A DNA stretch of 64,000 bases from Mobula hypostoma (taxonomy: Eukaryota): contig NC_086097.1 of NCBI RefSeq assembly GCF_963921235.1, forward strand, positions 103,542,001-103,606,000, written 5' to 3'. Each line of letters opens with the position of its first letter. Positions within the stretch are counted from its first letter, which is position 1. Both the position numbers and the translations under genes were made by a program. This document shows positions 1-64,000 of the stretch, piece by piece. The notes under the pieces were generated by a model. It had not been told where the DNA came from. It made no database searches and worked only from the letters and a program-made list of their open reading frames with translations.

Positions 1-720
1 TTAATCTGGACAAGTGTAAAGTGCAATGCACATAGAAAGCAGGAAACCTAGGAACATTGGTAAATAGAAGGATGTTGGGGTGCAAGTCCATAGTTCTCTG
101 AGAGTGGAAACACAAATGCAAGGAGTAAAGAAGGTGCACAACATATTTTCCTTGATCAGTCAGGGCACTGAGCATAACAGTTGGCAAGTTATTTGCAGCT
201 GTAAAAAACTTTGGTTAGGCCACATCTACAGCACTGTGAGAGTTCTGGTCACTGCATTACTGAAAGGACGAGCAAATTTGGAGAAGAGCAGAAGAGATTC
301 ACCAGGATGCCGTCTGGATTAAAGAGTATTCCTTTTGGGTTGGGGCACGTGGCCAAGTGGTTAAGGCGTTGGTCTAGTGATCTCAAGGTCGCTGGTTTGA
401 GCCTCAGCTGTGGCATTGTGTTTGTGTCCTTGAGCAAGGCACTTAATCACACATTGCTCTAGTGTCTGTGCGAGGAGTGGTGCCCCACACAGACTTCCAA
501 TCTGCGCCTTGTAAGGCACGAAAATGCCTGACGCAGTCCTTTCATGGTCTGAGTCGACGTTCCCTGCCTTTTAAAGAGAAGCTGGTGAAACTGACTGTTT
601 TCTCTAAAACAAAGACTGACAGAAGACCTGAGAGGAATATGTTGTCAAGAAAGGCAAAAGAAGCTGATATAATAGCAGCACTTAAGAGGTACTGTCTGAA
701 AAATGAAAAGGAATGGAATA
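1..720 (+). mobile_element. Degenerate CR1 LINE ORF2 3' part, split by a SINE
   Basis: Decayed CR1 motifs (LVRPHL, QKRFTRMPSG); sequence resumes after ~568. Confidence 0.75.
340..567 (+). mobile_element. tRNA-derived SINE with CORE-like central domain
   Basis: A box TGGCCAAGTGG, B box GGTTTGAGCC, body GTGTCCTTGAGCAAGGCACTTAA; CCTTTT occurs on both flanks. Confidence 0.8.
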
Positions 721-1349
721 TAAGAATACAGATTAGTTTTGATTGCCATTGTGGTTGGTGCAGACATAGTGGGCCAAGATGCCAAAGGCACAGTTTAAAG
801 AACTGTAAACCCAGATATGTAAACCAGGCCACAGAGATAGATCATAAAACCTCAGAAACTCAGAAGGGAGGCAATTTAACCCATTATGTCAATGCCAGCC
901 AAATGCTATTTAGGTTGTTCGCTTTTCCAGGCTCTCAGCCGGCAACTTCTAGGTTCAAAGACCTCGTTCTAATTCTGTACGGAGTTCCTAACTACACCAC
1001 AATTTCAGGAAGAGGGTGATTTCCAGACCTTCACTCCTCTTTGGGAGGAAGATTTCACCCTTTACCTAAATTTCCTCTAATCCTTTACCAATTAACTGAG
1101 ATCTATGCCGTAAAATTATTGATTAATCTAGTAATAGAAGTAGATCCTTACTGTTCACCCTATCCAGCTCTAACATAATTTTAAGTACCACAGTCAAACT
1201 TCTCCTCAGTCTCAAGTGTCTTTACCATGATCTGTTTTGGAGATTATGACCAATGCCTTTGAGGGCACAATTCATTCTCTACCAGCTAGCTTGATCACAT
1301 TTCCTTAGCATTAACCTAACCAAATTTCCTCCTGAACTTGTAATATTAT

Positions 1350-1670
1350 ACAGTTACAGAGTACCTCAGCACTGAAACAGGCCCTTTGGCCCATCTAGTC
1401 TGTGCTGATCTAGTCAAATCAGCCTGCGCCTGGACCATAGCCCTCCATACCTCTCTCAACCGTGTACCAATCCAACCTTCTCTCAGATGTTACAGTTGAA
1501 CCTGCATCTACAATTTCTACTGGCTGCTTGTTCCACGCTCATACCACTCTCTGAGTGAAGAAGTTTCCCCTCAGATTCCCCTTAGATATTTCACCTTTCA
1601 ACCTAAACCTATGACATTGATTTCCAGCCTCACCCAACCTGAAGGGAAAAGCCTGCATGCATTCATCATA
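1350..1670 (-). mobile_element. CR1 3' fragment
   Basis: Minus frame LRGNFFTQRVV followed by a CR1-type 3' UTR. Confidence 0.8.
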
Positions 1671-1859
1671 TTCTGCCAAAAGAAGCCATCCTTCCCCAGA
1701 GAGCTGCCAGAATCTGAACCAATCAGGGTACATGCGTAGATGGACCTGAGTGCAGATGTACCGCTGAGCAAGTGAAGCAGCATGATCTTCATCATAATAG
1801 TACCCTGGGCTTGTCATCAACCCATGACAGAGTGGGTGGAGTATCTGAAGAACAGCATC

Positions 1860-1990
1860 TCTGATTGCAATCATCCTCTCAGCACTTGAATCGAGTGCCA
1901 GCCTGGATTATATGTTGAAGTTTCTTGGCCTGGTCCTATACCCACAACCTTCTCACTGAGTTGTTGAGACATTGAGGTATTCTGCTCAGC
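1860..1990 (-). mobile_element. Degenerate tRNA-SINE head (SacSINE1/DeuSINE-like)
   Basis: Minus strand GAAGGTTGTGGGTATAGG...AACATATAATCCAGGCTGGCACT resembles recalled shark DeuSINE heads. Confidence 0.45.
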
Positions 1991-2151
1991 AGCCTAACCC
2001 TTTGAGATGCCGTTCCACCCTGCAATTTTTAAACAGCTTTGAATAAAAGGATGTATGCTTGTTTCAAAGCACAACAGTACCAATAGTAATTCAAATTAAT
2101 TATTTCACTGCTCACAAACTGTAAACTACTGATGGTACTGCGAAAGCATAC

Positions 2152-2674
2152 CTGTAAACTGGTACGTGCTGTGGGTACAGGTGTGATACCAGGTCACTCG
2201 AGTCCGAATGCCTCCTAGTGAGAAAGGGAACAGATAATGAACGCCTTCTCAAGGGCAAGTAGCTTACAGGGAATGATTTGTTCCATCTTGCCAGTTTAAG
2301 ATTCACATCAGTTTGTAAAGTGCCCTCTATTGGTCGCCTGCATTGCTTCCTGGTGATTAAACTTGCAGTCTCCAGGTGTTGCAAGTTTGCCTTCGCTTCT
2401 AAAAGCTTGTGCCTCTCAGCAATGCTTTCCAGCTGATACCTGATTCTCTTCTTGTGGATATTTTGTTCAGCTTTCCTCAATGTGTGTCTCTGCAGCAGTT
2501 CCAGTTGCACCAATCGTTTTCTGTTCTGCTCAATAAAAGGAATCTCTTCCACTTGTGAGGAGATCTGAACCCCACACTCAGTAAACGATGCCGAGTCGGT
2601 CTGTATTCCCAGCTCCTGTCGCTGCTGTTCAAGGCAAACTAAGCGCTTTTCTTCATTTGCTAGATGTTGCTCGT
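2152..2674 (-). CDS. STARD9: STARD9 exon: (N)EQHLANEEKRL...FIEQNRKRLVQLELLQRHTLRKAEQNIHKKRIRYQLESIAERHKLLEAKANLQHLE...LYPQHVPVY
   Basis: ttttttttcccag| acceptor, CAG|gtatgc donor; 523 nt, phase 1-2. A+AC joins the previous exon as Asn. KR-V-L-LL-RHTLR-AE-N...QLE-I...LLEA matches recalled STARD9. Confidence 0.92.
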
Positions 2675-3507
2675 CTGGGAAAAAAAAGTATAACTGTTAA
2701 TGTGGCAAATGCAAGATAATGCACTGTGGGAAAATTTAAAAGAATGTTTGAAATAGATTCAGTTGAACAACATCTGTGATGACAGAAATAGTGTTAGTGA
2801 CGCAAAAAAAAGCAAACTACTGGAAGAATTCAGCAGGTGGAGGAAACGGACAGCTGGAGTTTTGTCTTGTGACTCTGCTTCATGCTGAAGAGTGTACAGA
2901 GGAGACAGCAAGTACGAAGAGCTGAGGGTGAGGGTGAGGGTTAGGCAGAGGCTGGCGGGTGACAGGTGGAACCAGTGTTAATGGCTTTGACACATTCCTC
3001 CTGTCTCAGTTATTCCTGATTCGGTCTTCACTCACCAGGCTCTGGGTAGTGAAGTTGGGGGAGGGGCGCAGCACGATTAATAGGTCAGGCTGCAAAATGT
3101 CAGCACATCATATACACAGGTTGAGTGCCATTCAAATGTAATGGTCTAGAAAACAAAGATACTTCTTCAACATGTTTACATCAGGCTGCCCAGAAAATTA
3201 AGAACCCTAACTGTAAACTTAACATTTTACAAACAGGGTTCAGGAAATCCGAGGCGGGAGTAGCTGACTCTTAGATCTCCATCATGGGACAGCTTCACTT
3301 CTGCAACATTGCCTCTCAAAATTCTGGTCATTTGGTCACACTTCTCCTTCTACAGTCTTATTCTAAAAGCTCCCTCCCTAGGAGTTGTCTTATGTCCTTG
3401 TACCCCACCCCCATCCCTACCAAAACTCCAGCAATCTTTCAACAATCTGACATGGAAGAGAAAGGTACAATTTAGTTGTCTGGTTGACGCGCTCAACGGT
3501 AGCAATA

Positions 3508-4553
3508 AAGGTGTCCCCCACTTCTTGAATGTTCGCTTTATGAAATCTCACTGTTATGAAAGACCTACATTAGTTCCATTTTTGCTAACAGAAGGTGTTT
3601 TCACAGTTACAAGAAAAACAGTGCATGAAAAGAAAGCAGCGCATGCCCCGAGCAGCTGCTCCTCCCCCGGATTCTCGCCGGCATTGCTTAAACACGTGCC
3701 TGTGAGCAGCCGTTAGCAAGATGAGTTCTACGGTATCGGAAAACCCTAAAAGAGCTCATAAGGATGTTACACTTAGCGTAAAACTAGACATAATTAAGCA
3801 TTTCGATTGTGGTGAACAAAGTAAGGACAAAGTGAGTTTTGCTTATGGAAGTTGACGAAGATGATGTTGCCAATTGTGTCGCCTCTGATCTGGGCCAACA
3901 TTTACATGCCGGGCGGCACCTAATTAATTAGCTTGTTTATTTTGGCTTTTTTCTTAAAGATGTGCTGGGTGCGTCCCTGCTACCGCTGCACCCCTGCATG
4001 CTTCGCGGATCGGTATCGGTCGGCGGCCTGGAGGATGGGGGCCACTGCACCAACCCAACCTCCGACGACTCAGCCTAATACACCATCATCAGTGTGCTCA
4101 ATGTCTTCCCAATTCCCATAAGTGTTGCTACACTGTACATACATTATTTCTACTTGATATAGGCTGTATATTTTTATGTGTTATTTGATATGATTTCAGC
4201 TTCATAGCTTAAAGGTTACTGGAGAGCACTTGCGCCGTGTTGTTGCCGAGAGTGCTTGCGTGATATTTTCACTACGGAGAACAGTGTAGGCAATGATTGT
4301 AGAGAAGTATTTCTACTTTATATAGGCTGTGTATTTATCATATCATTCCCGCTTCTACTACATATTATTGTTATTTTAGGTTTTATGTGTTATTTGGCAT
4401 GATTTGGTAGGTTATTTTTGGGTCTGCAAACGCTCACAAATTTTTCCCATATAAATATGTTTGTAAATGTTAATTGCTTCTTCGCTTTACGACCTTCCGG
4501 CTTACGAACCATTTCATAGGAACGCTCTACCTTCGGATGGCGGGGGAAACCTG
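3508..4553 (+). mobile_element. Tigger/pogo (Tc1-mariner) non-autonomous DNA transposon
   Basis: TA flanks; imperfect TIRs AAGGTGTCCCCC / GGGGGAAACCTG; HTH remnant VTLSVKLDIIKHFDCGEQSKD at ~3766-3830; internal direct repeats at ~4146 and ~4308. Confidence 0.82.
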
Positions 4554-4927
4554 TATATTAGGGAATTAATTGTGGACTTTAGGAAGGGGAAGCTGGGAAA
4601 ACATGCATCAGTCCTTATTGAGGGTCAACTGTACAAAAGGTGAGCAGCTTCAAGTTCATAAGACCATAAGACCACAAGACATAGGAGCAGAATTAGGCCA
4701 TCTGGCCCATCGAATCTGCTCTGCCATTCAATAATGGCCAATACCTTTTTTTCTCTCCTTCTTAATCTCAGTTCCCTGCCTTCTCCCTGAAAACTTTGAT
4801 GTAAGTCCCATCAAGAACCTATCAATCCCTGCCTTAAATACACCCAACACATTGGCCTCCACAACTGCATGTGGCAACAAATTCTACAAATTCATCACCC
4901 TTTGGCGAAAGAAATTTCTCAGCATCG

Positions 4928-5520
4928 GCGGAGGTTGACAGTGTGGCTAAGAAGGCATACGGTGTATTGGCCTTCATCAACCGTGGGATTGAGTTCAAGA
5001 GCTAAGAGGTAATGTCCCCACTTGGCGTACTGTGCTCAGTTCTGGTCAACTCACTACAGAAAGGATGTGGAACCTATAGGAAGGGTTCAGAGGAGTTGCC
5101 TGGATTGGGGAGCATGTCTTATGAGAATAGGTTGAGTAAACTTGGCCTTTTCTATTTAGATCAGTGGAGGATGAGAGGTGACCTGACAGAGGTGCATAAG
5201 GCGATGAGAGGCATTGATCGTGTGGATAGCCAGACGCTTTTTCCCAGGGCTGAAATGGCTAACACAAGAGGACACAGTTTTAAAGTGCTTGGAAGTAGGC
5301 ACAGAGGAAATGTCAGGGGTAAGTTTTTTACGCAGAGAGTGGTAAGTGCATGGAATGGGCTGACGGCAATGGTGGTGGAAGCGGATAAAATAGGATCTTT
5401 TAAGCGACTCCTGGATAGGCACATGGAGCTCAGAAAAATAATTTCTAAAGTAAGGACATGTTCGGCATAGCTTTGTGGGCTGAAGGGCCTGTATTGTGCT
5501 GTAGGTTTTTCTATGTTTTC
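4928..5520 (+). mobile_element. 5'-truncated CR1 nested in opposite orientation
   Basis: ORF 5012..5470 MRGDL..FFTQRVVSAWNGL; TTCTATGT-type tail. Confidence 0.88.
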
Positions 5521-6204
5521 TCTGTTTCTGTCTCTGTCTTAAAAGAGTGCCCCTCTATCCTGTATCCTGAGGCTGTGGCCTCTTGTCCTAGACTCTCCCG
5601 GCAATGGAAACATCCTTTCCTATCTATACTGTCTAGGCCTTTCAACATTCAAAAGGTTTCAATGAGATCCCCCCTCATCCTTGTGAATACCAGCAAGTAC
5701 AGACCCAGAGCCATCAAACGTTCCTCGTATGATAACCCTTTCATTCTTGGAATCATCCTTGTGAACCTCCTCTGGACCCTCTCCAGTGCTAGCAGATCTT
5801 TTCTAAGATGAAGAGCCCAAAACTGTTCACAATACTCAAGGTGAGGCCTCACCAGTGCCTTATAAAGCCTCAGCATCACATCCTTGCTCTTGTATTCTAG
5901 ACCCCTTGAAATGAATGCTAACATGGCATTTTGCCTTCCTCACCGCCGACTCAACCTGCAAGTTAGCCTTCAGGGTGTTCTGCACAAGGACTCCCAAGAC
6001 CCTCTGCAGCTCAGATTCTTGGATTTTCTTCCCGTTTAGAAAGTAGTCCGCAGATTTACTTCTGTTACCAAAGTTCATGGCCATGCATTTTCCAACATCG
6101 TATTATGTTTGTCACTTTCTTGCTCATTCTCCTAATCTGTCTAAGTCCTTCTGCAGCCTACCCATTTCCTCAACACTACCTGCCCCTCTACCAATCTTCA
6201 TATC

Positions 6205-8553
6205 ATAGAAACATAGAAAATAGGTGCAGGAGTAGGCCATTCGGCCCTTCGAGCCTGCACCGCCATTCAGTATGATCATGGCTGATCATCCAACTCAGAA
6301 CCCTGTACCAGCCTTCCCTCTATACCCCCTGATCCCTTTAGCCACAAGGGCCATATCCAACTCCCTCTTAAATATAGCCAATGAACTGGCCTCAACTGTT
6401 TCCTGTGGCAGAGAATTCCACAGATTCACCACTCTCTGTGTGAAGAAGTTTTTCCTAATCTCAGTCCTAAAAGGCTTCCCCTTTATCCTCAAACTGTAAC
6501 CCCTCGTTCTGGACTTCCCCAACATCGGGAACAATCTTCCTGCATCTAGCCTGTCCAATCCCTTTAGGATTTTATACATTTTATACATTTCAATAAGATC
6601 CCCCCTCAATCTTCTAAATTCCAACAAATATAAGCCTAGTCGATCCAGTCTTTCATCATATGAAAGTCCTGCCATCCCAGGAATCAATCTAGTGAATCTT
6701 CTTTGTACTCCCTCTATGGCAAGGATGTCTTTCCTCAGATTAGGGGACCAAAACTGCACACAATACTCCAGGTGTCTCACCAAGGCCTTGTACAACTGCA
6801 GTAGTACCTCCCTGCTCCTGTACTCGAATCCTCTTGCTATGAATGCCAGCATACCATTTGCTTTCTTCACCGCCTGCTGTACCTGCATGCCCACTTTCAA
6901 TGACTGGTGTATAATGACACTCAGGTCTCGTTGCACCTCCCCATTTCCTAATCAGCCACCATTCAAATAATAATCCGTTTTCCTGTTTTTGCCACCAAAG
7001 TGGATAACCTCACATTTATCCACATTAAATTGCATCTGCCATGAATGTGCCCACTCACCTAACCTATCCAAGTCACCCTGCATCTTCTTAGCATCCTCCT
7101 CACAGTTAACACTGCCGCCCAGCTTTGTGTCATCTGCAAACTTGGCTTTGCTGCATTTAGTTCCCTCATCTAAGTCATTAATATATATTGTAAACAACTG
7201 GGGTCCCAGCACTGAGCCTTGCGGTACCCCACTAGTCACTGCCTGCCATTCTGAAAAGGTCCCATTTATTCCCACTCTTTGCTTCCTGCCTGCCAACCAA
7301 TTCTCTATCCACATCAATACCTTACCCCCAATACCATGTGCTTTAAGTTTACACACTAATCCCCTGTGTGGGACCTTGTCAAAAGCCTTTTGAAAATCCA
7401 AATATACCACATCCACTGCTTCTCCCCTATCCGCTCTACTAGTTACATCCTCAAAAAAATTCTATGAGATTCATCAGACATGATTTTCCTTTCACAAATC
7501 CATGCTGACTTTGTCCAATGATTTCACCACTTTCCAAATGTGCTGTTATCACATCTTTGATAACTGACTCTAGCATTTTCCCCACCACCGATGTTAGGCT
7601 AACCGGTCTATAATTCCCTGGTTTCTCTCTCCCTCCTTTTTTAAAAAGTGGGGTTACATTAGCCACCCTCCAATCCTCAGGAGCTAGTCCAGAATCTAAA
7701 GAGTTTTGAAAAATTATCACTAATGCATCCACTATTTCTTGGGCTACTTCCTTAAGCACTCTGGGATGTAGACCATCTGGCCCTGGGGATTTATCTGCCT
7801 TTAATCCCTTCAATTTACCTAACACCACTTCCCTACTAACTTGTATTTCCCTCAGTTCCTCCATCTCACTGGACCGTCTGTCCCTTACTATTTCCAGAAG
7901 ATTATTTATGTCCTCCTTAGTGAAGACAGAACCAAAGTAGTTATTCAATTGGTCTGCCATGTCCTTGCTTCCCATAATCAATTCACCTGTTTCTGTCTGT
8001 AGGGGACGTACATTTGTCTTAACCAATCTTTTTCTTTTCACATATCTATAAAAGCTTTTAAAGTCAGTTTTTATGTTCCCCGCCAGTTTTCTCTCATCAT
8101 CTTTTTTCCCTTTCCTAATTAAGCCCTTTGTCCTCCTCTGCTGGATTCTGAATTTCTCCCAGTCCTCAGGTGAGCCACTTTTTCTGGCTAATTTGTATGC
8201 TTCTTCTTTGGAATTGATACTATCCCTAATTTCCCTTGTCAGCCACGGGTGCACTGCCTTCCCTGATTTATTCTTTTGCCAAACTGGGATGAACAATTGT
8301 TGTAGTTCATCCATGCAATCTTTAAATGCTTGCCATTGTATATCAACCGTCAACCCTTTAAGTGTCATTTGCCAGTCTATCTTTGCTAATTCACGTCTCA
8401 TACCTTCAAAGTTACCTTTCTTTAAGCTCAGAACCTTTGTTTCTGAATTAACTATGTCACTCTCCATCTTAATAAAGAATTACATCATATTATGGTCACT
8501 GTTACCCAAGGGGCCTCTCACGACAAGATTGCTAACTAACCCTTCCTCATTGC
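6205..8553 (-). mobile_element. Relatively young 5'-truncated CR1 LINE (ORF2 linker, RT and C-terminus, frameshifted)
   Basis: ORFs of 338, 154 and 213 aa with [44 protein letters not shown] duplicated at the junctions; CATAGAAA tail. Confidence 0.95.
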
Positions 8554-9080
8554 TCATCTGCAAACTTGGCAACAAAGCCATCTATTCCATCATCTAAATC
8601 ATCCATATACAGCATAAAAAGAAGTGGTCCCAACATCACCCCTGTGGAACACCACTAGTCACTGGCAGCCAAACAGAAAAGGATTCTTTTATTGCCACTC
8701 TCTGCCTCCTACCAATCAGCTAATGCTCTAACCATGCCAGTAACTTTCCTGTAATCCCATGGGCTCTTAACTTGGTAAGCAGCCTCATGTGTGGCACCTT
8801 GTCAAAGGGCCTTCTGAAAATCCAAATATACAACATCCACCGCATTCCCTTTATCTATCCTACTTGTAACTTCCAACAGGCTTGTCAGGCAGGATTTTCC
8901 CTGAAGGAAACCATGCTGACATTGTACTATCTTGTCCTGTGTCACCAAGTACGCCATCACCTCATCCTTAATGGTTCATGGTGTCAACATTTTGAAGGAT
9001 CTATACTGGGCCCAACACAGTGATGCAGTCATCAAAATGCAGCTCTAGTTCATTTGGAGTTTAAGGAGATTTGGCATATC

Positions 9081-11215
9081 TATAGGACAAAGGAGCAGAA
9101 TTAGGTTATTCGGCCCATTGAGTCTGCTCGGCCATTTGATCATGGTTGATCTATTTCCCTCTCAACCCCATTCTCCTGCCTTCTCCCCATATTCTTTCAC
9201 ACTCATTTAGAAAATAATCTACACTTTTACTCCTTCCACCAACGTGCATGAACATATACTTCTCAACACTATTCAATCTGCCATCTCTTTGCCCATTCTC
9301 GTGACCTGTCGAAGTCCTTCTGCAGCATCTCTATCTCAACGCTACCTGCTGCTCCACCAATCTCCATATCGTTTGCAAACTTAGCCACAAAGCCATCAAT
9401 TCCATCATCCAAATCATTGACTTACAATTTAAAGTGATTGTTGTCCCAACACAGACCCCTGTGGAACACCACTAATTACCAGCAGCCAATCCAAAAAGGA
9501 TCTCTTTATTCTCACTCTGCATCCTGCCAATCAACCAAAGCTCTATCCATGCTAGTATTTTTCCTGTAATATCCTGGGCTTTTATCTTGTTTAGTAGCCT
9601 TATGTGTGGTATCTTGTTAAAGTCCTTCTGAAAATCCAAGTACACAACAGCCACCTTTGTTTATCCTGCTTGTTATTTCTTCAAAGAAATACAACAGATT
9701 TGTCAGGCAAGATTTTTTCTTTAGGTACCCTGAAATCTCATCCTTAACAATCAATTCCAAGTTCTTCCTAACCACTGAGGTCAGACTAACTGGCCTATAA
9801 TTTCCTTTCTTCTGCCTCCCTCCTTTCTTGAAGAGTGGAGTGACATTTGCAATTTCTCAGTCCCCCAGAACCATGTTGGAAACTAACAATTCTTAAAAGA
9901 TCATTACTAATGCCTCCACAACCTCTTCAGCTACCTCTTTCAGAACCCTGGGGTGTATTCCATTAGGTCCAGGTGAATTATCTACCTTCAGACCTTTCAG
10001 TTTCCCAAGCACCATCTCCCTCGTAATAGCAACTGCACGCACTTCTGCCCCTTGACATTCTTCAACTTCTGGCACACTACTAGTGTCTTCCACAGTGACA
10101 CCTGATGCAAAATATTTATTCAGTTCGTCCACCATTTCCTTGACCACATTACTATCTCTCCGGTGTCATTTTCCAGCGGTCCAATATCTTACTCTCACCT
10201 CTCTTTATGTATATCTGAAAAACTTCCGGTATCAATTTTGATATTATTGCCTTGCTTACCTTCATATTTCATCTCTTCCCTCCTTATAGCTTTTTAGTTG
10301 CCTTTCTGTTGGTTTTTTAAAAAGTTCCCAATCCTCTAACTTCCCACTTATTTTGCTAAATTATATGCACTCTCTTTTGCTTTTATGTTGGCTTTGACTT
10401 CCTTTGTCAGCCACGTTTGTGTCATCCTGTTTTAGGATATTACTCTTCTTCGGACTATATCTATCCTGCACCTTCTGAATTGCTCCCAGAAGCTCCCTGA
10501 TCATATCTGGTTCATTACACAGCACCCAATTATGAATTGCTGATCCTCTAGCAGGCTCAACAATGAACTGCTCCAAAAAGCCATCTCTGAGGCATTCCAC
10601 AAATTCTTTCCCTTGGGATCCAACAGCAACCTGATTTTCCCAATCTATCTGCATATCGAAATCCCCCATGACTATCGTAACATTGCCTTTTTGACATGCT
10701 GTTACCATATTCTGACTACTGTTTGGAGGTCTGTATATAACTCCCATCAGGGTCTTCTTACCCTTGCAGTTTCTTAACTCTACCAACAAGGATTCAACAC
10801 TTTCTAATCCTATGTCACTTCTTTCTAAAGATTTCATTTCATTTTTTACCAGTAGAGCCACTCCTCCTCTGCCTGTCCTTTCGATAGTGTGTGTATCCTT
10901 GGATATTAAGCTGCCAACTGCAATTGTCTTTCAGCCGTATGACTCTGTCACACCTACAACCTGCACCGGCCAATCTCTAACTGCGCTATTAGATCATCTG
11001 CCTTATTTTGTGGACAGCATGCATTCAAATATAACACCTACAGTCCTGTATTTGCCATTCTTTTCAGTTTTCTTCCGTTATTACACTACAACCCATCCCA
11101 CTGACTGCAACTTTGTCCTATCATCTGCCTGTCCTTTCTGACAGTCTCACTATATATTAACTCTGTTTGTAAGACATCATCCCTATCCTCAGTCCTATCA
11201 CTCCGGTTCCCATCT
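9081..11215 (-). mobile_element. Internally deleted CR1 LINE (EN remnant, RT remnant, 3' end)
   Basis: ORF 10361..10861 with GVIYRPP and VMGDF (APE endonuclease); YLDFQK in 9472..9654. Confidence 0.88.
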
Positions 11216-11664
11216 CCAGAAACTCTTACAAATTTCTACAGATGTACTGTAGAGAGTATTCTTACTTGTTGCATCACAACCTGGCACAGAGCCGCCAATG
11301 CACAAGATCTTAAGGGGGTTGCAAAGAGTTATACATTCAGCCAGCTCCTTCGCAGGCACAATCCCCTCTGGCATCGAGGACATCTTCAAGAGGCAGTGCC
11401 TCAGGATGGTGGCGTCCATCATTAAGGATTCTCACCAGGTCCTCTTCTCATTACCACCATCAATGAGGTGGTACAGGAATCTAAAGGCCCACAATTAACA
11501 TTTCAAGAACAGTTTCTTCTCCTCCAAAATCAGATTTCTAAATGGACATTAACTACTTATATATTTTTTAACACACTATTTACTTATCTTGTAATTTACA
11601 GTAATTTCATGTATTTGTACTATTATTTAAGCAACAAATTTCATAAAATGTATAATTAATCTTA

Positions 11665-12234
11665 TGTAACATCCTGGGAAAGGATTCACTGCTAACGTAA
11701 TGGTCTTTCTGTAGAAGCAGTGTTTGTGTTACAGTTAGAGATAACGGGTGCTTTGGAGCGTGAGCCGTCCATTGAGGGGAGTGTATTTTCGTGGTGTGTA
11801 CCTGACACCAAGGTGATCTGGGTCCTTTGCTTGGCGGGAGATGGAGAGAAAAGATGTCAGAAAGGAGCGGTCATAGACATGAGAAAGGAGTGGACTTGGA
11901 GAGGGGCCGGGAGCCAACGAAGCCCAGGGAAATCGATGGAGGATCGGCGAAAGGTAAATCGTGAGCTCCAACTTGAGCACACTAGACTGTTTCATTAAAA
12001 TGGGATCTTTTCTTTTTGTTTTTCTTTACTAACCCTTTAGTCAATTTAAGAATTATAAAGCTAAATTGTTTAATTGCATATGGTGTACTGTCTATTATTT
12101 CGTGGCACTGATTCGTAACAGGAACAAATCACGCAGCATCCACACAAACAGAAGGTTTTGCACCCTAATTTTACATGTTTGGCGGACATGTTTGCCTTCC
12201 CTAGACTTACGCAGCTGGCAGAACCTGGGTTACA
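11665..12234. mobile_element. Solo LTR (570 bp), Gypsy-type by TSD length
   Basis: Starts TGTAAC, ends GTTACA (inverted termini); exact 4-bp TSD CTTA at 11661-11664 and 12235-12238. Confidence 0.88.
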
Positions 12235-12449
12235 CTTACTATGATTCTGTGAGCCCAACCTTGCTGCAGAACCAGCTGCCTATCTGATTAATGACCAGTT
12301 AATGAACAGAAACACTGAAGTCAAGATCAAATACAAAAAATTGGGCAGAACGAGATGAAAAAAAGACCATTCATAACAGGGTACAGAAATGATCACTGGA
12401 TGAAGTAAGGCAAAAAGGGATGGCAATGAAACAAATTACGCACCTGGAC

Positions 12450-12650
12450 AAGTGCAGTAGTGCACTGTTAATACCTCATAGTTCACAGTTCACAGGACTT
12501 GGGTTTAATCCTACCTGTGGTGCTTTTGTGGAGTTTGCACTCTCTCTTGGACCATGAGAGTTTCCCTAAGTGCTATGATTTCCTCCTAAATGCCAAAGAT
12601 GTGTTGATATATTAATTAGCCACTGCAAATTGTTCCTAGGGTAGGTGAAT
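12450..12650 (+). mobile_element. V-SINE (HE1-like), degenerate
   Basis: B-box-like GGTTTAATCC, then V-domain GTGGAGTTTGCAC...GTTTCC...GTGCT...TTTCCTCC. Confidence 0.7.
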
Positions 12651-12748
12651 TTCAGAAAGAACAAAGGGACGTTGATAGGCATGCAAGAAAAAAATTAGGC
12701 TCAGGTATATGGGAAGTGAAACAAATTATTCTGAGAACTACCAGGAAC

Positions 12749-13060
12749 CATAAGACCATAAGACAAAGGAGCAGAATTTGGCCATTCGGCCCATCGAGTC
12801 TGCTCCGCCATTTTACCATGAGCTAATCCATTCTCCCATTTAGTCCCACTCCCCCGCCTTCTCACCATAACCTTTGATGCCCTGGCTACTCAGATACCTA
12901 TTAACCTCTGCCTTAAATACACCCAATGACTTGGCCTCCACTGCTGCCCGTGGCAACAAATCCCATAGATTCACCACCCTCTGACTCAAAAAATTTCTTC
13001 GCATTTTCTGTTCTGAATGGGTGCCCTTCAATCTTTAAGTCATGCCCTCTCGTACTAGAA
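12749..13060 (-). mobile_element. CR1 3' fragment
   Basis: ORF 12840..13031 SQRVVNLW..GYGEKAGEWD, closely similar to copies at 15781 and 44005. Confidence 0.88.
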
Positions 13061-13257
13061 ACCTGATGTAAATAAACTAAAAGGCAAAGTTGTTTCCTAC
13101 TTTATGATAATACAGAAAGAATTTGATCCTGCTGGTAACAGAAATGGTATAGCCAAAACACGATGTTCAGAATTGATGAAATATATTTAATTCCCAGTAC
13201 TAACGAGAATCTCCTTTCCACAACCCCAAGTAAACTGAAAAGGGTGACTCTACATAC

Positions 13258-13478
13258 TTTCCTCAATCCGCAGCCTGAGTTGCTCCTGGTCGTGTTTAAG
13301 CTCTTGTTCTGCCTGTGAGTCCGTTGCTTGGATGCGTTGCCTCAGTTCCTCAACGTAGCTTTGCTGCTGGCGTATTTGTTGTTGGTAGAACATTTCCATT
13401 CCCCTCAGCTTCTGTTTGTAGTCCTCGTTCTCCTGCTGCTTGTTCTGGTAGCACTGCTGCAGCTCTTTCAGCTGCCTC
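13258..13478 (-). CDS. STARD9: STARD9 coiled-coil exon: RQLKELQQCYQNKQQENEDYKQKLRGMEMFYQQQIRQQQSYVEELRQRIQATDSQAEQELKHDQEQLRLRIEE
   Basis: ttgtttgttgtcag| acceptor, |gtatgt donor; 221 nt, phase 2-1, within ORF 13250..13567. QI-QQQSYVE-LR and EL--DQ match recalled STARD9. Confidence 0.92.
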
Positions 13479-13609
13479 CTGACAACAAACAACAGCAAGT
13501 ACAAAGGTTCAAAGTACATACATGACACCAGATATACCCTGTGATTCATCTTCTTGCAGGCATACACAGAAAATCCAACACATTAGGATCAATAAAAGAC
13601 CGTAGCCAA

Positions 13610-16600
13610 CAGAACGTACGAAGGAACTGGTTGAGGGGGCAGGGATTCAGATTTCTGTATCACTGGGAACTCTTTTGGTGAAAGTACGACCTGGGTAAAA
13701 GGAATGGGTTACACCTGAACCCAAGGGGGACCAATATCTCTGCAGGCAGGTTTGCTAGAACTTTTGGGGAGGGTTAAAACTAATTTGGCAGGAGTATGAG
13801 AAACTGAATGATAGGGCTGAGAATGGGGCAGTTTGTATTCCAGAAGAGGCAGTGTGTAATGAGACTGTCAGGAAGGACAGGCAGCTGATTGGACAAAATG
13901 GCAGTCAATGAAATGAATTGCAGTGTAATGGGGAGCAAAACTGAAAGGGTGATGAATCCTGGACTGAAGGTATAATATTTGAATGCATGTTGTATACGAA
14001 ATAAGGTAGACGATCTTGTAGCGCAGTTAGAGATTGGCAGGTATGAAGTTGTGGGCATCACTGAGTAATGGCTGAAAGAAGATTATAGTTGGGAGCTTAA
14101 CATCCAAGGATACAAACTTTATTGGAAGTATAGGCAGGTATGTAGAGGAGGAGGAGTGGTTCTACTGGTTAAAAAATGAAGTCAAATCTTTAGAAAGAGG
14201 TGACTTAGAATCAATAGATGTAGAATTATTGTGGGTAGAGTGAAGGAACTGTTAGGGTAAAAGGACCCTGATGAGAGTTATATACAAGCCTCCAAACAGT
14301 AGCCAGGATGTGGGTTACAAACTACAATGGAAGATAAAAAATGCATGACAAAAGGGCAATGTTATGATAGTCTGGGGATTTCAATATGCAGGTAGATTTG
14401 GAAAATCAAGTTAGTGCTCATTTTGGATACCATGGGAGAGAATTTGTAGAATTCCTACAAGATGGCTTTTTTAGAGCTGTTGTGGTTGAGCCCATCTGGG
14501 GGAATCAGCAAAACGAGATTGGGTTTTGTGTAATAAACCAGATTTAACAGGGAGCCTAGGGTAAAGGAGCCCTTGGGAGACAGTGATCATAAGATGATAG
14601 AATTCACCCTGCAATTTCAGAGGGAGGAACTGGACAAAGTTGATTGGAAGGGGACAATAGTAGGGATGACAGTGGAACAGCAATGGCAGGAGTTTCTTGG
14701 AAACGTTAAAGAGAGGCAAGAGAAGATAATGGACCATCGGAAAATGACGCTGCAGAGGTAGTAATGGGGGGTAAGAACTAGTGGATGAACTGAATAAGTT
14801 TTACTGCATCAGTCTTCACTGTGAAAGATACTAGCAGTATAGTGAAAGTTCAAGAGTATCGGGGACAGAAGTGAGTGCAGTTGCTATTACTAAGGAGAAG
14901 GTTCTTGGGAAGCTGTAAGGACTGAAGGTAGATAAGTCACTTAGAACAGTTGGACTACACCCCCAGGGTTCCGAAAGAGGTAGCTGAAGAAACTCTGGAG
15001 GCTTCTTTCAAGAATCATTAGATTCTGGCATGGTTCTGGAGGACTGAAAAATTACAAATGTCACTCCACTCTTCAAGAAGGGAGGGAAGCAGAAGAAAGG
15101 AAATTATTGGCTAGTTGGCCTGACCTGAGTAGTTGGGAAGATGTTGGAGTTGATTCATAAGGATGATGGTTTTGGGGTACTTCAAGGCACATGATAAAAC
15201 AGGTCAAAGTCAGCATGGTATCCTCGAGGGAAAATCTTGACTGACAAATCCATTAGAATTCTTTGAGGAACCAACAAGCAGGATAGACAAAGGAGAATCA
15301 GTGGATGTTATTTAGTTTACTTGGACTTTTTAGAAGGCCTTTGACAAGATGCTACACATGAGGCTGCTTCGCAAGGTAAGGGCCCATGGTATTACATAAA
15401 GATAGTGCCATGGATAGAGCACTGGCTTATTGGCAGGAGGCAAAAAGTGGGATTAAAGGGAGCCTTTTCTGAATGGCCGTCAGTGAGCAATGGAGTTCCG
15501 CAGGAGTCTGTGTTGGAACTGTTTATTGTTATATGACAATGATTTGGATGATGGAATCGTAGGCTTTGTGGCCAAGTATGCAGATGATACCAAGATAGGG
15601 GGAGGGGGAGGTAGTGTTGAGGAAGCAAGGAGGCTACAAAAGGACATAGACAGATTAGGAGAATAGGTAAAGAAGTGCCAGATGGAATATAGTGTCAGGA
15701 AATGTGATGTGGAGAGGATGTTTCCAGTAGTTTGGGAGACTAGGACCAGCGGGCAAACCTCAATAGAGGGATGTCTTTTAAGACCATAAGACAAAGGAGC
15801 AAAAGTCGTCCATTCAGCCCATTGAGTCTGCTCCACCATTTTATTATGAGCTGATCTATTCTCCTATTTAGTCCCACTCCCCTGCCTTCTCACCATAACC
15901 TTTAATGCCCTGGCTACTCAGATACCCATCAATCTCTGCCTTAAATATATCCAATGACTTGGCCTCCACTGACGCCCGTGGCAACAAATTCCATAGATCC
16001 ACCACCCTCTGGCTAAAAAATTTCTTCGCATCTCTGTTCTGAATGGGCGCCCTTCAATCCTTAAGTCATGCGCTCTCGTACTAGACTCCCCCATCATGGG
16101 AAACAACTTTGCCACATCCACTCTGTCCATGCCTTTCAACATTTGAAATGTTTCTTTGAGGTCTCCCCTCATTCTTCTAAACTCCAAGGAATACAGTCCA
16201 AGAATGGACAAACGTTCCTCATATGTTAACCCTCTCATTCCTGGAATCATTCTAGTGAATCTTCTCTGTACCTTCTCCAACGTCAGCACATCCTTTCTTA
16301 AATAAGGAGACCAAAACTGCCCACAGTACTCCAAGTGAGGTCTCACCAGTTCTTTATAGAGCCTCAACATCACATCCCTGCTCCTATACTCTATTCCTCT
16401 AGAAATGAATGCCAACATTGCATTTGCCTTCTTCACCACCGACTCAACCTGGAGGTTCATTTTAAGGGTATCCTGCACGAGGACTCCCAAGTCCCGTTGA
16501 ATCTCAGAACTTTGAATTCTCTCCACATTTTGCCAGAGGATGGTGAATCTGTGGAATTCGTTGCCACAGGTGGCTGTTGAGGCCAGGTCATTGGGTGTAT

Positions 16601-16760
16601 TTAGGGTGGAGTTTGATAGGTCCTTGATTAGTCAGTGTGTGAAAGGTTACAGAGAGAAGGCAGGAGAATGAGGTTGAGAAGGGAAATGGATTGGCCATGA
16701 TCAAATGGTGGAGCAGAATGGGCCGAATGGCCTAATTCTACTCCTGTGCCTTATGGTCTT
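13610..16760 (+). mobile_element. Degenerate CR1 LINE (ORF1 end, EN, RT, 3' end)
   Basis: LHLNPRGT (esterase C-terminus), GDSDH (EN), RT remnants, 3' tail CTTATGGTCTT; interrupted at 15781-16528. Confidence 0.85.
15781..16528 (-). mobile_element. 5'-truncated CR1 inserted in opposite orientation
   Basis: ORF 15918..16526 (202 aa) RDLGV..LVRPHLEYC..RRFTRMIPG. Confidence 0.9.
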
Positions 16761-17869
16761 GCTTTTATATCAGCTGGGATAAAATAAGAGGTACGTTGTC
16801 AGCAGTACTAGCTGATTTACCTCACTCAAAGATGGGCTGTTACCAACAGAGTCAGGAATTCTGAGTGCATGGCACTAACATTTTTGAGTACAACTTCATC
16901 TCATGACAGCAGACCACGGTTTCTCATAATGTTTCAAAATCCAGCTTCAGTGTCAAGGCCCCTGCAGATGAGGGGCAGTTTACTGCCTTGCAAGGGGTTT
17001 AATGTGGGCTTTCAAACTAATGTTGCGGTCTGAGGATTCACAATTTTTGCAAATGTGCAATGAAAAAAATTTGACAAATTTACTCAATTTACCATGTGAC
17101 AACAGTAAGGTTTTGACTCTCAAAGTTAAATGGCCCAGCATGCTTCACAAAAGGCTGGTGTGCATTTCAAGCGAATGCAATGGATCCTGGGCACTAGGAC
17201 AGGTCATTTAGAGCAATACAATGTAACTTACCTGTCAACTCAAACAGTCGAATGTTATTGAACACACCTCACACTAATTCCATACAACACAATTCCAGAA
17301 TACCGCAGCTCCTCTTTAACTGAATTAATAATCTAATAACTATTACCAATCATGTTAATAATTAAAAGGTGCAGCATTTAATTATATTCCTAATTCATTA
17401 AGGCTAACATTGAAATGTTACACAGAATGGTGACCACTCTGATTAATGTCTGCAGATCTTTCTCCTGCAGCTAACCCAACAAGTAGATTTCAGAGGAAGA
17501 CTGACCCAGCCAGAATGATGCCTAGATGTCGGTGTAGCAACTATGCTTTCTGAATTCACACCCCACAAGAGATCTAGTGCAAAGGGAGCCACACTAGTTT
17601 GAAACACTGTGCAGGAGGCCACCATAACCATGACTACTGTTTCAGTAACCATCTTCAGAAAATGACAGTGTGTTTAAAGAAAAGCCCTGCGTGGATCCCT
17701 GGGATCAAATATATATCAGAGATAACAACTTAAAGACTGCTTTACTTTCATTGCGGCAATCTTTTATTTTATCCAAGGGGCCAATCAAATCATGAACAAA
17801 AATCATGGAATATTCAGCCTCTAAATATACAAGATAATGTTTGATGTTATAAAATGAAAACGTTACACA

Positions 17870-18145
17870 GGGGTAAAAAGGGGTTGCTTCACAGCCCCAG
17901 TGACCCCAGCTCAATCCTGAACACAGGTAGCGTCTGTGTGGAGTTGACTATACAAGTTTCCCTGGGTCATTCTGGATTTCCAACCATTAAGTGACCAATT
18001 TAAATTACCATCAGTGTAGGTAAATGGCAAAAAGGAATTGGGTGAGAAGGGGTAGGTGGTATACTACAGAACTGCTAAGAGGAGGAGTGGGATTGCTGCC
18101 AGCTGACAAGGACTTGATGGGTCAAATCGCCTCCTTCTGTTTTAA
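17870..18145 (+). mobile_element. V-SINE, degenerate
   Basis: GCTCAATCC B-box remnant, GTCTGTGTGGAGTT V-domain, CR1-like tail. Confidence 0.6.
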
Positions 18146-18829
18146 AGTAATTGCACTAAAGCCAATTTCAATTCACTGTGAAAGAAATCAAAGAGAAACA
18201 ATTATTTTAATACAAATTAAAATGTAAAGATCAGGTAGCAACAGTAGAGAAAAAAGAAAAATGCTTGAAGATCTCAAGTCTTGAAATCTTGTTTAACTCC
18301 CTTCTGCTTACTTCCAGCTTTTTCTGTTTCTTTATTTGAGCAATTAACAATGAGACATGGTAAAAGATTTTTTCAGCTGCAGATAATTAAGACAATTAAT
18401 AACTCTGTTTTTCCAGTGGAGTTGGTGGCAATTGTGTATTTTTTTTGATGTTCAGCATCACCAAAACTACTAAAAGGCAGCTGGATCTTCATTAATGTAC
18501 AATCTAAAGGCTGCTATCAGTTCAAAACTACAAACACAACTCATCTGAACTGACAATGTGGCTGGAGGATTCATTGTTTATATTCCAGTAGCCACTTATC
18601 TCTGCTGCGTTCTGTGAAATCATTAACTGAATGGGAATTTAAAAATAGTTACTTAACTAAAAGCAGTGCTCCACTAGCCAAAACATAAGTGGATAAATGT
18701 AACATTCTTCTCTTCCGGGTGATCACTGTGCTGATAGACAGTTCCAATATTTTCTGCTCAATGGGGAAAAACATGTTTTCAGCCACAATGTGATAAAATT
18801 CAAAGTAAATTTATTATCAAAGTATGATG

Positions 18830-19040
18830 ACAGCACCAATGACGAGGGTTCAATCCCACTGCTGCCTGTAAGAAGTTTGTATGCTCTTCCTGTGACCAGC
18901 TGTGTGGGTTTCATCCAGGTGCTCTGGTTTCATCCCGTATTTAAAGGATGTACAGGTTAGTTGCTTAACTGGACACATAGGTGGGCAATGTGAGCTAGTG
19001 GGCTGATAGGAACTGTTACTGTGCTGTATCTCAAAATAAA
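18830..19040 (+). mobile_element. V-SINE
   Basis: B box GGTTCAATCCC; V-domain GTGGGTTTCATCCAGGTGCTCTGGTTTC; A-rich tail. Confidence 0.75.
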
Positions 19041-19248
19041 AAATATACTACCTTGAGATTCATTTTCTTGCAAGCATTTACAGGAAAAACTATAGGTAAA
19101 CAAATAAAGATTGACAAACAACAAGTGTGCAACAGATGACAAATTGTGCAAATAAAAATAATACTGAGAAAATAAGTTGTAAAGAGATCTTGAAAGTCAG
19201 TCTATAAGGTCATAGAATCAGTTCTAATGAATAAAATTATCCACCCCA

Positions 19249-19545
19249 TTTGGGACCACCTGGTGAAGGAAGCCATTTACATTAAACTAGAGGAAAATAA
19301 TTTTAATAAAGATGAAGGACTTGTTCTAAGTAAGAACTGGAATTCAATTGCAAACAAGGTGGGACAGTGAAAACCTGATTGGATGAGGAGTATCCAATCA
19401 GAAGAGATAGGAAACGGGGGTATAAATACCATCGGACTAGACATGCCCAGGCATCATCCCTGATGAAGACGGTAAAGTGTGTCATTGAAACATCAGTTAC
19501 AATCAATACCTGTGCCTGGCTGGAAGCCCGAGAAGAATTGATTCG
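19249..19545 (+). mobile_element. Penelope-like element 3' fragment (GIY-YIG C-terminus plus terminal region with decayed hammerhead)
   Basis: Frame WDHLVKEAIYIKLEENNFNKDEGLVLSKNW; CTGATGA..GAAAC at 19460-19491; exact 12-bp TSD TTATCCACCCCA (19237-19248, 19546-19557). Confidence 0.85.
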
Positions 19546-20603
19546 TTATCCACCCCAGTTCCGGATCCTGATGGTTGTAGGGTAATAACTGTTACTGAAC
19601 CTGTTGGTGTGGGTCCTTCCTGATGGTAGGATGAGAAGAGGACATGCCCTGGATAGTGAGAATGTCTGATGATGGATGCACACCTCTTTCTGTTGGTTTT
19701 TCCATTCCTGAGTATTGATGCTTGTGTACCAGGCAACCAGTTAAGATGCTCTGCATTGTGCAGCTAGAGAGGTTTGTCAAAGTTTCTGGTGACACGTCAA
19801 ATCTATGCAACTTCTAAGGAAGCAGTGACACGGTCATGCTTTCTCTGTGATGACACTTATATGCTAGTCACAGAATAGATCCTGGACTTAAAGCTACTGA
19901 CCCTCTCCACCTCTGTTCCTTAAAGAGGACTACCTTAGGGACCTCTGTCTTCTTCCTGTAGTCAATAGTCAGCTCTTTGGTTTTGCTGACGGTGAGTGAG
20001 AAGTTGTTGTTGATTGCAGTAATCGGATCATAATTTAGAAGAGAATCAATCATAATAACTTTGATATTTCCATACTGACTTCATCATGAGTACAATCTAG
20101 AAATACCATTGAAATTAATGTATGTCCTATTGTAAAAGGCTCCTCTTGTTCTATGTTTGAGTCTCCATAAAACACAGGAACAGAATTCAGCCATTCGGCC
20201 CAATGAGTCTGCTCCACCATTCCATCAGGGGTGTTTTATTCTCTTGCCTTAATCACAGTGAATAATGCAAACAATGATTACATTGGATTTCCAGCATCTG
20301 CAGAATCTCTTGTGTTTCTGGTTAGATTAGTTTTGAACTCAAGACTTTCCCAAATTAATTAAGTGTCAGGCACTACAACTAAAATAGATGAATTTCCACA
20401 AGCTTTGGCAAGGGAGAGGGCAGTTACTCATTTGCTTTCATACAAGCAGGCTGTCTAAACAGATTTACAATCAATCATGTACAAATGTTTGTACTTCCCC
20501 TATGGTTCAATCACCCCTGAATTAAAAGACTGCACTATCAGCTGACCCACGGTTGAAACATCGATGCTTGTGGAAAATGGCAAAAGGCTCTGACGCACAT
20601 ACA

Positions 20604-20720
20604 GTCTCTCTCTTTCTCTCCCTCACACAAACATATATCCACCTACAGTTTCTCAGACACACATACACACACACACAAGTCCACCTCTCTCTCTCTCTCT
20701 CTCATACATACACACACACG
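20604..20720. repeat. Compound (CT)n/(CA)n microsatellite
   Basis: Visible dinucleotide runs. Confidence 0.9.
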
Positions 20721-20949
20721 AAGCATATGCAGAAGGGTCTCCCAGATACGTCCCACAGGAATTATTGTTAGGGTGTGCCTCAATCACCACCCTCCAGTGG
20801 CCAAACAGCTACTTCCCAAATCTCACTGTGCAAAGACAAGCAGTAATATTAACACCTAAATAAGAGTCACTTAATCGAGGAATGTGGAACTCCATCTTGG
20901 ACCTTCTATATGCTGGAACACAAGCCATGATCTTAAAAAAAAATCTATT

Positions 20950-23900
20950 GATCCTCAAAATCGGTGGACCCTGAACTGTAGACTCAGGTCACAAGTGCAG
21001 TCTCCCTTAAAGAGAAAATGTGCTAGGCTGCAAGTAAAATTGAACTGCAGAGCCCTTAGAACCCTTTCTCCCTACTACCCTGTTGGCGAAAGTTCAATCC
21101 CTGGAAAATAAAATGTAAGACTTCAGAGCAAGATTGAAGTACCAGGGGAACATCAGGGACTGCTGTGAACTTTGCTTCACAGAAACATGGTTCACCCTTG
21201 TCATTTTGGATGCAGCGCTGGAGCCTGAAGGCTTCACCGACTACTGCATGGACAACATAGCAGAGCCTCTTAAAGGTAGAGGAGGTATAGAATGCTTCAT
21301 GATTAACTCATTGTGGTGCACTTACATGGCAGTTCTGTCTCAAACCTGCTCAACTGCTCACCTGACCTGGAATATCAAATGACTTTATCTGCCGGGGGAG
21401 TTTTCCGCTGCCATCCTGGTAGTGGTGTACTTTCCACCTCTGGCCAAAGTCAGGTGGGCACTGGAGGAACTGAGCACTATGATCAGCAGTCACGAAACAG
21501 CACACCCTGATGCCTTCCCAGTCACTACAGGGTACTTCAACCAAGTCAGCTTGATGAAGTCTCTGAACAACTGCCACCAACATATCAACTGTGGAACCAG
21601 AGGAGCCAACATACTTATCTACTGTTACACCATTAAAAAGGCTTACCATATAATCCAATGCCCACACTTTGGCAAGTCATCTTGCTGTACTTCTACTCCT
21701 GATGTACAGGCAGAGAATGAGGGCCACATGGGGATGGTCTGAGGAGGTGAACGAGCACTTTCAGGACTGCTGTGAATTGGTGGAATGGATAATATTCTGG
21801 GATTCACCTTCAGATGTGAATGAATACGCCACAGTTGTCACTGACTTCATCAAGACCTGTGCGGATGAGGACGTACCAGACATACCTAAACCAAAAGCTG
21901 TGGACGAACCATGAGATTCGTAGTCTGCCGAGGGCTAGATCTATGGAGTTCAAGACTGGTGATCCAGAACTATACAAGAACTCCAGGTATGACCTATGGA
22001 AGGCTACTTGAAGAGTGAAAAAAAATTCAGATTCAGATGGAATTGGATATATGTTAGCTCTGAAAGGGTTTGCAAACCATTACTTCCTACAAGGCAAAAC
22101 TTAATGTCATGAATGGCTGTGATGCTTCTCTCCTGATAAACTCAATGCCTTTTATGCACGCTTTGAAAAGGAAGAATAAAAATACACCTGTGCAAATCCC
22201 AGCAACATCTGGCAACTCTATGATCTCTGTCTCGGAGACCAATGTCAGAACATCTTTCAAGATGGTGAGCCCACACAAAGCGTCAGGCTCCACTGGTTTT
22301 CCTGGTAAAGCACTGAACATCTGTGCCAACCAACAGGCATCTTCGATCTCTCAGTACTGTAGTTGGAGACTCCCACTCTTCCTTTAGAAGAGCAACAATC
22401 ATACCAATGCCCAAGAACAGCAGGGTGAGCTGCCTCAATGACTATAACCCAGACTACCTACTGTCATGAAGAGCTTTGATAGGTTGGTCATGGCCAGATT
22501 CAACTCCTGCTTAAGCAAGGACCTAGAGCTGCTGCAATTTGCCTACTGCTACAATAGATCTACAGCGGATGCAATCTCACTAGCTCTTCACTCAGCCTTG
22601 ACCATCTAAAGAACAAGAATACCTACATCAGGCTGCTGTTTATTGATTACAGCTCAGCGTTCAACAGCATTATACCCTCAATATTAATCAACAACCTCCA
22701 AAACCAGGGCTTCTGTACCTCCCTCTGCAATTTCCTCATGGAGAGACCACAGTCAGTGTGGATTGGAAACAACAGCTTAAAAGCCATCTATAAATTTGCC
22801 GGTGACACAGCTATTGCTGGCAAAATTTCAGATGGTGATGAGGAGGCGTACAGAGATGAGAAAGATCAGCAACCTTGTACTCAGCATCAGTAAACCCAAG
22901 GAATTGATTGTGAACTTCAGAAAGGGGAAGTCAAGGGAACATACATCAGTCCTCCGAGGGAGCAGTAGTGCAGAGGGTGAGCAGTTTGAACTTCTTGGGT
23001 GTCAACATCTCTGAAGATCTATCCTGGGCCCAACATACTGATGCAATTACATAAAAGGCACGATAGCGACTATATTTCATTAGGAGCTTGAGGAGATTTG
23101 ATGTGTCACCAAACACTCTAGCAAATTTCTACAGATGTACTGTGGAGAGCATTCTAACTGATTGCATCACAGTTTGGTACAGAGGGGCCACTGCACAAAA
23201 TCAGTAAAAGGTAGGGAAGGTTAGCAAACTCAGCCACCTCCATCTGGGCACTAGCCTCCCCAGCATTGAGAACATCTTCAAAAGACGATGCCTCAAAAGG
23301 TCGATATCTGTCATTAAGGACGCCCATCACCCAGCACATGCCCTCTTTTCATCGCTACCATCATGGAGGGGGCATAGGCGCTGAAGATACACACTAAAAA
23401 TTCTTGTTCCCTTCTGCCATCAGATTTCAGAAAAGACAATGTATCTATGTACACTACCTCTCCATATTTTTCCTCACTTTTTGCACTACTTATTTAATTA
23501 TGTATACATTATGTATATTTTATCTCACCGCTTATGGGTGGTGTTTATGTGTATTTTTCCCTCAATCTCAGGTCCTCTACCAGAGGCCTGAGAGCTTGAG
23601 GGTTCAGCTCAGCATCCTTGCTGTTCCTAGTAGTGCGCTCTTCTGGACCGAGGTCTTAGATGTTCCCAGGATATTTTGGAGTTACTCTCCCAGTTCAGGT
23701 GCAAAGTCCCAAGTACTCCTATCACCACAGGGATTACTCTGGCCTTAAGCTTCCACATCCTTTCTATCTGCTCTTTCAAACCCTGGTATTTCTCTAGCAT
23801 CTCATATTCTTTCTTTCTGATGTTGCTGTCACTTGGGATTGCCACATCTATACTATTGCTTTCTTCTGTTCCTCGTCCAGTATTACTAAGTCTGGTTGGT

Positions 23901-26900
23901 TGGTCAATACCTGCTTATCAGTCTGTATTTGTAAGTCCCACAGGATCTTAGCTCTGTCGTTCTTCACTACCTTCTCCGGTGTTTCCCATTTGGACTTGGG
24001 AGTGTCCAATCCATACTCAGCGCAGATGTTCCCGTACATAATTCCTGCAACTTGGTAGTCCTGTTCAGTCTATGCCGTCCCTGCCTGCATCGTGCACCTT
24101 GCTACTACATGCTGGATGGCTTCAGCGGATTCCTTGCCGTCTGCATCTTGGGTCTCGTCTGGGGTGATACACCCCTGCTTCTATTGCTCTTGTGCCCAGC
24201 GCCTGGTTCTTGTGCAGCCATAAGCAGCGCCTCTGTGCTGTACCTCAGCCCTGCCATTTCCAGCCATTGGTAGGACTTCACATCAGCCACCTCTGATATC
24301 TGGCGATGGTACATCCCATGCAGCGGCTTGTCCTGCCCTGGCCTCTGGCTCTGCTTCACCTACTTCCATTTCCATATCCCCTGCCTGCTGTCTGAGGTGT
24401 CTCCTAGCAGGTCGTCCTTAGGGGCCACCTTCCTGACATACTCATGGATGTTTCACAAATTTTCCAGGACTGTGGCCTTGACACTTCCAAGTCCCTGTCC
24501 TCCTTTATTCTGGCAGGTGTACAGTCACTCGACATGGACTTTGGGCGGGATCCTCCATATATTGTTAGTAGCTTCTGGGTCTTAACGTCAGTGGCTTCCA
24601 GGTCGTTCCTTGACCAGCACACTATTGATGACTGGTAGGGCAAATGTATTGATGGCTCTGATCTTGTTCTTCCCGTTCAGCTGGCTTTTTAGGACCTGTC
24701 TCACTCTTTGGATGTACTTGGATAGACTGCACCTTGTGTCCTCATCGTGGCTTCCATGCTCTGCAGGATCCCCAGGTATTTGTATTGTACGCCTGATATG
24801 TGGCCTTCAGGTAACTCGACTTCTTCAGTCTTGATGAGTTTGCCTCTTTTCACTACCGTCCAGCTGCACGTTTCCAGTCCAAATGACATCCTGATGTCTC
24901 TGCGTACACCCTCGTCAGGTGGATTAGTGAGTCAATTTTTCTTTCATATCTGGTATGCAGCTTGATGTCAACCATGTACGGGAGGTGGCTGATGGTCACT
25001 CCACTCTTGTATCTGTACCCATATCCATTCTTTGAGATGATCTGGCAGAGGGAGTTCAAGCCTATGCAGAACAGCAGTGGGGATAGTGCACCTCTGTGGT
25101 ATATTACACATCTGATGGTCACTTGTGCTATTGGCTTTGAGTTAACTTCTAGCATTGTACTCCAACAGCCCAGTGAGTTCTTGATGAAGGTCCTTAGTAT
25201 CTTGCTGATCTTGTACGGAGACAGGCATTCAGGATCCATTGTGAGGCATTGAGTCGTATGCTTTCTGGTAGTTGATCCAGCCCGTGCTTACGTTGGCTTG
25301 CCTGGTCTTGCAGTGTCGCATATCTGCTTTGTGCTTGGAGCCCCTGGTTCCATTCCCAATCCCCGCCGAGCAGGGCTCGGCTCAGGGATTTACACACACG
25401 TCCTTCAGCTTGGTGGCAATGATGCCTGATTCCCAACCCCCTCCCCTCCCCCGCCCCACCGAGCAGGGCTCAGGGATTTACACACACGTCCTTCAGCCTG
25501 GTGGCTATGATGCCTGATTGGAGCTTCCATGTTGTTGACAGGTTATAGGCTGGTAGTTTGATGGTGTTGCTCCTTTGTGTGGATCCTTCATTATGAGTAC
25601 TGTCCTCCCTTGCGTTAGCCAGTCAGTGTGGGGGCCGGCTTCAAGCAGCAGGTTCATTTGAGCTGCCAGCTGTGTGTGTAATGTTGTTAGTTTCTTCAGC
25701 CAATAGGTGAGAATCATGACAGGCCCTAGTGATGTCCAGTTCTTCATACTTGCTCTCCTTTGCTGGACATCTACTACTGTGATGGTGACTAGTTCTTCCT
25801 CTGGGAGATTGCAGAGACTTACTTGTAGGTCTTTCAGACATTGCGCACTGGTGTTATGTGACGCTTCTTTCTCCTATATACTCTACCTGTACTCTTCAGT
25901 TGCTGTTTTAATTGGTTCAGGTACTGGCACGTTGTTGCTCCGGAACTGTGCAAATATTTTTCCTGGTTCTTTGGAGAAGAGCGCATTTATTCACCTGGCC
26001 TCTGTGTCCTTAGTGTACCTCTGTAGTCTGGAAGCCAAAGCTGTTAAATGTCGCTTGGCAGTTTCCAGCTATGGACATACCTCCGTACTTCCTTCGTAGC
26101 CAAGATGAGTCTTTTGTCTTCCCACCTTTCTGCAGCTTAGTTAGTCTGCTGACCTCCACCCTTGTGGTTTTCAGCTTGGCTTCCAATTGTCATCTCCGGA
26201 GGGTGGGGGTGGTGGTTATAACAGTACTCTTCACTGTACATTATTTAATTTTGTAGCCCAGCATTTTTAAGACTGCTGTTGGTGATATATCAGGTCTCAG
26301 TCATGTTGGAGGTTGCATTTGTGAGGAGTGCTGCTTCTAGTATGCTGTGTGATGGAATTTTATCACTGAGAGCCTAGTTTGTTGATTGACAGTTGCCAGT
26401 TTAGCTATAATCTTCTCTCTGATTGCAACAGCCAGTGTTGCGTGCCCCAAGGTGAGGTTCAAACTTGCATTTCCAGTGTACAAGGTGATACAATTACCTT
26501 TGTGCCATCTGAGAGTTGCGAAGGTGGGGTTTGAACTCATATTTTCCGAACGGCTCAGTTCTGCGGTGACGTTGCTGTGGTGCATCATGACTCTATGTCT
26601 TCTGATTCAAGATGTGATCGCAATCATCTGTTGACAATGTTTGATTGCTGGGTAACTTGCGACACTGGGAACATCGGAGGCCAACACCCAGAACCACCTT
26701 GGCTCTGCGGTGTGGCAGTCAGGGGTTCAGGCCCTGGTGGTGGTGGCCTGGTAGGGGTCTTGGACTGGACCTCTCGCACTTACGCTACATCTGCCTACAA
26801 ATACACACTCTTATAATTTATAGTTTTTTAAAATTATGTATTGCACTGCACTGCAGCCGCAAAACAACAAACTTCATGACATATGCCAGTGATTCTGAAA

Positions 26901-26905
26901 CAACA
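20950..26905 (+). mobile_element. Near full-length degenerate Rex1/Babar-like LINE, 3' UTR split by an R4-clade element
   Basis: EN motif IRDCCELCFTETW; RT motifs LQFAY and LFIDYSSAFN. 3' UTR stops at ~23520 and resumes at ~26795 (..GCAAAACAACAAACTTCATGACATATGCCAGTGAT). Confidence 0.85.
23520..26790 (-). mobile_element. R4-clade (Dong/Rex6-like) non-LTR retrotransposon with restriction-like endonuclease, pseudogenised
   Basis: Minus frames: W-TQGRTVLIMKD..PSNYQPITC; ALSPLLFCI..HLPYMVDIKL (RT); YKYLG; KPLHGMY; ILWDLQIQTD..NQPDLVILD..AIP..EKY..VIPVVIGVLG (RLE). Confidence 0.88.
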
Positions 26906-27189
26906 TGCTAATCTCAGTGCAAACCAATGACAAACATCAACTAAATCATTACCCCAACTCTTTTCACCATCCCTCACATCAGAATGCTGCACCTTTCCTC
27001 CAACTGAAGTAGAGCTTCTACCGGTCAAATGGGAACCTCTACAACCCTCCACTTCAGAACCCAGGGAGTTGTTCCAACTTCAGTCATTAAATTGTGGCAT
27101 GCAGATGTAATATACACACATTCACAAGCTGAATTCAGAGTCAACCGATTTCTCAAGCCCAAAACTGAAGGGCTATTGTGGATAATGAA

Positions 27190-27325
27190 CAAAGTGCAGG
27201 AGGAATTCCGTAGATCAGGCAGCATCTGTGGAGAGAAATGGACAGTTGACATTTTGGGTCATGACCCTTCATCTGGACTCCCCATTTCCCCTCCACAGAT
27301 GCTCCCTGATCTCCCGTTCCACTAG
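27190..27325. repeat. Penelope-type terminal repeat forming an inverted repeat around a decayed hammerhead motif
   Basis: 27213-27241 is an imperfect inverse of 27282-27310; the loop reads CAGATGAAGGG..CCCAAAATGTC on the minus strand. Confidence 0.7.
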
Positions 27326-28326
27326 TGACAGGGTCTCTCAGTCCCATATTTTCCTCATCAATCACCCTAGAGGTGAGTGAAAGTCATTCTTAACCCAAGC
27401 TAAGAGAGAGCTGCTGTCTCCATAAAGGTGGTGTAACAGTCAGGTAATATTTGTGCAATGCATCTTTCTAAATATGGTTGAAATGAACCTCAGATTCACG
27501 TGTTTCAACCATTACCCCTCCCTCACTCCGAATACCTGCCCCTCCAGCACAGAGATGAATTTTCTGCACCTCAAAACAACTTAATGACGATAAAGGGAAA
27601 TGTGGCAGAGAAGAATAGTAAATTACAATGTCAGATTTCAAACTTACTTTTCACAATATGTTCAAACAATTAACATCAAAGGGCTAGGCAAAGAAAATAT
27701 TTCACAGAGTATTTCTCAACCTGCTAGGAAATGTAAACTCAAAGAGAAGTTTCTTTGGCACATAACTAAAACTGAATTTCTTGCCAGCATGGAGACTCGA
27801 ATATCTTTAACTGCCAGAGAAATTAAACTGGCATGACACTCTAGTGTTATTTCAGAGTTGAGTGAGAGTTGTTGTTGATTACAGTAATCAGATCATAATT
27901 TAGTAGAGGAGGATCAACCATAATAACTTTGATGATATTTGAGTGCAATCTTGAAATACGATTGAAATTAGTTTGTAATAGACACCTCTTTTTCTGTGTT
28001 TGAGACTCCATAAAACATCGGAGCAGAATTAGGCTATTTAGCCCGTTGAGTCTGTTCTACCATTCCATCAGGGCTGACTTATTATCCCTCTCAACCCCAT
28101 TCTCCTGTCTTTCCCTGTAACCTTTGATACCCTGCATAATCAAGAACCGGTCAATCTCTGCTTTAAATATATCCAATGATTTAGCTTGCACAACTGTCTG
28201 TGGTAATGAATTCCATAGATTCACCACCCTCTGGCTAAAGAAATTCTTCCTCGGTTTTAAATGGACATCCCTCTATTCTGAGGCTGTGCCATCTCATCCT
28301 GGACTCCCCCACTAGACTTCTCCACA

Positions 28327-28459
28327 AACACGAGGAATTCTGCAGATGCTGGAAATTCAAGCAACACACATCAAAGTTGCTGGTGAACGCAGCAGGCCAG
28401 GTAGCATCTCTAGGAAGAGGTACAGTCGACGTTTCGGGCTGAGACCCTTCGTCAGGACT
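28327..28459 (-). mobile_element. Short Penelope-type terminal-repeat insertion carrying a hammerhead
   Basis: Exact 12-bp TSD GACTTCTCCACA (28315-28326, 28460-28471); contains the hammerhead below. Confidence 0.82.
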
Positions 28460-28460
28460 G
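28423..28460 (-). ncRNA. Minimal type I hammerhead ribozyme motif
   Basis: Minus strand CAGUC-CUGACGA-A-GGGU-CUCA-GCCC-GAAAC-GUC^GACUG: intact core, 5-bp stem I, stem II, palindromic ACGU in place of stem III; predicted cut between 28428 and 28427. Confidence 0.82.
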
Positions 28461-28471
28461 ACTTCTCCACA

Positions 28472-28797
28472 TATGGATAGTCAGAAGCTTTTTCCCAGGG
28501 CTGAAATGGTTGCCACAAGAGGACACAGGTTTAGGATGCGGGGGGGAGTAGGTACAGAGGAGATGTCAGGGGTAAGTTTTTTTTACTCAGAGAGTGGTGA
28601 GTGTGTGGAATGGGCTGCCGGCAACGGTGGTGGAGGTGGATACGATAGGGTCTTTTAAGAGGCTTTTGGATAGGTACATGGAGCTTAGTAAAATAGAGGG
28701 CTATGGGTAACCCTAGTAATTTCTAAGGTAGGGACATGTTCAGCACAACTTTGTGGGCCGAAGGGCCTGTATTGTGCTGTAGGATTTCTATGTTTCT
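28472..28797 (+). mobile_element. CR1 3' fragment
   Basis: DSQKLFPRAEM; TTCTATGTTTCTAT tail. Confidence 0.85.
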
Positions 28798-31700
28798 ATC
28801 CACTCTATCAAGGCCTTTAAAGATTTGATAGGTTTCAATGAAATTGCCCCCTAATTCTTCTAAACTCCAGGCCCAGAGACATCAAATGCTCCTCATATAT
28901 TAAACCTTTCATTCCCAGAGTCATACTCATGAACCTCCTTAGGATCCTCTCTAATGCCAGCACATCTTTTCTTAGGTAAGGGGCCCAAATCTGCTCACAA
29001 TATTCCAGTGTGCTCTGACCAATGCCATATAAAGCCTTAGCATTACATCTTTGCCTTTATATTCTAGTTTTCTCAAAATGAAAGCTAACAATGCTTTGCC
29101 ATCTTTATCGTCAACTCAAACTGGAAGTTAACCTTTAAGGAATACTGTATAAGGATTCCCTTAAGAATTCACTTGGATATTTAAATTCTTTCCCTGTACA
29201 GAAAACAATCTATGTCTTTTTTCTTTCTACCGAAGTGCATCACCATGCACTTCCCTACACTATATTCCATCTGCTATTTCTTTGCCCATTCTCCTAATCA
29301 GTCTCAATCCATCTATGGACTCCCAGCTTCCTCAACACTACCTGCCCCTCCACCTATATTCATATCGTCTGCAAACTTGGTCACAAAGCCATCAATTCTG
29401 TCATCCAAGTCATTAAAGTATAATGTGAAATGAAGCAACCTCAACACTGACCCCCAGAACACCATCACTTTGGCAGCCAACCAGAAAAAGACCCCTTTAT
29501 CACTCCTCTTTGCCTCCTGCCAATCTTCTACCAACGCTATATATTTCCTGTAATACCATGGGCTCTTATCTTGTTAAGCAGCTTAATGTGCAGCACTTTG
29601 TCAAAGGCCTTCTGAAAATGCAAGTAAACAACATCCATTGACTCTTGTTTGTCTATCCTACGTGTTATTTCCTCAAAGAATTCCAACAGATTGGTCAGGC
29701 AAGATTTTCCCTTAAGGAAACTATGGTCTATTTTATCATGTGTCTCCAAGAACCCTGAAACCTCATCCTTAAGGAATGGACTCCAACATTGTCACAGCCA
29801 CTGAGATCAGACTAATAGACCTATAATTTCCTTCCTTCTGCATCCCTCGCTTCTTAAAGAGTGAAGCGACATTTGCAATTTTCCAGTCCTACAGAACCAT
29901 TCCAGAATCTAGTGGTTCTTGAAAGATAATTACTAATGCCTCCACAATCACTTCAGCCACCTCTTTCAGTACCCTGGGGTGCACAGCATCTGGTCCAGGT
30001 TGCTTATCTACCTTCAGACCTCTCAGCATCCCACACAGTTTCCCATCTGTGATGGCAACTACACTCACTTCTGCCTCCTGACACTCTCAAGTTTCTGGAG
30101 TTAGGTAACCCTGGAAGCTATCTGATTGAGTGGGGAACTGCATTTCCAACTTTATTTTTTGGTTATCAATGAACATCTCTCAGGGAACTGTAGTTACAGA
30201 CATCATTATTTCCTACTATCTACAAACAAGGGATGCTTCTGATCAATAAAACACTGGATTAGTCTAGATAAGGGACTGACAAATAAAAGTACCAGTCATT
30301 TCCCCTCCCCACCACGAAGGAATGTTATCAACACTTAACTAGAATGTTATTATGTTAAGCTACACCAGTCCACCAACACTAGTTTTTTAAAACCTTTGAT
30401 CATGTAATGATCTCTACTGAGTGAAATGTCAACATTCTACAGGAGCATTTAGCAAGAGGGAAATAAAATGACGTGAAGTGGTGGTGCTGCCTGATCCAAT
30501 GATTGTTAATATGCATGTCCAATGCATGTTAATCCTCCTACAAACAGAATTTTACAGCAAAACTTCAAGTTCACAACAATAGCAAGAATTTTATATTATT
30601 ATTCTATTTAAAATATATCAAAAATAAATACGTTTGAGTTTGGCAACAACTCCAGTGGATTGAGAAAAGAGTTCGTACAAAAAAGTGAAAAGGAAGTAGC
30701 AACATACAAATTATGGAACAACCCAGCAGCTCCAAGGAAAAATAACCACTAAAAAAGAAGCTATGATCAAGACAGAGCTTCAATAGAACCAACTACTTAA
30801 TAATCTTCATCGCAATGAATCTCAAACAGGCAATAAATGCATTGTTGCATCATCCCGAGATCAAGGACATACTCAAGGTCTGATATGAGGGTGCAGAACC
30901 AATTGAATGGATTTTACCAAATACAGAATTAAGCAGTGATATGTTAAAACAACAGGGCACATAAGAATAAATAATCTCCAGTGAATAATCAAGGACAAAA
31001 GAAGATAATTTTAAAAGGTGCAATGGAGATATAGATCTTTCTCTCCATAAAACTACAGAGGATTCGGGTAGTGCCAAATGCAAAGATTAGCAGGTTAAAC
31101 AAATGGATATATGTTGTAGATGGATGTTAAAGGCAGGAAAAATAAAGGCACAGATCAGCAATAATGCAATAGCAAATCAGTGCCTTTGTTTAACATCACA
31201 TGTGAAAGGCTCTATATTCAATATTGCATATTATCCTCAGGGGAACAAACCTGGATTGTTTTCACTGGGGTGTCAAGAGGCCAAGGGAAGACCTGATGAA
31301 AGTTTATAAAATTATGAGAGATGAAGATGGAATAGACAGTAAGAATCTTTTTTTTTCCCTCCAGTGTAAATGTCAAATACTAAAGGACAGAGCTTTAACA
31401 TGGGAGGAGAAAGTTTAAGGGAGATGTGCAGAGCAATTTTTCTTTGTGCAGCAAGCTAGGAACTTGCTGCCAAGGGTGACAGTTGAAGCAGGTACGACAG
31501 TGGCATTCAAAAAGCTTTTAGATAGGCACATAAATAGGCAGGGAATGGCAGTATACGGATCCTGCACAGGTAGAAGAGACTAGTTTAATTTGGCGTCATG
31601 CACAGTACAGGCATCATAGACCCAAATACGAAAGCCTGCATTTAAAGTCCAACTCTAGGAACCTCAGCTGAAATTGTGGACTGACAAAGTGAAAAAACAT

Positions 31701-32007
31701 ACTTTGTTTGCCATTAAAGGGCAATGGCTTGTTCTGCAAAGTTCATATTGATGAGATCATTTGTACCTCTTTAACTGAATCCCTTAATGGTAAGGACGAT
31801 AGTGAAGAAATTAATGAGAGTGACGTTACAGAAGTATCTACTAAACTTTCCTTAGTGTTATCTTTCAAAAACTAAACCACAATTCCAGAATGTCAATGTT
31901 CTCTGTTGTAATACATTATATAATGACAAAAACAGTAAATCAACATTGTTATTTCCATACACAGAAAAGACAAGAAACAAAATCCAGTCACTTAGACAAC
32001 TTCTCAC

Positions 32008-32052
32008 CTGGTTTCATTTATTTCGATTCCTTCCTCTTTCTCTTGTTCCAAG
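32008..32052 (-). CDS. STARD9: Putative 45-nt STARD9 exon: (S)LEQEKEEGIEINET(R)
   Basis: gtttttaaacag| acceptor, CAG|gtgaga donor; phase 2-2, open, compatible with both neighbouring exons; lies in non-repeat sequence. No homology support recalled. Confidence 0.68.
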
Positions 32053-32159
32053 CTGTTTAAAAACATGACAATAGAATGGTTTTGTTACATCACGTTCCCA
32101 GCCAGCAACACTCTCTGTTCATACATATTTAAAGTTTTCCCTGCAGCCTAGGTAAGAAA

Positions 32160-34322
32160 GGAGAGCTGAGAGAGCACAACCCCATGGCTGCTGGATGAGA
32201 GCAAGTGGAGAAGTTCGCTCAAGGCATTCTACAAGTATGTGAAGAGCAAGAGGATAAGACATGAAAGAATAGGACCTATCAAGTGTGACAGTGGGAAAGT
32301 GTGTATGGAACCGGAGGAAATAGCAGAGGTACTTAATGAATACTTTACTTCAGTATTCACTATGGAAAAGGATCTTAGTGATTGTAGTGACGACTTGCAG
32401 CAGACTGAAAAGCTTGAGCATGTAGATATTAAGAAAGAGAATGTGCTGGAGCTTTTGGAAAGCATCAAGATGGATAAGTCGCCGGGACCATAGAAACATA
32501 GAAAATAGGTGCAGGAGTAGGCCATTCAGCCCTTCAAACCTGCACCGCCATTCAGTATGATCATGGCTGATCATCCAACTCAGAACCCTGTACCTGCCTT
32601 CTCTCCATACCCGCTGATCCCTTTAGCCACAAGGGCCATATCTAACTCCCTCTTAAATATAGCCAATGAACTGGCCTCAACTGTTTCCTGTGGCAGAGAA
32701 TTCCACAGATTCACCACCCTCTGTGTGAAGTTTTTCCTCATCTCGGTCTTAAAGGGCTTCCCCTTTATCCTTAAACTGTGACCTCTCATTCTGGCCTTCC
32801 CCAACATCAGGAACAATCTTCCTGCATCTAGCCTGATGAGATGTACCTCAGGCTACTGTGGGAGGCGAGGGAGGAGATTGCTGAGTCTCTGGCGATGATT
32901 GAAGGGTTGCGGATGTTGTTCCCTTATTGAAGAAAGGGAGTAGAGATAGCCCAGGAAATTATAGACCGGTCAGTCTTACCTCAATGGTTGGTAAGTTGAG
33001 GGACAAGATCCTGAGAGGCAGGATTTATGAACATTTGGAGAGGTATAATATGATTAGGCATAGTCAGCATGGCTTTGTCAAGGGCAGGTCATGCCTTACG
33101 AGCCTGATTGAATTTTTTGAGGATGTGACTAAACACATTGATGAAGGAAGAGCAGTCGATGTAGTGTATATGGATTTCAGCAAGACACTTGACAAAGTAC
33201 CCCATGCAAGGCTTATTGAGAAAGTAAGGAGGAATGGGATACAAGGGGACATTGCTTTGTGGATCCAGAACTGGCTTGCCCACAGAAGGCAAAGAGTAGT
33301 TGTAGACAGGTCATATTCTGCATGGAGGTTGGTCACCAGTGGAGTGCCTCAGGGATCTGTTCTGGGACCCCTACTCTTCGTGATTTTTATAAATGACCTG
33401 GATAAGGAAGTGGAGGGATAGGTTAGTAAGTTTGCTGATGACACAAAGGTTGGAGGTGTTGTGGATAGTGTGGAGGGCTGTCAGAGATTACAGCGGGACA
33501 TTGACAGGATGCAAAACTGGGCTGAGAAGTGGCAGATGGAGTTCAACCCAGATAAGTGTGAAGTGGTAGGTCAAATATGATGGCAGAATATAGTACTAAT
33601 GGTTAGACTCTTGGCAGTGTGGAGGATCAGAGGGATCTTGGGGTCCGAGTCCATAGGACGCTCAAAGCAGCTGTGCAGGTAGACTCTGTGGTTAAGAAGG
33701 CGTACGGTATATCGGCCTTCATCAATCATGGAATTGAATTTAGGAATCAAGGAATCAATATAGGACCCTGGTCAGACCCCACTTGTAGTACTGTGCTCAG
33801 TTCTGGTCGGATGTTCTATAGGAAGGATGTTGAAGCCATAAAAAGGGTGCAGAGGAGATTTACAAGGATGTTGCCTGGATTGGGGAGCATGCCTTATGAA
33901 AATTGGTTGAGTGAACTTGGCCTTTTCTCCTTGGAGCGATAAAGGATGAGAGGTGACCTGATAGAAGTGTATAAGATGATGAGAGGTATTGATCGTGTGG
34001 ATAGTCAGAGGCTTTATCCCAGGGCTGAAACGGTTGCCACAAGAGGACGCAGGTTTAGGGTGCGGGGGAGCAAGTACAGAGGAGATGTCAGGGGTAAGTT
34101 TTTTTTTTACTCAGAGAGTGGTGAGTCCGTGGAATGGGCTGCCGGAAATGGTGGTGGAGGCAGATATGCTAGGGTCTTTTAAGAGACTTTTGGATAGGTA
34201 CATGGAGCTTAGAAAAATAGAAGGCTCTAGGTAAGCCTAGTAATTTCTAAGATAGGGACATGTTCGGCACAACTTTGTGGGCCAAAGGGCCTGTATTGTG
34301 CTGTAGGGTTTCTATGTTTCTA
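32160..34322 (+). mobile_element. CR1 LINE (ORF2 linker, RT, 3' end)
   Basis: ORFs 32239..32493, 32927..33421 ([19 protein letters not shown]) and 33619..33942; TTCTATGTTTCTA tail. Confidence 0.92.
32489..32835 (-). mobile_element. CR1 3' fragment nested in CR1, same subfamily as 6205-8553
   Basis: Near-identical to 6205-6553, including the CATAGAAACATAGAAAATAGG tail. Confidence 0.9.
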
Positions 34323-34334
34323 AGGAAAGCCATC

Positions 34335-34660
34335 AGGAACGGTGGAGGCATACTTATACTGACTCGGGTACTACATTGCCATGATGATAATATGGAATGG
34401 CTAATCCAGTGAAGGAGAATTTTTAACCCCCCAGAGCAATATAACCGTGAAGTTGTTAAATCACTGTAAAAACCCAATTAGTTCAATAATATCCTGGAAA
34501 GAAGACCATTTAGAGCCCTTACTCAATCTGGTCTAAATGTGACTTTCATCCCTCACCCAACACAGCTGATCTCAGTTCCCTTGACTAGGGTTTGAAAGCC
34601 AATAACTGTATGTCACTAAACACCAGCCTTGCTTAACACGCAGCTGCCTATAAATAAATC
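34335..34660 (+). mobile_element. Degenerate tRNA SINE related to both ends of the LINE at 47499-53753
   Basis: Shares TAATCCAG in the head, CCTT..TCTGG.CTA..GTGACT in the body and TAAACAC..GC in the tail with that element. Confidence 0.55.
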
Positions 34661-35765
34661 CTAATTATGATAGAGAGAGTAAAACATAAAAGAATTTAAA
34701 AATAGGACAATTAAGTCAAGTTTAGAAAATGCAAGTTTCTAAATTGTGTCTATGGGACACAACTTAGTTTCTATGTGTATATATTGTGTGTTCATGTTAT
34801 TTTGATTCCGATTCTGGGCTGCGGCAACTAACCCTTGAATCCAAGTTGTTAACTGGTTAGCTGGTGAGTAAAATACTTCTTTCCTTTCTAAGCTAGGGAT
34901 GTTGTAAATAGGAAACTAATAATTTAAACTGGTTGAATTATTTTAAGTGTCTTAAAATAAACCAAATAAATATATTAATAAATTAAATAGCTAAACCAGA
35001 ATAGGACAGAGGAATCACTGTAAAATAAGTGCACTATCAGAAGCAGGTTCATGTGTACTGACAGCAACATGATGCCAGATAACTACATATGCCATAAACA
35101 TCTACAGCTTCAGAAACACAACCTTAAACATGTTAAATAAGATAGCAGGCATAGTGATGAGGCTGGAAGACAGAAGAGCGACCTAACCATTTTGACCAAG
35201 GAGCTGGGTCACCCTATATATTAACCAGAAGTTTAAATTCAGATAGTTTGGTCACAGAGGGCAAATACGATTGCAAGATGGAAAGATTACTAAAACTACT
35301 ATTACATTGGTGAAAGAGTCCCACTCCTTGCTTTTATTAACCTGCATGGATGTCATCAAAATTATAGAGAAAATGATGAGACTGGCCAAGTTACCAAAGT
35401 GCAAAACAACATTCAGTGGGGGAACAATGGTAATGGTAATGTCATTTAAGGGATGGACAGCATACTTAGAGATATGAGTGGAAGTTCCAAAGAGGTGTCT
35501 GCCTAGTGGTAAAGGACTACACCTTGGAGTAAGAGGAATCTCACTGGTGTTGGGCTATAAATCAGTATAGTAAGAATGAAGGTGGGGCAGGGGGAATTGT
35601 AGTGGTATGGGCTGTAAAATCTATTAGGAAGGACTGAGCTTATTGACAGAAGGGTCTTTATGCATCTGAACATTGTGCTTTCCCTGCTTCAATGTGAAGC
35701 AGTATTTCTGTATCAGATGATGATATTTTGCATGCAATGGAAGTTCCCTTAGTTTAACATCCTAC

Positions 35766-35872
35766 CTTGCTTGCATGAGTGGAGATAAAACATAAGGAGG
35801 GGAAAAGTTGAATTCTCCATCCGAATCCAGCCATTCGCAGGAACCACTGCTCGCCAAAGATATACTGCTACT
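35766..35872 (-). CDS. STARD9: STARD9 internal exon: SSSISLASSGSCEWLDSDGEFNFSPPYVLSPLMQA
   Basis: ttccctcatttag| acceptor, |gtagga donor; 107 nt, phase 0-2. GS-EWLD-DG...LSPL matches recalled STARD9 GSLEWLDLDG...LSPLL. Confidence 0.9.
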
Positions 35873-36278
35873 CTAAATGAGGGAAAAATATTAATCCTAT
35901 AACCAAGATAACAAATTAATTCATTTACAAATGTAGCAACCTCCTTTTCATGCACTTATACACAAACCTGAATGGGCAATGCAAGCCAGAGAAAGGAACA
36001 ATGTTGATGAATGTGTGTAAACTTCAGGCAGATGGAATACAGTGTTGGGAAATGTATGATAACACATTTTGGTAAAAGGAACCATAGTGCAGACTATTAT
36101 CTAACTGGGGCAAAAATTCAAACAGCAGAATGGCAGAGCAGACTTGATGGGCTGAATGGCCCAATTCTGTTCCCATTTATTAACGGCCTTATGGAACCAA
36201 ATGACATGAAGGGGAAATTAATACAATTGTTGGCATCCTTGTCCTTTCAAAGTGGGATTATTCAGTAACTGTGTAAAT

Positions 36279-37820
36279 CAGGGGTCCCCAACCTTTTTTG
36301 CACCGCGGACCGGTTTAATATTGACAATATTCTTGCGGACTGGCCAACGGGGGGGGGAGGAGGGATGCTGATCACGACTGGAATATTGGTGATAAGTCAA
36401 CTATAAGTCACTTATAAGTGGCTAATACACTCAATTTTGTTTCTAAAAGGGTTTATCTAACGAATTTAATATTAAACACACAGTGCATATTTTCCTCATA
36501 TGAATATACTGGTAAGTCAATTTAAGTCAATAGCATCATAACATTTTAAGTAACGTTTGGATATTAAACACACAGTGCATATTTTCCTTGTATGAACATA
36601 TAAAATCATTGCAACACACCAATATCGCTGAATCAGTGGGAGCCCTGGGCTTGTTTCCCTGCATCATCGAAGGGTGATGGGAGACAGTGATACTCGAAGG
36701 GGGTTCCTTATGTCCAGTCTATTCTGCAATTTAGCTTTTGTTGCATTCATTGCAGAAAAGCCCGCTTCGCAGAGATATTATGTTGAAAATGGAAGCAACG
36801 TTTTCAGTGCTTTATATTCAGCCTTGACTTTGATCCAGAATGCCGGCAGAGATGTTATGACAAACATACTTTTCAGCCCACCGTCATTTGCAAGCTCGAG
36901 GAGTTAATCTTCTTCCCTCGCTAACATGGATGATTCACCGGGGACATTCACAAATAGGTCACGGACCTATTCCTTTGCAAGTCTTGGGTCATTTGCGGTT
37001 GGGAAGTAATGCTCGAATTCTGTCGACAGTGAAGATAGGTGATCGAGCACCAGCTGTGAAAAGGACAGTGCAGCCTCAGTCTCTCCCAAAATCCCAGCTA
37101 ATGTTGGGAACATGTCAAATATGCCCCTGTCTACTCACCATTCCCACAGTTCCAGCTTGGCTTTGAAAGCAGTTTGGTTTTGAAAGGCAGAATCAATTCT
37201 TCACCAACAGTGAAAGGCTTCTTAGCCTTAGCAATACGGCCAGTCACTAAGTACGATGCTCTCAGAGCAGCAGCATTTGTGGAGGTGGTGTCTCTCAGCA
37301 CTTGCTCCTGTCCCGCTTGCTCACGTATTTTCCCGCTCAAAAAACTCAAACGGGTTTGTCTTTAAGTGCAGGGTGCTTGGACTCAAGGTGCCGAAGCAGT
37401 TTTGAGGGCTTCATTGCCTCATTAGACAGCTTGTCTCCACATATCACACACAGGGGGCTTGGAGTGTGCGAGTCACCGGTCGCAATAAAGCCATATCTTA
37501 TGTACGACTCGTTGTATTTTCTGTTGAAGGAAGCTGTCTTTTTTTTCCCACAGTCTCGGCCTCAGCTGTCTCTGTGTTATCATCATCATTAGGCCTTTTA
37601 TGTCCCCTACCACTTTTTCCACAGAAACTCTCAAGCAACATTTGTTTTTTTACTCATCGAGTAGTTGTAGGTTAATGACCGACTGATGACCTCGCGTGCG
37701 TTCAAGTTCAACAGTGGGCGTGACAGGGAATGAGGAAAGGTGCAGCTGTTTCATATAATTTCATATCGCCAAATCATATCATTTCCTTGCAGTCTGGTAG
37801 CACATGGTTGGGGACCACTG
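36279..37820 (-). mobile_element. hAT Buster/Charlie-type DNA transposon, internally deleted
   Basis: TIRs CAGGGGTCCCCAACC / GGTTGGGGACCACTG. BED finger (PLCVICG..MKPSKLLRHL..KH), IAKAKKPFTVGEELILP fused to the C-terminal part, dimerisation motif LLPFST.YLCEAGFS. Confidence 0.93.
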
Positions 37821-39486
37821 TTATTTAGGGTTCAATGACTTGGCTCCATTATCCATTAAGTATCAATGCTTGCTCATTATTACAATGTACTATTAAGTGA
37901 GTTCATAGAAAAGTTGCAATCTCTTCAAAGAATCATTACAGTATTGACTTAGTTATGATAACCCAACTGTCATGTGTCCATATTTGCAGCTCCTCAGGCA
38001 TTAAAATAACACAACCCATGCCACAGGATCTGAACAACGTTCTGCCCCAGGCTAAAGAGTGGTACAGTCACATTTGCACCATTCATCACAACCAAAAGAG
38101 AATTTATTTAGTCCTCTTTATTTTTTCAAATCCTCCAACATCAACCAAGCGGCATTCACCAATAACAAAAGCTAAAGTGGACCAGCCACATAAATACTGT
38201 GGCTACAAGAGCAGGTGCATATTCTGGGACAAATGGAACATTTAGAGTGACAAAGTCTGAAGTCAAAAGAAGAATGGAATCGCTACTCTCCATTTGATCA
38301 GCTGAGTGCAGTTCCAACAACACATGAAGATCAACACCATCCCACATTAAAAATCCACTAGATTAGCACCACATCCAATCAACCACTCAAACATTTTCTC
38401 CTTTCACCCCAGTCCATGGTGGTTACACTGTGTGTCATCTACTGGAAGCTCTGTAGAAACCTAACAAGGCTGTCTCTAAACTTTTATTCTCTATTACCCA
38501 GAAAGGCAGAAAAACAAATCAGCATCTACATGTTTTGCCCCACCCCACCCCAGCCAGCCAACTACACCCCACTCCCTTCCCTCATCAAGACCACTGCTTA
38601 TGGCTGAGCCTTTGTTGTCATGGAGTGAATTGCTGCAACAGTAGGGTAGTAGGAATTTAAAAACAGGATCTGAAGTGGTTGGACAAGGCAGTAAGTGGTA
38701 CATGCTGGGTGGGCCAGAGATGGTCACATTAAATTAATCATTTTAAAATGACGACTTACAAACTAAATAAATCAGATAGTTGAGGGGCAATTCCTCTCAC
38801 ATCACTCTATATTTGAAAATAAAAGGAGGGTAGGGAATAAAATACTACTATTCAGCTTAATAAGCTTTCCTTGCTAACTGCATTGTCCCACTACACTTAT
38901 GGCAGAATAAATACTGTTACTGATCCAGACTCTTCTGATAAAAGTCATCAAGCTGAAATGTTAACTTGCTTTCCCTTTTTTAAAAATCTTTACCCTGTCT
39001 CTTCTGTTCAGTTTTTCCAGCATTTTCTGTTTGATTTCAAATCCACCGAAACTAGATCCTGATCAGGAGCTGGGATGCCAGTGTTCCAACTTCCTAACCT
39101 ACTCCATTCTCCATTGGCGCATTATTCATGGATTCCATGATCAAGTCCTTTAAAGATACTTCTCCTGCAAAAAAGATTGAGTGCAGATTTTCCTTTGAAT
39201 TCTCAGGAAGTTCAAGGCTGTATATTCTTTTGAACAAAATGCCTCCAAATTCCAAATAATAGAATGATAGACCAACAATCTGGGTAGTACTCTACAGATC
39301 ATACAACATCTGTGGCTAGAAAGGAACTGTTGACATTTTTGGTCCAAACCCTGCATCAGGACATGCAGCCCTGCATCCATCCATGGAATGGTAGAGACCT
39401 GTCTTACTCCAAATTATAAGGAAATATTAGGCAGCTACACCATCAATTGTAAAGCACATTTATTAATTAGTGTATTGGGAACTTAC

Positions 39487-39569
39487 AGCTCTCCTTTGCC
39501 TCAACTTTGCAGCTTCAGTTGGATGATTAAACCTGAACTTATGCACTTTTCCCAAAACTATGATAGCAC
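39487..39569 (-). CDS. STARD9: STARD9 internal exon, FHA C-terminus: (G)AIIVLGKVHKFRFNHPTEAAKLRQRRA
   Basis: ttatttttcag| acceptor, |gtaagt donor; 83 nt, phase 1-0, in frame with the previous exon. FRFNHPxEAA is the kinesin-3 post-FHA motif. Confidence 0.95.
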
Positions 39570-39583
39570 CTGAAAAATAAATG

Positions 39584-39649
39584 ATACTTTATACTTTATA
39601 CTTGCCCAACAATTGATACTAGAATGTACAATCATCACAGCGATATTTG
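39584..39649 (-). mobile_element. 66-bp LINE 3'-tail insertion
   Basis: Tandem tail (AAGTATA) repeats on the minus strand; 7-bp TSD ATAAATG (39577-39583, 39650-39656). Confidence 0.72.
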
Positions 39650-40546
39650 ATAAATGTTGTCATTATGATAAAACACATTAAGTTGAGTAAGATTCTCATT
39701 CTAGGCCCATGAACAACACATGCAGAATTACCTTGCCATAATGGGCTTGTGTGGATTGGAGTTCACAAGAACAAGAGATGAAACAGATTCTGTGTGGGAT
39801 TAAGAAGGTGGATGCTGAGATTTCTCCTCATGTGCAGGACAATCTTGAACTAAGTCGCATAGTTTTAGATTAAAGGTAGCCTATTTGAAATTGAGATATA
39901 GAGCAATTTCTTCTTTTGGAGAGTCATGACTGTGGAATTCTTCATCCCAGAGAGCAGTTGAAGTGCTGTAATTGAATATATCCAAGGTGGAGACTGACAG
40001 ATGTTAAAAGTACAAGGAAGTCAAGGGGCATAAGGAGGCAGGGAAAAGTGGTGTATAGCAGAGATTGGCTTAGCTATAATCTTGTCCAATAGTGGGGCAG
40101 GGCCATCTCACCATCGGCTTTTACTTAGTTTTATAGAGAAATGGGGACAAATTAGTGACAGTGTGACTGAACAGTCTAGACAGCCAAGGAAGTGAAAAAC
40201 AGAAGAAATATTGGTAAGAAAATATTTAGAGTAGAATTGAAAGGCAGATATAATGGACAGGAATCAAAAGGAGATCAAGTTCATCAGACAGAGCAAGCTT
40301 TAAGGAAGATTATGCTAAAAAGAACCCTTATCTTGTTTCCTAACATCAGTGCTTGTACTGGTACACTGTTGTATTTTTCTACAAGTCCTCAAGCCCAGTG
40401 CGGGTGTGGGATCAAGTCAGTGGCAAAATTATTTGCCCTAGGTAATAATGATCTGAATTCTTTGCCAAGAGCAATCCGTGATTAGAATAACATATTCTGC
40501 ACATAATTAATTAGATACATCAGTGGTACAGTAACAACTCCATTAC

Positions 40547-40684
40547 CTTGTGACAAATGACATGCGTGGACAACATCCAGTTCATTGACAATGCACTGTG
40601 ATCCTCCAATTGGTTCAAGTATCACCACACCATTATCATTGCGAATGATACAGTGTTCCTTCTCTACCCATGGACCCTGCAGAA
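40547..40684 (-). CDS. STARD9: STARD9 internal exon, FHA domain: (V)LQGPWVEKEHCIIRNDNGVVILEPIGGSQCIVNELDVVHACHLSQ(G)
   Basis: Minus-strand tctcag| acceptor and |gtaatg donor; 138 nt, phase 1-1, open frame. Kinesin-3 FHA motif LQG-W-E--HC-I....C-VN....L-QG, resembling human STARD9 as recalled. Confidence 0.92.
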
Positions 40685-41214
40685 CTGAGATAATGATAAC
40701 AATTGTTGGTGTAAAAGGTGTGCTCTCAGTTGTTCTTCACCTCTCACAAGCTTATTGCGAGGTACAGACTAACACATGAAACCTGAGCAGCTGTGGATAC
40801 AAAATCCCGTCATCACAGCAAGGATACTCTCCATAAATATACTGGATAGAAGAGACACAAACACATCTGGCAGCTCAAAACTGGGCACTGAAGAGGCTGT
40901 AGATTATCCTTATTAGCAGGAAAGGTTTAGCTCCACAATTCTTAATTTTATGGCCTGCTACATCCTTACCCAACCATAATACAAGCAGGGAACCAACCCT
41001 GGTTCAGTGAGGATTTTAGAAGGACATATTGGGAGCAGATGTAGATACACCTACAAATAATGAGGGTCCAGCCTGGTGAAACTGTTACTGTTTCATTGTC
41101 AAACTGATACATCGCCAGACAGCTAAAACAGCATGTAATACATAAAATTATATCTCAACCAATGGATCAGACAGAAGTTTTACAGTCTTACCAAATATTG
41201 TTGCAAATAATGAA

Positions 41215-42160
41215 TCATTAAACAGCCAAGTGGAGTAGGTAACTCTAAGAATATCCCCAACCCCAATGGAGGGACCTAGCACAGGAGTAGTAGAGCCAAG
41301 GCTGACGCATATGCTACTGTATGCGGAACTTTCTCAGCTTCCTTCTGAGATCTCCATCATCACAGCAGCCAGTCTTCTACCAATTTGCTTATGATACCAA
41401 GAAGTGGTTGACAGCACTGAGTTATAGCAGAAGGCTATGAGACGAGACAACATCCCAGCAATAGGGGCAATCTGTGCTTCAGAATTAGCTGCAACCACAG
41501 TCAAGTTATTTCAGTGCAGTTACCACCGACAGCTGCACTCAACTGTTCACACAAAGCAGGAGAAATCCAATCTAGCTAATTATCAACATCAGCAAAGCGA
41601 TGGAAGGCATCAGCTTTCTAATAACAGTATCACCAGACTCAAACATGGACTGAAGTGCTGAGTTCCAAAGAGTAAATGAGGGTGACTGCCCTTGATGTCA
41701 AAGCAGGATTTGACTGAGTGAGGCTTCAAAGCACCTGATAAAACTGTGGTGAATAGATAGCCAAGTAAAAACAGTTCAGTGGTTGGAGTCACACCTCACA
41801 CAAGAGATGATAATTCACCTCTCCATCGATCATCCTAGCCCCAAGATATAACTGCAGGGTAACTGAGTGTCCTTCTCGCATCTTTCTCTGCTTCATCTCC
41901 TCCTCCTTACTATTCTGTGATGAGGAGGAGATATCAGCTGATAATTGCAACATGCTCAATTCCATTTGCAATACTCAGCTTATCAAACTGCCATTATCTG
42001 CATGCAGCAAAACCTAAAAAACATTCAGACATGAGCTGAGAAGGGGCAAGTAATGAAGTGCCAGGCAAGGACCACCTCCAACAAAAGACAACTTAACAAT
42101 GACATTCAATAGCATTATCATTGCTGAGATTTCCACCATCAACACCCTAAGGCACACTAG
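41215..42160 (+). mobile_element. Degenerate fragment of the same LINE family as 47499-53753
   Basis: CASELA...KLFQCSY is collinear with CAPELA..KLFQYSY at 50643-50852. Confidence 0.7.
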
Positions 42161-43051
42161 TGAGAAACACAACAAAAGCAGGATATCCTTGTTTGAGTAC
42201 ATGTTTCTTTCAACAAGCTCCAAAACCTGGGCCTCTGCACCTCCCTCTGCAACTGGATCCTTGATTTTTGCATCGGGAAAACACAGTCAGTGCAGATTGG
42301 AAAGAACATCTCCTCCTTGTTGACAATCAACAGTGGTGCACCTCAAGGATGCGTGCTTAGTCCATTACTCTACTCTTTCTACCCTCATAACCGAAAGGCT
42401 AGGTACAGCTCAAACATCATATATAAATCTGCTGATGACACAACTATTGTTGGCAGAATTTCAGATGGTGACAAGGAGGCGTACAGGAATGAGATATATC
42501 AGCTGGTTGATGGTGTTGCAACAACACCAACTTCGCACTCATTGTAAGACCAAGGAATTGATTGTGGACTTCAGGAAGGGAAAGTAGATAGAACACATAC
42601 TAATCCTCATCGAGAGGAAAGAGTGAGTAGTTTCAAATTACTGGGTGTTAACATCTCTGAGGATCTAAACTGGGCCCAACATATTGATGTAATCACAAAG
42701 AAGGCATGACAGTGGCCATATTTTGTTAGGAGTCTGAGGAGGCTCCCACACATTTCTACAGATGTACAATGGAGAACATTCTAACTGGTTGCATCACCGT
42801 CTGGTATGGAAGGGTCATGGCACAAGATTGGAAAAAGCTGCAGAAATTTGAAGATTCAGTTGTCTTCATTGTGGACACTATCCTCCCCAGCAGTAAGGGC
42901 ATTTTCAAAAGGTGCTGTCTCGAAAAGATGGTATCCGTCATTATCAACCCCCATCACCCAGTATATGCCTTCTTCTCATTGCTGCCATCAAGGAGGATGC
43001 AGATGACCCTGAAGATACACTCAATGTTTTAATAACAGCTCCTTCCCCACC

Positions 43052-45643
43052 GCCAGCCCTCTAATTTTCTGAGGTCCATGTACCTATCCAGGAGTCTCTT
43101 AAAAGACCCTATCATATCCGCCTCCACACCAACGCCGGCAGCCCATTCCACACACACACCACTCTCTGCAAAAAAAAAACTAACTCCTGACATCTCTTCT
43201 GTACCTACTTCCAAGCACCTTAAAACTGTGCCCTCTTGCGTTAGCCATCTCAGCCCTGGAGAAAAGCCTCTGACTATCCACACGATCAATGTCTCTCATT
43301 ATCTTGTAGACCTCTATCAGGCCACCTCTCATCCTTTATCGCTCCAAGGAGAAAAGGCCGAGTTCACCCAACCTATTCTCATAAGGCACGCTCCCCAATT
43401 CAGGCAACATCCTTGTAAATCTCGTCTGCACCCTTTCAATGGTTTTCACATCCTTCTTGTAGTGAGGTGACCAGAACTGAGCACAGTACTCCAAGTGAAG
43501 TCTGACCAGGGTCTTATATAGCTGCAACATTACCTCTTAGCTCCTAAACGAGCAATCCCACAGTTGATGAAGGGTAATGCACTGTATGCCTTCTGAACCA
43601 CAGAGTCAACCTGCACAGCAGCTTTGAGTGTTCTCAGACCCCAAGATCCCTCTGATCCTCCACACTGCCAAGAGTCTTACCATTAATACTATATTCTTCC
43701 ATCATATTTGACCTACCAAAATGAACCACCTCACACTTAACTGGGTTGAACTCCATCTGCCACTTCTCAGCCCAGTTTTGCATCCTATCAATGTCCTGTT
43801 GTAACCTCTGACAGCCCGCCACACAATCCACAACACCCCCAACCTTTGTGTCATCAGCAAATTTACTAACCCATCCCTCCACATCCTCATCCAGGTCATT
43901 TATAAAGATCATGAAGAGTAGGGGTCCCAGAACAGATCCCTGAGGCACTCCACTGGTCACCGACCTCCATGCAGAATATGTCTACAACCACTCTTTGCCT
44001 TCTGGATTATGGAATAGATGGCTTTGTGGCTAAATTTGCTGACGATACGAAGATAGGTGGAGGGGCTGGTAGTGCTGAGGAAACAGAGAGTCTGCAGAGA
44101 GACTTGGATAGATTGGAACAACGGGCAGAGAAGTGGCAAATGAAATATAACGTTGGAAAGTGTATGGTTATGCACTTTGGCAGAAGAAATAAACGGGCAG
44201 ACTATTATTTAATTGGGGAAAGAATTCAAAGTTCGGAGATGCAACGGGACTTGGGAGTCCTCATACAGGATACCCTTAAGGTTAACCTCCAGGTTGAGTC
44301 AGTAGTGAAAAAGGCAAATGCAATGTTGGCATTCATTTCTAGAGGAATAGAGTATAAGAGCAGGGATGTGATGTTGAGGCTCTAAAAGGCACTGGTGAGA
44401 CCTCACTTGGAGTACTGTGGGCAGTTTTGGTCTCCTTATTTAAGAAAGGATGTGCTGACCTTGGAGAGGGTACAGAGAAGATTCAGTAGAATGATTCCGG
44501 GAATGAGAAGGTTAACATATGAGGAACGTTTGTCTGCTCTTGGACTGTATTCCTTGGAGTTTAGAAGAATGAGAGGAAACCTCATAGAAACATTTCGAAT
44601 GTTTAAAGGCATGGACAGAGTGGATGTGGCAAAGTTGTTTCCCATGATGGGGGAGTCTAGTACGAGAGGGCATGACTTCAGGATTGAAGAGCACCCATTC
44701 AGAACAGAAATGAGAAGAAATTTTTTTAGTCAGAGGGTGGTGAATCTATGGAATTTGTTGCCACGGGCAGCAGTGGAGGCCAAGTCATTGGGTGTATTTA
44801 AGGCAGAGATTGATAGGTATCTGAGTAGCCAGGGCATCAAGGGTTATGGTGAGAAGGCGGGCGAGTGGGACTAGATAGGAGAATGGATCAGCTCATGATA
44901 AAATGGTGGAGCAGACTCAATGGGCTGAATGGCCTACTTCTGCTCCTTTGTCTTATGGTCTTTCCCTGTCTCATTGGAATGTACCTGCGCAGAACTTCAT
45001 GCAAATATCCCCTGAACATTTGCCACATTTCTTCTGTACATTTCCCTGAGAACATCTGTTTCCAATTTATGCTTCCAAGTTACTGCCTGATAGCCTCATA
45101 TTTCCCCTTACTCCAATTAACCGCTTTCCTAATTTGTCTGTTCCTATCCCTCTCCAATGCTATGGTAAAGGAAATAGAATTGTGATCACTATCTCCAAAA
45201 TGCTTTCCCACTGAGAGATCTGACACCTGACCAGATTCATTTCCCAACACCAGATCAAGAACAGCCTCTCTTCTTGTAGGTTTATCTACATATTGTGTCA
45301 AGAAACCTTCCTGAAAACACCTAACAAATTCCACCCCATCTAAACCCCTTGCTCTAGGGAGATGCAAATTGATATTTGGGAAATTAAAATCTCCCACCAC
45401 AACAACCCTGTTAATATAACACCTTTCCAGAATCCGTTTCCCTATCTGCTCCTCGATGATCCTGTTACTATTGGGTGGTCTATAAAATACACCCAGAAGA
45501 GTTATTGACCCCTTTACATTCCTAACTTCCACCCACAGAGACTCCGTAGACAATCCCTCCTCGTCTTCCTCCTTTTCTGCAGATATGATACTATCTCTGA
45601 TAAACCGTGCCACGCCCCCATATCTGTTGCCTCCCTCCCTGTC
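43052..45643 (-). mobile_element. CR1 LINE with internal deletion (EN remnant joined to RT and 3' region)
   Basis: ORF 45080..45685 (YRPP, VVGDFNFP, SDHN) and 43634..43960 ([15 protein letters not shown]). Confidence 0.88.
44005..44960 (+). mobile_element. 5'-truncated CR1 nested in opposite orientation
   Basis: ORFs 43969..44385 and 44395..44874 are in frame and separated by one stop; near-identical protein to 15918..16526. Confidence 0.92.
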
Positions 45644-45735
45644 CTTTCTGAATGGACAATGAACCCATGTACACTGCCTCCCCATTTTTTTCTTTTATTA
45701 TCTTTTTGCACTATTAATTTAATTTTTTCATTAAA

Positions 45736-46493
45736 CAGTGTACTCTGGTTAATTGCACCAAGGGTAAATCGGGGCAGCCACTTATTTGGGACAACTTTTA
45801 AAGAACAAAAAACGAATTGAGAAAATAGGTGGGTTCCCTTTGTCTATTTGGGACACTATGCCATTTAATTAGGACAGAAGACTGTTGCTGAACAGTTTCT
45901 AACTAGCATCAGTCACGGACACTAGTGTGGTAGTCATACACTACACTGTAGAGCAGCGTAGAGCAAACGGTTTTTAAATAGTGTCATTTGTGTGTGTTTG
46001 TGATTTTTTTTTCACTGATAGTTGGAAAGAAATAAGCAGCAAGATAAGTCAGAACTGTTTTGCTCACTGCTATTTCAAGTATTCAGGCTTGGAGATGACA
46101 GAAATGGCCAAGAGTGAAAAATGAAATGATTTCACTACTTCAGCAAGTTAGAAACTACAAAGAATTTAAAGGTATTGACAATCATCTTGAATGTTACAAT
46201 GAAAATGAAGATTTAGAGAATGCAATCATTAAAAGCATTGCCCATTATCTGCACTAGGTATCTGTGCTAATTTTGCTCATTTACAGTCAATCAAAATAAC
46301 ATGGCATATATTAGTAGTATTCTAATTTGTTTTGTATTTCCTTTAAATCCAAAATTTGTTACCCTGTTAGATGGTAGCTTGTTTTTTTATATACATTTTT
46401 AACTATATTCATGAAACTAGCTAATTAGGGCAGTCACTTGACTGGGCCAAAATATACTTGTCCTGATCTGTCCCAATTAACCAGCCTCCGCAG
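45736..46493. mobile_element. Tigger/pogo-like MITE
   Basis: Imperfect TIRs CAGTGTACTCTGGTTAATTG / CAATTAACCAGCCTCCGCAG; TA on the right flank (left flank is AA); interrupts a LINE 3' UTR. Confidence 0.72.
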
Positions 46494-48784
46494 TATATAT
46501 ATTTCTTATTGTAACTTAGTTTTAATTACGGATTTCAATACACTGCTGCTGCAAAACAACACATTTTACGACATATGCCAGTGATACTAAACCTGATTCT
46601 GATGACTGTTCTGGCTCCCAGTAGAGCGAGATGACCTTGCCAATTCTGAACTATCCATGCTCATTGCTTACTATTTGCTGGATTCACCAGCACTTCTCCA
46701 TCTGTTCTTTAAAACATGGATCTCCCTTCTGCAGCTTGGCCTGCAGGTTGTTTAACCCCTCTTGAGGGATAATGGCATTTCTTTGCACTTGCAATTACTA
46801 AGTTCCTGGATCTTCTAGTTGCTTCTCATTGTGTTTCTTGGTAACAACAAACCAAGAAACTCATTGCAGGTGCTAAATAGAGACATGTGGCACAGAAGTA
46901 GGTCCTCCAGCCCACCATGTCCATGCTGACCCTCAAATACTATCAATCGTAATCCCACTTACCGATACTTGGTGCACATCTTTCTGAGTGTTGGCATTCA
47001 ATTGCTCATTTAAAAGCTTCTGAAATGTTGTGATCTGTTCCTGGTATCAACTCAGGCAGTGTGTTTAAGAAAACAAATTAATGTTGAACTTCTGGACATA
47101 CCAAATACTGCTGCTCTTGTTGGCTAAGTGTCACCAGGAAATTTTAATACCAAAATGACATGTCTCTGGTTATTCACAACAGTTGCCTGTATATTACTGC
47201 TCTGAAGAAAATTTGATGCTTTGCAAAATACAGACTTTACACTCAGTTCCTGTACCAGTACCAGTAATTCAGCAAGAAATCCTGAACACACATTTTAGAA
47301 AGTTTAGTCAGTTGTAATTGAACAAAAGCATTCCTTCTGAGCAGTGTTTTGGGGGGCGGGGGATGTGGGGAGGTTATGATCAGGGATGCAGTGTCCTGGC
47401 TTTATTGTGATTGCTTCAATCTGAAAATCCTGAGTAAGGTTTTGCGAATAGCATTCACACTTAATGTGCTGGAACTAATACATTGGAGAACAAAGATCTG
47501 GCGCAGTGGTAATTACCACTGGATTAATAATCCAGAGACCTAATTATAAATTGGAGATGTGAGTTTGAATCCCACCATGCCAGATGGTGAATTTGAAGTC
47601 AATGAAAATATCATGATGATCATGAAACCATGATGGTCCTTTAGGAGAGGAATCTGCCATCCTTTCCTGGTCTGGCCTATACGTGACTCCGAAATGCCCT
47701 CTTAAATGGCCTATCAAGCCATTCAGTTGTATCCAACTGCTAAAAAAAAATAATAAGGAATGAACTTGGACAGACAACCTGGCATCAACCTAGGCACTGG
47801 AACCGACAACAGCAAACCAGCCCTGTCGAATCTGCAAAGTCCTCCTTACTAACATCTGGGACTTGTGACAAAGGTGGGACAGCTGAATCATAGACTAGTC
47901 AAGCAACAGCCTGACATAGTTGTACTGACAGAATTACACCTTACAGTTCACATTCCGGACTCCACCATCACCATCCCTGGGTATGTACTGTCTCACCGGC
48001 AGGACAGACCTAGCAGAGGTGGTGGTTCAGTGGTATAGAGTAGAGAGAGAGTTGCCCTGGCAACTCTCAATGACTCTGGACCCCATGAAGTCTCATGGCT
48101 CCAGGTTAAACATGGACAAGGAAACCTCCTGCTCATTTACCGCGCACCGTCCTCCCTCAGCTGATGAATCAGTATTTCTCCATGTGGAGCAGCTCTTGGA
48201 GGAGGCTTTGAGGGTGGCAAGGGCACAGAATGTACTCTGGGTGGAAGCTTCAATGTCCACCACCAAGAGTGGCTTGGTAGTACCACTACAGGCCGAGCTG
48301 ATTGGGTCCTAGTTACTAGACTGGGACTACAGCAGGCGGTGAGGGAACCAAGAGGGAAAAACACACTTGACTCATTCTCACCAACCTGCCTGCCGTGGAA
48401 ACATCTGTCCATGACAGCATTGGTAGAAGTGACCACTACACAGAACTTGTGGAGACTAAATCCTGTCTCCACACTGAAGAAACCCGCCACCGCATTGTGT
48501 AGCACTACCACTGTGAAAAATGGGATAGAATTCGAACAAATCCAGCAGCCCAAGACTGGGCATCTATGAGGTGCTGTGGGCCATCAGCAGCAGCAGAATT
48601 GTACTCAACTACAATCTGTAACCTCATTGCCCGGCATATCCCCCCACTCTAACATCACCACCAGGCCAGGGGATCAACCCTGGTTCAATGAAGAGTGCAG
48701 GAGGGCACGCTGAGAACAACACCAGGCATGCCTCAATATGAGAAGTCATCCCGGTGAAGCCACAATACAGGACTACTTGCATGC

Positions 48785-50284
48785 TGTTAGCCAGAAAGAA
48801 TGACAATTTACAAATCAGTGAATTCAAATGAATCAAGGACAGTGGAAGCAGACAGACTAATTGGCTTTGTTCTTGCTGCATGCTTGGGGATGGAGACTGC
48901 CATTTTGTGAGCCTGACATGCTGGGCTTGATCAATGTTTCAAAGAAGACACAATGATACTTCAGGTAATCTGCTAGACTGGAGATAATTTCCGAATAAGT
49001 TGTTATTTGTGAGATGTTCTTTGTTTGGCTATAACATGCAGGCTTGTGAATGTTGGGGTTGATGCCTGCCTAGAGTGATTCAAGCTCATTGCTGATTGAG
49101 AACAAAGAGCCGTAAATTATCGACTGTCACTTGATGGGAAGGGGGCAATAAATGGATGCTGGCTTGGAGCAAAGCCAATAACAAGGTATTAAAGGACAGA
49201 CACATGACCTGTGGCCAATGACACTGGAATGCGATATTCAAATTGATAAGGAATGAATATAAAAGTAGATGCTTCGTGCCTGCTGGCAACGGTAACTTCA
49301 AAGAATAACCATCGCAGATACAAGTGTGAGCAACCCTGCATGAAACACGTGGCAAATGAATTGAGACAACAAAGAACGCCTGGCCAGTGTAGACTCCTTT
49401 GCCTGGGTAATACCTTTGCTATTTTTTTAGATTATGACGACATTCAGTCTTCGTTTATTGTCATTTAGAAATGCATGCATTAAGAATGATACAAGGTTCC
49501 TCCAGAGTGATATCACAGAAACACAAGACAGACCAAGACTAAAACTGACAAAAACCACATAATTATAACATATAGTTATAACAGTGCAAAGCAATACCGT
49601 AATTTGATAAAAGCAGACCATGGGCACGGTAAAATAAACGTCTCAAAGTCCCAAAAGTCCCAACATCTCACGCAGACGGTAGAAGGGAGAAAATCTCCCT
49701 GCCATGAGCCTCCAGCGCCACAAACTTGCTGATGCAGCATCCTGGAAGCACCCGACCACAGTCCGACTGAGACCGTCCGAAAACTTAGAGCCTCCAACCA
49801 GCCCTCCGACACCGAGCACCGAGCACCATCTCTGCCGAGCGCTTTGACCCTGCCCTGGCTGCCGAGCAAAAAGCAAAGCCAAGGATTCGGGGCCTTCCCC
49901 TCCGGAGATTTCGGATCGCACAGTAGTGGTGGCAGCGAAACAGGTATTTCAGAAGTTTCACCAGATGTTCCTCTGTGCTCTCACGTCTGCCTCCATCAAA
50001 TCAGAATTGTGCACGGCCTCCTACTTAACAAATAACAGGTATTCGTCACAGGAGAGGCCACGCGCACTGTGTCATGCCGCCATCTTCTCCTCCTCCTTCT
50101 TTTCTCATTCTCCTCATTCTTTCTCTATTCAGGAGAGTCAAGGATACTTAGTGGGTGTGCACACAAAGTATCTACTGTATGAATTCACATACTTGTTGGT
50201 TTAAAAAGTAAAGGTACTTGTCAGTAAATACAGATCTCTCTGTGCCTCACTAATCATCGTTATAGGTAGTATTTTTTTTTTACA
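48785..50284. mobile_element. Solo LTR-like insertion, itself interrupted
   Basis: TGT...ACA termini, exact 4-bp TSD ATGC; the host LINE rejoins across it. Confidence 0.75.
49428..50097 (-). mobile_element. Non-autonomous Rex1/Babar-type element (5' UTR-like plus 3' UTR-like, no RT)
   Basis: Starts GGAGAAGATGGCGG (cf. AAGATGGCG at the 5' end of the element ending at 60750); ends AAATGACAATAAA plus a short tail; GC/CpG-rich. Confidence 0.65.
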
Positions 50285-51652
50285 ATGCCAAACACCATAA
50301 GCAGCAAGTAACAGACAGAGCTAAGTGGTCCCACAACCAATGGATCAGATCTAAGCTCTGTAGTCCTGCCACATCCAGCCACAAATGGTGGTGGACAATC
50401 AAACAACTCACTGGAGAAGGCTCACAAATATCCCCACCCTCAATGACAGAGGAGCCCAGCACACTTGTGCAAAAGATAAGGCTGAGGCATTTGCAACAAT
50501 CTTCAATCAGAAGCGACGAGTAGATGATCCAGCTTGGCCTCCTCCAGAAGTCCCCAACATCCCAGATGTCAGTATGCAGCCAATCTGACTCACTCCATGT
50601 GATACCAAGAAACAGCTGAAAGTACTGGATACTGCCAAAGCTATGGGCCCAAACAAAATCCCAGCAATGGTTCTGAAGGCTTGTGCTCCAGAACTTGCCA
50701 CACTAGCCAAGCTGTTCCAGTACAGCTACAACACCAGCATCTACCCAGCAATGTGGAAAATTGCCCAGGTATGTCCTGGACACAAGAAACAGGACAGGTC
50801 CAACCCAGCAAATACCACCTTATCAGCCTACTCTCAATCATCAGCAAAGTAAAGGAAGGGGTCATCAACAGTGTTATCATGCAGCAACAACCTGCTTACT
50901 GATGCCCAGTTTGGGTTCCATCAAGGCCACTCAGCTCCTGGCCTCATCACCTCCTCGGCTCAAACATGGACCAAAGAGCTATATACCAGAGGTGAGGTGA
51001 GCTGAGAGTGATAGACCTCGACATCAAGGCACCATTTGACTGAGTAGGGCATCAAGGTGTCCTAGTTAAAATGGAGTCAATGGGAATTAGGGGGAAACCC
51101 TCCACTGGTTGGAATCATACCTGACACAAAGGAAGATGGTTGTGGTGGTTGGAGGTCAATCATCTCATCCTCAAGACATCACTGTAGGAGTTCCTCGAGG
51201 AAGTATCCTAGGACCAACCATCTTTACCTGCTTCATCAATGACCTCCATAAGGTCAGAAGTGGGGATGTTTGCAGATGACTGCACAATGTTCTGCACCAT
51301 TTGTGACTCCTCAGATAGTGAAGCAGCTCATACCCAAATGCAGCAGGACCTGGACAATATCCAGTCTTGGGCTGACAAGTGGCAAGTAACATTCCAGCCA
51401 TACAAGTGCCAGGCAATGACCATCTCCAACGAGAGAGGCTCTAACCATCGTCCCTTAACATTCAGTGGCATCACCATTATTGAATCCCGTTCAATCAACA
51501 TCCTGAGGGTTACCATTGACAGGAAACTGAACTGGTCTAGCCATATAAACACCGTGGCCACCAGAGCAGGTCAAAGGCTAGGAAACCTGCGGCGCGCAAC
51601 TCACCTCTTGACTCCCCAAAGCCTGTCCACTACCTACAAAGCTCAAGTCAGG

Positions 51653-53248
51653 CTCAAATACCCCTTCCCCACACGAAACCACCACGGTGGGCTTCACAGC
51701 TGAACAGGTGAGAAGACAGCTGAAACATCTCAACCCAAGCATGGCTGCAGGACTGGGTGCTGTTAGTACCAGGGTGCTCAAAGCCTGTGCCCTCAGCTAT
51801 GTGGAGTACTGTGCCATGTCTTCAACCTGAGCCTCCAGCTCCGGAGGGTTCCTGTGCTGTGAAAGACGCCCTGCCTCGTCCCTGTGCCGAAGACGCCGCG
51901 TCCCAGCGGCCTCAATGACTACAGACCGGTGTCATTGACCTCCCACATCATGAAGACCCTGGAGAGACTTGTTCTGGAGCTGCTCCGGCCTATGGTCAGG
52001 CGACACTTAGATCCCCTCTAGTTTGCCTACCAGCCCCGACTAGGAGTTGAAGATGCCATCGTCTACCTGCTGAACCGTGTCTATGCCCACCTGGACAAGC
52101 CAGCGAGCTCTGTGAGGGTCATGTTTTTTGACTTCTCCAGTGCGTTCAACACCATCCGCCCTGCTCTGCTGGGGGAGAAGCTGACAGTGACGCAGGTGGA
52201 TGCTTTCCTGGTGTCATGGATTCTTGATTACCTAACTGGCAGATCACAGTATGTGTGCTTGCAACACTGTGTGTCCAACAGAGTGATCAGCAGCACTGGG
52301 GCTCCACAGGGGACTGTCTTGTCTCCCTTTCTCTTCACCATTTACACCTCGGACTTCAACTACTGCACAGAGTCTTGTCATCTTCAGAAGTTTTCTGATG
52401 ATTCTGCCATAGTTGGATGCATCAGCAGGGGAGATGAGGCTGAGTACCGGGCTACGGTAGGAAACTTTGTCACATGGTGTGAGCAGAATTATCTGCAGCT
52501 TAATGTGAAAAAGACTTAGGAGCTGGTGGTAGACCTGAGGAGAGCTAAGGTACCGGTGACCCCTGTTTCCATCCAGGGGGTCAGTGTGGACATGGTGGAG
52601 GATTACAAATACCTGGGGATACGAATTGACAATAAACTGGACTGGTCAAAGAACACTGAGGCTGTCTACAAGAAGGGTCAGAACCATCTCTATTTCCTGA
52701 GGAGACTGAGGTCCTTTAACATCTGTTGATCGATGCTGAGGATGTTCTACGAGTCTGTGGTGGCCAGTGCGATCATTTTTGCTGTTGTGTGCTGGGACAG
52801 CAGGCTGAGGGTAGCAGTCACCAACAGAATCAACAAATTCATTCGTAAGGCCAGTGATGTTGTGGGGATGGAACTGGACTCTCTGATGGTGGTGTCTGAA
52901 AAGAGGATGCTGTCTAAGTTGCATGCCATCTTGGACAATGTCTCCCATCCACTACATAATGTACTGGTTGGGTACAGGAGTACATTCAGCCAGAGACTCA
53001 TTCCACCGAGATGCAACACAGAGCGTCATAGGATGTCATTCCTGCCTGCGGCCATCAAACGTTACAACTCCTCCCTTGGAGGGTCAGACACCCTGAGCCA
53101 ATAGGCTGGTCCTGGACTTATTTCCTGGCATAATTTACATATTACTGTTTAATTATTTATGGTTTTATTACTATTTAATTATTTATGGTGCAACTGTAAC
53201 GAAAACCAATTTCCCCCGGGATCAATAAAGTATGACTATGACTCTGAA
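51653..53248 (+). mobile_element. 5'-truncated Rex1-like LINE
   Basis: MFFDFSSAFNTI, GAPQGTVLSPFLF, QKFSDD, YKYLG; 3' end GGGATCAATAAAGTATGACTATGACT. Confidence 0.92.
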
Positions 53249-56200
53249 GAGTGAAATGGAATACTCGCACTCTCCTGGATAAGTGCAGCTCCATCAACAC
53301 TCAAGAAGCTTGACACCATCTAGTACAAGGCAGCCCACTTGATTTGTACCCCTTCCACAAGCATCCAATCCCTCCACCATCAACGAACAATTGCAGCAGT
53401 GTGTACCAGCTACAAGATGCACTGTAACAACACAGCAAAGTTTTCAAGGCAGCATCTTCCAGACCCACAACCACTACTGAGAAGAAGGATGAGAACAACA
53501 GATACCTGGGAACACCACCACTTGGAAATCCCCCTCCAAGTCTCTCATCCTGACTTGGAGACATATCACTGTTCCTTCATTGTCACTGGGTCAAAATCAT
53601 GGAATTCCCTCCCTAACAGCACTGTGGGTGTACCTACACCTCAGGAACTACAGCGGTTCAAGGCGGCAGTTCATCACCACCTTCTCAAGGGCATCTAGGG
53701 ATGGGCAATAAACACTGGCTTAGCTGCCAATGTCCCGTAAATGAATATTAAAATAATCTTTGGCTAGTAAGGTGTAGGGTGTCAGACTGTGGCTCCAGCT
53801 ATTGCACTGCAGCAAGCAGCCCAGCAGTTCCTAAGGTACACGAAAGATAGAAAAATCTTAAGTAAACAAACATCTCTGAGAGCTGCTGATGTGAATATTT
53901 ACAATTTGAGATTGCAACAGAGAGAGGGGTAACAGAGATTGCAGCTTCAATGCAATTTCTTGCCTTTACACCCTTATTGCTTTCCAGATGCCCACATTCC
54001 ACAGCCATGGCGGACACTGACTGTGAGGTGGGAATGCCAAACTGAAGTCTGGGACAGAATTATCAGTGCACAGTAAAACAGAAGTCAGAAAGTCGAGCCC
54101 AGACAAATGATTTTTCTAAAGCTGCAAGGGAAACAAATGAATAGATAATACAAACATAAAAATAATCGATAATAAAGAAATGCATGTTAAACTTCAGTTT
54201 GCTTCCATTTTACTATAATCTATTACCATACCTATGCTCAGAAACTAAATACACATATTGCTAGGAAACTTAGGTGCTGACTTACTGAAAGCAGGAGAGG
54301 CATGACATGGCGTAAGGAAGTCAATAGGGCAAAGAGGGGGCCATGAAATATCATTGCTGGACAAGATTAAGGAAGATTTCTATGTATTTTTTAAAATTAT
54401 AGTAGAGGCAAAAGGATAACTAGGAAGCAAGTGAGAGGCACAAATGGCAGTCTGTGTTGAGCTAAAAGATGTAGTCGTAATTTTAAATGATATCTTTCAT
54501 CTCCACTCATGGAGGAAAAGGATCTGAGGTTGGAGAACTCAGGGAGTGAAATTTTTGAACAAGTTATCACTAAAAGGAGGTATCAGATGTCTTATTGGGC
54601 TTAAAGATAAATAAATTCCAGAACCTTATAAGATGCAGCCCAGATGAGAGGAGAGGAGGGAAGGGAAGAGATGACTGGTAACCTGACAGACTGGCAGCTA
54701 TGTCCTGTATAGTGTAGAGTTTTTGAGTGTTATTGAAGTTGCACTCAACCAGATAAGTGGAGATCATTCTGTCACACTCCTGACTTGTGGCTTGGAGACA
54801 ATAGTTAGGATTTGAGGAGTGAAGAAGTGATGTTTTGCGGGCTGCTTACAAAACTACAAGATATTCTATACTTCTTCTGAGCTGCAATTGCTGCAATCTG
54901 CAGCCTGTAACTAACTTCTGAACTGTCTAAAGTTTAGACTCTAAATGAACTAGTGATTTTATGATCTCCTGAAGAATTCAGCAAACTTGACTCTCAGGAA
55001 CAGAGGAAAACAAACTGGTGTTCAGCCCCAATACTCTGTGCCTGCCAAGATCTCCCACCTGAGCCTGTCGCACCTGCCTGTGTTTGACCTGTCTTCCTCT
55101 CTTCTGCAGGAGTCCTGGGTTCCACACCACCTGGTTGTTCAGGAACAGTTGTTGCCCTATAGCCATTGGGCTCCTAGGCCAGCAAGGATGGCTGCACTCG
55201 TCTCACCGCTGAACTGACTACACAGTCACTTTTGGGGACTCTGTCCTGGTTATGTATGGATTTTCATAGATTCTATTATATTCCTTTATTTTCCTGTAGG
55301 TGCCTGCAAGAAAATGAATCCCAAGCTATACAAATTTTGAAAATAAATTTACTTTGAATATGAATGGTGAATTTTGAGATTATTAGTCCCTGACTTGCTC
55401 TTGTAACCACAGGTGAGGTGCCAGATGACTGGAAGACAGAAGTGATTTCTCTGTTGATGAATTATCAAATGGATAAACTGGGGAATTACAAGTCAGCAAG
55501 TCTCCTGACAGTGGGAGGAACATCATTGCCAAGATATCTTCATAAAGCGACATATTGAATTGCAGGAATTAATCAAAGGTAATCACCGTGACCTTGTGGG
55601 AATGTCCTGTCTGAAGACTATGACTGATTTTTTCCAGAGGTAACAAAATGACGAGAGTGGTGTAGTTTAATTTAAGGAATGTGGATTTCAGATGCTAAAT
55701 CAGCATTTAATTACACAACCCTTGTTACCCTTGAGAAGGTGGTGGTGATCAGCGTTGGAATTTTTACTCTCAAAGGATTTGAATGTGAATGCAGATGACA
55801 TGAAGATTAGCAGTGTTGTCCAGAGAGGGTAGCCTTAGGCTACCGCATGCTATAGATCAGTGAATAACATAGGCAGACGGATTTCAATCTTGATAAGAGT
55901 GAGATGATGTACTTTGGGAGGATTAGTGAGGCTTGAACATAAACAATGTATGGTGGGGTAGAAGGAATATTAAGGGACAAATGTAACTTGGCATAAGTGA
56001 TGCTGGCCTTCATTATCCAATGCAAAGAACACAAGAGGACCTCTGGAAAATGATGCTGGAGAGGTAGTACCGGGGGACAAGGGAGTGACAGACAAACTGA
56101 ATAGTATTTTGCATCAGTCTTCACTGTGGAAGACACTAACAGTATGCCGGAGGTTCAAGAGTGTCGGGGGAAAAGTGTGAGTGAAGTTGCCATTACTAGG

Positions 56201-56409
56201 GAGAAGGTGCTTGAGAAACTATAAGGTCTCAAGGTAGATAATTCACCTATATGGACTATACCCTAGAGTTCTGAAAGAGATGGATGAAGAGATTGTGGAG
56301 GCATTAGTAACAATCTTTCAAGAATCAATAGATGCTGGTATGGTTCTGGAGGACTGGAAAATTGCAAATGTAACAATGTAACTCCACTCTTCAAGAAAGG
56401 AGAAGGCTA

Positions 56410-59400
56410 GTGCTGCACAGGGGTGGGGGGGGGGGGTTAAACTAAAGTTGCATGGGGATGGAAACCAGACAGATAGTGGAGAGGCTGTGGACACAAATGT
56501 TAAGACCTCAAACAAAGCCAGGAATCAAAAGCTTGAGCATGGTGCGACTAATGCCCTGAGCTGCGTATATTTCAATGCAAGACGTATTGTAGGAAAGGCA
56601 GATGAGCTCAGGGCAAAGATCAACATCTGGAATTATGATATTGTTGCCATTAGTGAGACTTGGTTGCAGGAGGGGCAGGACTGACAGCTCAATATCCTGG
56701 GGTTCTGTTGTTTTAGACGTGACAGGGTGGGAGAGATTAAAGGAGGGGTGGCATTACTAGTCAGGGATATGATCATGGCAGTGCTCAGCCTGGACAGACT
56801 GGAGAACTCAACTAGTCAGGCGTTACGGGTGGAACTGAGTAATAAGAAAAGAACAACCACATTAATGTGGCTATGTTATAGACCACACAACAGCACAAGG
56901 GATTTACGGACTGTTTCAAGAAACAAGGTTGTTATAGGAGGTGATTTTAACTTCCCACATATTGACTGGGATTCCCATACTGTAAAAGGACTAGATGTGA
57001 TAAAGTTTGTCAAATGTGTTCAGGAAAGTTTTCTCAATCAATAACCTAGAAGTTCCAATAGAGAGTGTGCAATACTTGATTCATTATTGGGGAATGAGAC
57101 AGGGCAGGTGACAGAAGTTTGTGTAGGGGGACACTTTGCATCCAGTGATCACAATGGCATTAGCTTCAAAGTAAATATGCAAAAACATCGGTCTGATTCA
57201 TGGGTTGAGATTCTAAACTGGAGAAAGACCAATTTTGACGGTATCAGAAAGGATCTGGCAAGTGTGGATTGGGACAGGCTGGTTTCTGGCAAGCGTGTAC
57301 TTGGTAAATGGGAGGCCTTCAAAAGTGAAATTTTGACACTACAAAGCTCGTATGTGCCTGTCAGAATAAAAGGTAAAGATACTGGGTGTAGGGACCTTGG
57401 TTTTAAAGAGATATTGAGGCCCGAGTTAAGAAAAAATGGAGGTGCACTGCAGGTATAGACAGGTAGGAACACTTGAGCTGCTTATAGAGTATAAGAAATA
57501 CAAAAGAACACTTAAGAGAGAAATTGGGAGGGCTAAAAGAAGGCATGAGGCTGCCCATGTAGGCAAGATTAAGGGGAATCCTAAGAGGTTCTACAGATAT
57601 GTTAAGAGCAAAAGGAACAAAATGGATTGTAGGGACAAAATTGGTCCTCTGAAAGATCAGAATGGTAATCTACACGTGGAGCCAAAAGAGATTTGGGGGG
57701 GGGGATCTTAAATGTATATTTTCCATCTGCCTCTACTCGGGAGACAGACAGAGTCCATAGAAGTAAGGAAAAATGGCATCAACTTCATGGACTCTATACA
57801 GATTAGAGGAGGAGGTGTTCATTGTCTTGAAGCAAATAAATCCCCAGGGTCTGTCAAGGTGATCCCCTGGACATTGTGGAAGGCAAGTGCAGAAGTTGCC
57901 AGAGAGATTTAAATTGAACTTAATTGACTTTATTTCTTACATCCTTCACATACATGAAGAGTAAAAATCTTTCTGTAATGTCTTGGTGGAAGAAGCTGGC
58001 CTAGAGCCTGTTGGTTCTGGATTTTATGCTACGGTACCGTTTCCCGGATGGTAGCAGCTGGAACAGTTTGTAGTTGGGGTGACTTGGGTCCCCAATGATC
58101 CTTCGGGCCCTTTTTACACGCCTGTCTTTGTAAGTGTCCTGAATAGTGGGAAGATCATATCCAAAGATGCGCTGGGCTGTCTGCACCACTCTCTGCAGAG
58201 TCCTGCGATTGAGGAAGGTACAGTTCCCATACCAGGCAGTGATACAGTCAGTTAGAATGCTTTCAATTATGTCCCTGTAGAAAGTCCTTAGGATTTGGGG
58301 ACATATGCCGAACTTCTTCAACCGTCTGAGGTGAAAGAGGTGCTGCTGTGCTTTTTCCACTACACAGCCAGTGTGTACAGACCACGTGAGATCCTCAGTG
58401 ATGTGTATACTGAGGGACTGAAGCTGTTCATCCTCTCAACCCCAGATCCAATGATATGAATAGGGGTGAGCCTGTCTCCATTCCTCCTGTAGTCCATAAA
58501 CAGCTCCTTTGTTTTTGCGACTTGAGGGAGAGGTTCTTGACACCACTGTATCAGGGTGATGACTTCTTCTCTGTAGGCTGCCTTGTTATTATTTGAGATA
58601 AGGCCAATCAATGTAGTATCATCTGCAAATTTAATTAGCAGATTAGAGCTGTGGGTAGCTGTACAGAGAGTAAAGGAAGGGGTCTTAAGACATAGCCCTT
58701 GGGGGTCGGGGGGCAGAGGTGAGGGAGCCCACTCTTACCACCTGCGGGCGATCTGACACAGGAAGTTCAGGATCCAGCTGCATAAGGCAGGTTGAAGGCT
58801 GAGGTCTCTGAGCTTCTTGGAGGGAAGGAATTATGGTGTTGAATGCTGAACTGTAGTCCAAGGACAGCATTCTCACATACGCATCCCTCTTCTCCAGATG
58901 TGCAAGGACGGTGTGTAGAGCTGTGGCTATTGCGTCACCTGTCCATTGGTTGTGTCGGTAGGCGAATTGTAGGGGGTCCAGTGTGGGTGGTAGCAAGCTG
59001 CAGATGTAAGTCCTTGACCAGCCTCTCAAAGCATTTGCTTATTATCTGAGGTGAGTGCAACAGGACACCAGTGGTTCAGACATGTTACCTTGGTCTTTTT
59101 ATTTTCAAGGACAATGGTGGATGTTTTGAAGCAAGAGAGCACTCTACACTGGGAGAGGGAGAGATTAAAAATGTCTGCAAACACACCTGCCAGTTGTGCC
59201 GCACACTCTGAGTACTTGCCGTGGGACGCTGTCTGGTCCCGCAGCCTTACAACTGTCCACTCAGAAACACATGTGTACTTCGGCCTCAGAGATGACCAAG
59301 CCTCTGGTCGCGTTGGCAGCCTAGTGTTGGCAACATTGAACCGAGCGTAAAAAAGATTTAGATCATCTGGGAGAGAGACAGCGATGTTGGTACCACTGCA

Positions 59401-62170
59401 TTTAGTGATGTCATGCAGACCTTGCCATAAGCTGTGTGTGTTGTTGGTGAAGAGTTGAAGAGTTGTGTCTGAATCTTTTCCTTGTATTGTTGTTTCGCTG
59501 CCTTGATGACTTTGCATAGATCGTAGCTGCATTTCTTGAGTTCCTGGTGGTTACCGGTGCCAAAAGCTTTGTCTTGTGAGGTGAGTGCTGTGTGCACAGA
59601 GCTGTTGATCTAGGGTTTCTGGTTTTGATACACCCTGAACGATTTTTGGCGGGCAACATCCTTGATACACTTCCGGATGAAACTCATGACCCCTTCTGGG
59701 AACTTGGGAGCATCCTCATCACAAAATACATTCCAGTTGACATCCTGTAGCATGGAGACTGATTGGTTGGACCAACGGTGGATGGGTTTAACTATGGCCG
59801 CCTCTTGTTTCAGTTTCTGCCTATACACGGGCAGAAGCACGATGGAGGAGTGGTCAGACTTCTTAAACAGTGGACAGAGGAGCACTTTGTAAGCGTTGCA
59901 GAAGGGAGAGTGGCAGTGATCGAGTATGCTATCTCTTCGTGTGCTCACCTAGATGTGATGACAAAACTTCGGAGAGACCTTAGTCAGCAATACTTGATTA
60001 AAGTGTTCAGCGACAATGAAAGCAGCCTCTGGGTGTACAGTTCCTTGACAGCCAGGTCAGTATCAGCCTGTGTCAGGATATACACAGCTGAGTTAACAGC
60101 CGTGAACTCCTTAGACAGCCAGAAAGGTTTACACAGCAGCACAAGGTACTCCAGATCTCTGGAACAAAAGGATTTGAGAGCATGCACATTCCAGGGGTCA
60201 CACCAAGTATTACTGACCATGAAGCATACCCTTTACTCTTCCCAGAGAGATTTTTAGACCTGTTCGCCCAGAACAGGGAGCACCCAGAGGGCTTGATGGC
60301 GTCATCCAGTATCTCCTCCATCAGCCAGGTCTCCATGAAGCACAAAATGTTACATTCATTTGTTTCTTGCTGGTAGGAGATTCTGGCTCTCAGCTTGCAC
60401 AGCTTGTTGTCCAGGGACTGAATATCAACCAGAAGTATGCTAGGATGCAGCGGTCTCAACCTCATCACTCAATGCCAGCCCTTCTCCCTCACCTCCGGTG
60501 CTGCTTCTAAGGTAGTGACGGTGTAGTAAATGAGCCTCCCATGGATCATGTGTGCAGAGGTTCCCAGCGTAGAAAAGGCAGCATGCTGTGGGTAAATGCC
60601 GTCTTCCCGATGTTCAGAAGAGTCATTCATATGTGATGTGATTATCAGCTTCTTGAACAAGAGATGTGAAGGAAATTGCAGAAATTAGCAAAACACTGTA
60701 AAGATGGTATGGAGCTCGCACCACGGCTGCCGTACGCAGCGCCATCTTGACAGTTGTTCTTAGCGACAGGTGAGATGCCAGAGGACAGCCAAAGGTGTTC
60801 CACTGTTTAAGAAAAGCTCTAAAAATACACCAGGAAATTTATTCCACCTTTGTAAACAGGTGAGCCTGACATCAGTAGTGGGAAAATTATTAGAATCTAC
60901 TCTAAGGGACTGGATATGTGAGTATTTGGATAGACATGGACTGATTAAGGATAGTCAGCATGATGGTAGGTCATATCTAACCAATCTTATAGAGTTTTCG
61001 AGGAGGTTAGCAGGAAAATGGATAAAGGCAAGGCATTGGATGTTGCCTACATGGACTTAGCTAGGCATCTGACAATGTCCCGGATGGGAGGTTGTTCAAG
61101 AAGGTTCAGTTACTTAGCATTCAAGATGAGGTAATAAATTGGATTAGACATTGGCTTTGTGGGAGAAGCCAGAGAGTGGTTATAGATGGTTGCCTCTCTG
61201 ACTAGAGGCCTGTGACTAGAGCAGTGCCACAGGGATCATTGATGTGTCTGTTGTTGTTTGTCTATATCAGTTGTCTGGAAGATAACAAGATTGGGGGTGA
61301 AGTGAAGAGCGAGGAAGACTATCATGCTTGCAGTGGGATCTTGACCAGGTAGAAAAATGGCAGATTGAAATTAATGCACACAAGTGTGATGTGTTCTACT
61401 TTGGTAGACCAACCAGGGTAGGTCTTACACAGTGAATGGTAGGGCACTGAGGAGTGTGTTAGAACAAAGGGATCTGGGAATACAGGTCCATAATTCATTG
61501 AGAGTGGTGTCACAGGTTAATAGGGTCATAAAGAAAGCTTCTGGCACATTGGCCTTCATAAATCAAAGTATTGAGTACAGGAGAGTGGAGGTTATGTTGA
61601 AGTTGTATAAGACTTTGGTGAGGCCTAATCTGAAGTATAGTGTGCAGTTTTGGTCACCTGACCACAGGAAAGAGGTAAATAAGGTTGAAAGAGTACCGAG
61701 AAAATTTACAACCATGTTGCCGGATCTGGAGGACCTGAGTTATAAGGAAAGATTCAATAGGTTAGGACTTTATTCCTTGAATGCAGAAGATTTAGAGGAA
61801 ATTTGATAAAAGTATACAAAATTATGAGGAGCATAGATTGAGTAATTGCAAGCAGGCTCTTTCAACTGAGGCTGGGTGCAGGACAATTAGAGGTCATGGG
61901 TTAAGGGTGAAAGATGAAAAGTTTAAGGGAACATAAGGTGAAACTTCTTCACTCAGAGGGCCATGAGAGTGTGGAATGAGCTGCCAGCATAAGTGGTGCA
62001 TGCAAGCTTGATTTCAATGTTTAAGAGTAGTTTGGATAGGTACGCAGATGGTGGGAGTACCGAAGGCTACAGTCCCTGTGAAGGTGATGGAAGTAGGCAG
62101 CTTAAATATCTCAGCACAGACTAGATAGGCCAAAGGGCCTGTTTCTGTGCCATACTTTTCTGAAACTATG
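56410..62170 (+). mobile_element. CR1 LINE ORF2 (EN to 3' end), degenerate, split by a Rex1-like element
   Basis: YFNAR..AISETWL, GGDFNFP, SDHN; RT resumes at ~60755; 3' UTR ends at ~62170. Confidence 0.88.
57915..60750 (-). mobile_element. Near full-length degenerate Rex1/Babar-like LINE
   Basis: 5' AAGATGGCG; EN LCFMETWL and KSDH; RT LDPLQFAYR and LDYSSAFNTI; ESILTDCITAWYG; AATAAAGTCAATT tail. Confidence 0.9.
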
Positions 62171-62339
62171 TCTATTCCAGATAAGAGCTGGGATCAGAGG
62201 AGGGAAGAGGGTTGGTAGTGTCCGAGGAGAGGGGAGGGTTGGGGTTTCAGGGAAGGTGGGGTGGGAGGAAGATGGAGTCTCGAGGACTTGAGAAGCAGGG
62301 GATTGCAGAGTGGAGGTGGGGGAAGAAAAGAGCCACATA

Positions 62340-62690
62340 ACCATGTTAAAAGGCTGCGATAGAGTAAACATGGAGAGGATGTTTCCTATGGTGGGGGAGT
62401 CTAAGGCCAGAGGATACTGCCTCAGAATAGAGGGATGTCCATTTAGAACAGAGTTAAGGAGGAACTTGTTTAGTCAGAGAATGGTGAATCTGTGAAATCT
62501 GTTGCCATAGGTGGCTGTGGAGGCCAAGTCCATACATATTTAAGTGGAGGTTGGTTCTTGATTAGTTAGGCATAGGGAGAAGGCAGAACAGAGGTGAGAA
62601 GGGAAATGGATCAGTTATAATCAAATGGATGAGAAAACCCGATGGGCTGAATGGCCTAATTCTGCTCCTATGTCTTATGGTCTTATGGAA
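62340..62690 (+). mobile_element. CR1 3' fragment
   Basis: ERMFPMVGES..FSQRMVNL; CTTATGGT repeat tail. Confidence 0.85.
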
Positions 62691-63340
62691 AATGAGCTCT
62701 GAGCAGCAGGAATGAATTTCAATCAGCTCCACAGCCCAAGTACAAAAGGCGGCAGCAGCAGTGAAAAAGAGCTTTGATCAGTGGTGAATTGGGAGGAGGG
62801 AGAAAAGGCATACTGTGGTGATAGTGGATTCGTTAGTTAGGGGAATAGATTGGAGGTTCTGTGAGCGAGAATGAGATTCCTGGATGGTATGTTGTCTCCC
62901 GGGAGCCAGGTTCCAGGATATCTCGGATCGAGTCCTCAGCATTCTTAAGTGGAAGGTGAACAGTCAGAAGTCGTGTTCCATGTAGGTGCCAATGACATGG
63001 ATAGGACGAATGATGCGGTTCTGCACAAGGAGTTCAGGGAGTTAGGTGCGAAGTTAATGAGCAGGACCTCCAGGGCTGTGATCTCAGGTTGGCTACTTGT
63101 GCCAAGTGCTAGTGAGGCCAGAACTAAGAAGATTATACAGTTTAATATGTGGCTAAGGAGTTGGTGTAGGAGGGGGGGGCATAAGATTTTTGGATCATTG
63201 GGCTCTCTTCCAGGGAAGGTAGGACAGAAGGGACGGTTTGTATCTGAACTGGAAAGGAAAATTGGATCTACCATGATGAAATGGTGGAGCAGACTCGACA
63301 GGCTGAAAGGCCTAATTCTGCTCCTCTGTCTTAAGGTCTT
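62690..63340 (+). mobile_element. CR1 ORF1 SGNH-esterase remnant fused directly to a CR1 3' UTR
   Basis: DSLVRG, CCLPGAR, VVFHVGAND, FNMWLRSWC; the CR1 3' UTR starts at ~63255. Confidence 0.82.
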
Positions 63341-63487
63341 ATTTTCATATCGGCTGGGACAAAATAAGGGGTACGTTGTCAGCAGTGCTAGCTGATTTAC
63401 CTCACTCAAAAGGTGGGCTGTTAGCAACAGAGTCAGGAACTCTGGGTGCATGGCACTAATGTTTAACGAGCACAACTTTATCTAATG

Positions 63488-63742
63488 GGAACAGTTTTAA
63501 GGTGCTTGGAAGCAGGTACAGAGGACATGTCAGGGGTAAGTTTTTTTTACGCAGAGAGTGGCGAGTGCATAGAATACGCTGCCGGTGACGGTGGTAGAGG
63601 CGGATACGATAGGGTGTTTTAAGAGACTCCTGGATAGGTACACAAGGCTTAGAAAAATAGATGGCTATGGGTACCCGAGGTAATTTCTAAAGTAAGCACA
63701 TGTTCAGCACAGCTTTGTGTATTGTGCGGTAGGTTTTCTATG
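63488..63742 (+). mobile_element. CR1 3' fragment with 5-bp TSD
   Basis: TAATG duplicated at 63483-63487 and 63743-63747; the uninterrupted site is seen in the paralogous segment at ~16900. Confidence 0.88.
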
Positions 63743-64000
63743 TAATGACAGCAGACCATGGTTACACACAATGCTCTGAAATCCAGCACCAGTGTCAAGG
63801 CCCTTCCTCTACAATTTTAGCTGGAGCCTAACCAATATTTCATTGAGTGCTGTATATCATTCTGGTTGCCACACTACAGGGAAGACATGAATGCACTAAG
63901 CAAGGCTCAGGAGTGATCCACCAGAATATAGCTGGGATGAAGCATTTCATTTATATGGAGAGACTGGATAGATTGTTTCCTTCCTTGGAGTCAAGGAGCT

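What the first reader, a model, noticed from the sequence alone, without database searches (positions are those of the whole stretch)
47499..53753. LINE with a tRNA-derived Pol III head and no ORF1
Seen: a tRNA-like A box (47499) and B box (~47563) and a SINE-type body run straight into an APE endonuclease frame by ~47839. RT, C-terminus and tail follow once the two nested insertions (48785-50284, 51653-53248) are removed. No A-rich SINE tail with TSD clearly separates head from ORF (only a short A run at ~47742), and there is no room for ORF1. Known: CR1/L2-group LINEs normally carry a Pol II 5' UTR and ORF1. Inference: a once-autonomous SINE-headed single-ORF LINE family. It may already be in repeat databases; I cannot check.
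Basis: partly seen in the sequence, partly recalled or inferred. Interest (0 to 1): 0.72.

Follow-up and report, generated by a model that had tools for sequence, protein, structure and literature searches.

The report
Zenon LINE with tRNA promoter head
This is a worn copy of an abundant shark-and-ray jumping gene (the Zenon LINE) whose full-length form encodes its own copying enzymes yet begins with a tRNA-like promoter normally seen on small non-coding SINEs, so it is likely a rare protein-coding element transcribed by RNA polymerase III.

Summary
Observation confirmed. Minus two nested insertions, 47493-53753 is a 3,161-nt decayed LINE: tRNA-like head, ~260-nt body and linker, one endonuclease-RT frame, tail, no ORF1. 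The head-endonuclease join is family sequence, not a local accident. Diverged contigs bridge it. All 7 elasmobranch Zenon consensuses in a 2026 paper's supplement (PMC13343379; five species, mostly 3.2-3.3 kb) start with the same head, body and linker; the stingray one matches 147 of 163 columns by eye. So the family is published, and Zenon lacks ORF1 in all phyla; that part is not novel. The paper never says 'tRNA', and my searches found no description of the head. Of about 1,003 CR1-group consensuses, only these Zenons carry the canonical B-box words tested. Their 5' ends sit 5-10 nt before the A box, at tRNA +1. T4 terminators are scarce (1 in 3,155 nt; controls mixed). The body is not the Deu domain. 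Pol III transcription is inferred (~60%), not shown. The scan noted this family before on other genomes.

The parts
47493..47585 (+). tRNA-derived head (acceptor-stem start, A box 47499-47509, anticodon-like arm, enlarged variable arm, B box 47562-47572)
   Evidence: same head at the 5' end of 7 of 7 elasmobranch Zenon consensuses; X1 depth rises from 12 to 528 across 47452-47553
47586..47729 (+). Non-coding body, conserved in sharks and rays, not the Deu domain; two ~30-nt deletions in this copy near 47635 and 47691
   Evidence: (loose ends); Deu motifs absent; fold z -2.15 for 47586-47735
47730..47838 (+). A-rich linker with a conserved AUG at 47760 that is out of frame with the endonuclease; Arg-rich extension in the endonuclease frame
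   Evidence: frames read by eye on the stingray consensus (80 nt from AUG to the V codon)
47839..48784 (+). APE endonuclease and start of the ORF linker region, decayed (stops, frameshifts)
   Evidence: tblastn E 1e-19 to 1e-21 with P0014 and P0067; Pfam PF14529 only E 0.07 on one fragment
48785..50284 (.). Nested insertion 1: solo-LTR-like repeat (TG...CA) with 4-bp duplication ATGC (48781-48784 and 50285-50288); lineage-restricted
   Evidence: 79 X1 contigs end loose at 48785 with agreement 0.35; last bin depth 13,838 in X1 and 0 in X10 and X17
50289..51652 (+). Host ORF continued: linker and reverse transcriptase
   Evidence: Pfam RVT_1 on 51091-51276 and 51212-51700; tblastn; 57-77% identity to close relatives, incl. 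whale shark P0001 and sawshark P0002
51653..53249 (+). Nested insertion 2: unrelated 5'-truncated LINE (Rex1-like, label recalled)
   Evidence: Pfam RVT_1 E 2.6e-14 and PF09004 E 1.9e-8; 21% RT identity to the host; P0003 reads continuously across the site
53250..53700 (+). Host ORF C-terminal region
   Evidence: tblastn E 9e-14 with P0014 residues 818-958
53701..53753 (+). Short 3' UTR ending in an A-rich tail
   Evidence: a second tail copy at 55748-55694; no significant fold in this copy (z -0.06)

Best explanation
This is a decayed, twice-interrupted copy of the shark-and-ray Zenon-1 LINE, a 3.3-kb single-ORF retrotransposon whose full-length form begins with a tRNA-derived A-box/B-box head that likely served as an internal RNA polymerase III promoter for the whole element. 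Shown: the anatomy, the family identity, and the head as a fixed family part in five species. Inferred: an ancestral elasmobranch Zenon gained the head by template switching onto a tRNA or tRNA-SINE RNA. Pol III would start at tRNA +1 and read about 3.3 kb of T-run-poor sequence. The uncapped RNA would be translated non-canonically, since no in-frame AUG precedes the endonuclease. The protein would copy its own RNA by target-primed reverse transcription, so each full-length copy carries its promoter.
For: (1) Junction is multicopy: X9 contigs 26 and 27 span 47697-47983 (38 differences) and 47700-47931 (34 differences); linker positions 47734, 47766 and 47803 carry variant letters in 100/66/104 contigs in X10 and 112/76/112 in X17 (counted to 128); the linker bin has depth 485 against 12 in the flank in X1. 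(2) 7 of 7 elasmobranch Zenon consensuses open with this head, body and linker; the stingray one matches 147 of 163 columns over 47695-47855 by eye; 7 of the 8 variant rows listed for that stretch change the window toward it. (3) Consensus 5' ends lie 5-10 nt (median 7) before the A-box T, the tRNA +1 position. (4) Six canonical B-box words hit 6 rows of about 1,003 consensuses, all elasmobranch Zenon (first 400 nt only). (5) T4+ runs: 1 in 3,155 nt, against 58 in 17,002 nt of other LINE coding DNA in this window (binomial P 5e-4); observed/expected 0.24, lower than 90 of 90 related loci. By eye, 0 of 7 elasmobranch consensus 5' ends hold TTTT while 3 of 3 hagfish and coelacanth Zenon 5' ends do. 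(6) Hagfish and coelacanth Zenons lack the head by eye, and the lepidopteran Zenon-derived SIDE has no tRNA homology or Pol III promoter (PMC6740152), so the head was likely gained in this lineage.
Against: No transcript evidence on start site, cap or polymerase. T4 scarcity is not significant against dinucleotide shuffles (P 0.33), is modest against base shuffles (P 0.03; Poisson 0.085 for the coding part), and A4 runs are also low (P 0.018; O/E 0.46). Low T content (0.21) explains part of it, and L006 is just as T4-poor. One T4 does lie in the coding region (53441), and I could not see whether the consensus has it. The stingray consensus, closest to this copy, has a B box one base short. Intact ORFs are rare (3/612, 1/1419, 0/2313), so the family is largely dead. 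How an uncapped RNA would be translated is unexplained.
Confidence: 0.6

Rival explanations
1. The head is a fixed part of the family, but the coding RNA is made by Pol II (internal promoter in the body, or read-through). The tRNA fold is kept for RNA structure, 5' processing or translation, or because a short non-coding partner uses it.
For: LINE 5' regions are described as Pol II promoters and 5' ends are swapped often (PMC5786205; bioRxiv 2022.11.04.512097). The body is conserved and folds (z -2.15). T4 controls are mixed. The ray B box is degenerate.
Against: 5' ends at tRNA +1 in 7 of 7 consensuses; canonical B-box words in 6 of 7; T4 runs ten times rarer than in neighbouring LINEs.
Confidence: 0.3
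2. Zenon inserts site-specifically into a tRNA-SINE, as some Tx1-type LINEs do in small-RNA genes (recalled), so the head recurs beside the endonuclease without being part of the element's own RNA.
For: It would also give a repeated junction; no host target-site duplication was found.
Against: The same linker follows the body in five species, and the longest insertions of five families are 3,220-3,322 nt, close to the head-bearing consensus lengths. Three other Zenon-like fragments in the window have no head match nearby. Nothing repeat-like was recognised after the tail, though the SINE remainder is unknown.
Confidence: 0.07
3. Chance neighbours: a SINE landed next to a 5'-truncated LINE at this locus.
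For: SINEs and truncated LINEs are abundant in these genomes; an A run lies at 47742.
Against: Diverged contigs bridge the junction, and the linker is multicopy in three organisms. Published consensuses contain the same junction and A-rich stretch.
Confidence: 0.01

Closest known systems
Elasmobranch Zenon-1 LINEs (HypSab_, CarCar_, RhiTyp_, ScyCan_Zenon-1, SquAca_Zenon-1/2/3; PMC13343379, Genome Biol Evol 2026)
   Same: Same 5' sequence (about 90% to HypSab over 163 columns), length (3,161 here; 3,244-3,314 for the five Zenon-1 consensuses), APE+RT single ORF, no ORF1. Zenon-labelled DNA covers 0.7-6.8% of seven shark and ray genomes, against 0.018% in the chimaera.
   Different: Nothing structural: this is a member. 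The paper's main text has 0 occurrences of 'tRNA' and 1 of 'SINE', so the head and the Pol III reading are unremarked there.
Invertebrate, hagfish and coelacanth Zenon LINEs; the Zenon-derived SIDE Persaeus (PMC6740152)
   Same: Single endonuclease-RT ORF, no ORF1, A-rich 3' end; Zenon is known to spawn internally deleted derivatives and to mobilise bivalve tRNA-SINEs (PMC11481361).
   Different: No tRNA head or Pol III boxes seen in 3 of 3 hagfish and coelacanth consensus 5' ends or reported for Persaeus.
tRNA-derived SINEs built on LINE parts (Bov-tA, AfroSINE, CoeSINE4; PMC5786205)
   Same: A tRNA head joined to LINE-derived sequence, attributed to template switching.
   Different: Those are short and non-coding, and that study found only RTE and Vingi 5' parts in SINE bodies; here the whole coding frame follows the head.
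RTE-1_DAn and relatives (passing remark in PMC5786205)
   Same: A LINE reported to contain a tRNA-like sequence, so a precedent for the combination.
   Different: RTE clade; position and function are not given in the text read, and the name does not occur in the supplement.
SacSINE1 / LmeSINE1 Deu-SINEs (PMC5499810)
   Same: tRNA-headed, chondrichthyan, abundant.
   Different: They carry the Deu domain and an L2-type tail; the Deu motifs tested are absent here.

Membership tests
Elasmobranch Zenon-1 | Sequence identity to the published consensus | tested here: met
   147 of 163 columns to HypSab_Zenon-1 over 47695-47855, by eye; head and body also match. Only the first 400 nt of each consensus were visible.
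Elasmobranch Zenon-1 | Single ORF with APE endonuclease and RT, no ORF1 | tested here: met
   346 nt from 5' end to the endonuclease V codon
Elasmobranch Zenon-1 | Length about 3.2-3.3 kb | tested here: met
   3,161 nt after removing insertions, with two ~30-nt body deletions
Zenon (superfamily) | Poly(A) tail | tested here: inconclusive
   Ends in a short A-rich stretch with four A (53750-53753); decayed copy
Zenon (superfamily) | RT groups with named Zenon references | not testable with these tools
   RT parts of the consensuses were cut from view. My FastTree (154 rows) puts the host RT with P0016 (1.0) inside a 37-row group (0.92) that holds lancelet proteins, apart from five other LINE copies of this window (0.99); no named Zenon was in it.
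tRNA-derived SINE (SINE2) | tRNA-related head with A and B boxes | tested here: met
   (below gathering score)
tRNA-derived SINE (SINE2) | Short and non-coding | tested here: not met
   3.2 kb with an endonuclease-RT frame
tRNA-derived SINE (SINE2) | Transcribed by RNA polymerase III | not testable with these tools
   Only assembled contigs were available
SacSINE1 / Deu-SINE | Deu domain in the body | tested here: not met
   Two Deu motifs from the EbuSINE2 / SINE2-2_CM text give 0 matches in the window at 3 mismatches; by eye the consensus bodies share only a 10-mer with Deu. SacSINE1 itself was not seen.
SacSINE1 / Deu-SINE | L2-2_CM-like tail | not tested
   No sequence of that tail was available
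Canonical vertebrate CR1 | Esterase ORF1, or clustering with esterase-bearing CR1 | tested here: not met
   No ORF1 room; RT 22-30% identical to five other LINE copies in the window and separate from them in the tree; their CR1 label is recalled
Small-RNA-targeting LINE (Keno/Tx1 type, recalled) | Rest of the target element downstream of the tail | tested here: inconclusive
   No repeat recognised after 53753, but the putative target's 3' part is unknown

The most novel reading that the evidence does not exclude
Elasmobranch Zenon-1 is an autonomous SINE: a protein-coding retrotransposon transcribed end to end by RNA polymerase III from a captured tRNA promoter, purged of T-run terminators, translated without a cap or in-frame AUG, kept since before sharks and rays split, and the parent of short tRNA-headed SINEs by internal deletion.
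Probability: 0.45. Interest if true: 0.85.

Novelty: new variant of a known kind. Interest (0 to 1): 0.62.

Why it matters
The textbook split is Pol II for coding LINEs and Pol III for non-coding SINEs. A family that fills up to about 7% of shark genomes and joins a tRNA promoter to a full coding frame would be a natural Pol III messenger RNA, which raises a direct question about cap-independent, AUG-independent translation. It also offers a concrete intermediate for how tRNA heads and LINE sequence become joined, the open question on SINE origins in PMC5786205. In practice, repeat annotation would split these copies into a 'SINE' plus a 'LINE', or count SINEs as Zenon.

Tried and rejected
No own genome was held, so no genome-wide copy count, consensus or target-site survey was possible. 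Window self-BLAST found no second head. The search for homologous proteins on the RT piece gave 0 of 90 candidates. Exact endonuclease-start patterns gave 0 matches in viral and genome contigs; the shark-like RT alignment gave 0 of 43 in genome contigs; the viral scan gave 5 weak (25-27%) hits not used. The metagenome and genome scans returned 80 and 74 related LINE loci, none nucleotide-close to the element except one 79-nt patch in L081. A relaxed ARAGORN scan of these 154 loci gave scattered hits; two upstream on the coding strand (L097, L008) were not supported by Rfam on 14 chosen loci. That control is too insensitive to find a head as decayed as this one. No RNA holder listed for the stretch; run X9 is only guessed to be RNA and holds a contig identical to this locus including flank, so it says nothing on expression. 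My first idea, that the head is SacSINE1 with a Deu body, was rejected. A short SINE form (head+body+tail) was not tested: no loose end near 47725 appears among the 24 of 2,956 rows shown, which is inconclusive. PDB search gave only L1 and R2 proteins. Literature searches turned up no description of a tRNA-headed Zenon; most hits were seen as listings only, and subscription papers, Repbase and Dfam were not searchable.
Full report
What is there. The sequence shows an A box at 47499-47509 and a B-box-like word at 47562-47572. Rfam tRNA matches 47499-47583 below the gathering score (19.2 bits, E 0.32), ARAGORN finds nothing, and the head folds better than 199 of 200 shuffles. The endonuclease motif starts at 47836-47839. 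Full-length relatives from a protein search tile the endonuclease (47856-48746), linker and RT (50278-51652) and C-terminus (53267-53692). Insertion 1 (48785-50284) has TG...CA ends and a 4-bp duplication; insertion 2 (51653-53249) is an unrelated LINE with 21% RT identity. Without them the host is 3,161 nt. CpG is depleted (0.15-0.25 of expected) and the frame is broken many times, so the copy is old and dead.

Is the junction repeated? Yes. I laid 4 of the 24 listed runs on 47350-48850 at 80% likeness. In X1 the flank has depth 12.2 and the linker bin 485. Two X9 contigs with 38 and 34 differences span 47697-47983 and 47700-47931, crossing from body into endonuclease. In two other organisms, linker positions 47734, 47766 and 47803 show variant letters in 66-112 contigs each, up to 40-53 letters from contig ends. 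Depth sums are not copy numbers, and the tables were cut.

What family? A literature search led to PMC13343379. I read its abstract, passages, section 21, two supplement parts and supplement searches. It reports Zenon LINEs in sharks, rays, coelacanth and hagfish, lacking ORF1 in all phyla and ending in poly(A), and says the elasmobranch ones are in no repeat repository. Its supplement shows the first 400 nt of each consensus. All 7 elasmobranch Zenons (five species) begin with the head, body and A-rich linker seen here; two run visibly into the endonuclease start. By eye the stingray consensus matches 147 of 163 columns over 47695-47855, and 7 of 8 variant rows for that stretch move the window toward it; the eighth matches the white shark consensus. 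The two body deletions of this copy match the loose ends. The five Zenon-1 consensuses are 3,244-3,314 nt. Closest named proteins are from whale shark and sawshark, then lancelets. My tree lacks named Zenon references, so clade placement rests on the paper. Zenon-labelled DNA is 0.7-6.8% of seven elasmobranch genomes and 0.018% of the chimaera's; short derivatives may inflate this.

What is not new. Absence of ORF1 is normal for Zenon, Rex1 and several L2 lineages. The whale shark preprint already mentions CR1-Zenon-like LINEs (passages).

What seems unremarked. The 2026 paper has 0 occurrences of 'tRNA' in its main text. Six canonical B-box words hit only 6 rows of about 1,003 consensus 5' ends, all elasmobranch Zenon; the seventh, from the stingray, has a B box one base short. 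Hagfish and coelacanth Zenon 5' ends (3 of 3) show no such head by eye, and the lepidopteran Zenon-derived SIDE has no tRNA homology (PMC6740152, passages). Searches showed no description of a tRNA-headed Zenon; subscription journals, Repbase and Dfam were out of reach. [quoted passage not shown]

The body is not Deu. I began by assuming SacSINE1 (PMC5499810, parts 1-3 of 6 read, supplement not held), as some earlier scan notes did. The Deu sequence visible does not match the body beyond a 10-mer, and two Deu motifs give 0 matches in the window. SacSINE1 itself was not seen. The body's origin, old Zenon 5' UTR or an unnamed SINE body, is open. Other papers were seen as passages only: PMC4120745, PMC4824008, PMC11481361, bioRxiv 2022.11.04.512097 (84), PMC3747384; PMC5804259 as a supplement search without hits (80).

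How it likely works. Consensus 5' ends fall 5-10 nt before the A-box T, where a tRNA-type Pol III promoter starts (established knowledge), which suggests the copied RNA began there. A Pol III transcript must avoid T runs. This copy has 1 run of four T in 3,155 nt. Other LINE coding DNA in the window has 58 in 17,002 nt (P 5e-4), and the observed/expected ratio of 0.24 is lower than in 90 of 90 related loci with at least 2 kb aligned. Against this, dinucleotide shuffles give P 0.33, A runs are also low, T content is only 0.21, and L006 is equally T4-poor. I count this as supportive, not decisive. Translation is unexplained. An AUG at 47760 is present in 6 of 7 consensuses but is out of frame with the endonuclease (80 nt in the stingray consensus by eye; 79 here). 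The endonuclease frame carries an Arg-rich extension in which two between-species changes are silent (by eye). A non-AUG start, a frameshift or re-initiation are the candidates. Gain of the head by template switching is inferred from its restriction to elasmobranch Zenons.

Rivals. Pol II transcription with the head kept for another role remains plausible (0.3). Site-specific insertion into a SINE is unlikely (0.07). Chance adjacency is refuted.

Earlier scan notes. Five notes on other genomes describe the same family. One also names Zenon; I saw it after reaching that identification. Their claim that short SINEs are deletion derivatives was not tested here.

Verdict. A real feature of a published family, with an apparently undescribed promoter architecture: new variant of a known kind. 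Family identity and fixed head about 0.97; Pol III transcription about 0.6; interest 0.62.

Noticed in passing
window 47760-47838: An AUG present in 6 of 7 published consensuses opens a short frame overlapping, but out of frame with, the endonuclease; the endonuclease frame has an Arg-rich extension and no AUG. Start of translation unexplained.
   Followed up: partly
window 48785-50284: Solo-LTR-like insertion (TG...CA, 4-bp duplication), abundant in organism A and without cover in the last bin in organisms C and D; by eye it holds a further ~670-nt element on the minus strand at about 49427-50095.
   Followed up: partly
window 51653-53249: 5'-truncated LINE of another clade (Rex1-like by recall) with a Pfam ALKBH8_N match and a GACTAT-type tail, inserted in the host RT C-terminal region.
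   Followed up: partly
window 41156-42088 (+), 38169-38216 (+), 55694-55748 (-): Older or shorter Zenon-like fragments, 67-79% identical to this copy, with no head match found near them.
   Followed up: partly
L006:34-2892: A related single-ORF LINE in a contig filed under a bacterial MAG has only 1 T4 run in 2,763 nt, like the shark element; its 5' end is missing, so a similar head cannot be checked.
   Followed up: no
L006-L079: 74 loci in prokaryotic genome bins matched the LINE query, many with near full-length endonuclease-RT frames, pointing to host or eukaryote contamination of those bins.
   Followed up: no
L097:133-223: Relaxed ARAGORN hit upstream of a 978-codon LINE frame in a 3,364-nt metagenome contig; GC-rich structured leader, not supported by Rfam, and the frame has 10 T4 runs.
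   Followed up: partly
window 47742-47759: The A-rich stretch before the ORF has a counterpart near nt 355-385 of the hagfish Zenon-1 consensus, so it may be a Zenon 5' UTR trait, not a SINE tail relic.
   Followed up: no
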